Part shown: piece after piece, positions 1 through 64,000 of the stretch
Layout: each line of letters starts with the position of its first letter
Position numbering within the stretch: the stretch's first letter is position 1
Assembly: GCA_951406725.2 (NCBI GenBank)
Contig: OX597822.1
Coordinates: forward strand, 34,720,001-34,784,000
Direction of reading: 5' to 3'
DNA length: 64,000 nt
DNA from: Octopus vulgaris
Taxonomy: Eukaryota
Position numbers and translations under genes: made by a program
Notes under the pieces: model-generated
Database searches by the model: none
What the model was told of the DNA's origin: nothing
Seen by the model: only the letters and a program-made list of their open reading frames with translations

Positions 1-150
1 AACACCCGAGGTCGACTTTGCCTTTCATCCTTCCGGGGTCGATAAATTAAGTACCGGTTACGCACTGGGGTCGATGTAATCGACTTAATCCGTTTGTCTG
101 TCCTTGTTTGTCTCCTCTGTGTTTAGCCCCTTGTGGGTAGTAAAGAAATA
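1..150 (+). mobile_element. tRNA-derived SINE family M, 3' part (5' part outside window)
   Basis: Matches the full copies at 3898, 10919 and 54023 (gaggtcgactttgcctttcatcc...gccccttgtgggtagtaaagaaata). Confidence 0.85.
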
Positions 151-589
151 TATACTTGTTCCACGTCCTCGCGTTATGGTTTTCTCTTTGTGTTTTCATG
201 TTTGGATTAACTTTATATATATACATTTATATATATATATATATATACATATATATACATATGTATGTATGTATGCATAAATTGTACTGAACAGCGTGTC
301 AGATTTTCAACCGATTAAACCAGTTATACAATGAATTATAAAATTAGAATGTGAAACACGGAGTATTCTACAGATAGTTGTAGTTTCAATATAATCCTGT
401 CATAACACGATCAGTCTTACACTGACTGTGACTAAGCTAAATTACAAATAATGCCAATCTCTTGGGCTTCCACACGGTTTCCGCTTATCGTATTTCACTT
501 GATCGATCAGAAAGTTTGAATCTATCCAACGGCATGATGCAATGTTGTTTAAAGTGCTGCGCAGTTTGACAAGACGCCAAATCTTATTA

Positions 590-985
590 TTACGAATGCA
601 GATTTCGTAACTCGTCAACCATGCCTACCTCGTGCGTATTAACAATCACGCGATGAAACACAATGGATATTGCAAGAGACTGACTATGAGAGCGATGACT
701 GTCATCGACACAGATCGAGAAAACAGGTTAAAGAGGAGTCAACAACTTTTACGAGAGCACATACTTGGCATGAAGAAGTTAAGCGTACTGCTCGAAAGCG
801 CACTGCCGGTGTAGTGAATGGGGAAAGCTTGGTTTGCAATGTTTGCAGTTGTATATGCTTGTCAAGAGCAAGGTTCATTAGCCAGTAACGGAGCCGCAAA
901 TGCAAAATATAAGTTAGTCCAAGTGCGCAAAATCTTCCTGAAGGTCAGCAATGGTCTTCCTCGATCAAGAGTTGACGGCCATCAT
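590..985 (+). pseudogene. Degenerate 3' end of an RTE-clade LINE (ORF C-terminus plus short 3' UTR)
   Basis: ORF 670..888 ends KRTARKR...LVCNVCSCICLSRARFISQ*RSRKC, resembling the RTE C-terminal CxxC...SxxGLxSHxR motif; in-frame stop. Confidence 0.7.
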
Positions 986-1011
986 ACACATATATATATA
1001 TATATATATAT

Positions 1012-1225
1012 AGTTAATCCAAACATGAAAACACAAAGAGAAAACACAACGCGAGGACGTGGAACAAATATAGTATTATTGGACGCTCAGGAAGGAAGGA
1101 AAGAAGGAAGGTTTAACGTTTCGAGCGGAGCTCTTCGTCAGAAACATAGGAAAAGGAAAGACCCAAAGAAGGGAAGACAGAGAAAAAAAATTCCCAACGG
1201 TACACACACGGTCACATTTTGAATG

Positions 1226-1226
<1 letters not shown>
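1012..1226 (-). mobile_element. Short HHR-bearing repeat, family A (PLE pLTR/retrozyme-like)
   Basis: Second copy at 46823-47030, inverted partial copy at 151-212; flanked by (TA)n. Confidence 0.75.
1111..1145 (-). ncRNA. Minimal type I hammerhead ribozyme (C3-G8)
   Basis: gttt-CTGACGA-A-GAGC(tcc)GCTC-GAA-ACGT-T-aaac: stem I gttt/aaac, stem II GAGC/GCTC, palindromic ACGT stem III. Confidence 0.75.
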
Positions 1227-1269
<43 letters not shown>

Positions 1270-1494
1270 GATAGTCAGTAAATCATAAATCCGAAAGAGC
1301 AGCACGGTCTAAGTTATAGAGCAATTAAATAGAGTAATTAGATAGACTTGTGGCCAGTCTACAACTTTACCCAGGGTTTCATGTCCATAAAACGCTTAGT
1401 TTTTGAGCGTTTCTTCAGACTCTAATGGCCGATGGCTTTTAGCCTCTCTTCAGTGAAGAGCGTCTAACTATCTATATCTAATACAAACACACAC

Positions 1495-1555
<61 letters not shown>

Positions 1556-2237
1556 GGTGTGTGTGTGTACGCGTTTTAGTCATTCATCTGTGGCCATGCT
1601 GTAGAAGTTCGTATTCTCTAAAACAGATCCATTAGACGAGCGGTTAGACAGAAGGACGTAAACAGACAAACACTGGTTGTGAGGTGGTGTGTGGACAGAT
1701 AATCACAAAGAAACGGAGACGCACACACACACACACACACACACTCGAACACACACGCACAGACACACAAACGCACTCACGCACACACACACACACCCAC
1801 GCCTCCACACACACACACACCCACGCCTCCACACACACCCACGCCTCCACACACATCCACGCCTCCACACACACAACATAATAATTTCGCAATTCTTATT
1901 TTCAGATTGGTGAATACCATTTCAATTTTTTTCAATAAAACTTTATTAAAGCGTACATTATCTCACATATTCCACAAATTTTTTTCACAGTAAACCATTC
2001 TGGGAGACACTGACCTGAGCATCTTGCCCCAAGGGAAACAATGCAAAAGCCCATACGGCGGCGGGTGTGGTGGTGTGGAGGACATCTGGTATTTTTGTTG
2101 TTGTTGTTGTTGTTTTCTTTCAAAAAGGGCAGATATGACAATATAATCTAGTATACACTAAAGCTGAAAAATAGATTGGTGCGTGACGTCTGAAATGAAG
2201 GTGGACATAGATTGCCGGAGCAAGGCTGATGTTCCGT

Positions 2238-2510
<273 letters not shown>

Positions 2511-2850
2511 GAACAGAAACCGTATGATTTGAATGTGAAGATGGCGCAAGAAGCGTATTTTCCGGTGTATAGTTCGAATTACCCGCAGTGAAATCGTGCG
2601 GTTGATGCATATCTACCACCGCTTCAGGCTGAAGAAACCGATGATAAGTAGCAGTCGAATAGCATCTCCATTTTCTCTAAAAAAGATGACCTAGCTTGAC
2701 TCTCACTGTCCCTTTGTATGCGTGGGTGGATATCTCCAAGTAAATGTGTCTTTGTATAGATAGTGTATTCACTTACTATCTCATGTGTGCATACACATAG
2801 AAGTACTTATACATACATACATGCATGCATGCATACATACATACATACAT

Positions 2851-2890
<40 letters not shown>

Positions 2891-3078
2891 ATGTACTTAT
2901 GTATATATAGAAACATGCACGCACATCCGCGCACGCGAGCACACACACACACACACACACAACAGAGAGAGTGGGGATATTGGCAGAATTTAACAAACCT
3001 ATATATATATATATACATGTGTTTGTTTTGTACACCGCCTGTCTTCGTCTTTTGTTTTTTTTTTTCGTAAACTCTCCC

Positions 3079-3147
<69 letters not shown>

Positions 3148-3220
3148 ACTTCGGTAAGACTTATATTGTGTAATATCGTTAAAGAAAGACTACAGGAAAA
3201 TTATCGCGAGGAGTAGAAAA

Positions 3221-3253
3221 TCCAACGTTTCGGACAGCGTTTTTCTTCAGAGA
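3221..3253 (-). ncRNA. Degenerate minimal hammerhead motif
   Basis: tct-CTGAAGA-aaaacgctgtcc-GAA-ACGT-T-gga; stem II largely decayed. Confidence 0.4.
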
Positions 3254-3897
3254 AAACATGGAGAGAAGTTATTGAAAAGCAGCAGAGTTTACAGAGACAA
3301 TGTAAAACTCTGCTGTCACTCATTTACTTCTCCCCTTTCAAAATTTCCCTTCTGAAGGTCAATGCAGGGAACGCTGGTTTTTGAACTCCTCACGTGAAGT
3401 TCACTGTTCTCTTTTCATCGAATTTACTGCACTATAATGAATCCTCAAATCTTTTCTTGGACAATGCGAATTCGTATAACCAGGCAGACATTTATAAACT
3501 GCAAGAAAATTTGCTTAGGTAGCAACATGATACTGTGAGGATTATGATGTGTATCGCAAGAATGGTATAAGTTTAAATCTGATCAAAATCGCTTTAATCT
3601 TGAACTGAAAGTTGCCCTGATCAAAAGACACGTTTGCTCGGAAAGTTTATTGTGAAATGCATCGATCAAAAGTGAAAGTGCGTTTCATGAAATTACAGTA
3701 GCTGAAGTTGGGGCTGAATAGGAATGGTATAGGAAAATATTATGCCTGTTGGCATCAAATCTTTTCTCTTTTCGAGTGAACAACAGAATATATAAGGCTT
3801 GCATATGAAGTGCGATTTTTCAAGTGAGCTAGATATGATTATTGAATGCGAAATATGTTCGATCCTAAGACGAACATACCTCGTTGGATAAGTACAG

Positions 3898-4127
3898 GGC
3901 GGTGACCTGGCAGAAGCGTTAGCGCGCCAGGCGAAATGCTTAGCGGTATTTCGTCTGTCGTTACGTTCTGAGTTCAAATTCCGCCGAGGTCGACTTTGCC
4001 TTTCATCCTTTCAGGGTCGATAAAAAAGTAACAATTTCGCACTGGGGTCGATATAATAGACTTAATCCCTTTGTCTGTCCTTGTTTGTCCCCTCTATGTT
4101 TAGCCCCTTGTGGGTAGTAAAGAAATA
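3898..4127 (+). mobile_element. tRNA-derived SINE family M, full length
   Basis: A-box-like TGGCAGAAGCG, B-box GAGTTCAAATTCC; multiple near-identical copies in the window. Confidence 0.88.
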
Positions 4128-4753
4128 TATATTTACAATCAGCGTGTTTGAATGACGGATCTGAGAAAGTGAATGTTCATTGGAAAATTCAGTTATAGTA
4201 TAGGTGACTGTGTTGGTATGGATATATGACGCATATGAAGGCCTACAGATGGATGAAAAAGGGCTAAACGGCCAAAGGGCTAGAAAGAGAAAAACAAAAG
4301 TGAAAGACTGGGGAAGAGGTGGAAAGATGTGGAGGTTCAATAAGGGAATGGCATGGAATGAAAGCAAACGGCATAATTCTGTGATAGAGTAGACCTGTCG
4401 GACAGGGTATTGCGTGGCAGTGCAGGGCTGATGAAGATGATAATTATGTTGTTGTTGTTGTTATTGTTGTTGTTGTTGTTGTTGTTGATGACGACGATGA
4501 TGATGATGACGACGACGACGATGATGATGACGATGACGATGATAATGATGAAGATGATGATGCTGATGCTGCTGATGCTGATGCAGATGATAATGATGAT
4601 GATGATGCTGATGATGATGGACGGTTATGGAGAAGATGAAACACATACAGACACAAATGCATATATATATATATATATATATGCATGCAACAAACACACA
4701 CGAGATTCAATCATAAACAAGATTTACCTGCATACTGATAGTTCAAATAAACG

Positions 4754-4806
<53 letters not shown>

Positions 4807-4859
4807 ATACATACCTGTATATATATGTATATATATCTATCTATCACGATATATATACA

Positions 4860-5258
4860 CTCTTTATTTGTTTCAGTCATTTGACTGTGGCCATGCTGGA
4901 GCACCGCCTTTTAGTCGAGCAAATCGATCCCAGGACTTATTCTTTGTAAGCCTAGTACTTATTCTATCGTCACCTTCGCCGAACCGCTAAGTTACGGGGA
5001 CGTAAACACACCACTATCGGTTGTCAAGCGATGTTGGGGAGACAAACACAGACACACAAATATATATACACACACATGCATATATACATATATACAATGG
5101 GCTTCTTTTAGTTTCCATCTACCAAATCCACTCACAAGGTTTTGGTCGGACCGAGTCTATAATAGAAGACACTTGCTCAAGGTGCCACGCAGTGGGACTG
5201 AACCCGGAACCATGTGGATCGTAAACAAGCTACTTACCACACAACCACTCCTACGCCT
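4860..5258 (-). mobile_element. tRNA-derived CORE-like SINE (family C)
   Basis: Minus strand: A-box GTGGTTGTGTGG, B-box GGTTCAGTCCC, CORE-like ccttgagcaagt, internal TA/TG tract, LINE-like tail ggcggtgctccagcatggcc; more than 10 copies in the window. Confidence 0.88.
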
Positions 5259-5419
5259 ATATGTATAATGAGTAAAGACCATGAATAACCATGGGATTGC
5301 ACATAGAGATTGTTTATGGAAGACCAGCAGTCGCCTATGCATACGAGCCCCCACTCTCTACGACACGGATTTCACCTATGGGAAAGGCAAATGCCGATAC
5401 AGCCTGGGACCAGTAACAT

Positions 5420-5569
5420 TGCAACTAATTTCTACAGCTGGGTGAACTGGAGCAACGTGAAAAATAAAGTGTCTTGCTCAAGAAAGCAACTCACAGCCCG
5501 GTCTGCAAATCGAATTCACTACCTCATGATTGTAAGCTCAACGCTCTAACCACTAAACCATGCGCCTTC
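5420..5569 (-). mobile_element. tRNA-derived SINE family T, 5' half
   Basis: Reverse complement matches 32264-32400 (gaaggcgcatgg..agtggttagagcg..cttgagcaag..cacgttgctccagttca). Confidence 0.75.
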
Positions 5570-6316
5570 GTGCACAAATCCAAACACACATACACATGCA
5601 CACACACACATATATACATGCATATACACTTATATATATATATACATATACATTATACACACACGCATACGCAAGCGCACACACACGCGCGCGCTCATAT
5701 CACGATCTGTTTTAAAATGTACCGGAATTTCAATGTTTGTAAATATGGATATATGCATATCAAAGGTGGATGGAGACACGAAATAAAGCATATGCATATA
5801 AAAAGTTATCAAACTTAGATAGCAATGTATACACGAACACAAACACCCACCCACACACACACACACAGACACACAAACACACACACACACACAAAACACA
5901 CGCACACACATACACACACACTCACATACAAACACACGTGTATGTATATCTATACATTTATACGTATACACACACACACACAGATGCACACACGCATGTG
6001 TGTGTGTATGTATGTATATATTTCGCTCTCTCTCTTTCACTCACACATACACACACAGATAAACACACACACACGCGCGCACACACACATATCCAAATAC
6101 AAATGCAAACAAAATGTAATAAGTCTGTTTCAGCATGAATTATTTTCAATAAATTTTAAAAATAGAAAGTTCAATAGAATATATTCATTCACTCATGTAA
6201 AAGACATTCACTGCGTGATGGACATGTACTGATAAAAAATACAAACTTTCATAGCTATATTCATTGATTGATTTCTATAAGATATACATAAAAAATCTAA
6301 ACGTACTTACATTCAT

Positions 6317-6356
<40 letters not shown>

Positions 6357-6443
6357 ACATATATATATGTCTTCATACATATATACAAACATGCACACAC
6401 ACACATAAAATGAAAACACACATAAATGTGTGTGTGTGTGTGT

Positions 6444-6618
<175 letters not shown>

Positions 6619-6837
6619 GTACTTTTCACGGGAAGTTTAACTGTACTCAAGTTATTGACTCTGCTACATATATGTACGTACGTACGCATGTATGTGTGTA
6701 TTTATGCGTGTATGTATGCATGTGTGTATGTATGTATTTATGTATGTATGTACATATGTATGTATATATGTATGTGTGTATATCTCTCTCTGTCTCTTTC
6801 TATCTATATATATATTTATACATACATACATACATAC

Positions 6838-6922
<85 letters not shown>

Positions 6923-7033
6923 GTTCCTGAGTAAGCACATAAATGTTAAACAAAGTGGAAAAACTGTCCGACGAACGTGAACGTGAAATTCTGAGTAACA
7001 GTTTTTGTTATATTTCTGCTGCTTTTCAATATA

Positions 7034-7092
<59 letters not shown>

Positions 7093-7117
7093 GAGATAGA
7101 TGGATAGATAGATACAC

Positions 7118-7163
<46 letters not shown>

Positions 7164-7168
7164 TGATT

Positions 7169-7282
<114 letters not shown>

Positions 7283-8208
7283 GAATGTATGATAGATGAA
7301 TCTATGATGAAGATAATTCAAAGAAGTTCAAATCTCGACCAGTATTTAAAATTTGCAATTAATATTCCGTATTAAAACAAACTTGGTCTGTCCTAGTTAT
7401 TTTTCCATAATTTTAAAATTTATAAACATTTTTTCTTGCCTTTCCCGTCAGATAACGAAACGACTTTTCAATGATCCAATAACGAAAGTGAAAGTAAAGA
7501 GTTTCCTTACTTTATCACTAATCCAAAGTGACATTAACTATATTAATGTTTATAGTTGATATATAGACACAAGGGGGAAAACAATATATAATAAATAGAA
7601 AAAAGATGAAAGGCGTACTTACTAACAATATTGTGTCACTCCACAGCGTAATTCTTAGTTTTTCTGTTTGTTTTTTGTCTTCTTTTTGTTTTTGTTTAGT
7701 CTTTTATCCGTTTAGTTCGCGCCTTTTTATATTTATGTTCGATTTTATATTTGCCATGTAGCTATATCTACGTGGAATGGTAAACGACTGCTGATATCTT
7801 TAATGAAACAGTGTAGTTCTACCACGGGAAATAAAGTTAATCATACTCAAAAACAAAAGAAAAAAAAACTAATAATAATAATAATAATATTCGAAATGTA
7901 AAATAAGAGGATACTGTATGTAAATTCCTTGAATATCGAAAATATGAGTGAGTTTGATTTTTTTCTTTACATATCGATTAATCATTTTTTTATTTTCATT
8001 TCCTTTTTTTTTCTTTTACGATCGTAGTCTTCGCGTTGTTTCTCTGTCATAGCTCTTAATGCCAGTTACCAAAAAAAAAGTAATATTCAAATAAATAAAT
8101 ATATAAATAACTATATAAAATAAGATGATAGGAGAAAGTCGTTGCAAAATTGGAATTAAAGAATTTTCTTATATTTTTGTTTGCTTTCTTCTCTTCTGTA
8201 CATTCTTC

Positions 8209-8294
<86 letters not shown>

Positions 8295-8986
8295 GTTTTC
8301 TTTTCAAAGGAAAGGTATGTAAACGAAATTCTTCCAAATTTATATAGCAGTCACTCTCTCCGATGACTACATTTTTTCTAAACATAACATAACATGACAC
8401 TTTGAGTCAACAATAAACGCCGCCACCGTCTCCAACGTAATCACAACAAACATCCCCCATTACGGCCGCTGCCGCCGCCGCCGCTAATAACTAACTAACT
8501 AACTAACTTACTAACGAAGCCGCACGACCACTGCAGCTGAACAACAAGCACATTACTTACATTCATTTATTTATTCATTCATACAAACATACATACTCGC
8601 ATACATATACACTCTGTAACATAGTCACGGAAGATCCCCACCAGACACGCGCGTATGTTATCACTCTTCCTATATCTCGTTCTCTCACTTTCTTATTCTC
8701 TCTCTCTCACTCCACTTCTCTCTCTCTCACTCCACTTCTCTCTCTCTCTCTCTCTCTCTCGTTCTCTCTTACTCCTTCTCAGTCGCGCATGCACGCAGGC
8801 GTACACATACACGCGCGGGTACGCACACGCACGGGTACATATACTGACAGACTCGCAGATTCGTTCACTCCACTCTCTCATAAACAGGAGCATGTGTCAA
8901 CATACGTTTAGATATCCTAATTGCTTAGCAGCTTTTGTTAGCATGAAGCCCTTCCGTCTTCCATACATTCATACAAACACATACGC

Positions 8987-9045
<59 letters not shown>

Positions 9046-9129
9046 CATATATATATATATATATGTATATATGTGTATATATATATATATATATGTATGT
9101 ATATGTGTATATATATATATATATGTATG

Positions 9130-9182
<53 letters not shown>

Positions 9183-9441
9183 ATGTGTATGTATGTATGA
9201 CGTGCCAACACTGGTTCACTGTGTTTGGGAAACTTCCTCCATCCCTTTTAAATCATAGACATACACTCTCAATGATCTAATTGTCCCATCATTTTTCTCT
9301 TCCCTTCAGACTTTAATTTACTGTCTTCTTTATAGATGTCTTTTATTTATTTATTTATCTATCTTTTTATTTATTTATATTCGTTTATTTTTCTTCATGT
9401 CATCCTCCAGCAACATGTGCGCGTCTGTTTGTGTGTAACTA

Positions 9442-9500
<59 letters not shown>

Positions 9501-9536
9501 GTGTGTGTGTGTGTATGTGTGTGTGTGTGTACATGC

Positions 9537-9608
<72 letters not shown>

Positions 9609-9778
9609 ATATATATATGTATGTATACGTGTACACATGCCTATAAATGTTAAGAGAGAAAAGGGGGAGTGTCGGTGTATATGTATACCGGCACGTTTTA
9701 TGTACGTGTATATTTGTGTGTGTGTGTGTGTGTGTGTGTGAATATATTTGCATATTTGTAATACATATGTATTACACG

Positions 9779-9852
<74 letters not shown>

Positions 9853-10781
9853 TATATACATATACATACTTGTATATGTATTTATCTATACGTACACACA
9901 CGCATATACATACACACACATATACACGCAGATACATTGTATGTCTATATGTATCACAATTTACGCGTTTCTGTTCTATATGTCTACATGTATGTGCATA
10001 CATACATACACAAATACATACATACATACCTACATACATACATGCATGCATGCATACATATATATATATACACAGTTAAATACATAGAATCCCTCCCACA
10101 CCACGCACTTGCATATCTACGCGTGCGCATTTTTTTACATTCTCCTCCCACTTCAACCATCTTAATCCGTTTCGCTGTTTTCCTCTTTATTTTCGTCTTC
10201 TTTTCGTCTCCCTTCTTTTCCTGCCCATTCTTTGTCAGTTTCTTTTTTCTTTCTCCTCTTCTACCTTCTTTCGCTTCTTCTTCTTCACCGCGACACCCGC
10301 CCCCTTCTCTTTCTTAACCTCCTCTCCCTCCGCCTTAGTTGGCGTTCACTTCTCCCCCGCTTACTCCTCAACTTCACTTTCCTCCCCCTCGACCTCCCTC
10401 TCCTCTTCTCACCGAGCCTTAAGCCGAACAGGCGACTACAATTCAACAAGTGCTGTGACAATCGATTCATTTTCTTCGTCTAAGATGTACACACAGACAC
10501 ACTGGCATATTCATGTGTAGAGGAGATTCTGTGACGAAACTGGAAAACTCATATGCACACACACACACACGCTCACATATGAAAGACGTAAGAGCATACG
10601 ACATACACGCTGACGATATACACATACATACATACATACATACATACACTCACTCACAGAGACAGAAGCAGACGATTATATACAAACACTAACATACATA
10701 GTTGCGCAGTGGTAAAACATATATACACAACACATATACAAATCCATCCAATAATACATGAGGTACACAGGTGCTCATAGA

Positions 10782-10910
<129 letters not shown>

Positions 10911-10918
10911 TACATAAA

Positions 10919-11142
10919 GGCGGCGAGCTGGCTGACACGTTAGCACGCCGGGCGAAATGCTTAGCGGTATTTCGTATGCCGTTACGTTCTGAGTTCAAAT
11001 TCCGCCGAGGTCGACTTTGCCTATCATACTTTCGGGGTCGATAAAATAAGTAACAGTTACGCACTGGGGTCGATATAATCGACTTAAACCCTTTGTCTGT
11101 CCTTGTTTGTCCCCTCTATGTTTAGCCCCTTGTGGATAATAA

Positions 11143-11144
<2 letters not shown>
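10919..11144 (+). mobile_element. SINE family M, full length
   Basis: Collinear with 3898-4127. Confidence 0.88.
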
Positions 11145-11177
<33 letters not shown>

Positions 11178-11882
11178 CTCTTACTCTTCACTCTCTTACT
11201 TGTTTCAGTCATTTGACTGCGGCCATGCTGGAGCACCACCTTTAGTCGAGCAAATCGACCCCCGGGACTTATTCTTTTTGTAAGCCCAGTACTTATTCTA
11301 TCGGTCTCTTTTTGCCGAACCGCTAAGTGACGGGGACGTAAACACACCAGCATCGGTTGTCAAGCAATGCTAGGGGAACAAACACAGACACACAAACACA
11401 CACACATATATATATATATATATACATATATACGGCAGGCTTCTTTCAGTTTCCGTCTACCAAATCCACTCACAAGGCATTGGTCGGCCCGGGGCTATAG
11501 CAGAAGACACTTGGGGGCAGGAGTGGCTTGTGGTACGTAGCTTGCTTACAAACCACATGGTTCTAGGTTCGGTCACACTGCGTGGCACTTTGGGCGAGCC
11601 TTGTGAGGAGTAGATTTGGTAGACGGAAACTGAAAGAAACCCGTCGTATATACATATATATGTGTGTGTGTTCTTGCATTGTTGTATTTGTTTTAGTCAT
11701 TTCATTGCGACCACACTGGAGCACCATCTTAGTGGGTTTAGTCGAACGTATCGACCACACTACTTATTCGTTACAGGCCTAGTACTTATCTTACCGGTGG
11801 TTTTTTGCTAAGTTACAGGGACATAAACGCACAAACATCGGTTGTCAATCGATGATGGGGCGACAAACAGACACAAACACAC
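11178..11882. mobile_element. Cluster of family C SINE pieces (minus 11178-11512, plus 11514-11650, minus 11690-11882)
   Basis: Each piece aligns to 4860-5258 or 25655-26070. Confidence 0.82.
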
Positions 11883-12115
11883 AAATGTATACATATGTCC
11901 TTGGGTGGAATTTATAAACTTTCTCTTCTGATCACAGTCCGTATTCCTGGGATGATTACAGTGTAGTTTGTAGTTTCTGTGGGCATCGGGTTGATCATAT
12001 TCATGGATTCATTTCTTCAGGCGATATAACATTCATTGACGTTCAACATAGAGATGCTTATGCTTTTTGAACTCTATGAAATTTGACTGAATTATATATA
12101 TGTGTGTGTGTGTGT

Positions 12116-12184
<69 letters not shown>

Positions 12185-12291
12185 TACATACATACATATA
12201 GAAGACTTCACAAAAAAAAAACAAAAATCGAAGAAAGGTAGTGTAGACAACAAACAGATGTATTAGTATAACGCTAGCGAAGTGAAAAGCT

Positions 12292-12327
12292 CTTTAACGT
12301 TTCGAGCCTACTCTCTTCCACAGGAAG
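12292..12327 (-). ncRNA. Hammerhead-like motif, family B (A6 replaced by U)
   Basis: cttc-CTGTGGA-A-GAG(agtagg)CTC-GAA-ACGT-T-aaag, inside a repeat at about 12205-12375 homologous to 35532-35722. Confidence 0.5.
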
Positions 12328-12685
12328 AAACAAGGAGAGAAAATAAAGACTGTGTAATGGCTAGCGATCTATCATGTATATATCTGTTTGCATCTGTGTG
12401 TGCTTGCATGTATACATCCACAAAGACATGCTTCCATACACACATACACAAACTCGTCCCCGCGACATCAGTGGATAATTTAATTACAACTACAAGCCAT
12501 GTGACGGGCTTTCATACAGTTTCCGTCATATCAATTTTGTTCTCATATAGCGCTTGACCCAAGGTGACAGAAAGTGTCAAACCCCTAACACACATATATA
12601 AGATATGCATATATACTCATAAGCGCCGGAAAATCATGCGTAAATACACCCGCATTAATAGTATGGCATACAAAAACACACGCGT

Positions 12686-12721
<36 letters not shown>

Positions 12722-12726
<5 letters not shown>

Positions 12727-14351
12727 GCAGCCAAAATGTTCAGAACGGCATTGTTTTCGTCAGCAAAGTAGGTATACGTTTTTATAAAAATTGTTTTATA
12801 TTCTATAATTTTCACAGACAATAAATACGATATTAATTGTTAATGTCTGAGATTTCGGTGTAATTTGACAGGATAATACAAAAGTTATGGATGATTTAGT
12901 GATTTACTGCAAAACCCATGGCGGCCAAAATAATCAGAATGGTTGAAAAAATAACAAAATAATCAAAAATGACAGAGAATGCTGGAATTATTTAATATTT
13001 AGTGTGAAACCCTTTAGCTTCAATCACACTTTGACATCTTCGACTGCATGAGGAAATTAAATTTTCAATTTCTTGCTGGGTGATCTTATTCCATTCTTCC
13101 TGAAGGGCATTTCATAATTGCTCGGTTGTTTTAGGATTTCTGGCTTTCGAACGTTCGCCTAGAATGTTCCACACATTTTCAATAGGATTGAGATCTGGCC
13201 TTTGAGCAGACCAATCCATAACAATAACCTTTTCAGCCTTGAGTAAGTTCATGACCACCTTAGCCTTGTGACATGGAGCATTGTCCTGCATGAATATGGA
13301 TGGTCGCTTAGTTGAATTTCTCAGCACAGGCAAGACATGATCTTTTACAAGTTGTTTATAAACTCCTGCATTTACCTTTCCATGTAATCGCACCAAAGGG
13401 TCCACACCATCTCCAGATATCATCCCCCAAACCATGACACTTCCTCCACCGAATTTAACACTAATCTTAAAGCATTTAGGCGACAATTTTTCACCTACTT
13501 TTCTACGAACGTACCTTTTCCCATCTGAGCCAAATAACATAAACTTAGATTCATCACTGAAATGCACAGTTTGCCATTTTTCTTGAGAACACAACAGATG
13601 TTCGGTTGCAAAGGTAAGACGACACTTTTTATTCTTGGAGCTGATCAGTGGCTTCACTGCAGGTGCTCTTGCTTGTAAGTCATGTTTAATTAAACGACGA
13701 GACACAGTTTTTCGAGATAAGGTTTTCTTCAGTACAATGCTCATATCCCGAGAAACAGCAGCAGCAGTTTTAAATCTGTCCTTTTTAACCAACTTTACCA
13801 TAGCACGATCTTCTCTCTTGGTCATTTTTCTTAGCCTACCTGTAGACTTTCTTGCTTCACACGAACCACAATCATCGTAGACCTTAAGAATACCGTGAAC
13901 AACACTTTTTGACTTGTTAACAATATTTGCAATAGACCCAATACTAAAATTATCCTTCTTTCGAAGCTTAATAATCTGCTGACGAATTGGTAACGGAGTA
14001 AGTGGCATTATATTAACAAAGTACACTGTAGATATTTTTTACTAATGTTTAGGAAACGAACCGTCACGTAAACAAATTCAAAACATTAGAGTTCGCCGGT
14101 TAAATATATTAAAACACGGAGTAAAAGCAACCGTTCTGATTATTTTGGCCGCCATGGGTTTTACAGTAAATCACTAAACCATCCATAACTTTTGTATTAT
14201 CCACTCAAATTACATCAAAATCTCAGACAATAACAATTAATATTGTATTTATTGTCTGTTAAAATTTTAGAATATAAAACAACTTTGATAAAAACTTATA
14301 CCTACTTTTCTAACGAAAACAATGTCGTTCTGAACATTTTGGCCGCAACTG
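12722..14351 (-). mobile_element. Tc1-family DNA transposon with 224-bp IR/DR terminal inverted repeats
   Basis: TIRs 12722-12945 and 14128-14351, each with two direct repeats (gc(a/g)gccaaaat..tcagaa(c/t)gg); inserted in (TA)n. Confidence 0.95.
12992..14008 (-). pseudogene. Tc1 transposase (DD34E), 338 codons, one premature stop
   Basis: HFSDESKF, VKFGGGSVMVWG, QDNAPCH-34 aa-PDLNPIENVW; TGA at 13112-13114, then the frame continues to ...EAKGFHTKY*. Confidence 0.93.
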
Positions 14352-14425
<74 letters not shown>

Positions 14426-14444
14426 TCATATTCATTATTTTTTA

Positions 14445-14640
14445 TTCTCTTATTTGTTTCAGTCATTTGACTGCAGCCATGCTTCAATACTGTCTTTAGT
14501 CGATGAAATCGACCCCAGGACATATTCTTTGTAAGCCTAGTACTTATATCGGTATCTTTTGCAGAACCGCTAAGTTATGAGGACGTAAACAAACAAACAT
14601 CGGTTGTCAAGCGCTGGTGGGGGACAAACACAGACACACA

Positions 14641-14642
<2 letters not shown>
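14445..14642 (-). mobile_element. Family C SINE, 3' half
   Basis: Aligns to 4860-5060. Confidence 0.8.
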
Positions 14643-14695
<53 letters not shown>

Positions 14696-14797
14696 AGATA
14701 GATAGATGGATAGATTGATAGGTATATATATATATATATATATATAAACAAACAAACATCGGTTGTCAAGCGCTGGTGGGGGACAAACACAGACACA

Positions 14798-14828
<31 letters not shown>

Positions 14829-14855
14829 AAGAGATAGATAGATGGATAGATTGAT

Positions 14856-14891
<36 letters not shown>

Positions 14892-15032
14892 ATCAATCTA
14901 TCCATCTATCTATCTCTTTTATATATATATATATATATATATATGTGTAGGTCCCGGGTTGATTCGGGGTTAACCACAGTAAGTAAGGTACTCAATACAT
15001 AGCAGAGTAAAATTAATTTATTATATAGAAGG

Positions 15033-15083
15033 AGCTTCTACAGGACTAGTACTGTTTCATTCAAGAGAAATCTTCAGGAAGCT
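15033..15083 (-). ncRNA. Type I hammerhead ribozyme (H4 copy 1)
   Basis: agcttc-CTGAAGA-tTTC(tctt)GAAt-GAA-ACAG(tactagtc)CTGT-A-gaagct; 6-bp stem I, 4-bp stem III, GUA site; stem II is weak. Confidence 0.75.
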
Positions 15084-15462
15084 ATTTAACAAGAATTGTA
15101 TTAGCATTTATACATTTAGGCAGGTTTAAAGGAGTGGTGGTGGGGGACTTTTTTGGGGGTAGGCATAGCGCAAAATATCATACTTGGGGGAGTGGTCAAG
15201 GAGTCAGTGGTAAGTTAGATGAAAGAATAGATAAATAAAAAAAAAAATAAATAAAAAAATAAAAAAGTAAAAAAAAATAAAAAAATAAATAAATAAATAA
15301 ATAAAAAATATATATAAAAAAAAAATATATATATATATATATATAAAAAAATATATATATATAAAAAAAAAAAAAAAAAGGGGGGATAGAGTTATAGGTA
15401 AATAAGGAGATTCTCACTTATACCTATACACATATGTATACGTATCTACACATATATATATA

Positions 15463-15496
<34 letters not shown>

Positions 15497-15579
15497 GGTC
15501 CCGGGTTGATTCGGGGTTAACCACAGTAAGTAAGGTACTCAATACATAGCAGAGTAAAATTAATTTATTATATAGAAGG

Positions 15580-15630
15580 AGCTTCTACAGGACTAGTACT
15601 ATTTCATTCAAGAGAAATCTTCAGGAAGCT
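15580..15630 (-). ncRNA. Type I hammerhead ribozyme (H4 copy 2)
   Basis: As copy 1; one C>U change in stem III keeps a U-G wobble pair. Confidence 0.7.
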
Positions 15631-15993
15631 ATTTAACAAGAATTGTATTAGCATTTATACATTTAGGCAGGTTTAAAGGAGTGGTGGTGGGGGACTTTTT
15701 TGGGGGTAGGCATAGCGCAAAATATCATACTTGGGGGAGTGGTCAAGGAGTCAGTGGTAAGTTAGATGAAAGAATAGATAAATAAAAAAAAAAAATAATA
15801 AAAAAAAATAAAATAAAAAAAAAAAAAAAAAAATTAAATTTAAAAAAAAAATAAAAAATAAAAAAATATATATAAAAAATATATATATAAAAAAAGGGGG
15901 GATAGAGTTATAGGTAAATAAGGAGATTCTCACTTATACCTATACACATATGTATACGTATCTACACACATATACATACACACACATATACAT

Positions 15994-16044
<51 letters not shown>

Positions 16045-16339
16045 TACACACACATATACATACATATCTACATACACACATACATACACCCGCCCACATA
16101 TACAAATTTATACACATGCACATGCATATACCTGTCTACACATACACACACGTATATATGCATACACTCACTCCCATGCATGCACGCATACACACATGTA
16201 TATATATACACACGACCACGCATACATATACACAGAAAAATATATATTCATACGCACATACACTCATGCACACACAACACACCTAGTTCCCTATATACAC
16301 ATATTTACACCTATATATACATACACCCACATACACATA

Positions 16340-16379
<40 letters not shown>

Positions 16380-16409
16380 CACGCATACATATATATGTGT
16401 GTGTGTGTA

Positions 16410-16440
<31 letters not shown>

Positions 16441-16766
16441 GTATATTTATTGGTGTATATGTATAGACTAGCCTCCTAAAGTGTAGACACGAATCTGTAG
16501 GTACGAGTACGTATGTGTATATACGTGAACGTATGTAGATGTTTGTATGTATGAATATAACGCGTGCGTACGTGTATGTGTATGAGTGTACGAATGGGTG
16601 AATGTACGTGCTAATGAGTGTGCGTGCGGGAATGAGTACTTGCCTTCTAGTAGACAGACAAATGGACATGCTGCCATAGCCAGGACCCTTAGCTCTAGCG
16701 ATCAAAGATAACAAAAGTAATAAATGAAGATAATAAAATTAAAATTAGGGAATGGGCCTGTAGTGG

Positions 16767-16811
<45 letters not shown>

Positions 16812-17239
16812 GTGTATCTGTAGGTATGTATAGGTACACATGTGTATGTGTATGTGTATGTATGTGTGTATATGTATGTATGTGCACACATGTATATATA
16901 TGTATGCGTGTATATGTATATATATATATATATATATATGTACATATGTGTATGTGGGTGTATGTATATATAGGTGTAAATATGTGTATATAGGGAACTA
17001 GGTGTGTTGTGTGTGCATGAGTGTATGTGCGTATGAATATATATTTTTCTGTGTATATGTATGCGTGGTCGTGTGTATATATATACATGTGTGTATGCGT
17101 GCATGCATGGGAGTGAGTGTATGCATATATACGTGTGTGTATGTGTAGACAGGTATATGCATGTGCATGTGTATAAATTTGTATATGTGGGCGGGTGTAT
17201 GTATGTGTGTATGTAGATATGTATGTATATGTGTGTGTA

Positions 17240-17289
<50 letters not shown>

Positions 17290-17650
17290 GGTGTGTATGT
17301 ATATGTGTGTAGATACGTATACATATGTGTATAGGTATAAGTGAGAATCTCCTTATTTACCTATAACTCTATCCCCCTTTTTTTATATATATATTTTTTA
17401 TATATATATTTTTTATATATATTTTTTATTTTTTTTTTTTTTTATTTTATTTTTTTATTTTTTTATTTTTATTTTTATTTTTAATTTTTTTTTTTTATTT
17501 ATCTATTCTTTCATCTAACTTACCACTGACTCCTTGACCACTCCCCCAAGTATGATATTTTGCGCTATGCCTACCCCCCAAAAAAGTCCCCCACCACCAC
17601 TCCTTTAAACCTGCCTAAATGTATAAATGCTAATACAATTCTTGTTAAAT

Positions 17651-17701
17651 AGCTTCCTGAAGATTTCTCTTGAATGAAACAGTACTAGTCCTGTAGAAGC
17701 T
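17651..17701 (+). ncRNA. Type I hammerhead ribozyme (H4 copy 3)
   Basis: agcttcCTGAAGAtttctcttgaatGAAACAGtactagtcCTGTAgaagct; predicted cut after 17695; AATAAA just downstream. Confidence 0.75.
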
Positions 17702-17717
17702 CCTTCTATATAATAAA

Positions 17718-17760
<43 letters not shown>

Positions 17761-18284
17761 TATATACACATATACATACATATCTACATACACACATACA
17801 TACACCCGCCCACATATACAAATTTATACACATGCACATGCATATACCTGTCTACACATACACACACGTATATATGCATACACTCACTCCCATGCATGCA
17901 TGCATACACACATGTATATATATACACACGACCACACATACATATATACACAGAAAAATATATATTCATACGCACATACACTCATGCACACACAACACAC
18001 CTAGTTCCCTATATACACATATTTACACCTTTTATATATATATATATATATTTTTTTTTTATATATATATTTTATTTATTTATTTTATTTTTTTTTTTTA
18101 CTTTTTTATTTTTTTATTTTTTTATTTTTTTATTTATCTATTCTTTCATCTAACTTACCACTGACTCCTTGACCACTCCCCCAAGTATGATATTTTGCGC
18201 TATGCCTACCCCCAAAAAAGTCCCCCACCACCACTCCTTTAAACCTGCCTAAATGTATAAATGCTAATACAATTCTTGTTAAAT

Positions 18285-18335
18285 AGCTTCCTGAAGATTT
18301 CTCTTGAATGAAACAGTACTAGTCCTGTAGAAGCT
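18285..18335 (+). ncRNA. Type I hammerhead ribozyme (H4 copy 4)
   Basis: Identical to 17651-17701. Confidence 0.75.
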
Positions 18336-18346
18336 CCTTCTATATA

Positions 18347-18386
<40 letters not shown>

Positions 18387-18571
18387 CGACGGGCTTCTTT
18401 CAGTTGACGTCTATCAAATCCACTTACAAGTTTTTGGTCGGCCTGAGTCAAGAGTAGAAGACATTTGACCAAGATGCCATGCAGTGAGACTGAACCGAAA
18501 GCTACTTACCACATTGCCAATATATGTGTGCGTGCGTGCGCGCGTGTATAATCCAGGACTAGTTACTGTAA

Positions 18572-18880
18572 TAATCTAGGATTCAAAGGCCTACAGCTCT
18601 TCAATGCCCTGCCTCAAAAATTAAGGAATCTGCATAAGATGGAAGTTGATGTCTTCAAAAAGGAACTGGACACCTTTCCACAATATCAGATAAACCAACA
18701 GCCCACCATGAGGTGCAGACTAGAGCAGCAGAATCAAACTCCCTTAAACACTAAATGGGCCAACAGCTGGGACAAAGTCACATACAGGGATTTCCTCCCA
18801 GCTGGAGGAAATCAGAAAAGCCACTATGTTGCTCCAGCTTGACCGCAGCCGCAAGCTAAAATGAGTAGGAGAGTAAAAGA
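18572..18880 (+). pseudogene. Degenerate 3' end of a CR1/L2-group LINE
   Basis: LGFKGLQLFNALPQKLRNLHKMEVDVFKKELDTF is homologous to the ORF at 32737-33408; ends in a tail like the family C SINE tail. Confidence 0.75.
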
Positions 18881-18927
<47 letters not shown>

Positions 18928-19092
18928 GTAAAGTATAATAGCCATCTCAATATGGCTAACCACAAAGGGTGGGTGTTACTGAAGCTTTTAGCCCCGGGAG
19001 ATCATCGTTTCCAGCTGGCTTTAAGCACACTATCTGTGTCCTTATGGTATTTGCAAAGGGAGGTCATCCCTTTCTCGTAGGCCTAAGTGAAA

Positions 19093-19137
19093 TGCACGGA
19101 CCGCAGTTTCGAGGTATTTACCTCTTGTCAACGGGCG
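19093..19137 (-). ncRNA. Hammerhead ribozyme, U3-A8 variant
   Basis: cgcccg-TTGACAA-GAGGT(aaat)ACCTC-GAA-ACTGCGGT-C-cgtgca. Confidence 0.72.
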
Positions 19138-19450
19138 GTAATCACCGGTTTACGATGAAAAGGAAGACCTTGTATGCAAATACTTAAGTGTTTTTCCAGC
19201 AACTTCCGTCACTGATTTCGAAAAACTGTCCGCAAGCAATAATAAATCTTCAGTAACACCCACCCTTTGTGGTTAGCCATATTGAGATGGCTATTATACT
19301 TTACAATGTTGAGCGGTTACTGTTTACATCTCGTTCAGAGATTTATTATTGATTGCGGACAGTTTTTCGAAATCAGTGACGGAAGTTGCTGGAAAAACAC
19401 TTAAGTATTTGCATACAAGGTGTTCCATTTCATCGTAAACCGGTGATTAC

Positions 19451-19495
19451 CGCCCGTTGACAAGAGGCAACAACCTCGAAACTGCGGTCTGTGCG
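19451..19495 (+). ncRNA. Hammerhead ribozyme, U3-A8 variant
   Basis: cgcccg-TTGACAA-GAGG(caacaa)CCTC-GAA-ACTGCGGT-C-tgtgcg; GUC site, predicted cut after 19489. Confidence 0.72.
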
Positions 19496-19805
19496 TATCA
19501 CTTAGGCTTACGAGAAAGGGATGACTTCCCTTTGCAAATACTATAAGGACACAGATAGTGTGCCTAAAGCCAGCTGGAGACGATGATCTCCTGGGGCTAA
19601 AAGCTACAGTAACACCCACCCTTACTGGTTAGCCATATTGAGATGGCTATTATACTTTACGTTGTCGAGCGGTTACTGTTTACATCTCGTTCAGAGATTT
19701 ATTATTGCTTGCAGACAGTTTTTCGAAATCAGTGACGGAAGTTACTAGAAAGACCCATAAGTATTTGCAAACAGGTCTTCCTTTTCATCGTAAACCGGTG
19801 ATTAC

Positions 19806-19850
19806 CGCCCGTTGACAAGAGGCAACAACCTCGAAACTGCAGTCTGTGCG
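19806..19850 (+). ncRNA. Hammerhead ribozyme, U3-A8 variant
   Basis: As above, with a perfect palindrome ACTGCAGT in stem III; predicted cut after 19844. Confidence 0.72.
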
Positions 19851-20454
19851 TATCACTTAGGCTTACGAGAAAGGGATGACTTCCCTTTGCAAATACTATA
19901 AGGACACATATAGTGTGCCTAAAGCCAGCTGGAGACGATGATCTCCTGGGGCTAAAAGCTTCAGTAACACCCACCCTTTGTGGTTAGCCATATTGAGATG
20001 GCTAGTATACTTTACATTGTCGAGCGGTTACTGTTTACATCTCGTTCAAAGATTTATTATATATAACTTAATTGGAAGTGGATGCGGGGCGTTCGTTCAT
20101 AAAATAACAAAATAATAAATAAAACATACGCATATATACATACATATATGTACATACCCACATCTATATGTATATATACAAGCATATATGGGTACAGGAC
20201 ACCAAAAAAAACGTAGAACATAATGAGAAATGAAAACATTAAGACAAAACATGGAAACGGACTTTTTTCAAACAACGAAAAAACAGAGCACAAGACAAAC
20301 AACACAAGGAATATTTCCTTTCTTCAACTGCCCCTGTTTCGGCTACTCCGTGTTTCGAAGGTAAGGGCAAGACACGACTTCTTGAAACAATCCTTCCCGC
20401 AAAGCAAATTAAATAAAATTTGAGATTTTTGCGGAGGGGTAAAATCCCATATTT

Positions 20455-20930
20455 TAGAACTGGGGATTTTTCATTTATGAAGACGTATTCCTGTATTTGT
20501 CTGAGTGTTGGGCTCTTCGGGTGCTTGGATAAAATGCGGATATGAGTTGACCCACGTTGCCTGCATGTTTGTCTTTGGCATGTTGATAGAGTATGGAGGA
20601 TTGTTTTTTGTCGTCCCACTGTCTTAAATGTACATTCAGTCTTTCAGCAATGCTCCTAGATGTCTCACTTATGTGTATCATGTTCTTGTCTTTACAAGCA
20701 CCTTTTATGCACCTTATGCTGTAGGCTACATTTCTAGTTCTACAGCTACTACCAGGGTCAATCCTACATACCAGGCAGTTATCATTGGTGCATATGGTAT
20801 TCTCGAAGGGGTACGTCCTACATAGTTGTGATCTCAGATTTTGCAGTGGAAAAATGCACTATGTCTAAAGATAGGTAGAGTAAAATTACATCCATACTAC
20901 TCACTACACAAACTGTGAGGTTGTTAGTAT
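20455..20930 (-). pseudogene. Penelope-like element C-terminal GIY-YIG endonuclease remnant (Nematis/Neptune-like Cys linker)
   Basis: LRSQLCRTYPFENTICTNDNCLVC...CRTRNVAYSIRC...C...HISETSRSIAERLNVH...H...H, then a frameshift to PTLRQIQEYVFI; putative 3' UTR/pLTR at about 20065-20450. Confidence 0.8.
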
Positions 20931-21017
20931 GGTTGCAGCTACCGATTCTATATATATATATATATATATAGATAGATAGATATATATATATATGCATACA
21001 TACGTAGATATATAGAT

Positions 21018-21054
<37 letters not shown>

Positions 21055-21057
21055 CAT

Positions 21058-21197
21058 TCATACATACGTAGATATATAGCTATACATACACATATATATA
21101 TATACATTCATACATCGTACATATATAGACATACATACGTACATATGCAGACATACATACATACATATATAGACATACATACATAGATATACATACA

Positions 21198-21233
<36 letters not shown>

Positions 21234-21524
21234 TAGATATACATACATACATACATATATAGATATACATACATACATAGATATACATACATACATACAT
21301 ACATATATATATATATTCGTATATCTATATATGTACGTATGTATGTATATATACATATATATATACATATATAGATATATATATATATATACATATAAAG
21401 ATATATATGGATATACATATAGATATACATATAAATATATACATATATATATACATATACATATATGCATATATATATATATACATATATATATATACAT
21501 ATACATATATACATATATATATAC

Positions 21525-21555
<31 letters not shown>

Positions 21556-21776
21556 AATATATACATACATATATATACATATATACATACATATATACAT
21601 ATATATATATACATATATACATACATATATACATATATATATATATACATATATACATATATATATGCATTTATATATACATATATACATACATATATAC
21701 ATATATACATACATATATACATATATTTATATATATACATATATACATACATATATATATATACATATTTACATAC

Positions 21777-21807
<31 letters not shown>

Positions 21808-21852
21808 CATATATATATACATATATACATATATATATACATATATATGTAC

Positions 21853-21891
<39 letters not shown>

Positions 21892-21992
21892 TACATATAC
21901 ATATATACATATATACATAAATATATATATATACATATATACATAAATATATATATATACATATATACATATACATATATATATATATATAC

Positions 21993-22043
<51 letters not shown>

Positions 22044-22090
22044 TATATACATATATACATACATATATATACACATATATACATATATTC

Positions 22091-22134
<44 letters not shown>

Positions 22135-22177
22135 ATATATATGTATGTATATATATATATATATGTATGTATATATT
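21058..22177. repeat. 1.1-kb degenerate (TA)n/(CATA)n low-complexity tract
   Basis: Read directly; source of the long Y/I/M ORFs. Confidence 0.95.
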
Positions 22178-22922
22178 ACTCAACTATACACATGAATACA
22201 TACAGAAGGTGATGTATATGTTCATTATTGATACATGAAAAAAGATTGCATTCGATCCTTTCTATATGATGTCCACATTAAGGAATGCCTGTATAAGCAG
22301 GAGTACATTTTAGTCGATGTCGAGATGTGTATTTGAATGGCGTGGGAGCAATGGAAACGAATATAATAAGCATTTGTCTCTCCGTAGACCGAAAAGTAGA
22401 AGGGGGCTGAAAGTTGAATAGGATATCAGTTTACTTAACGTCAAGTACATCTAATCACACATCAGAGGGTTGCTTGAAAAAAAAGCTTGTACTGCTTATA
22501 AAACAGTATGGCGTATGGGCATTTGAAAATCGATATAGTCACACATACATAAATATAAATATAATATATATGTATATATATGATACATACACGCACATAC
22601 ACACGCGCACATACATACGCGCACACACACGCGCGCCCGCAAACACACACACGCGCGCGCACACACACACATATATATGCATTCGATGTCATCGAGTTTT
22701 ATGAATGAACCATTTATATTTGTTTACGTAAGTGTGTGTACATGTGCGTGTTTGCTTGTATTTAAAAATACGTATGAATACATGCTCATACACCCACACC
22801 CACGTGCGTACGTATGTATACGTGCGTGCGTGTGTGTGTGTGAATATAAATGTGTATATACTTATATGTATACGTATATCTATCTATCTAGCTAGCTAGC
22901 TCTCAATCTATCTGTCTATCCA

Positions 22923-23036
<114 letters not shown>

Positions 23037-23098
23037 TGTATTTATACAAGATAAAACTCACTTGGAAGTGTATGCGTGGCGTTCAAGTATATTAATAG

Positions 23099-23144
<46 letters not shown>

Positions 23145-24633
23145 TATGAAAGATGGTTTGAAAATGCAATTTTAAAATGTGTTTATTCACTTGACCGGCT
23201 TCACTTTTTTAGAAAAAGATTGCCAAATGTAAAACGTGAAAGGTTTGTAAAGGTCATATTTAGGTTTTATATATATGACATTTTGAACATATATACCACC
23301 AAAATATGACCTTTTTGATCTTATAATTTTCTGTGAATAAATATAGATGCTTCCATACAAACATGATTTTTAATGAAATCCCAATATTTTCAATGAGCTT
23401 TTTAATATTTTCTCAAGATAATTCCTTGTAAACTGTTTTAACACTTTTCTCATTATTATCAAAGAATGTATATATGTATTGTAATATTTTGTGACGACCA
23501 ATACTTAACACAACAAAGATTTTACAAAGCACCATGTGGGAACGGTATGATTGGTTGAATATCTGGAGTTCAAATAATCGTTGTTTAATTTTGACTTTTA
23601 GGGTTCAATCCTGACATGTAGCTTGATGAGAAAGAGAAAGAGAGAGAGAGAGAGAAGAATTGTTTGTGATACACAAATGCGCATACACACTCAAACACAT
23701 GTATATATACATATATACATTTTTACACACACACACACACATGCACACACAAATACATGTGGATTCTTCCGTCGGTTTTGACATATGAGTGTTGAACAGC
23801 TAATAGTATTTAGTTTCCGCACAGATGATATGTTTTCAACAGTAAGGGCTTGTATAGGATCAGCCACATTTCCGGAATTGCTGACGGAAAAATATCGGTG
23901 CAAATATTTGCCTCAAACTCAATGATCGATATAATTCAGGCTTTTCGTATTGGAATTTTCGCCTTCTAACTTAGATGCCGTCGCCACGGCTTACAATCCA
24001 ATTTACCATGTTATGCTAAATGCGCATCTGGGCATACCTACACACAAACACAGACACTCACACACAAACACACATATATATATATATATGTATACATACA
24101 TACATACATACATACATACATACATACATACATACATACATACACATGTGATGGTCTGCTGAAAAGTTGCTAGCTATCAGGGTATCGTGAAAAGCCTACC
24201 TGGAGGCCCAAGCTTACGAGTTCTTTTACGAAGAACTCAAAGACAGCCCAATAAGTGGGTGTATCTGAGAGGAATAGGTTGAATAAGTTCAAAAGTCAGA
24301 ACGCTGATGGATGTTCAAGGTAACGGATTCAGAATGTTTCATCGATGATTCATGCTGATGAATGTTGAGGCCCGAGGGATAGGATCCGAAACCATGGTAC
24401 ATGAATATCCGAATGACAATCTTTAATTGTATTACTATAATTGCTTAATTTGTTAACCGTTTGCTCGCATACAGTCCTCTCTGTCATATTTCGGTGAGTT
24501 CGTTGGTAGATTTGGAAATTTGACTCTTATTTCTAAACAGGTTGATGCCTTGTGCGTCCTTAAGCTTAGTGCTAATACTTAATTTTACATACATACACAT
24601 ATATATATTTGTATTTATGTGCCCATCTGATAT

Positions 24634-24692
24634 ATTCAACTGATGAAGACAGAGCTTATTTGAAGCAAAGTTAGAAATCCAGGATCTTGAAT
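24634..24692 (+). ncRNA. Type I hammerhead ribozyme, canonical core
   Basis: attcaa-CTGATGA-[gac..gctt(atttg)aagc..gtt]-GAA-ATCCAGGAT-C-ttgaat; perfect 6-bp stem I, AUC site. Confidence 0.65.
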
Positions 24693-24960
24693 TATTCGGT
24701 AATATCTTTTTGCTAGTCTATTTTGTCCCTCTGTCTTATCTCATGGTGCGATATGAACATTTAACTTGTTTTTTAGAGTCAGGGATTTGACTACTATTTC
24801 AGTATGGTGGTGTCTTTCAGACACCCTTACTTATAGTTGAAAAAAAATTATTACCTTTGTATGGTATTTTTTCCCATGCTGGCCACTTGATAATATCGAT
24901 ATTTAGATATCGATATTATCCTTATTTATAAACTTTTATATATACATAACATCAACGATG

Positions 24961-25015
<55 letters not shown>

Positions 25016-25654
25016 GTATTATTACGAAGTAGCATAGCATTACCTTTAATTCTGTTGATATATAAACAGCTTTACATAGACTTACACAGGTTTTAAATGC
25101 ACCGAGTAGTAACCGTTGCAATTACAATAATACCGTTATAATTCGTTATACGTAGGTGTAGCCTAAAACGTAATCCATATTGTGAGAGATAAACATCATT
25201 TATTATGCACAGTGTTTAAATTACAGCTACTAACGTTTGTTTAACTGGTTCTTATTTCTTCGACTATGAAAGGATGAAAGGCTAAGCCAACGACTGTATT
25301 AGTATTTGATCTTATGATGTAAAACCAGAAGAAATGAAACTAAGCGTTTTGACCGACGGGTTAAAGACTCTGCTAGATCGCCACAATATCAAGCTGGAGC
25401 TGTGGAATTTACTCGAAGCTAACATCTACAACTCTCTTATTATTTATATACTTAAAACTTAAGAGATCGTACTGAAAGTATTATTCCACCATAGAGCAAC
25501 ACGTAAATTGCAACAATATTATAGTAGTGTTATGCTAAGGTTATTCAGTAGACACATCAATTTCTCTTCAAACGTCATCATTATCATTAAAGGTTGTCAA
25601 ATGAAAAGTAACTATTATCATGGTTTATTAAATATGGATACAATAATTCTACAT

Positions 25655-25818
25655 AGGCGTAGGAGTGGCTGTGTGGTAAGTAGCTTGCTTACCAACCACA
25701 TGGTTCAAGGTTCAGTCCCACTGCGTGGCACTTTGGGTAAGTGTCTTCTACTATAGCCTCGGGCCGGCCAATGCCTTGTGAGTGGATTTGGTAGACGGAA
25801 ACTGAAAGAAGCCCGTCG

Positions 25819-25849
<31 letters not shown>

Positions 25850-26070
25850 GTACGTGTGTGTGTATATATATATATATGTGTGTTCGTGCGTGCGTTCCCC
25901 CCTCACACATACACACATAACATCGCTTGATAACTGATGGTGTTGTGTTTACCGATACAATAAGTTCTTGGCTCACAAAGAATAAGTCTTGGGGTCGATT
26001 AGCGCGACTAATGGCGGTGCTCCAGCATGGCCACAACCACATGACTGAAACAAGTAAAAGAGTAAAAGAG
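25655..26070 (+). mobile_element. Family C SINE, near full length
   Basis: A-box GTGGCTGTGTGG, B-box GGTTCAGTCCC, tail ...gaaacaagtaaaagagtaaaagag. Confidence 0.88.
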
Positions 26071-26419
26071 ATATATTACCGATACGCTAATCTAAATATA
26101 AAGCCCAGAACTATATGATACGGATATACTAAAACTAGAAATTGTGAGTCATAAACGAGGCTTTCGATATAAAAGTTTGCTGGAATAAGGAAAGCAAACT
26201 AACGATTCACAAATACAATAACTTGGATAACAAAATTCTCCTTAAATTTCATTAACTAGCGAACTAAATATGTTCTGGATTGATAGGCATTTACCGTTAA
26301 CTCATGTGATAAATTGACCCAAGAAAGAACACTGGCAAACATGTAGAGCGTTACGGATGTGCTCACTGTGTGACAAGAAGCGTTTTAATAATTATTTCAA
26401 ATTTAAGCTACAAGGGCAG

Positions 26420-27230
26420 CTCAGAGGAAGGGATTCAGTCGCTTACATCGACTCCAGTGCGTAACTGGTACCTATTTAATCGACGTCGTTATGATAAAAC
26501 GTAAAGTCAACCTCGGCGGAATTTGAACATAACATAAAGACGTGTGAAATACCTCTAAGCATTTCGCCCGGTGTGCTAACGATTCTGCCAGATCGCCGGC
26601 TTAAAAGACTTTATAATAATCCTTTCTACTGGAATCACAAGGCCTCAAATTTGGTGGAAGGGATTAAGTCGATTACATCAACTCCATTGGGTAAATGGTA
26701 CCTATTTAATCGATTCCGAAATGATAAAAAGTAAAGTCGACCTCGGTGGAATTTGAACTCAGAACGTGAGACAGCTCACCGCCTTAGAAGAGTTTATAAT
26801 AATGATGGCTTCAAAGTTTGACTGGAGGCAAAAAATTGCGAAGGGCGATGGTAGCCGATACCATTGTGTCCGTTGTATGAGTGATCCTGTATTTAATCGA
26901 CTCTGAAAGATGAAACGTAAATCTTACCGCGGTGAGATTTGAAATAAGAATTCAAAATCTTTGTGCAAATATCACAAAGTATTTTCTCCTACGCTTTCAC
27001 GATTTTTCCAGCACACTGTCTTGAAAAAAATCCTTTCTGTTATTCGTACAGTGACTGAAATTTTGCGGGAGGGGCCTGGTCGATTACTTCGACGTCAGTG
27101 CTCAAAAAACTACTACTTATTTAATCTACCCCAGATGCAAAGTCGAAGCAAAAGCAACAGAAGTAAAGACGGACGAAATGCTGCTAAGCATTTAGTCCGG
27201 CGTGCTAAAGATTCTGTCACCTCGACAACC
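26420..27230 (-). mobile_element. Run of old, degenerate family M SINE copies
   Basis: Repeated aaagtc(a/g)acctcgg(c/t)ggaatttgaac and taagcattt.gcccgg.gtgctaa motifs. Confidence 0.65.
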
Positions 27231-27537
27231 ACTGTCTTGAATTATAATAAAAGTTTTTGATTTAGGTACGAATTCAAAAGGAATCAGTCTATACCAATAA
27301 TAGCAGCACTTGACTAACACTGCACGTAATCGGTCCCGGAGGTACGAAAGGCAAAACTAATTTTGGTACGTGTGTGTATGTGTGTTTTGTTTGTGTGCGT
27401 ACGTGCGCGTATGCGTGTGTATGTCTGTGTGTTAGTTTGTGTGTGTGTGTATATGTGTTTGCTTGTTTGTGTGTGTGTATGTGTTTGAATTCCCGATCTA
27501 AGCATATATATACATTCACTTGAAAACATTCCTTATA

Positions 27538-27811
27538 TATTACGGAGATGTACTCGCATAGCAAGTGACCTGATCCGAGATCGTGTGCTGAAAAGAAAAC
27601 AATTGCAGCGTGGAAGGTGTTTATAAGCCATTTAAGAAACACACAAAATCCGTTAGATTCACTTCAACATTTAAATTTAATTTGTCAAAATATTTTCGTC
27701 GCTTCGAAACCACGACCTGTTCAACGACAAAATTAATTTTAAATGTTGAAGTGAATCTAACGGATTTTGTGTTTCTTAAATGGCTTATAAACACCTTCCG
27801 CGCTGCAATTG
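27538..27811. mobile_element. Fold-back HHR element, family E (decayed HHR on minus 27681-27731)
   Basis: Inverted arms at about 27600-27685 and 27725-27811; homologous to 31834-32122 and 63749-64000. Confidence 0.85.
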
Positions 27812-28710
27812 ATTTCTTATATAATTGTAAATATATATCACCGATACGCTAAGCTAAATATATAGCCGCTAAGCATTTAGCCCGGCGTGCTATCGATTCT
27901 GGTCCCTCGAAAACCACTGTCTTGAATCATAATAAAGGCTCTTGATTTAGGTACGAGTTGACTAACACTGCACGTAATTGGTCCCGGAGGTACGAAACGC
28001 AAAAAAAAAAGATTTAGCATGATTTGAATCATGCCAAATTTATAGCTCAGATAGACTTCCCAGCAGATGCTAAGCCGGTTCCACCAATTTTGTCGCTTTG
28101 CATAATGTACATAAATTAATCACGATTGATAGCTAAGTTAGTAGGAAATATAACAAAAACAGTATTTTCACAGCTACTGAACTTCAAACGACACTATACA
28201 TTTGTAATCTTAAAATGAAATTGTGAAGCATATTTGCTTCTTTTTTCTTTCACACACACACACACACTATCTTTCACATTAACAAAGTGGCTTCCAAACG
28301 GTGTGTCACGATATATTATTGTGAAGCTATGCTAAAATACAATAAAAGAATATATATATATTTATTTAAACGTGGAATATTTAACTGATGTTATATGCTT
28401 ATCGATTGAATAAAAAAGTACTTAATAAGTTTCTGTAATTTAAGTTTTTTTATATCTATAGGCTAAATTAAATATAAATGTCTATTGTTAATACGTTGTC
28501 CTATACTTGATGCAAAATGTGTTTCCAACTACAGATATTTACTTCAAAGCTGCTGCAAAAAGATACGATTATATTTTTAAAAAGAGTAAGTTACACACTG
28601 ATATTCTTGACGTTATTGTGTGAATAAAAAATTACGCAGGAAATAATTACCTGTAGCTTCATTATTTATATTTATTGATTAAATATATTTTTTATGTAAT
28701 TTGATGCTTT

Positions 28711-28752
<42 letters not shown>

Positions 28753-28765
28753 GTTCTATTCGATT

Positions 28766-29281
<516 letters not shown>

Positions 29282-29417
29282 GTGTTCAAATTCCACCGCG
29301 GACGACATTGCCTTTCATCTTTTCGGGCCCAGTGAAATAGATATTAGTTGAGTATTAGTGTCCTTGAAGTTGATGGCCTTTTGGCAAAGTTTGAAACCAA
29401 TATGTGTGTATATTTAA

Positions 29418-29624
29418 TACGAGGGTGTGATGAAAATTTCCTGCTTTGCGGGTAAAAGAAAACACAGGAGTATCAGTTAATTATGACTCTTTTTAAAATA
29501 TTTCCCTCTCAGATTCACACACTTGGTGCAGTGGTCCTTCAGTTAAAGAACTCGGAAGTTTGTGCCTCCAGCCAGGCCTGTCACGACACCCTTAAAACCA
29601 GAATCTTTTCAGCACGCCCTTGTA
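29418..29624. mobile_element. Mariner-derived MITE
   Basis: Imperfect TIRs tacgagggtgtgatgaaaa / ttttcagcacgcccttgta; related inverted fragment at about 24147-24225. Confidence 0.65.
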
Positions 29625-29859
29625 TATAAAATAAAGTTTTGCACTTAATTTTCTTTACTCTAAAGTACAAAAAATAAAATAAAATAAAATAAATAAGGAA
29701 ACCAATGCCCAGACGACGTAAAAATGGATGGCGTTAAGTTAATCCAGATAAGTTCCAAACTATTGTATTCCTTAAAAAAAAAAACGGGTGTTGGTTACGT
29801 TTGAATACATGTTATCAAACATATTCTGTCAGAGCCAAAGAGCGAGAACAGCACGCGAC

Positions 29860-30098
29860 TTTTACTTTCCAAAACCCCGCGCGATAGGTGAAAATCCGCG
29901 AAATAGAAGCAGTAGTGTACTGTATATTTTTAAAATTATTTTATAATTTGTATATATTTATTTTATTATAAAAGCAAAATAACATCACAGAGGTACCAAC
30001 GTAAACTTAAATAATAAACCGCGATAGATGAGCCGCGATAGGTGAGCCGCGATAGGTGAGCGGCGATAGGTGAACCGCGATATGGTGAGGGATCACTG
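29860..30098. mobile_element. pogo/Tigger-like transposon end with subterminal 14-bp tandem repeats
   Basis: Ends ...gagggatcactg|TA (reverse complement CAGTGATCCCTC); about 5 copies of ccgcgataggtgag at 30019-30081; other end not found. Confidence 0.6.
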
Positions 30099-30118
30099 TA
30101 TATCTTATGTGTCCATTT

Positions 30119-30470
30119 AGGCACACGGGTGGCTGTGTGGTAAAAAGTTTGTTTCCCAACCACATGGTTCCCGGTTCAAGGACAACTTGCACAAAGTCTT
30201 GCCAGTGGATTTGGTAGGCGGCAACAGAATGAAGCCTGTCATATTTGTGTGTGTGTGTGGTGTGTATGCGTGTTTTTGTGTTGTCCCCCACCACTCCTGG
30301 TGTTAGTGTGTTTACGTCCCCGTAAACTACCGATTCGGCAAAAGAGATCGATAGAATAAACTTAAGAAAAAAAGCAACTACGTTGATCGATTGATTCGAT
30401 CAAAATTTCTTCACCGCTATGCCCCAGCATGGCCGCACCGTAATGTCTAAAACAAGTAAAAGATAAAATA
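30119..30470 (+). mobile_element. Diverged family C SINE
   Basis: gtggctgtgtggtaa...ggttcccggttca...ccagcatggccgc...aaacaagtaaaag. Confidence 0.75.
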
Positions 30471-31694
30471 TTTAAATGTACGATCACCACTGTTGATTTT
30501 GAAATTCCCCGTAGATAAATTGTCGTCATCAATGTATAGGTTACTACTACAATATATAGTATTAAAGGTTATGACATACAGTGCATATGTAGGGGAAATT
30601 ATGGTGAACACCAGTTTGACGCTTAACCACAACGAACCATCAGGGGAGCACATCATTGCATTATGTTGCAGAAATCCAAATGGCATTTGTTTGATCTCTG
30701 TAATATAAGGCAATGAAATGTGCTTCTGATGATACGTTGTGTGTGTGTGTGTGTGTGTGTGTGTGCAACTTATGTTATAACTACAGAGACAGGGCGAATT
30801 TAACGATTTCCTCTGTAGCTTGAAAACAGGTTGAACAGTATTAATCGATATCAGAACCTTATTGGTTCTCATCAGAGATATCTATATGAAAGCATCCATT
30901 CTCAAAACTTCCAGTAGATGCAGTGAAATGGAGCCCCCCCCCCCCACACATATATATGGGAGAGAGAAAGGGAATCAGAGTCAGACAGACAGAGAGACAG
31001 ACAGACAGTGGGACGGAGAGATATGGGATTTGCTTTTGTTATAAATCACCACATTCGTACAACGGTGTATAAACTACATTTCTGGATAATTCGAAAATGC
31101 AAGAACACTTACTGGAAGAAGCGAACCTCATTTCAAGAAAACCTGAGCGGGACGAAAACAGCCCGAGAATTACTGCAGCAAATGAAGACACGTTGTTCAA
31201 GTTATACAAAGACAAAATGGCGTACATAAATCAATAACGTTTTAATGCGTTCAAATTCCCATAAATATATTTAAAAGATGGACTTTCTAGACACCAGTAA
31301 ATACCACTGGATGGGGTATTTTTATTAAAATTTAATATGACATTTCAATGAACAACGACGTTGTTGTCTATAGGATTCTATCGGGGCCAATTACTGCTTC
31401 AGTATATTTAAGTTGGTGAGAAATAAGAGGGATTGTCTGTAGAAGACGAATGACTTAAATATCACTGGAGATTTTCATTTGACAGAATAGGTTTATCGGC
31501 TTTGTAGCCATTGTTTACACATGTCACCTAAACATGAATCCTCTCGCTCCCTCCGAGACACACACACGTGAACGTTTCGCTGTCACACGCACACATACGC
31601 ATTATGTATATACTAACATTATACATGTATACCCTGTGTATCAGTTCTTTACATGTGTACATGAATGCACACATACATATATTTTTTTATATTC

Positions 31695-32193
<499 letters not shown>

Positions 32194-32263
32194 TGGGCTA
32201 TGAGTTTGATGCATGTAGATATATGTATACACAGATTTTATATACATACATATATATATATCA

Positions 32264-32606
32264 GTGAAGGCGCATGGCTCAGTGATTAGAGCGTCGAGCT
32301 TACGATCGTGAGGTTGTGAGCTCGAATCCCGGACCGGGCTGCGTGTTGTGTTCTCGAGCAAGGCACTTTATTTCACGTTGCTCCAGTTCATTCAGCTGTA
32401 GAAATGAGCTGCGACGTCACTGGTGCCAAGCTGTATCGACCTTTGTCTTTCCCTTGGATAACACTGGTGGCGTGGAGAGGGGAGGCTGGTATGCATGGGC
32501 GACTGCTGGCCTTCCATAAACAACCTTGCCCGGACTTGTGTCTAGGAGGATAACTTTCTAAGTGCAATCCCATGGTCATTCATGACCGAAGGGGGTCTTT
32601 ACCCTT

Positions 32607-32607
<1 letters not shown>
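32264..32607 (+). mobile_element. tRNA-derived SINE family T, full length
   Basis: A-box TGGCTCAGTGA, B-box-like GCTCGAATCCC; head shared with 5420, 36844 and 54621. Confidence 0.82.
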
Positions 32608-32642
<35 letters not shown>

Positions 32643-32651
32643 AATTTATAT

Positions 32652-33408
32652 GATTTGATTTTGATTTTTCTAGTTTCAGCTAATGAGCTGTGGCCATGCT
32701 GGGGCACCGCCATTTGGTTTGCTACACGATTTTACCTCACGGATGCTTTTTAGCAAACGCCATCTGATGCATGAGAGAGTTCGATGCAGCTGCCCTCATC
32801 TGCACCTCCTGCCGTGAAGTTGGTTCATCCGGGACACCTGACAGGAAGAGATCCAGTCCTACTTTAAAGACATCCGCATCTACATCATGCAGGTCCCTCA
32901 GGTTCTTCGGGAGGATATTGAAGAGCTGTGGGCCTCTGAAGCCCAGGCTGTCACAGTATCTTGTCCTACATCTTGATGGCAAATTTGGAGTCCTTGGTAC
33001 TACGCAATGGCGTCCGGTTCTGGCATTTGTGTAACTCTCGATGCCAAAGTTTGGGACAAGTCCTTCCAGGATCTTCCAGATATATATTATGGCATATCTT
33101 TCTCGCCTACGCTCCAGGGAATAGAGCTTTAATATCTTGAGTCTTTCCCAGTAGCTCATATGCTGTACAGAGGCTATCTTCTTCGTGTAGCTTCGTTGGA
33201 TCGCCTCAAGTTCTGTGATCAACTTGACACTGGATGGTGACCATAGCTGAGAGCAATAGTCAAAGTGGCTTAGGACAAGTGTCTTCCAGAGGACCATCAT
33301 GGTTTCTTGTTCTCTTGTTCTAAAGGTTCTAAGAATCCATCCAGCCAGCCGTCTACATTTCATTGTCAGTTTAGCAACATGTACATGAAAGGTCGCGTCA
33401 TCACTCAT
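32652..33408 (-). pseudogene. 5'-truncated CR1/L2-group LINE (ORF2 C-terminus plus 3' tail)
   Basis: Open frame 33408 to 32737 with GWILRTF, DYCSQLWSP, LEAIQR, SYWERLKILKLYSLERRRERY; tail ends in short (aaatc)n repeats. Confidence 0.88.
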
Positions 33409-35411
33409 GTGTGTGTGTGGAGAGAGAGAGAGAGAGAGCGATAGACATAGGAAGAGGGAGACAAAGAGAGAGAAACAGCTTATCATTATATACAATGAAC
33501 CTTCAAACTTCATTGAGCCGTACCCAGTTAATCCGGATATCAAATAAACCAGACGAAATCTGAGTTAATCATGGATGAAAATGGGAAGATAATTTTTATG
33601 TTCCCAGTTACGAAATATTTGTGACAGGCTTCTGAGATAACACTACACAACCCATAACTAATAATATCATACAGCTTGGGCGGATGGCGAGATAATTCGA
33701 GAGGTGATGAAAATATGAACCGAAGATGAATAACATTTTACAATTTTTCACCAGTTCACAACATGTTAATTACTTGCTTTTACAACTCTACCTCTAAGAA
33801 ACATACGCTTTCTTTATTGCACTCAACAGGTCGCACAGACTTAGTATCTTCTTTTAATATTCGAATCCCATCATCATCTCTTCTCTTTCTATCTTTGTTC
33901 AGCTTGCTACTTACAAAGTAGCTATAAAATTTGCTGCTTGTATAATATTTATTCGCTTTCTAATAAACACCGCAATTTAGTGGAAAGAATTATCATGTAT
34001 AAATTCGCTGAAAATTTATAAGCTGAAAATAATTTACAGTGTACTTATTCTCCTCTTGCAGTATCATGATCAAATCCGCTCGTAATTTGTTTTCAGATCT
34101 AATAATATGCATTCAAGAAGCAAGCTTTAAGTTAGAATTAGTCTAAAATATGTGTATTTAGTTTTGATTTACTCTAGACTAGTAAACTCATCGGTAGCGA
34201 AGTAATAGAATGTTTCTCAGTATTATCAGCCGCCACCAACTGGGTGGACTTGGTGAGCACTACACAAACAACGAAGATAATAAATGGACAATCAGTACTG
34301 AGGATTTATTTACAGTTTTTAAATGTTCGTGCTGCATATTAGAACACTCCCTTCATCATTTTGATATCATCTGTACAGGTGTACGATGTGCTATGCGTCA
34401 GATGTTGAAGTGATAACAGAATAACTTGAGATGAAGTGTTTTGGTCAAAAAACACAATGCACCGCCCAAGAATGGAACCCACGATCTCGCAAGCGTGAGT
34501 ACAGCGCTCTGACCATTAGGCCATGCGCCACCATCGACGAATTAGGAGTGTGTATTTATTATAAACAACTCAACAAATGCAAAACTATAGATTTTGAGCC
34601 GCCATTTATGCAAATTGATTAGATGTTTTTTAATGACTGTAGACAGTCGGACAAGAATCACTGAGCTATAGTTTCAAATGTGTTTAAGTTCTCGTCAGCA
34701 ACCGTTTACTATGCAGTTAACTAACCACAGAAAAATTGTATGTAAAGCCATTTTTATTTGACCCTTTATTAAGTAAGGTAAAGTCCATTTTAGAAGATAT
34801 ACGTGAATACACCAGCAAGTTTGAACTTAGAATCACAAACCAACTAAACATTCTTCAAATACATGGAACTGTCACTGGTTTCATCTCTTGTCTCTGTGCA
34901 TAATCCATATTTACGCAAGGAGCAAACGAGAGAGACTTTACATAGTTAGCCTCCTAGAAATAGCAGTTAAAACATCTATCAAATCACCATCCACCGTTTT
35001 AGAAATGGTTAAGGAGAACAGTAAACGATGTAGCCTTTTATATCACATTTTGAGATAGGTCGCTCATGGCAGGAATGTTTTTAGCCATAGGTCTATTTGA
35101 TTGACAATTGTGAATGATAAGAGTTTAAATAAAAACGAATTTATATTTCAACGAACCGAAAACGAAAAATTCAAGCGTTTGTTTGACATGATACAAACAA
35201 CATCCAAATATCTCTTATAAATGAGCTCTAGCGCGTTAAAAAAAGGTAGGCGCATGTGTGGCTGTGTGATAAGAAGATTGCATCGCAATGACATGGTTCC
35301 GGGTTCAGTTCCACTGCGTGGAACCTTGCGTATGTGTCATCTACTCTAGCTTCGGCTCGACCAAAGCCTTGTGAGTGGATCTGTGGATCTGGTAGACGGA
35401 AACTGAAAGCG

Positions 35412-35463
<52 letters not shown>

Positions 35464-35495
35464 CTCTCTGTGTTTACCCCTTGTGGGTAGTAAAG

Positions 35496-35534
<39 letters not shown>

Positions 35535-35628
35535 GAGAATTTACAAAAAAAAAAGAAAACAAAAGACGAAGACGAGTGTGTAAACAACAAACACATGTAT
35601 TAGTTTAACGCTCGGGAAGTGAGAAAGT

Positions 35629-35664
35629 CTTTTACGTTTCGAGCCTACGCTCTTCTGCAGAAAG
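35629..35664 (-). ncRNA. Hammerhead-like motif, family B (A6 replaced by C)
   Basis: cttt-CTGCAGA-A-GAGC(gtag)GCTC-GAA-ACGT-A-aaag; perfect stems I and II, GUA site. Confidence 0.62.
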
Positions 35665-35956
35665 GGACACAGGAATAAACAGGGAGAGAATATAGGAAAT
35701 GGTTTAGTGGCTAGCGATCTATCCTCTCCTTGTTTTTATTTGTTCTTCTCCTCCCACCTCTTATATATATATACAAGAAAAAAGCAACAAGAATGGATTA
35801 GTTGTTCAGTACAATTGTTTTTTTCTTGTTTTTTCTTGTTTATAATCACCCCACATTATTTTATGGTTAATACCATATAGATTTCTGGTGCATCTAAGTT
35901 AAGTACCGCATTCATGTGAATTCATTGGAACTCACTTGAATCTTAATTGTTCCTAC

Positions 35957-36053
<97 letters not shown>

Positions 36054-36694
36054 TTCTATATGTGCCTGTGTTTGTCCTTCCATCATCGCTTGACAACCAA
36101 TGTTGGTGTGTTTTTGTCCCCGTAGCCTAGCTTACGAAGAATTCGCCCTAGGGTTGATCTATTCGACTAAATGCGGTTTTACAGCATTGCCGCAGTCAGA
36201 TGACCGAAACAAGTAAAAGAATAAAAGAATGTATAAAGAAGCTCTAGGAAAGCCCCAAAATACGGATGGGCACGGAAGGACGTCTATTGATCTTTGGTTT
36301 TTCCCGATCAAGATTGGGCTCGGGTTAAATAAGAAATCTATCATCAACGAAGTATCTATATGCACTGTCGGCTGACAAAAGTATGTGAAAGTAGACAAAG
36401 AACATCGCAGGAATTTCATCAGCAATTAAGCACCTCCAATGACTCACTCAGCTGTATGTCTTGGAATTATGGCTGAATATGGGAGATGATCGATGTATAG
36501 CAAAACGCTAACTCGATTTGCATTCTTAGTTGCAGCTGTTCCAATTCTGGAACGTCACTTACACAGGGGAAAAAAGTTATAAAATATCAAATATTCTTTC
36601 CCAGACGGTAAAGTCATTAACGTTGATTATCTATTAGTTACGTAAATTATAATTATGAAATTTCCCATCAAATAAATAGCTTTCATCTTTTGTT

Positions 36695-37116
36695 ATTTAC
36701 TGTTTCAGTCATTAAATTGCGGCCATGCTGGGGCACCACCTCGAAGAATTTTAGTAGAAACAATCGACCCCAGTACTTATTTTTTGGTTTAGGTTGGTAC
36801 GTACTCTATCGGATTCTTTTACCGAACCGCTAATTAATGGGACGTGGAGGCGCGTAGCTTAGTGGTTGGGATGCCAGCACCATGATCGTAAGATTGTGAT
36901 TTCGATTCTTGGACTGGGTGACGTGTTGTGTTCTTGAGCAAAACACTTCATTTCACGTTGCTCCAGTCCATGACCTATTCTTTGTAAGCCTAGTACTTAT
37001 TCTATCGGCTTCTTTTGCCGAACCGCTAAGTTACGGGGACGTAAGCACACCAGCATCCGTTGTCAAGCGATGTTCGGGAGATAAACACAGACACATAAAC
37101 ATATACACACACACAT

Positions 37117-37161
<45 letters not shown>

Positions 37162-37315
37162 CATATATACGACGGGCTTCTTTCAGCTTCCGTCAACCAA
37201 ATCGACTCACAAGGCTATAGAAGAAGACACGTGCCCAAGGTGCCATGCAGTAGCACTGAACACGGAACCACGTGGTTGGTAAGCAAGGTACTTACCACAC
37301 AGCCACTCCTACACC
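36695..37315. mobile_element. Nested SINEs: family C (minus 36695-36845), family T head (plus 36844-36970), family C (minus 36975-37315)
   Basis: Alignment to the other copies in the window. Confidence 0.78.
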
Positions 37316-38160
37316 TATCTCTACCTTTTTTATATAGCTAACTTAAATTAAATGTCCTTGTCATATCTTGCAAAAATTGTTTACCTTTCTTTTCTACTCT
37401 ATCCTACGCACACACTAACACACACATGCATGTATGCATTTAAGTATGTATATGTGTGTGCACGTATGTTCGTACGTATATGATTCAAATATCAGGCAAG
37501 ATATAGTTGATTAGGTTGTCTCTATAACTGAGATCATCCTATATTTTATAACCGCCAGATAGATAAACAGCAAACTGGCCACTTCGTTGTTTGAAATAAG
37601 GAAAAGAACAGAAATGAAGCAATAATCTGCAAACTTATCAGTTATTGTCTTACTCAAGGTCTGCCACGACTGAAGAAGTATGTCGCACAAGACGTTACAG
37701 ACGTCGTTTTCCTACATAAAGTGTGCCTCAAAGAATTGAATGCAATGCGGAATTATTTCCAGGGCTATACTATTTCAACGCGATGGAGGTTTGGCTGATA
37801 TGACTAGCAGGTGATGCAACCGTGCAGAGGTTCCTTTTATGTGCTTCTAAAAGTCTCAGTCGGTCAGAAACTAAATATTTTAGTCATTTAGCGTATCAGT
37901 TTGTATGCCAACGCAACTGTTTATGTAATTACTTATGCTGTTTCTATTTCAATCTCCCTCGAATTCGCTTCCAGCAATTTTTGTTCTTATATCTATTGTA
38001 AGAAGCATTATAGCTGCGTATTTAACTAGTCAACGCTTTGTTTGCAAGTTTCTACATACATACATATATACATACATACATGGACGCACACAAACGCTCA
38101 TACACAGACACACATACATAAACACGTATGTATGTATGTAAGTGTTGATTACATAAATAC

Positions 38161-38201
<41 letters not shown>

Positions 38202-38491
38202 ACACAAATGGGTTAAGGTCTCACTGTAGCTGTTTCAGACGCGTTTTTTCTTGAATAACCCGATTAGATCATGAAAATGGAGCCATTATATTTTTTCAGG
38301 TGAATTAAAAATTTTGAATATCATTCGAAGGAAATACCAAGATAGGGAATGCATGTTGACCCCTCATTTTAGCAAGAAATAAAAGCGTGAAAGAATGCCG
38401 AAGTATAGTTAGATTTCATACGCGTACGGGTCAAAAATGCATCAAGAGACAAAATCAGGCTAATAATTTCTTTCAAGTAGAAAGCCAGAGA

Positions 38492-38538
<47 letters not shown>

Positions 38539-38548
38539 TGTATGTATG

Positions 38549-38580
<32 letters not shown>

Positions 38581-40435
38581 TGTATGTATGTATGTGTATG
38601 TATAATAGCATAAGGTATCAACAGGCAGAAAACTAGTGTCAGGTGAGAATATGAAATTTATATATTTAACAAGGGGGTTCAGTTGTTACAGGAGTATGGA
38701 TCAGATAAAAAAAGGTGTACAGAATGTTTCTTACAGCTGTTTCAAGAAAATATGTACAAATGATGCATTTCTCAGCAAATAAACAGTAGTTATCCATATA
38801 GAAGCGATCTATTCCATCATGGGAAGAGAGTAAGATAGATCCGTAGTTCACAGCTAAGTAGAGAATAAAGGAAACCCTTAATAGCAATCAGTTCCCCCAT
38901 CGATGATGGAACTGGTCTCTTCTAAAGCAATCTACAAAAAAATTCTCTTATAATTTCTAAAAATGCTTTCGCATTATTTTCAATATTCAAAAAAATATTT
39001 TATATTATCGTATATTACTTTATGTATATATATATATACACACACTAACCCAATGTGCCACGCAGTGGGACTGAACCTAGAGCCATGTGGTTGGTAGGTA
39101 ACCTACATACCAGACATCCACTCCTGCACTTAACATGGGTAGATGAGGCTTAGATAAATAGACTCGTTAGAATGTTTCTCCCAACGGAAATAGATAATAA
39201 AGGCAAACGATTTATCCACTTGGGGTGGGGGAGGAATCAGAATAAATATACACATATTCTACACGTGTATATTGAAACTGCATGCATTCTTATATTCTAT
39301 AACTAAGTGTAATTTCATTTGTTCCCAAATATCAAGTTCATTGACCGTTTATTTATAATGGATTATTTAGTTTCTTTTTAATTAAGAAGTGATATTAATT
39401 ATTTATTTTAACTGTAGACGTACGTATACGTATGTATGCATGCTTGCATGTTTGTATGTATATATATATACGTGTATATATGTGTCTGTGTATATTTTAA
39501 TTTAATTTAATTTAATTCTATTTTACTTTTTTATGCTATTTTAATTTGATTATTTTAATATATTAATCAATAGTATATTTTGTATCATAAAACTTGTTTC
39601 ATAGTTATTGATTCTGAGCTGTCCTTTTCATTGTATATAGTTCTAGAACACTGTTTACAAGATGCACTGTTCCATTAATCATTATTTGGCTTGTTTTTGG
39701 AATTGATATCTTGTTCGTGATAAGATGTTGGTTGAGGAACAAAGTATCTAGTTGTCTATGTTTGTTGTATTGTTTGAACGTCCTGTTTGGAAATTGTTCT
39801 TTGTCACAAATATTGATATGTAGCTTTACGTGACTACTATGTTGTAACTTTTGAAAATAAACCGGAAGATTGCAAGGCAGCGTTTATATTTCTAACGCTG
39901 TGGACACTGCAGGATTGAATAGTACTGTCGAAGTGTCGAAACCATAGTGATATGCGTTTGGGCAGCTGATGATGGAAATACATGTATGTTATGCTCGACT
40001 GTGATGATATTCTGGGTTGTCCTTCTCTCTCGTAAAACGGAGCGTGTTTGCAGATTCATTCATAGTCTATGGGTATTATTTACTTTGGTAGTGTTTGTTT
40101 TTTTTTCGTAGGTAACCTAATAAGGCTTAAGTTTTTGGATCTACTGTGAAACAGACACGCACGCACACAGCCAACACAGACACTCACGCGCACCAAACAC
40201 ACACATACATACCTTTTATTACGTGTATATAAAGGTATATATGTATGTATGTATATATATATAGAGAGAGATCGATAGATATGTGTGTTATATACACACG
40301 CACATACATACATACATACATACATATTTATATAAATATATATGTGTGTCAATATGTATGTATAAAGTGAGCTGGCAGAACCACTTGTGCGGTAGACCGT
40401 TTTATCGATCTCTTCGGGATCAATAAATTATGCCT

Positions 40436-40517
40436 GAGGGCATATGGCGTAGTGGTTAAGAGCACGGGTTACTAACCCCAAGATTCTGAGTTCGATTCCA
40501 AGCTGTCACCTCAACAA

Positions 40518-40590
<73 letters not shown>

Positions 40591-40735
40591 TCGAAGAATA
40601 CCTTAGGAATGAGACCCCAGGTTCGAAATTTCCCCAAGACACATGAAGAAGGCTGGAGGGTATATCAGCCGAAACGTTGTGTTAACAGCAAACAAGATGA
40701 GGACAAATATCCATCGAATGCAAATAATGTACAGT
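40436..40735 (+). mobile_element. tRNA-headed SINE-like element with internal (AAT)n and a 3' hammerhead
   Basis: A-box TGGCGTAGTGG 40445-40455, B-box GTTCGATTCC 40490-40499, (AAT)n at about 40518-40588, HHR 40638-40683. Confidence 0.65.
40638..40683 (+). ncRNA. Minimal hammerhead motif (position 3 is A in this copy)
   Basis: gacac-ATGAAGA-A-GGCTG(gagggtatat)CAGCC-GAA-ACGT-T-gtgtt. Confidence 0.68.
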
Positions 40736-41223
40736 ATTATAATTATCGTAACTTTCTTTATGCATTTGTCTAACATCGGCGTGCTTCGTAGTAAAATCCA
40801 GAGTGAACGAAATGTCGATTAAGAAAATTTTTATTGAATTTAGTGTCAGAATTAAAGATATCCTTTTTTCCCCTCGTAATATATAGTAATTAAATATATT
40901 TCCCACTCCACCATAAATTTTTTAATATAATACATTTTATATAGATATTGATATTATATTATAAAATAACCAGTCATTATTTTCGAATAAAATACATTTA
41001 GATTAATATTATTGGAGATCCATAAAAACATTTCACGACTGTTACAAATTATTTTTTACTCAATTATTTTATTCATTTGAATTTCATCGTTCTTTCTATT
41101 ACATCTATTATATATTTGAATTATTAACGCGCACACTTATAAACATAGGTATTTTTGAATCAGTAATTTTGCAATTTGGCACTCCTTACATGGAATTTCG
41201 TATGTCATTTTTTACTTGTAGTC

Positions 41224-41309
41224 AAGGCCCTGAAGAGGATTCTATACAGAGATAGGAATTTTTTTATAAATTCACTAGTGTATATGACGCGAATCAAATT
41301 GTTGGCTTT
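41224..41309 (+). ncRNA. Degenerate hammerhead with long stem II region
   Basis: aaggcc-CTGAAGA-(54 nt)-GAA-tCAAATTGT-T-ggcttt; 6-bp stem I; A15.1 mutated. Confidence 0.4.
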
Positions 41310-41580
41310 ATATATGTTTTTTGTCAAAATCTGTTATCCTATCTTATATTATATATATTTTATAGTATATTATATCATAATGTAAGTAAATTTCTCGCTG
41401 CTCAGTTTTATATTTCTCTATTTCTTTTTAATCTGCATATTAAAATTATACCCTTTTATCTGTGGTATTCAACTGTTGTACTAGCGAATTGGATGTTTAA
41501 CATCACGATGGAAGAATTGTTTTTTACTTTACTTGATTTATATATATATATAAGTATATCTATATATATATATATATACG

Positions 41581-41618
<38 letters not shown>

Positions 41619-41700
41619 GATTATAAGTATATCTATATAATATACATACATATATATATATATATAAATATATTTATATGATTATAAGTATGTCTATATA

Positions 41701-41733
<33 letters not shown>

Positions 41734-41826
41734 ACTATATTTAGATGATTATAAGTATATCTATATAATATACATACATACATATATATATATATACATA
41801 TATATATATATTTATAAGTATATCTA

Positions 41827-41868
<42 letters not shown>

Positions 41869-41997
41869 AGTATATCTATAAATATATATATATATTTATA
41901 AGTATATCTATATATATATAAATATATTTATAAGTATATCTATATATATATATATAAATATATTTATAAGTATATATATATATAAATATATTTATAA

Positions 41998-42039
<42 letters not shown>

Positions 42040-42042
<3 letters not shown>

Positions 42043-42402
42043 CGCAGGAGTGGATTTGTGGTAAATAGCTTGCTCGCTTACTAACCACATGGTTCCGGGT
42101 TCAGCCTCACTGAGTGGGACCTTGGTCAATTGAATTTTACTATAGTCTCGGTGCCGACCAAAGTCTTGTGAGTGGATTTGGTAGACAGAAACTGAAGGAA
42201 GCCCGTCGTGTATATATATATATATATATATATATTGACAACCGATGTTGGTATGTTTACGTCCCAGTAATTACCTGTTCGGAATAAGAGACCGATAGAA
42301 TAAGTACTAGGCTTACAAAGAATAAGTCCTGGGGTCGATTTGTTCGACTAAAGTCTGTGCTCCAGCATGGTCCCAGTCAAATGATTGAAACAAATAAAAG
42401 AA
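42040..42402 (+). mobile_element. Family C SINE
   Basis: Aligns to 25655-26070. Confidence 0.85.
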
Positions 42403-43213
42403 TATAAGAAAAAATATATATATATATAATATAAATTTATGTATACGTATATTCATAAAGACATACATGATACATGTGTACAAATATATTCTTTTATCTC
42501 TTTCTTTATTTCCATCTATCTATGTATCTATCTATCTATTTTTCTATCCCTTTTTATATATATGCATACGCACACACACGTATATATATATATATATATG
42601 TAAATATGTAAATGTGGCTATGAATATATACATTTCTCTCTCAGTGTATAGGTGCGCGCGCGTTGATGCATTTGTGCGTGCTTGCGTTGATGCATCAGTT
42701 CGTGTGTGCGCGCGTTTTCTTATGTAAGTGAAAAAAATCGAGATCTATGCGCGCCTACAATCGGGCTTACCAGAAATTGCATAAATTTGAAGTTCGAGAA
42801 TTTTACAGGAATACTGTGACAACTGGTTGCAAACTTTGAGCCACCATCTTGCAGGTAATGTACGCATATTTGCTCTGTATTGTACAAATTCATTTCGAAT
42901 CCCACAATTTTACATCGTGTCAAAATTGATTTAAGAGCAATATTTTACGTGTCTTTCAATGAGAATATTTTTATTGGTGTTGCAGTTGCCGCTAACTCAA
43001 CCTCGACAGAACAGTCTTTACAATGAAGTCGTTACATTTATGAACTTCCATTTTTTCTCTCTTGGATACTGAGAGCTTGTGATGACATCTCAAGACAGTT
43101 GAGTATATGTTGTGGAAGATTTGGATACCACCGCTAGTATGTTAAGAGTCGAATGTGAGTCTTCTTCGTTAATTCTTTAAAGATATACATCCAGTTCTAC
43201 TACTTTCTGTCTA

Positions 43214-44319
43214 TCAGGTCATCCCATAAGTTCTGTCCGAATTTTCAATAAAGAAAATAAGTGATCAAATGTTATATTTAATTGAAATTTAATCATCAAT
43301 GTACTTTTCCTTATTATCTATGACTTCCTTCCATCTTTTGGTTTCAAAGCGAAGAACTCTGAAATGTCAGTTTCGCTCCCCTCTTAGCTTGCGAAAGTTG
43401 TATCCCGCAAATGATTCTGTAAACTATGAAACATGATAGTCTGAAGGAGCAAGGTCCGGAGAATAAGATGGATGAGGTATTTTTCCCCAACCAAGCTCTT
43501 CAATCTTCTATGATGTGATCTTAGGTGGTAACAATTCAAAGTGAATTAGTCCTTCACAATCCCACCAAATGAAGAGAAGAAACTTTTTTCCATGAAGTTC
43601 TCTTCTCGGTTGTGGTTGAGCTTTTTTCCTTTTACCAAGCCACTGTTTACGACGTTTAACATTTCGATAGAAGTTTCATTTTTCGCCACCAGTCACAAGT
43701 TAATCCAAAAAGGGTGAAATGATTTCGCAAGAATGTAGAGAAGAGCAGATGTCAACTCGGGAGTTGAGGTTGCTTTCGGACAAATCATAAGGCACCCATG
43801 TTCCAAGTTTATGAACCTTTCCAAGTTGCTGAAGATGATGATGAACACTTGTATGGTTTGAATTAAGTTTTAATGCCATTTCTTCAACTAATAATGCAGG
43901 ATTTTCTTCAAGTAATGCCTCAAGGAGCTCATCAAACTCAACTGAACGTCCTGTTCGATCTTCACATTCAATGCTGAAATCTCCACCTCTGAATTTGTAA
44001 ACCATCTTCTACAAGTTCTTTCATTCAGGCATTCTTTCCAGTAAACTGAGTGTATGTTTCGAGTCGCTCCGGCTGCAAAGTTTCCTTTTTGTACTCATAA
44101 AGCATCATGTGCCTCAAATGCTCTTTGGATACTTCCATGTTAGAAAGGGTTTTAATCAAAGAAATTTTAATTCTATTATTCTGTAAAATATTTAATTAGT
44201 TTAAACGTACACAAATGCATAAAAATAATTTTCAATTTCATTAGACATTCTAAAATACTATTAAATTTCATTCAGTTTTAAAAAGAGTAAAATTGGACAG
44301 AACTTATGGGATGACCTTA
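43214..44319 (-). mobile_element. Decayed mariner transposon with TIRs and TA target duplication
   Basis: TA|tcaggtcatcccataagttctgtcc ... ggacagaacttatgggatgacctta|TA; transposase pieces MEVSKEHLRH, LGTWVPYDLSE, IWWD and YSPDLAPSDYH, with stops, frameshifts and an internal deletion. Confidence 0.92.
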
Positions 44320-46370
44320 TAGTTTTCATTCAATATTTAAATAACAGTAAAACATTTCTCTATTTCATATGAGAATTAAAATCTTAATCTTCCTAGGTTA
44401 TCCTTACAGGAACGGTTACAAATAGAACGCGTTCTGAAAATTAGTTTTCTGCTTTTACAACAGAAAACCTAGCTAACAGGAAAGAGTCTTAATATATTTA
44501 TACCCCGAATTAATTTTGCTGTTATATATGATCAATCATTTTAGATGTAATAAACTTCCAACAATGTTTAAACATAAGCCTCTCTCTTCGAGTTCACCAA
44601 AGTTAATTTCATGGTAATGTTTGGTAATTCCATTAGAATTTCCGACTCTTTTTCTGGAGTAGATAAGTCAAGTTATTATAAATTGTAAACTAAGTTTTAT
44701 GCAGATTCATATGATTATGCAAAATATGTTTTCTTGTGATTCAGCGAACATGAACGCACGCACGCATACATACACGTCAATATTCACATCACACATAACT
44801 CTACATCTCATTAAAATAACGCTTTTGTCGGCTATTGAGTTGTCTTGACTATACTGGTGCTGATTAGTGCCTTTGCTCGCTTTAGTGACGCATACACTTT
44901 TGTAAAATTTCAAATTAGCCTCTCCCATATTATATATATATATATATATATATATGGAGAGAGAGAGAGAGAGAGAGATACATATACACACACATATATG
45001 TGTGTGTATATGTATATAGATATATAAATATGCATACACACACACACATACACACACACATATATATATAATAGAAATATGTTACAAAAAGAAAATAGAA
45101 ACTACACGCGGAAATGTAATGGGAAAGTAAGAAGAAAAATAAGCGAAAATGCACATTAGAAATAAAAAAAGTAAAGGCTTTTTATGAAAAGTAACGATAG
45201 ACACATACAATTAGATGAACTGAGGTAAGAATAAAAATAATAAAAGTCATTATTGTGAATTGTTAAAGAGATTGAAAACCATGTCGGTTTCGTGAATTTA
45301 CTAATCATTGCTTTGAAATCACACCCTGTACGTACGTACGTACATACATACATACATACATACGTACGTACATACATACATACATACATACATACATACA
45401 TACATACATACATACATAAGTTAATTAGTGGGTAGTTTATATAATATTTTCAATGCAACATAAACGCTACACGTTAGATTCAGACCTCTCAAAACTATAT
45501 CGTCGCCATTTTGGTTTTCCCCTTTTAGCTAAGTTTATCCATTTACCCGTTGATATTATATCTATTAAATTTAGCATCAGTCAAAGTATTGATCCCTGAC
45601 AACTTCAATCGATTTAAACCATCTACGTCAGCTAGATTGTCTTCGTTTTCTGTTTATTAATTGATCACTTTTGATTTTAAACAATAACTTTTCTTATATT
45701 TTCATATTTCGAACCCGTTTTAACTTATTGTATAACATACATACATACAAACATACATATTTCTTTATTTAATCTAACACTTTTCTATTTAAGGTTGTCA
45801 ATTTAATTATCATCGTATACCGTTCTATCCTTTTTTTTTTTCTATTTCCTACCAGCTATCATCTTAAAATTGTTTTACACGCATCGCTCTTTCCGTGAAG
45901 ATTTCCGTTATCATTTTCTCCAGCTAATTATTTCTTTTAATTAAATGTCTAATTAATTCTCCTGACTGAGAAATTACCGTTGCATTTTCTCCGGTTTTAT
46001 ATTTACTATTTATATCCTCTATATATAATATATAATATTTCTTGTTATCATTTATCAGGAAATTAATTCAATCTGTTTCAGTCTAACTATAATATCGTTT
46101 TGTTTTTAGCTACAAGACACCCAAATAATTAAGTGTTAAAGAAGACTATAAAATAAGCACATTTTGTTATCATCTCATACGAACAGCTGTTTATTCTGTA
46201 AATGGGCTTCAAGTGTTACATTATTTCTCTAGTCTTTGTATTTATCTTTCTGTATCACTTATGTTTCACTCAAAATTTTTCTCACACTTTTACACGTAAC
46301 TAAATATTATTACACCACTACATTTAATTTCAATCAGATTAATTTCACCAACACAGATCTCCTTAACAAG

Positions 46371-46414
<44 letters not shown>

Positions 46415-46415
46415 A

Positions 46416-46792
46416 TATAACATAAGAGGCATCAGCCATCTGAATGTGGCTAGGGACAGGGCAGGGCGGTGGGGGTGTTACTGATGCATTTAGCCCCAGG
46501 CAATCATCAACGTCACCAGGAGGGCTGACACCATCTCGGTGTCCTCTAGCCTGTCCTCTATACCTTGAAACCTGGTCCATATGTAGCATCCGCTTCTTCG
46601 GGGAATAATCTCCCTTTGCAGGCTAGAGGATACCGAGATGGTGTCAGCCCTCATGGTGACGTTGATGATCGCCTGGGGCTAAATGCATCAGTAACACCCC
46701 CACCGCCCTGTCCTGTCCACATTCAGATGGCTGATGCCCCTTATGTTATAGAGCAGTTAGTGTTTATATCTCGTTTAGAGATTTATTATTGC
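46416..46792. mobile_element. Fold-back element related to family D
   Basis: Inverted arms 46416-46553 and 46619-46750; shares gatgatc.cctggggctaaa.gc.tcagtaacaccc and atctcgtt.agagatttattattgc with 19248-20060; spacer retains the HHR 3' half GAAACCTGGTC (46567-46577). Confidence 0.82.
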
Positions 46793-46822
<30 letters not shown>

Positions 46823-46828
<6 letters not shown>

Positions 46829-47030
46829 ATCCAAATATGAACAGAGAGAAAACACAACAACGCGAGGACGTGGAACAAGTATAGTGTTATTGGACGCTCA
46901 GGAAAGGAAAGAAAGATGGAGGATTTAACGTTTCGAGTGGAGTTCTTCTTCAGAAACATAGAAAAAGGAAAGGCCCAAGGAAGAGAGGATGGAGAAAGAA
47001 AATCGCCAACGATACACACGCGGTCACATC
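46823..47030 (-). mobile_element. Family A HHR repeat (HHR 46923-46957, stem II decayed)
   Basis: Collinear with 1012-1220; gttt-CTGAAGA-A-gaactccactc-GAA-ACGT-T-aaat. Confidence 0.78.
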
Positions 47031-47719
47031 GCCCGGATTTAGTCAATTATTTGTTTCTCTCCTTCAGCGACAATCCACACAAACTGTCTTTTTAAAACGT
47101 CCTCTTCCTATATATTAAGTTGATTTATGCTACATTTGAACTAACCATACATGGATTGTATTAGTTTTCTTTCAAGCATTCATCTCGTTTCAATTCCGTT
47201 CCACCGCCACCCACAATTTCATATTATATTAATGTTTGTATTTCTATTCAGATGTTCGAATAAATCCTGTTTGGTTTGAAATATTTTGCTGCCTGGAGCA
47301 TCCATTTCAATAAGTGTTGCCATTTGGCCTCCATGATCTGAGTAATTTATAAATAGTTGTCCTTATTAGTTCCAGCAAACACCATCAACATACACGCATA
47401 TATATATATGCGAGATCTATTGCTCAAATGGGAGAAGAAAACATTCGTATCACAACATAAAATTCAGCAAATTATTTTGTTCAAAGCTGAGGCTTCACAG
47501 CATCACTTCTCTGAATTTTCCATTTCTATTTGCCATTCTATAGAACAGAAATATTTGTTTTTTGTTTTCTGTTTTCAGGGTTTCGTTATTTCCAAATTCA
47601 CCACATGGTTCGGTATGACAATGAAAGCAATTTATAACATTCCTTTGCGAGCGTTGAGGCTGTAGAATTATATTCTGTTAATAGTGGTAGTGTTTAGCTT
47701 GTAGTTGTTACTATTGTTG

Positions 47720-48000
47720 CTGTTTAGTCTCAGCACATCGGACATACCTATAATCAAAGCTTTCCAGCTGTTTAGTCTTAGCACATTGGACTTACCAATA
47801 ATCAAAATTTTCTATAATATCTATAATTAAGGTTTCCCAGCTGTTTAATCTCAGTACATTGGATTTATATATAATCAAAGCTTTCCAGCTGTGGATATTT
47901 TGTATCTACAATGAAAGCTTTCCAGCTGTTTAGCCTCAGCACACTGGATATATATGTATAAAATCAAAGCTTTTCGGCTGTGGATATCCTGTATTTTCCA
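47720..48000. repeat. Degenerate minisatellite, unit about 47 bp
   Basis: Repeated ctgtttagtctcagcacattgga...ataatcaaagctttccag. Confidence 0.8.
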
Positions 48001-48248
48001 GGGGAATGAAAAGAGCGGAAGAAAAAGGGGTACTTGCCATCAAAGAAAAGGGCACACGAAGGGAGAAAAATAATCTTCAGCGCTGGCAGAAAGCTCCTTC
48101 AAATGCAGTCGCTGTATGTGTGAATGCCACTCCCATGTGGGCCTGTGCAGCCACAACAGACGCTGCACCACCATCAACACCTGACACGATTTCTTTGGGC
48201 GCAGTTCCATGGCCTCCCGACACCGACGGATGCTTACGACTATTATAC
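48000..48248 (+). pseudogene. 3' end of an RTE-clade LINE
   Basis: GMKRAEEK...; second frame SSFKCSRCMCECHSHVGLCSHNRRC* (RTE C-terminal zinc-finger-like motif); short hairpin-type 3' UTR. Confidence 0.75.
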
Positions 48249-49918
48249 TCAGCACATTACCAATTACTTTTTTTTTCCTCTTAACATGGTAGGTTGAGAT
48301 TTAAGGAAGACATGACTTCCGTTGAAGCTTGATGAGGACTATTACGATGATTGTTACCAAAGTGATAGCTATCTAACCATACTACTAATGAGCATTGTCC
48401 CGTCTGTAATGGAAACCACTTTAGATTTTGCTTAGGTGTCTATAATGGGACATCGTCTAGCATTTCAAGAGTTTATACGCATGAGCTGGCAGATACGTTA
48501 GCGCGCCAGGCGAAATGCTTAGCAGTATTGCGTCTGTCGTTACGTTCTGAGTTCAAATAATTCAATTAGATAAACGAATATGCAGCTGCAAATGAAGAAT
48601 GAACTAAATAATTTGTTGTTATTAATTACATTCTGCTTAAAATAGTTAAACAATTTGCAACCATTTTTGCTGTAGCTGTGTAGTCCCAAGTCAATTCACG
48701 ATATAAAGACCAATACATTCAAAAGCATTCACTCTGGAATTATACTGTCCCTAAGTTATAATGCATATATTACAACATTATCCTAGATGCCCCAGTATCT
48801 TACCAATTTTAAGACTATGGAGTATCTCAGTAGTATTTCTAAAATATTGACTGAATACGTCGTGTAGTATTTATGGTTGATAATATTTGTTTATCAAATT
48901 CAGGAAATATGGCTCCTTTGAGCAAACTGTTCTCCCGGCCATAAAGTAGATGATATGTTTTAATATTTCTAAAATACCTTTATTTTTGGATGGACCATTG
49001 TATTTTCTTTTTCTTTTATATAAACTGTCAATTTTAGCCCATATACCCTGTATACTAGGTCATTCTTAATAAGAGATGCTGAGCCATATTCTCTTTTACA
49101 CGTTTTGGTGGACACTGTATTATGATTTCTCTACACTGTGGTTTGCCTTTGAAAATAATTTCTTTTATTACATTATTGTCATAATGTTTAGCGTGATTCC
49201 CTGCTGCAGAATGTACTAGATATACTTCTGCTATTATTGCTAACTATATTTATTTCTAATTTCTAGGGGACATTTGGATTTTCCTGCTGAAAGTGTTTGA
49301 CTGTCTTCTTTTATGGTACTTAATCACTTAGGTCTGTTGTAATCTCTTAATGTCTGCAACTGTATGATCATTCCCTTAGTTTTTATAGAAAATCTTTAAT
49401 GAATTCTCTGAAGATTTTGATGAATTACTTTCCTCAATTTGTGTAGATATTGCAGTGTCTTTGATGCCTTTGTTTCGCCAAATAACACCAGCCTGTCTTA
49501 TGAGTACAGATGTTTGTCTAAGGAAATGAATTTGTTTGCGAACATTCCAAGAATGTAGAAACGTGTCAACTCGTACATCCCGGTTTCATCGTTGCAGTCC
49601 AAGGTGGCATCAAATAATCAACGGCCTTCTCTTTTTACCGTAAAAGAATCGCCAAAGAATATAAACTACTTTCTACAGACAATTATAAAAATGATACCAG
49701 TCTCGCTGATAATGTTGAATTCTTTGCTGAACTTATGAGACTTGAGGACTTATTTATTATTCATGAGTAAAATAGTGCAGTATTGGAATGAATAAGCTTG
49801 CAAATCATTTTATGTTTTAATTTCGTTCCACGACTTAATTAGTAATATATTTTTGTGACTTGGTTAATTTTCACATTGATTGTATCTAGGATATACTTAT
49901 TTATTTATTTATTTATCA

Positions 49919-50430
49919 CTAGCAGTATCGCCCGGCGTTGCTCGGGTTTGTAAGGGAAATAACTATATAAGCATTTTTAGAGAGTTACCTCCCTTATAGA
50001 TGCCAATTCGGGCTTTCTTTGCCATTTCTGTTTTGGTGTCTTCAAGCCATGAAGTCGTTGTTCTAAAAGAACGCTGGTCTCCTTGACAACGCTTTACGAC
50101 GTTGATTTCCTTACACTCCCTTCCCCACAGCTTCACGAGGGAGGGAAGAAGGGGGAGAAGCAAACAGGTGCAGGTGTGACCATGGACGCCAACTCCGCCG
50201 CCATCGACACACGAAAAATTATGCATTAAAATGGAATAAAAAATTATGTTAAATTATTTTTAAAATCGTAGACTCATCGTAGACGCGCGCTAATACTCAG
50301 ACGGGCTCGATATAAATCACGACTATAAGATACCCGAATTTGATTAAACTGCACCGCAAAATGTGGGAATAGTTAGGAATCTAAATCGAAGGGGACAGAC
50401 ACTCACACAACTACAGTTTTATATATATAG

Positions 50431-50431
<1 letters not shown>
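49919..50431 (-). mobile_element. Complete non-autonomous Helitron (513 bp)
   Basis: Minus strand A|TCtatatatataaaa ... cccgagcaacgccggg hairpin (49931-49946) ... CTAG|T. Confidence 0.88.
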
Positions 50432-50497
<66 letters not shown>

Positions 50498-50499
<2 letters not shown>

Positions 50500-50790
50500 T
50501 AGTTTTATTTTTATAGCGTGCTTTCACTTCACTACCGAACGCAGCTCTGTGTGCCTTGGGTATGTGCTGTGATTTGTTGTGATGTTCTGATGTTTACTGT
50601 ATTGAGAGTGTTTTGCGTAGGATGTGTGCAGTGCCCAGTAGTGCAATTCTCTGTGTGTTATATGTATTTGTAATTCCTGGTGTTTTTGTTATGTATTTGT
50701 CTGAATAATTTTTTTATCATGCCTAATGCGCCTACAATGATAGGAATTGTTTCTGTTTTTAGAGTCCACATTCGAGTTACCTCTATTTCC
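50498..50790 (-). pseudogene. R4/Dong-clade non-LTR retrotransposon 3' end
   Basis: EIEVTRMWTLKTETIPIIVGALGMI...IALLGTAHILRKTL*, with the 3' UTR running into (TAA)n at 50432-50497. Confidence 0.82.
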
Positions 50791-50812
50791 TACATATGAG
50801 TCTATATCTACT

Positions 50813-51431
50813 CTAGCTATCTCTACGCAGTCTTCTTACTGATATTAACCCTCTTCTGTCTTCCTTTCTAGGTAGGTATAATCTTGCTTCACCTGCCCTT
50901 GGGTGGAGTCCTTCATTCATATTGAATTCATTCCTAGCTCTTCTGTCTAGTTTTATTAATTCAGTTTTTGTCCAATCTACAAAACTGATGAGTATCTTAG
51001 TAATGATACTGCCAAAATTATTACAGCATTCACTAGATTTGGACCATTTAGCTTTGACTTCATTAGTTTCCTCACCCTTCTTAATTTTCGTTTTCATTTC
51101 TATATTTACTACTCTATCAGATTCTAATACTCCTAGATACTTACAAATCTCCACTTTTTACTGATTTCAACGTCTGGCCATCTTGTAATGGGATACCTTC
51201 GCTGTTGGTTATATGTCCCCTTCTCATAGCTAATATTGCACAATTATCTATGGCAAATTCCATGCCTATAATTTGCTGAAGAGTCTTATTGTCTGTATTA
51301 AGGTTTCTATCTCTTTACCATTCTTACTAATAAGTTTCACATCATTCATGTAGAGTAAATAGTTAATATTTCCCTTCCTATTTCTGAACTGATACGCTGC
51401 CTTTGCCTTTCTTAATACTAAACTGAGGGGT
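50813..51431 (-). pseudogene. R4/Dong-clade reverse transcriptase fragment
   Basis: IPLSLVL...INYLLYMNDVKL (YMDD-like), GMEF, KYLGVLE, LHPRAGEARLYLPRKEDRRGL; frameshifts. Confidence 0.85.
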
Positions 51432-51477
51432 ATCATCATCATCATCATCATCGTCATCATCGTCATTATTATTGTTA

Positions 51478-51533
<56 letters not shown>

Positions 51534-51956
51534 GAGTGATAGAACAGTGCATGCCATCAAAGTGACACTGGGATAAAATATACGAGCCCCAGTATACCCA
51601 TCATGACTACCCGTCTAATAAGGGTACACTGGGCACATGCATCACAACCCGTGTTTCCAGAGATGAATTATTCAAATCCCAAAGAATTCCTCTCAACACA
51701 TGGCTATGATGCTCCCCCACTACTTCAGCTCGTGATCAGAGATGCACATATCGTCAGCCACTAAGGGACATGCTCAACTGGTTAAGCTCAAATAACTGAC
51801 AAGCAAATGTGTGGTAATGAGCAGAATATTTGCTGTAGCCCATCTTTTATACCAAGAGAAAACAATGTGCATGATGACACTTCCAGTCAGTTTATATTAC
51901 AGAAACAGTATGAGTGCTTATGTTAGAGAGACATTGTATGTGTTTGTGTGTGTGCA

Positions 51957-52007
<51 letters not shown>

Positions 52008-52792
52008 ATCTGTGTGTGTGAAAGAGAGAGAGAGAGTTAGAGAGACCAAGGTGGGGAGAGAAAGCATTGCAAACAATGAATGAAATAAACATGAAATGAT
52101 AAAATAGTATAAATGAAAACTCGTTAAAAACTATGTTGTACCGAATATTTATATTTGTTAACTTGAAATATTCAACAATAAAAGGATGTTCGGAGAGTAA
52201 ATTTTCCTAAAAATTTCAATTTATGAAAAATCCCATTTGCTTAGTAAATATTTCCTTCAGTAATTTATTGTAGTTGTAATATATTTCTAATTTAAATAAA
52301 CCTCAAGGTAACCCAACTACGTTTAGCGTGATCACAGTTATTACTGTAAGGCTTATAACATTCCAAACAGCTAAACCAACAAAATCTCTCTTGAATTTTT
52401 AAAAAAATTATACCGTTATATCAAAAAGTTTTCATTTTATCAAAAATATTCATTTATATATTAAATGATCATTAATGAAAATAGAGGTGAGAGTGAGAGC
52501 GAGAGAGCTTGTTGCAAATGAAAACGGAAAATTTCGCCCGCAACGAATATGGTTTATTAAGCATTAAAATCTACTATGCAGTGGATGTAATGAATATTTA
52601 AATTTGTGAAAAACGTTTAGTTCAAATATTCAATAAACTTCAGAAATCAAAATTACAGGAAATTTATTGGAACAGGAAATTATTTCCAGACGGTGAAGCT
52701 TTCATAATTGGTTTCTTCTAGTAACTGTTACATATCTAATTAAAAAGCAGCTTTGTCTTCTTTATAATATAGATTATTATTATTATTATTTT

Positions 52793-52866
<74 letters not shown>

Positions 52867-54022
52867 CAAGTTGTCTCAGCTGAATTTGAACTCAATAAGT
52901 CAAGACGGCGGAAATACCTACGCATTTTGCTTGGCGTGTTAACGATTCAGCCAGCTCATCGCCTTACAAGAAATGATGATGATGGTAGTGGTGGTGGTGG
53001 TTTCAAATTCTGGCACAAGGTAAGCAAGTGGGATGTAAATCGATAACAACGTCTCCATTGCTCAAGAAGTAATTTATGAACCCCGAAAGGATGAAAGGCA
53101 AAGTTGACCTGGTTGAAACATGACATGGTGATGATAATAATAGCATGACTCATAGGCGGGGCGTAACTGATTTTGCCCACTCCAATACTTCCTTGCAATT
53201 ATTTTAGGGATCGCTGGATAAGAAATTCACGAACGAAAGCAGCAGAATGCAAAGGAATGTAAAACTGAATACCACAAAATCGTCCGTTCCTCTCTTAATC
53301 GAATATGTTATCCGTCTCCCTTACTAAATTAAGTATTATTACAGATATAGACACGAGGCCACACATTTCAAATATGGAGGGGTATGAAGCAGAATCTTTG
53401 ATTTGATTGATTCAAGTGATTATATGCTGCTATATTAGTTAACTTTTCCCGATATGTTAATTCTGGTTTGGAATTGAACACATTACACAACCCAATCCTT
53501 TCGGACAAGAATCATATGAAATCATCATTCATCATTTTAATCTTCGAGTACTCGCAAATCCAGGCATTAATATAAACCGTAACCCTTGATAATATCAGAA
53601 AGACATTAATATATTCTGAACTGAATATCGTAGTTTCACTGAATCAGTTCACCTTTTCCGTTTTTAATGACTTTGAGAACAGATATTCATATGAATCAGA
53701 AATGATGAAAAGATCAATATTCTTGAATGACGTAAATGATACGCATGTCATTTCTTCACGTATATATTCGATGGTAATTTATTGGCAACTATCAGAGAAA
53801 TTAGAAACAAACTCATATGAAATGTCACTGAATATATTTAAATACTTATCTAGACATTTCAAAGGTCTGCTGGTCTATTTTGGAAAACAGCTGGTCTAGT
53901 AGTTCGTCTTCTATAGGGCAGCACTAAAGTATTGACTAAAATAATTGCTAAATGAAACGAAATATTCTAGAAATTTTGCTATAGTTCTCTGAGACTTCAT
54001 TGTAATATTGATCTTCAAATAA

Positions 54023-54387
54023 GGTGGCGAGATGGCACAAACGTTAGCACGCCGGGCGAAATGCTTAGCGCTATTTCGTCTGCCGTTAGGTTCTGAGTTC
54101 AAATTCCGCCGAGGTCGACTCTGCCTTTCATCCTTTCGGGGTCGATTAAATAGGGACCAGTTACGCACTGGGATCGATGTAATCGACTTAATCCCTTTGT
54201 CTGTCCTTGTTTGTCCCCTCTGTGTTTAGCTCCTTGTGGGTAGTAAAGAAATAGGTATTTCGTCTGCCGTTACGTTCTGAGTTCAAATTCCACCGAGGTC
54301 GAGTTTACCTTTCATCCTTTCGGGGTCAATTAAATAAGTATCAGTTACGCACTGGAGTCGATATAATTGACTTAATCCGCTTGTCTC
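54023..54387 (+). mobile_element. Family M SINE, full copy plus tandem partial copy
   Basis: Full unit 54023-54253; second unit restarts at ggtatttcgtctgccg (54254). Confidence 0.88.
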
Positions 54388-54620
54388 GACACAATCCTAA
54401 GCTTAAGACTCACTCATTCTCTTTCCTCTTTGCCTTCTCCCTTTTTCTCTCTCTGTTTCCTTCCTTCTCTCGAAGAAATTGGCTCCTCTCAGATCTGGAT
54501 AATTATTGGTTCCTCTAGTTTTAAAATGCCCAAGACCAGGCATATGAGAAGTCGGTGTTTGTATATCAGGTGTTGAACTCTCGAGAAGAAAAATAATTAG
54601 ATGTTATAATGGCTTCTACA

Positions 54621-54878
54621 GTGGAAGCGCATGGCTCAGTGGTTAGGGTGTCAGCATCATGATCGTAAGATTGTGGCTTCGATTCCTGGACCGGGCGACG
54701 CGTTATATTCTTGATCAAAACACTTTATTTCACGTTGCTCCAGTCCACTCAGCTGGCAAAAATAAGTGATGCTGCGATGGACTGGCGCCCCGTCCAACTG
54801 GGGAACACATTGAAACCGGGAAACCGGGCCCATGAGCCTGGGTAGGCTTTAAAAGGGCGCATTTATTTATTTATTTTG
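54621..54878 (+). mobile_element. Family T SINE head with an alternative 3' tail
   Basis: A-box TGGCTCAGTGG, B-box-like GCTTCGATTCC; diverges from the 32264 copy after cactcagctg; ends (attt)n. Confidence 0.78.
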
Positions 54879-55982
54879 GTTTCTACAGCGATATTTGTCA
54901 AAGATAGAATCGTTAGAATACTTCAGTAGCTATTGTGCAGTTTTTCATCGCGTTCTTTTACTTTCGGACTTCTGGAATTCAAATCGGACCGACGTCATCT
55001 TTGTGTTTCATATTTCTGGGATTGATAAAATGACAGTGAAGGTAGTTCATATTTGATTAGGTATCTTTTTTACTCGCCATCAATCCGTCTAATGAGCTCT
55101 AGGGATCTCAATTGGTAAACACTATGAGTTACCATGGAACATTTCTTAGAGAATATAAGGTTGAATTCCCCATGCTTTCCTTGTCTGGACATTGAGAATA
55201 TATAAAGAATCGGAACAATATCCTTTCTACTATAGGCACAAGGCCTGAAATTAGGGCCAGGGATTTGATCTTAGAATATAATTGATTGTATCAAAAGTCG
55301 CAAGGCATTTTCTCCAACTCTATAACGATTTTAACCCACTGTTCTAATTTGGAACCTTCTTTTATTTTAGGAAACCTACAAAGATGAAAGGCAGAGTTGA
55401 CCTGGTCGGGACTTGAAACCAGAACATTAAAATAACTGAGTAAAATATATCTCTAAAGATGCTACAAATACGCAACCTGTAATTCGTTGCATAGCGCTTT
55501 AAATGTTCAAAGGAAGCGAACATGTTACAAGGAATTGTTATAGTGTTTTCTTCTCTTACTTTGTTAACTTTTCTTCCTATCATACTATGTCCCAGAGCTA
55601 AATTCAACATTGTAAACAAATTAATCAGACCGCATGAGATATACGCACATTTCTTATGAACTTCAAAGTTTAGATATTAAAATCATTAATTATTTAGAAT
55701 AAATTTAATTTTTTAAATATTTTTTGTATGATTAATGCCAAGATTAAACAGACAACAACATATTACTAGGAACAAACACAGGTGTTTTGATCTGGGCGTA
55801 CGACCAACAGCATGAGCACAGATTAAAGCTGAAACAATTTGAAGAATTAAAGAATTAACACAGTAGGTACTGTAGTTTTATTTCCACGGCTAAAAAAAAA
55901 CAAAAGATGACTAGAACGCCTTTGACCGTCATATATGTATGTATATATATACATACATACATACATATATACATACATACAT

Positions 55983-56014
<32 letters not shown>

Positions 56015-56042
56015 GTATATGTATGTATATATATGTATATAA

Positions 56043-56116
<74 letters not shown>

Positions 56117-56279
56117 GAAAGTTTGTTTGGTAAAGCACGTGGGTGAATATATAAGAAAATAGTAAAGTGTGAAAAAACGACAGAAGGCTTAAATGTTAAA
56201 AAATATATATATTTGTGTCAAAATGTCTGGAGAATATTGGAAAAATTTTTTTTTTCCCTTTCCTTAAAATGACAAGGGA

Positions 56280-56786
56280 ATTAAAAGCTACAAACAGCCT
56301 AAATCACTTAAAAAGATTCTCACAAAGGCAAAATTGTCTTCTAAAATTACGGATGCAAAAGTAAAAAAATGTGGTAGATCGAACTGTGCAACATGTCCTA
56401 ACCTATTGGAAGGATCAGAATTCTACTTTAAAGAGGGACAGAAATTTAAGATCAAATCTAACTTTACTTGTGCCTCTGAAAACATAATTTATGTTATTAA
56501 ATGCTCGGGCTGCCACCAAGACTACGTGGGTTCCACGGGACTATCACTCAGGCGCAGATGCACACTGCATCGACAACAGATTGCATTCCCAGAATATAGA
56601 ATGATACCTTTTAGTGAGCACATTGAGAAATGCGCAAAGCAACTACTGCCACAATTTTTAATCTTCCCATTTTACCAATGTGCTTTCGGATCATCAACAC
56701 AAATGAGACTGAACAAGGAAACATTCTTCATTGAAAAGTACAAACCCAGACTCAACCATCCGAACATACTGACACAGAGAAAGTAA
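56280..56786 (+). pseudogene. 5'-truncated Penelope-like element: Cys linker plus intact GIY-YIG endonuclease (Neptune-like)
   Basis: Open frame IKSYKQPKSLKKIL...KKCGRSNCATC...FTCASENIIYVIKCSGC..YVGST..LRRR..H...H...RLNKETFFI...PRLN. Confidence 0.88.
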
Positions 56787-57217
56787 CAAGGAAAAGGGGA
56801 AAAAAAAATTTTTAAGCGATTATCTCCCCTACACCAGAGCATCAGAACAAACCGCCAGTCGAGTACTGACTGAGCAACAATAAGAAATTAAATAAATGAG
56901 AAGAGAATAAGAAATTATATCGTGAAGTTCGCGAATTTACAGCCGTTTTTGCTATAAGGTGCAAACCAACCATAAGTGCATTACATGCTATACCAGAAAC
57001 AGCTGAAAGTTAATGATATCCATAACATAGTCTCTTATTCCCTTGTAATTTAATTTCTTATTACTGCTCTAGGGTCAAATGACGATTCCTTCTGAAGTAT
57101 ATGTATACTTAGTTCTGATACCAAGCTAGCAGTATTGCCATGCATAAACAAATTAGTAAAATACAAAAATACTCATCCGGAAGTATCCTAACAAATAATC
57201 TTCTGACATTGGAACAA

Positions 57218-57273
<56 letters not shown>

Positions 57274-57581
57274 GGTAAAAAAATTCATTGAAGAGAGTTC
57301 CCCCAAGCAGTGAGAAAAAATATATAACAATAGAAGGAAAATGCACACTATATATTTTAAATATATTTTAAAAGGTAGAATATTATCATAGTGGGTTTCG
57401 TGTTACACTAAGCATGACTGGAAAGTTGGTGAAAATATTGCAATTTCGTATTATCTTAAGGACTTTTTAGTCAATGTTGCTTGTATAAGAGTTCGTTTGT
57501 AAATGAACAAGCTTGTAGAAAACTCTAAGAAAAGGTAATTAGTGATTGTTATAATTCAAGAGAAGGGGGAGTAATCACACA

Positions 57582-57620
<39 letters not shown>

Positions 57621-59379
57621 TGATTCTATTTTATGTACTGTATTCTGAGTCGAACCCCCGTTTCTTTCCACAAGAGAGATTATGAATATGCAAGAGTGAC
57701 TTATCAATTTCCCCAGTTTCTATCATAAACACAATAGTAAACGTTTTGGGTAAAATTACCGTTGATTTTAAGGTATCTTATATTTGCAACGGGCCAAATT
57801 TTGTCAGAGTGGATTATCGATTATATCGAAAGAATTTGACTAATACTTATTTATCGAGATCGTCAACATCGACGGTGTTTCAACTGAAAACATAGAGGTA
57901 ACTAAATCCCATAAGAGATTCACCTCGTTGCTCTAACGATTCAGCCAATTTTTTGGTTTGTTTGAGCTGAGAGATATTTGGCTGATATGTCTAACAGGTT
58001 TAGTGACCACGTAGAAGCATGTTCGTTCGTCGCTAGTTGTTTTGCTTTGATGGCCCTAGGTCCTGATCAATCAGATATGTAATAAAAGTAGTTTACAGTC
58101 GTTTTTGCTATAAGACGCAAAGCATTACAATAATATACATTACAAGTTGAGGTTTTGGAAGTTTCACTGTATTTTGATGCGTAAGTTTATAGATGTTCAT
58201 AACGTTGCTTTATTATCTTAAAGCGTTAGATTATGTCTTGGATGTCATTCCATAGTTAAGTTTTTTTACAAGCGCGATTCATCCATTTGGGTTTGGTTTC
58301 ATTCCATAATAAGTTTTGTTCGCCACGTAACACTTCGATTGTCTTATAGCTTGGTTTGTTTAAGGCGCAACACGTCGATTGTTACTTGGATTTCTCCCCA
58401 TAATTATAAGCTTAGATTTTAAAATCATTAATTAATTATAATTAATTTAATTTCCTAAATTAATTTAATTTCCTAAATAACTTTTGCATGATTAATATCG
58501 AAATCATTTAGACAACAGCATAATACGATCCAAACACCTGTTTTAATGTGCGCATTCAACCGGCGAGAAATAGTAGCTAAACCTCACATAAATTATGCTC
58601 TAACACTTTGAACATAGATTTTCTTATTCAAGATTGAACTGAGACTAAATAACAACAACTACTGCAAGAATACCACCACAATAATCGTTTCTACATTAGA
58701 CATGAGGCCACCAATTTGGGGAAAGACGTTTAGTCAAATACAACGACCCCGTTCTTAACTGCTGCTCACTTCATCGACCCCGAAACTCAAATTTGACACT
58801 CGAACTAGTCTGATTTCGATAATTCCTTCCATTTGTTCCACAGCCATGGTTGTTTAAAGCACAAAGTACGAAAGCGTGTCATTATGTTAAAAATTTCAAT
58901 TTTAACTTCCATTTTCATCGATAGTTAAGGTTGTCAAAAGCGTAACTGAAGAACACCTATCTTGACAAGCAAATTAATATTATAGATGACAATGTCTTTA
59001 TTATTAAAGCAAACATTAGTCAGCATGACTGAACTCTGAAGCAAACCCAACTGCGAATATAATTACTCGCTTTGGCATAATTATATGTGTGTTCGTCGCT
59101 GCAGTTGGCACAATTATATGTCTGTTCGTCGTTGCAGTTGCTGTTAATTAAGCGACCACTATTAAGATAGTCATAACGCCACCGCTACCATCTCCACAAC
59201 TGCTGTCACTCTTATTCTGATTGTTTTCTCTGATGATTTCAATGTTATATTTGTTTAATTTCGGTTTTTGTTTTCTGTTTTCGTTTATTATTCATATTTC
59301 TCATGATAATATTTTAAGATGATTATTATTTCGACATTGCTATTAATTTTGGTGTCAATTTTATTTGTGTCAAGCAGTG

Positions 59380-60520
59380 GAATGAAAGAAATGGTAAAGA
59401 ACCGAGCTGAATGAATTCTACAAGTGAGACGAATTCCAGCAACTAGCTCTTACATAGACGTGTGAACTGCTACAAACAAGAGTCACATTTCCCTCAGCTC
59501 ACACACAACACAGTCTTCGAAAATGGCATTATTTAGAAATGGGTTCTCTTCACATCGACAAAAAAACGGGATGGTCACAGCTTCAGTTCCTTTAATCCCA
59601 AACCAGCTTCATCAGGGCTGGCTTAGGGTTAAAACAACCAGTCAAAAACTTGCAGCATGCAAACATATCTCTATATAGTTACTAATCCTGCTAGACATAG
59701 CAGCTAACTATTTCATAGCTTACACGCTCCAGATTTATAAAGGACACATATAGAAACGAAAGCCAGGATTCTCTTCACATTGGAAAAAGACGAGATTAAC
59801 AGTAATTCCCAGCAGACGAACATGATTCTATGTAGTTACAAAACCCGCTAGACATAGACGTCAAATATTTTTACTCGATGGATACGCTTCGTTGTCTTAA
59901 AAACTGAGACAGTTTAGCTTAAAAGGGCCTGGGGATATCTTCCCATTTGGAAAAGGCAGAATGGCCACAATTTGAATTCCTTTTATTACATACGTAATTG
60001 ATCAGGAACGACCTAGGGCCATCAAAGAAGAACAACTAGCGACGAACGAACATGCTTCTACGTGGTCACTAAACCTGTTAGACATATTACCCCAATATCT
60101 CTCAGCTCAAACATTCTATCGTCTTAGAAAGGGCTGCTTTCGATAATATGGTTGTAGATTATCTTGTAGATAGGTAACAGAAATGATGGTCATAATTGGA
60201 TTAACTTCAATTATGCACCTACTTGATTAGTGCTAATCTGGTGTTAAACATCATCATCAGTATCAACAACAACAATAACAATTTCTAACAGTATCCGAGG
60301 AACTTCGAGTGCGCTGCCCTGCTGCTTCCTGGTCGCTCACCCTGCTAGAAATATCACCCAAGTCTTCAGGTCACACACCCTGTCATCTGAAAGAAGGAAA
60401 TGACATGTTTGTGCAGTCTTAGACATACACACCTTAAGAGAAACGGAATGGATGAACATGACAGGAACGCTTTGATTTTCAGGTCTGCTCACACAGGACT
60501 GAACTGGGGTTAAACTATAT
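59380..60520 (+). repeat. Five head-to-tail, highly diverged copies of an old interspersed repeat (about 160-250 bp each)
   Basis: Recurrent g(t/g)t.act.a.cctgctaga(c/a)atag ... gatggtca ... ggg(t/c)taaac motifs at about 59460, 59680, 59835, 60063 and 60331; dispersed copy at about 34945-35100. Confidence 0.6.
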
Positions 60521-60717
60521 ATTTCATCGTGTTGCAGGATGACCCCCGACCTCATATGGTTAGCTGAATCTCGGTTGAAACCCCTAGCTTGTAATCTTTC
60601 TATTGTTCATACTATATGGACCAGTTATATACAGGGGAAAAGGCAGTATCTAGAAAACGTTAACAAATCGATATCCTTAGGAAACAACCTTTTCGGTTAC
60701 TATCGCTTGTGAGCATC

Positions 60718-61181
60718 GATGATGACGACGATGATGATGATGACGACGTCGATGACAGATGATGATCACAATGATGATGACGACGATAACAGAAAATGAG
60801 GACAGATGATGATGATGATCTTGAATATAAAGATAGTGATGATGGTTGTTTTCATAATGATGATGATGTTGATGAAGAAGATGATAATGATGGACGATGA
60901 CGAAAATGATGTTGATAATGATGACGATTATATAGATGGTGAATGCGATATTTGTAGCGGTGGAGTTTGTTGTCGTTTACGTTGATGAAGATAGTTATAG
61001 CGGCGTTGGTGGTGGTAACGAAATTGATAATGAAGATGATGATGATGATGATGATGTTGAAGAGGAGGAGGATAATGATGATGGGGATGAAGATGATGAC
61101 GATGATGAAGATGATGATGCTGCTGCTCATGATGATCATGACGATGATGAAGATGATGATGATGACAATGATGATGATGAC

Positions 61182-61215
<34 letters not shown>

Positions 61216-61385
61216 ATAAAGATGATGATGATGATGACGATGATGATGAAGATAAAGATGATGATGATGAAAAGATGATGATAAGATGATGATGATGAAG
61301 ATGATAATGTTGATGATGACGACAATGACAACGACGAAGATGAAAACAACTACGAGGACGATGAAGACGATGATGATGATGATTC
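60718..61385. repeat. Degenerate (GAT)n trinucleotide tract
   Basis: Read directly. Confidence 0.92.
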
Positions 61386-61957
61386 AAATAGTAGTGTACT
61401 GAGATGCACAAGTATAACAATGAAAACCAATTGCCAAGTTACTATTACCATATAACGTATCATGTGCCAAGAATCTTTTTTTTTTTTTTGACAAAATATA
61501 TGGTGATGAAAAGGCGATATTAGCTCAATGGTTTATATTTATGTCTACAAGTGACACAATTCCGATATATTTCACTTTAATTGAATTTCCCCAAAGAAAA
61601 ATAGACTACACGATACTTACTGAACTGGTGAAGTTAGAACCCAGTAGAATATATACGCGTTTGGGTGACGTAGAAAATTAAGGGTATTGGCACTATGGTT
61701 GCGATGGCAGTTGTTTATCTGGGGTCAGCTTTGACCAAACAGAGCCTTAGATTAAAATGTTCTCCCTTTAACAAACGCTCTTCTGTGTATTTTACAGACA
61801 AAGGGTATGCCTGAGTATATTATATCATGCGATATGTATTAGGCTTTTATATGACACAGTAGCATATACTCAATGTTTTTATATTTACGAAAATATGGCG
61901 GCTCTTTCTAGCATTGATTTATAAGTTTGCGTTTACAGAGACGAAGGAATACACACA

Positions 61958-62006
<49 letters not shown>

Positions 62007-62079
62007 ACACACACGAACAGATACTTATATATGAATATACACATATGCGCATTTAAATATATATATACACATGCACAAT

Positions 62080-62136
<57 letters not shown>

Positions 62137-62615
62137 GAGAAATAGACAGATAAATATTCATATAAATACATATGCATACGCATCACGCACAAAAACAAAT
62201 AACATCTATAGAGTTTTATTTATGCATGTATCTACGTGTATATCTGGTCAATTTTTGAAACTAGAAGATGAAAAGACCGCCCAAAAACAGAAGCGATAAG
62301 CCGGTGCATTCAAACGAAGAGCCTTGTGAAATATGATACGACCAACTTTACACAGGCAACCCCTTGTCACTCTCACCAAATGCAATGCAATCACCCACGA
62401 TTAACAAACTTGTTGGAAACCCCCAAACAACGACGCTATTGTTTACTATTATGCTATATAAATTACAGACTTGAATTTATAAAAGTTTATGGCATATAAA
62501 TAGCTGTGAGTATAGTCTGAGCTTTGATAGGCAAATGCATTTTGGTGTCACAGCTTCTGAGATATGTCTGTAGTTAAGACACGTGGCTCTGAATTAACTG
62601 ACTTGAACTGGGTGT

Positions 62616-62652
<37 letters not shown>

Positions 62653-62679
62653 TACTATGTATGTGTGGGTATTTTTTAT

Positions 62680-63052
62680 CATTTATTTGTTTCAACCATC
62701 AGATCGCTTCAGAACCGCCTTGGAAGTTTTTGTTCAAATAAATCGACCTCAATACTCTATTTTTGCCTCGTACTTATTCTATCCGTTCTTTTGCCGAACC
62801 TCTAAGTTACGGGAAGGTAAACACATTAACACCGGTTGTTAAGTAGTGGAGGTGGTGGTGGTGATGGTGGATAAACACAGAGAAAATGATACACACATAT
62901 ACATGCACATACACAAACAGACATATATGCAATCCCCTCACAACGACTTGGGCCACCCGAGGAAATTTGAGAAAACACTTGCCGAAGATGCCACGAAGTG
63001 GGATTGAACTCAGAACCATGTAGTTGGAGACAAATTTCTTACCACACACCTC
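62680..63052 (-). mobile_element. Diverged family C SINE
   Basis: ttttgccgaacctctaagttacggg...aagatgccacgaagtgggattgaactcagaaccatg. Confidence 0.72.
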
Positions 63053-63584
63053 ATGTGTATATGCGTCTTTTCATGCAATACAGAAAAGACAGTTGAAACA
63101 TTACTCAATAATGAAAGTGATCGCATTTCATTTAATGCTTCGAAATCTCGCGTCATCCCGTGTAAACTACATGAATACTAATACGCACAATTTATCATTC
63201 AACTCGCGAAATTCTTGGCTTAAGATACATATATATTGCAGCACCACGTTAATAATATAAATCCCAAAGCGGGAAAAAATGGGAAAAGAGGAATAAGGAA
63301 ACAAAAAAGGCAAAAACACCAAGTGCCTCAGTTAGTCGCACAGCACAAGGGTCGACGGAATCTACTGAAGCAAACCAAGAAGCTCGCAGCATTGGCTCTG
63401 ACGATAGCGAGGCTAAGGCGTTGAAAGGGCCAAGTACCCTCGTGGGTATCACCTGACACCTCGGTGAAGCAAGCGGCTAACAATAACAATAACTTGGCCC
63501 TTGGCGACCCATAACCTCCAAACGTTTATATACTTCCATATATATGTGTATGTGCATGTGTATGTATGTGTGTGTACATATATT

Positions 63585-63618
<34 letters not shown>

Positions 63619-63685
63619 CATGTATGTATATATGTATGCATGATGAATGTATATATACATGTGTGTGTATGTGTGTATGTATGAT

Positions 63686-63751
<66 letters not shown>

Positions 63752-63887
63752 CGGAGATGTACTCGCATAGCAAGTAATTTGATCTGAGATCGTGTGCTGA
63801 AACGAAAACAATTGCAGCGTGGGAGGTGTTTATAAGCCATTTAAGAAACACACAAAAGCCGTTCGATTCTCCAACATTTAAGTTTAA

Positions 63888-63937
63888 TTTGTCAAAATAT
63901 TTTCGTCGCTAAACTCCGCGACCTGTTCACTGACAAA
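63888..63937 (-). ncRNA. Hammerhead ribozyme, G3-C8 variant
   Basis: tttgtca-GTGAACA-G-GTCGC(ggagttta)GCGAC-GAA-AATATT-T-tgacaaa; 7-bp stem I, 5-bp stem II, palindromic stem III. Confidence 0.72.
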
Positions 63938-63954
63938 GTCCGTGCTGCACGGAC

Positions 63955-64000
63955 TTTGTCAGTGAACAGGTCGCGGATTTTAGCGACGAAAATATTTTGA
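63955..64000 (+). ncRNA. Hammerhead ribozyme, G3-C8 variant (3' end cut by the window edge)
   Basis: tttgtca-GTGAACA-G-GTCGC(ggatttta)GCGAC-GAA-AATATT-T-tga... Confidence 0.68.

Follow-up and report, generated by a model that had tools for sequence, protein, structure and literature searches.

A four-hammerhead composite in Octopus vulgaris is probably two nested head-to-head insertions of a young Penelope-like-derived repeat

The window analysed here is a 64,000-nt stretch of a microsatellite-rich animal genome, and at 14947–18352 it holds a composite that self-comparison of the window resolves into five pieces with direct, inverted and flipped segments: U1, U2, a spacer with U3, F and U4 (Table 1). 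Much of this layout had been described by a sequence-only reading of the same DNA, and its outline was borne out. The four full hammerheads that it listed are all present, as type I motifs, two per strand, with cores at 15077(−), 15624(−), 17657(+) and 18291(+); the two minus-strand units are indeed 547 nt apart and are 99% identical over 300 nt, while the plus-strand pair is spaced by 634 nt. The inverted repeat, put at about 830 bp around a spacer of about 500 bp, has arms at 15555–16405 and 16885–17726 with 95.0% identity over 860 columns, and its spacer measures 479 nt. The segment said to flip back at 17750–18030 spans 17723–18044, with 96.9% identity to 16007–16323, and the fourth hammerhead unit does follow it, at 18030–18352. 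The AATAAA reported after each hammerhead was found at 15022, 15569, 17712 and 18346, and the cleavage motif GUA had been placed correctly at 17695. The region was also rightly called non-coding: we found no RT or GIY-YIG open reading frame in 14947–18352, which contains only microsatellite-derived frames. All four units share the ribozyme motifs, but the last 64–69 nt, a tail, are present in U1 and U2 only. U1 and U2 reach the same last base of the element (14947 and 15494); U3 and U4 end 64 and 69 nt earlier. The copies carry private differences as well (a C>T change in U2, an additional C in U3 and five differences in F), and tract lengths also differ among them.

Table 1. Features of the composite and its flanks, with the arms assigned to two proposed insertion events, an outer one (B) and an inner one (A)
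Feature	Position	Strand	Remarks
Host repeat, left half (target element, abundant)	14424–14801	+	Matches 12 further places in the window, not counting itself and a local duplicate
Tandem duplication within left host flank, 159 nt	14586–14746 / 14745–14882		Self-comparison
Fold-back palindrome in host microsatellite DNA, adjoining the insertion	14802–14944		98.6% self-inverted
Left target tract, (TA)12	14920–14943		End of the fold-back palindrome
U1	14947–15466	−	Putative 3′ part of the tail-bearing arm of B; its 5′ end (15466) marks the 3′ edge of a (TA)n tract internal to the element
Optional 3′ tail, 64–69 nt	14947–15015	− (in U1)	Ends in a small stem-loop with an A/C-rich loop
Hammerhead 1, type I	15033–15083	−	Predicted cut after 15039; motif and stems
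(TA)13	15467–15492		Putative half of the internal tract of B, left junction of A
U2	15494–~16403	−	Putative tail-bearing arm of A; 5′ limit approximate
Hammerhead 2	15580–15630	−	U-G wobble in stem III from a C-to-T change; predicted cut after 15586
Head-to-head junction of A	16339–16446		Imperfect (89%) low-complexity palindrome
Spacer and U3	~16400–17723	+	Putative tail-less long arm of A; 5′ limit approximate
Hammerhead 3	17651–17701	+	Predicted cut after 17695; motif and stems
(TA)14	17723–17750		Putative other half of the internal tract of B, right junction of A
F (flipped segment)	17751–18029	−	Putative 5′ continuation of U1 in B; its end is the 5′ edge of the internal (TA)n tract
U4	18030–18351	+	Putative tail-less inverted arm of B
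Hammerhead 4	18285–18335	+	Predicted cut after 18329; motif and stems
Right target tract, (TA)16	18352–18383
Host repeat, right half	18384–18496	+	9 other matches in the window

All four copies contain the core CUGAAGA...GAAA...GUA. Stem I measures 6 bp and stem II 3 bp, the latter with a basal U-U; stem III consists of 3 bp and the A15.1-U16.1 pair. A stem-aware descriptor returned six loci in the 64-kb window, four of them being the hammerheads of U1–U4; across 100 block shuffles of the window the same descriptor found a mean of 0.01 loci and a maximum of 1. Rfam hammerhead models gave no hit at the gathering threshold over the window and none among 140 matches at E values up to 10, and the Rfam miRNA matches in the window are low-complexity noise. 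Since these models score none of the four copies, the ribozyme call rests on the motif and the stems. Other hammerhead-like cores lie in different repeats of the window, at 1141(−), 3250(−), 46953(−), 24355(+), 24640(+), 34698(−) and 63398(+); those at 1141, 24640 and 34698 pass a descriptor, and the others show core motifs only.

Stem II has no Watson-Crick 10.1-11.1 pair at its base, and the sequence-only reading had raised the concern that this weak stem might abolish cleavage in the consensus. The U-U is present in 4/4 copies and shows no variant at ≥5% in four of four public sequencing runs, and U10.1-U11.1 has been described as a natural hammerhead variant and the best tolerated mispair (PMC3088659). 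Thus, the mispair does not refute activity, and we rejected the idea that it is a decay mutation of this copy.

Folding places other constraints on the ribozymes. With no more than 12 nt of sequence past the cut site, stems I and III prevail; from 16 nt onwards they give way to an 8-bp hairpin that spans the cut site (P about 0.9), and a hairpin inside the core competes with stem II. These estimates, which use nearest-neighbour energies and ignore the tertiary core, suggest that the ribozymes would be mostly off. A double hammerhead between two copies could form through the palindrome in the stem III loop: in the two same-strand pairs the loop palindromes are predicted to pair with P 0.6 and 0.99, but the complete active dimer is 8.5 and 6.7 kcal/mol less favourable than the ensemble. 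The allele of this locus at 15050 lengthens that palindrome from 4 to 6 nt, as read from the sequence. A PLE ribozyme that requires help from a protein has been described (PMC11167929), and in a recent preprint 8 of the 9 retrozyme dimers assayed did not cleave (bioRxiv 10.64898/2026.07.22.740005). One public run (X1, whose RNA label is a guess) has a summed depth of about 2000 downstream of the cut site and 80–260 upstream; we do not count this step as cleavage because runs X23 and X6 also dip there and because other families branch off at 15083.

The unit belongs to a non-coding repeat family with many variants in all four public runs examined. Across a wider set, 23 of 24 runs (three organism labels, eight studies) contain 0.49–0.60 of the words of 15494–16880, of which the 286-nt core makes up 0.20; this suggests that the filler travels with the family, with the caveat that low-complexity words inflate the shared fraction. 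No RNA run is on record among the 24 as containing them, which has no bearing on expression. Contigs placed on the 286-nt core numbered 2154, 1331, 114 and 134 in the four runs, depth not being equivalent to copy number. In X21, X23 and X6 most depth differs from the locus at 15050 (86–92%), 15085 (59–74%) and 15133 (67–78%), and all four local copies bear the allele that is in the minority in DNA-labelled runs at each of these positions. These shared minority alleles place the four copies in one sub-family. The 220-nt cores of the copies are 0–2 edits apart, which supports the earlier suggestion of recent formation. The locus alleles at 15085 and 15133 account for 88% and 96% of depth in X1 and for 41% and 33% in X6, which has the same organism label; with one run each and an RNA label that is a guess, this is a weak hint that this sub-family is the expressed one.

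The ends of the family recur in these runs. It ends into (TA)n at 15016 in at least 12 contigs of X21 and at least 14 of X23, and at 15012–13 in at least four contigs of X23 and at least one of X6, while the tail end at 14948–9 runs into (TA)n in at least three contigs of X21 and at least one of X6. Both end types, tailed and tail-less, are therefore recurrent, and the ends of U3 and U4 match family ends. Loose ends at 15083 and 15158 (X21, X23, X1 and X6) join other sequences upstream of the ribozyme-plus-tail module, which makes it possible that this 3′ end is common to several families. Among the loose ends listed for the 286-nt core none had an ORF-like continuation, and no go-back or circular joint was listed over this core in the contigs of the four runs, with which circles would still be compatible. 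Exact-pattern scans of JGI metagenomes returned 0 loci. We found no earlier description of the family in the literature; repeat libraries (Repbase/Dfam, paper supplements) may include it.

The flanks at 14424–14801 and 18384–18496 are the two halves of one host repeat. At six places measured (of the nine right-half matches) the halves are spaced by 25–149 nt across a microsatellite, compared with a gap of 3582 nt here; the composite thus sits in the microsatellite of the host repeat, with colinear flanks. The target is (TA)n on both sides, by which any TSD would be masked. The window has 84 tracts of (TA)8 or longer, 12 of them inside the composite. The host fold-back palindrome and the tandem duplication beside the insertion could represent snap-back synthesis at the nicked target.

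We consider the composite to be best explained, with a probability of roughly 0.6, by two recent insertions of one young, non-coding, hammerhead-bearing sub-family derived from PLEs, one nested in the (TA)n of the other. The last unique base of F is the 5′ edge, and the first unique base of U1 the 3′ edge, of the same internal (TA)15–16 tract on the same strand, and the break neither removes nor repeats any unique sequence; this indicates that F and U1 are one continuous arm that was interrupted there. Excising U2, the spacer and U3 leaves F and U1 facing U4, and the excised part is U2 facing the spacer and U3. The sequences fall into the same two groups. In the filler, U2 and U3 have 0 edits in 278 nt, whereas F differs from both by four substitutions and one 2-nt insertion; five events all falling on one of three equal branches has P=0.012, or about 0.04 if two adjacent substitutions of F are one event. 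In the T-rich tract, U1–U4 differ by 11–12 edits and U2–U3 by 14, against 16–20 for cross pairs, and the longest common strings are 36 and 35 within pairs versus 19–26 across; this tract is of low complexity and U2 and U3 differ there by as many as 14 edits, so that the support for the grouping is moderate. Each event has one tailed and one tail-less arm, in keeping with reports that PLE insertions have an optional tail on one arm only (PMC8557442, PMC3846280).

The analysis shows how the pieces lie, that they are of two sequence types, that their ends are typical of the family and what the target is; the enzyme, the order of the events and the time gap between them we infer. In the outer event (B), a PLE protein would nick both strands in the (TA)n of the host repeat and copy element RNA from each nick. 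One cDNA, begun at the tail end, would cover U1, the internal (TA)n and F. A second, begun at the tail-less end, would give U4, and the far ends would be joined head to head in an insertion of about 1.15 kb. The inner event (A) would repeat this process within the internal (TA)n of B, from an RNA that differs slightly, yielding U2 with the tail and the spacer with U3 without it (about 2.2 kb) and driving U1 and F apart. The spacer would be a further 5′ part of the element, and the ribozymes would be passengers of its 3′ end. For a PLE, work in vitro showed two RT start sites as well as cutting and extension of both DNA strands (PMC11167929), and a secondary PLE insertion (Pen2a in Pen3) was described in a simple-repeat stretch of another PLE (PMC3846280). 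The PLE-type origin and the inverted 3′ copy put forward in the sequence-only reading are supported, the head-to-head pairs being U1–U4 and U2–U3. Its proposal of multiple template jumps in one insertion is not the best reading, since the pieces form two self-contained pairs nested at one (TA)n, and the 547-nt 'tandem' is probably a by-product of that nesting.

Several observations weigh against nesting. Independent insertions need not share the three minority alleles at 15050, 15085 and 15133, and a chance hit on a sister copy would be uncommon with 84 tracts of (TA)8 or longer, yet is expected over many copies. The identity of U2 and U3 could reflect conversion between arms, the element has no open reading frame by which to connect it with an autonomous PLE, and its tail exceeds the reported 30–40 nt. 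The shared alleles, the 0–2 core edits and the common polarity suggest that the two events were linked in source or in time. A rival reading is one coupled integration: RT would stall in the (UA)n of RNA B, switch to RNA A at its 3′ end, produce the inverted pair from it and then return to B at the tract where it had left. A coupled reaction that leaves and resumes at one tract gives the same layout as nesting, and it would account for the three minority alleles common to all four copies, for cores that are 0–2 edits apart in two pairs of the same polarity (tail on the left) and for outer junctions that are without exception (TA)n; self-priming and template jumps have, moreover, been proposed for PLEs (PMC3846280). 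It needs two templates, four template changes and an exact return point, as against two ordinary events, and a version with a single template for all five pieces was rejected given the five private changes in F versus 0 between U2 and U3. We regard a coupled integration as unlikely, though it deserves serious weight.

A single insertion followed by DNA-level template switching (fold-back or microhomology-mediated replication) at the self-complementary (TA)n appears improbable. In its favour, the junctions are (TA)n or otherwise TA-rich, the left flank carries a fold-back palindrome (14802–14944) and a host tandem duplication, and the shared minority alleles would fit a single founder; against this, U3 and U4 end where family ends recur in other runs, the repeated pieces come without host flank (the left-flank palindrome and duplication aside), and F differs from its supposed template, whereas U2 and U3 are identical. 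We see still less reason to attribute the composite to mis-assembly or chimeric reads in a low-complexity inverted-repeat region, which seems very improbable given the private differences among the copies (C>T in U2, +C in U3, five in F, tract lengths), the family-typical ends and the flanks that are colinear halves of one host repeat. What speaks for an artefact is that PLE structures of this kind are known to trouble assemblies (PMC8557442), that the window has other fold-backs (14802–14944 and 63892–64000, the latter a 109-nt palindrome of 97% at the window end) and that the junctions are known from the assembly alone.

By the tests run the element is neither an autonomous PLE nor a tandem retrozyme, and judged from its sequence it behaves as a PLE-mobilised non-autonomous element: it has a 3′ terminal hammerhead, an inverted 5′-truncated copy, a tail at one end and a (TA)n/AT-rich target, and its dispersed tailed and tail-less ends into (TA)n, with no head-to-tail tandem of short units, depart from the pattern of non-LTR retrozymes. 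EN+ PLEs (Penelope/Poseidon, Neptune, Nematis, Hydra) are described as having pLTR partial tandems, an inverted 5′-truncated copy and an optional tail (PMC8557442, PMC3846280), and the element shares with them a type I hammerhead near the 3′ end, the head-to-head copy, the one-arm tail and (TA)n targets that hide TSDs. It differs from them in having no RT or GIY-YIG open reading frame in about 1.4 kb of element and in its tail of 64–69 nt compared with the 30–40 nt reported. Unlike in the described case of Pen2a in Pen3, both nested partners here belong to one sub-family, with an internal (TA)n of the element itself as target.

The closest experimental parallel is Anolis Poseidon PAc (PMC11167929), whose two nearby RT start sites give tailed and tail-less ends, with both strands cut and extended. 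According to the same report, PAc uses AT-rich targets including itself, its ribozyme is inactive without protein and its RT starts in an AC-rich stem-loop; the tail here ends in a small A/C-rich stem-loop. PAc differs in being autonomous, with the tail in its ORF start, while the element here is known from sequence anatomy alone. Metazoan non-LTR retrozymes (PMC7229834; bioRxiv 10.64898/2026.07.22.740005) are, like this element, non-coding, non-autonomous and equipped with a type I hammerhead whose stem III loop is a palindrome that permits a double hammerhead, and a PLE origin has been proposed for them. Unlike retrozymes, the locus has no head-to-tail array of 150–450 nt units; its same-strand pairs, at 547 and 634 nt, have (TA)n junctions inside them and seem to result from nesting. 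The inverted arms also invite comparison with another retroelement. In the twin-priming 5′ inversion of L1, primers on opposite strands lead to an inverted segment joined to a direct one. Here, in contrast, there is no poly(A) tail and no discernible TSD, and both arms start in the 3′ end region of the RNA.

The sequence-only reading had further proposed that read-through transcription would give long dsRNA, a substrate for editing. Folding supports the first part: full read-through of either strand is predicted to give nested duplexes, U1 with U4 (a 228-bp helix) and U2 with U3. The same duplex would sequester all four ribozymes, with 50–51 of 51 ribozyme positions paired with the antisense arm, so that long dsRNA and cleavage are alternatives. 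Each strand meets many AATAAA motifs before the second arm. We rejected AATAAA as an established poly(A) signal: it stands where the tail-less arms end, (TA)n and not poly(A) comes next, and the region as a whole has 20 AATAAA on the plus and 19 on the minus strand. No RNA-only A>G or T>C change was listed for X1, whose RNA label is a guess; as contigs drop rare variants, this carries no weight on editing either way. Editing of inverted repeats is known, and heavy editing of Penelope repeats in a lizard has already been reported (PMC5625713), so the dsRNA angle adds little.

A 2026 annotation of Octopus vulgaris reports 31 recently active Penelope-like families (PMC13282606). At 56268–56786 (+), between (TA)n tracts, lies a 3′ remnant of a PLE open reading frame with a C-X4-C-X2-C motif before a weak GIY-YIG match. 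This remnant matches 8 of 172 candidate proteins, one relative being 99% identical; of three relatives rescanned, all have an RT domain and two a GIY-YIG domain, the RT+GIY-YIG proteins being 650–760 aa long. RT+GIY-YIG elements thus exist in the genome; the DNA of the remnant does not match the element core, and the remnant is no proof that such an element drives this family. A frame at 20475–20858 (−) resembles a decayed GIY-YIG domain by eye, and a 275-aa frame at 32737–33564 (−) resembles a C-terminal LINE ORF by eye; neither has a Pfam match. A second, unrelated composite at 18925–20060 starts at (TA)n and likewise combines tandem and inverted copies: partial tandem units of 355 nt (19244, 19600 and 19955) and an inverted 325-nt copy (93%). 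It contains no hammerhead passing the descriptor. Upstream of the host repeat, a Tc1/mariner transposase (PF01498, PF13358) is encoded at 13112–14038 (−) between 260-nt terminal inverted repeats (12689–12945 and 14128–14387, 92%).

Beyond the nesting proposed here, it is conceivable, though distinctly doubtful, that the element regularly homes to its own internal (TA)n. Nesting would then occur in the same reaction or soon after and not by chance, and the same-strand pairs (547 nt on the minus strand, 634 nt on the plus strand) would arise from it. The strengthened stem III palindrome could form a double hammerhead if transcription started inside the element, and the released unit-length RNA would be able to circularise. 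If this were true, it would be a visible route from dispersed PLE derivatives to tandem retrozymes.

PLE repeat architecture, nesting and editing have already been described, and as two nested insertions the locus is largely an ordinary example. It is also a clean worked one, in that its young arms would record both RT start sites and two-strand priming, and this genomic anatomy supports the in vitro PLE model. It further brings to light a highly repeated non-coding hammerhead family that is missed by Rfam and, if self-nesting is common, may bear on how PLEs form complex tandem and inverted structures and on how retrozyme tandems arise.

Follow-up and report, generated by a model that had tools for sequence, protein, structure and literature searches.

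A head-to-head palindrome at the window end

The window analysed here is a 64,000-nucleotide stretch of the Octopus vulgaris genome (contig OX597822.1, positions 34,720,001 to 34,784,000). An octopus host is supported by a protein that its source labels Octopus vulgaris and that this genome encodes at 100% identity. At its end, two copies of a 208-nt unit lie head to head in (TA)n and form a palindrome centred on T63946. The long arm (63749..63949, minus strand) is a copy of the pseudo-LTR (pLTR) unit of a Penelope-like element (PLE), with its 5' end at the centre and its 3' end at (TA)n, and is a 99% match to the unit that ends full elements and precedes their ORF. This arm alone bears a tail of about 57 nt (63749..63805, minus strand). 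It also contains the first 30 codons of the PLE ORF (63749..63840, minus strand; ATG 63840-63838), a frame that continues into the reverse transcriptase (RT) ORF in the tandem copies L236 and L231. The short arm (63950..64000, plus strand) has no tail and runs past the window to about 64088. The arms meet in a 7-nt quasi-palindrome common to both (63943..63949), a microhomology with T63946 at its middle. A (TA)n-rich target run lies to the left (63610..63748), and another (TA)n run follows the right arm.

Each arm carries a minimal type I hammerhead motif. On the minus strand (63888..63937), stem I pairs 63931-63937 with 63888-63894 and stem II pairs 63918-63922 with 63905-63909. The core GUGAACA occupies 63924-63930, with G3 at 63930 and C8 at 63925, and is followed by an extra G at 63923. 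GAA lies at 63902-63904, the palindromic stem III at 63896-63901 and U17 at 63895, with the predicted cut at 63895/63894. The plus-strand motif (63955..64000) has its core at 63962-63968, stem II at 63970-63974 with 63983-63987, stem III at 63991-63996, U17 at 63997 and the 3' strand of stem I at 63998-64004. The window end clips it, leaving only the TGA of TGACAAA inside, and it is whole in the genome.

The original prediction had described a head-to-head palindrome with a 1-nt spacer at 63946 and the stems and GUGAACA core present twice; the sequence matches this description, and the palindrome recurs in the genome. Loop II had been named as the only difference between the arms. This holds for the 54-bp arm within the window, where 63914/63978 in loop II is the single mismatch, but two further differences emerge when the arms are followed past the window: a 2-nt deletion and the 57-nt tail confined to the left arm. 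As for a ribozyme on each strand, the motif is indeed present in both arms, but the arrangement is an ordinary inverted PLE insertion. It is no special two-ribozyme device. By computation, a read-through transcript would fold into a hairpin of about 140 bp (-251.8 kcal/mol) that buries both motifs. Only RNAs starting at the palindrome centre could fold the motif, and this copy has no TATA-like run upstream.

Two older head-to-head copies lie in the window. One (27541..27816) has a long arm with U3 and a short arm that begins just past the hammerhead, while the other (31834..32120) has a short arm with G5A and a long arm that begins at unit position 66. As had been claimed, their cores read UUGAACA at 27681 and GUAAACA at 31914.

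The window also holds other elements. A fragment of another PLE (56268-56783, plus strand) comprises a linker and GIY-YIG and is 50% identical to a family with a 781-aa protein. By eye, a 308-codon frame (about 13115-14038, minus strand) resembles a Tc1/mariner transposase, and a 275-codon frame (about 32740-33564, minus strand) resembles a LINE 3' end. At 15953-17331, a 485-bp spacer separates the halves of a 447-bp inverted repeat (94%), and 2.3 copies of a 355-bp unit lie at 19244-20060.

A young Penelope-like element with the unit as its pseudo-LTR

Upstream extensions are found in 691 copies of the unit; when traced, they run into an ORF encoding YVDD, a CxxxCxxC linker and a GIY-YIG-like domain. 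The unit lies 3' of an ORF of 650+ aa in seven loci (L206, L208, L210, L211, L213, L220 and L223), and unit-ORF-unit tandems occur in three loci (L276-L278) as direct repeats 4.3-4.9 kb apart. An ATG at unit position 115 opens a frame that runs into the ORF. Because of these tandems and this frame, the unit is the pLTR of a young PLE with an RT and GIY-YIG ORF; it contains the start site, the hammerhead in the 5' UTR and the first 30 codons.

The ORF has a C-terminal GIY-YIG, the CxxxCxxC linker and a long insert in the RT. Its family profile matched a Pfam-positive RT/GIY-YIG PLE protein at 99.3% (E 1.4e-20, 666 columns). A Pfam search with the single ORF protein P0001 gave no match, and a PDB profile search returned weak bacterial RT matches only. 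Most ORF copies inspected are truncated or broken, yet they are 98-100% identical to each other, and the family is therefore young.

The element has the marks of an endonuclease-bearing PLE: RT followed by GIY-YIG in one unit-linked ORF; a partial pLTR-ORF-pLTR tandem in which the pLTR includes the ORF start; and an inverted, 5'-truncated copy with a one-sided tail in an AT-rich target with a duplication. The described parts of earlier accounts of such PLEs (Arkhipova et al. 2013, PMC3846280; Craig et al. 2021, PMC8557442) likewise contain an inverted head-to-head copy, a junction palindrome, a tail at one end, a pLTR with TATA/Inr and the first codons, and a (TA)n target. The octopus tail is longer (about 57 nt versus 30-40), and, unlike those PLEs, the octopus family is dominated by stubs lacking the ORF body.

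Other assignments were considered. The PLE with the 781-aa protein was rejected as the unit's partner, since its hammerhead differs and nothing links it to the unit. A non-LTR retrozyme was rejected since copies occur alone, head to head or attached to the ORF, and head-to-tail arrays of short units are absent. A MITE was rejected for want of fixed symmetric ends and a shared interior. At L051 and L255, an intronless ORF that by eye resembles dCMP deaminase in translation adjoins a unit copy; the same insertion recurs 6.2 kb away, which suggests a duplicated retrogene region.

A minimal hammerhead with an exchanged 3-8 pair

In each arm, the motif runs from stem I (TTTGTCA) through the core GUGAACA, an extra G, stem II (GTCGC/GCGAC), GAA, AATATT and U17 to TGACAAA. 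The extra G, which lies between A9 and G10.1, was absent from the earlier description. The features of a minimal type I hammerhead are present, including stems I and II around a core, G10.1-C11.1 and an extra base after position 9, and the palindromic stem III AAUAUU followed by U17 provides an NUH site. The core reads GUGAACA rather than CUGANGA, with a Watson-Crick 3-8 pair that is G-C here and C-G or U-A in relatives.

Folding of the 51-nt motif yields stems I and II with z about -3 (2 and 3 of 200 shuffles were equally stable); in the minimum-energy fold, G3 pairs with U17. An Rfam search at gathering thresholds gave no match. Frequent variants fall in 5 of 8 loop II columns versus 1 of 42 in the rest of the motif, where pairing is kept (p 1.5e-4). 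Outside loop II, the motif is no more conserved than the downstream sequence (1/42 versus 4/78, p 0.66). The UUU cleavage triplet had been called suboptimal, which overstates the case: U17 is frequent among the minimal hammerheads of PLEs, which makes UUU unexceptional. It was present in four of the relatives described below and in several published motifs.

Genome-wide, G3-C8 was found in 6609 of 7244 matches to a pattern in which positions 3, 7 and 8 were left free, with G3 and C8 then fixed; reversed control patterns gave 0 matches. The first 100 of the 7244 matches comprised 95 with G3-C8 and none with C3-G8. Among arms from 30 loci not picked by the core pattern, 24 of 27 carried G3-C8. 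Contigs of four out of four runs, under four organism labels, showed no variant at 5% or more at 63924-63930. The claim that the swap is the family consensus is thus borne out by both the pattern matches and the pattern-independent arms, and the count of genome copies proposed as a check shows that G3-C8, not C3-G8, predominates.

Relatives carry other pairs. A sister PLE, 57% identical, has a minimal hammerhead with C3-G8 and C9, and the young 781-aa PLE has one with U3-A8. A looser C3-G8 pattern gave 343 matches; none of the 20 inspected lay in the G3-C8 family and 19 lay in one homologous family. The alignment score of this homologous family was 125, versus 77.7 +/- 7.2 and a maximum of 103 in 300 shuffles, and its stem II differs from that of the G3-C8 family by a two-sided change. 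Among 31 metagenome relatives, five had a clear motif 100-400 nt after the ORF, three with C3-G8 and two with U3-A8; these motifs were chosen by position from 16 scan matches, and a reversed control gave 4. As judged from these comparisons, the swap is natural and derived, since G3-C8 is family-wide while sister PLEs carry C3-G8 or U3-A8. ADAR editing as its source was ruled out, both changes being transversions.

Several details of these relatives were recorded. The sister PLE is very young, with an ORF of up to about 1312 codons, and its motif occurs in L284 (50-110 and 4638-4700) and in most of L279-L308. In the 781-aa PLE (L087, L088-L110), the motif lies about 600-1000 nt after the ORF, and the 3' UTR contains CRE-like repeats. 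The metagenome relative L322 has U3-A8 with C9. Another PLE family, in L084 at about 2370-2425, has a C3-G8 motif in which stem II has U-U at its base and position 17 is G.

The motif class has precedents. In the covered part of the survey by Cervera and de la Pena (2014, PMC4209133), minimal type I hammerheads of metazoan PLEs share with the octopus motif the extra base between 9 and 10.1, G10.1-C11.1, a palindromic stem III needing a dimer, the common U17, the pLTR location and opposite-strand pairs 100-700 bp apart. That survey reports C3-G8 and one U3-A8 covariant, whereas the octopus family has G3-C8; the searched portion of its supplement yielded no octopus entry. Natural core variants described by Perreault et al. 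(2011, PMC3088659) covary at 3-8 in the same manner, but in the covered part only U3-A8 is named. In the portion of the octopus repeat annotation searched (PMC13282606), the words ribozyme and hammerhead are absent. The original prediction described G3-C8 as best known from an engineered mutant and apparently rare in nature, and indeed the literature searched contained only engineered uses and no natural G3-C8; that literature did not extend to the largest survey of PLE hammerheads (Lunse et al. 2016), to laboratory studies that exchange the 3-8 pair or to one of the supplementary files of PMC4209133. In the octopus family, a variant otherwise engineered in the laboratory probably occurs naturally. 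The palindrome and motif class are already known, and the G3-C8 core in about nine of ten copies is the unusual part.

RNA start site, templates and cleavage

Arms start at unit position 1 in 32 of 98 cases, and 18 of these 32 have an extra G ahead of it (p 1e-6; 13 of 27 without ambiguous ones, p 3e-4). A TATA-like run lies about 30 nt upstream of position 1, where the sequence also resembles a splice acceptor. An origin of the 5' end in a spliced leader or upstream exon was rejected, as 81 arms share only the element's own contiguous upstream DNA. The terminal pLTR would thus fire a short capped RNA starting at unit position 1. Contigs of runs guessed to be RNA cover the unit; they are uninformative on start, strand and level.

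Nearly all arms (96/98) start upstream of the predicted cut, so uncut RNA is the main template; the whole core is kept in 78 of 98, and a single arm (1/98) starts within 2 nt of the cut. Truncated copies were sampled as 33 copies joined to (TA)n among the first 100 of 337 matches, 31 of them solo. Ten of these 31 start before the predicted cut. The other 21 start at the cut or beyond it, a stretch that makes up 12 of about 31 positions (p 0.001), and eight of the 31 start at positions 58-61 (p 0.04-0.10); on inspection, two of the 31 are not true 5' ends. These starts may be a weak hint of some cut templates, though AT microhomology, or stalling at the foot of stem I, could have the same effect.

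Minimal PLE hammerheads cleave weakly and only as dimers, and G3-C8 has been reported as less effective with C17 than with G17 (data not shown in the source). The octopus hammerhead is predicted to cut only slowly, and as a dimer, and its position in the 5' UTR, between the start site and the AUG, may mean that weak cleavage is tolerated or favoured.

The hammerhead might instead be a dead relic, with cleavage unneeded for PLE insertion, two core changes fixed by drift in a single successful lineage and the stems kept for other reasons (promoter, UTR structure). The predominance of templates uncut at the predicted site fits this, as do the dispensability of cleavage in vitro for the anole PLE, in the described experiments (PMC11167929), the success of Naiads without canonical hammerheads, the lack of excess conservation over downstream sequence and the G3-U17 pairing available to the lowest-energy fold. 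We nonetheless regard it as unlikely: the two changes are exactly complementary and all other core letters are kept while the flanks have diverged from the sister families, and the truncated copies starting at or after the cut speak against it, subject to the stalling and microhomology noted above. Less likely still is a bolder proposal, under which this lineage would be the first among natural hammerheads to have a purine at position 3, its fold being retained chiefly to pair RNA molecules. Two uncut RNAs would dimerise through the palindromic stem III, reach both ends of one DNA cut and build the head-to-head insertions, with the G3-C8/U17 core slowing cutting and keeping templates whole.

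Head-to-head insertions and their origin

Taken in order along one contig, 45 of 87 loci are head-to-head and 42 are single arms; after removal of seven duplicates of one junction, 38 of 80 unselected loci are head-to-head. Arms end at one of two fixed sites, near unit position 147 or 206. The head-to-head loci combine a long and a short arm in 33 of 38 cases, with one long-long and four unclear (p 2e-9 for 33/34), and the same rule holds in kb-long copies and in the sister PLE family. A clean target duplication other than (TA)n flanks about 15 of the 38 (17 were flagged, two being TA runs), and 21 of the 38 sit in (TA)n. Junctions vary between loci, and the same microhomology junction turns up in more than one subfamily. 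Head-to-head insertion of this kind is normal for PLEs and already known. Eight loci on one contig (L044, L046, L141, L142, L145, L146, L149 and L169) have a common head-to-head junction and flanks, and the stub therefore rides there inside a larger amplified unit.

Comparison of the two arms bears on how they were made. The tail-bearing arm is the more 5'-truncated one in 11 of 33 loci, and in kb-scale cases as well, so that neither arm contains the other. In 4 of 29 loci the arms differ at three or more subfamily sites, and two of these lie inside a 12-bp target duplication. Overall, arms disagree at 10% of subfamily sites versus 40% by random pairing. In L206 and L212, both arms are truncated at the same base; L206 (460-5842) is a 5.4-kb palindrome in which the two PLE copies have ends of different length, one long and one short.

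The non-nested and mixed arms favour two cDNAs, apparently primed from both ends of one DNA cut, whereas the usual agreement between arms and the symmetric truncation count against this. The anole Poseidon PAc protein offers a parallel: in vitro (Frangieh et al. 2024, PMC11167929), it cuts both strands and extends them, RT begins at two sites within the start of the ORF, which define the tail, and unprocessed RNA serves as the template. The octopus family resembles PAc in the two start sites, the priming on both strands and the uncut template. PAc has C3-G8, and G3-C8 exists there only as the engineered C3G/G8C mutant, a partial rescue; the octopus ORF starts about 55 nt after the predicted cut. 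By analogy, the octopus protein would cut AT-rich DNA on both strands, one cDNA would be primed at the far start site, including the tail, and the other at the inner site, excluding it, and the two cDNA ends would join through a short self-complementary sequence to give the palindrome.

Self-priming of one template, proposed for rotifer PLEs, could instead yield the palindrome by fold-back, with centre deletions later. Head-to-head junction palindromes are read in this way in the relevant part of PMC3846280, and the arms of the young loci L009, L012, L016 and L029 share private variants. Fold-back explains the symmetric truncation in L206 and L212 equally well, and later centre deletions could create non-nested arms; conversely, arm agreement and symmetric truncation would also follow from one RNA copied twice. 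Given the 11 loci with non-nested arms, the two-haplotype loci within one target duplication, the mirror-image junction types and the occurrence of both T and A at the centre, we think fold-back improbable, though worth retaining. A self-contained mobile unit, MITE-like or retrozyme-like and copied whole with two working ribozymes, is far less plausible. About 1557 strand matches to a tight double-motif centre speak for it, as do 40 of 40 best matches that are palindromic (a selected set, the query itself being palindromic). This reading is largely refuted by junction diversity, with junctions that differ among loci and recur across subfamilies; moreover, the tail occurs on either side, single arms make up 42 of 87 loci and a read-through RNA would be a single long hairpin. 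An assembly or amplification artefact is scarcely credible in view of the target duplications, the long/short rule and the strand-switch joints in contigs of independent runs.

On balance, we consider it probable that the locus is a stub insertion of a young PLE, in which two head-to-head 208-nt end units were primed from both ends of one DNA cut, each bearing a natural G3-C8 minimal hammerhead predicted to cut slowly, as a dimer.

Implications

With a natural G3-C8 family, phylogenetic support for the tertiary 3-8 pair of the hammerhead becomes complete. Standard descriptors (CUGANGA) and Rfam miss thousands of such motifs. With young PLE families of C3-G8, U3-A8 and G3-C8 cores in one genome, the octopus offers a panel for studying the purpose of PLE hammerheads, and its thousands of stub insertions allow a test of self-priming against two-ended priming as the source of PLE inverted repeats.
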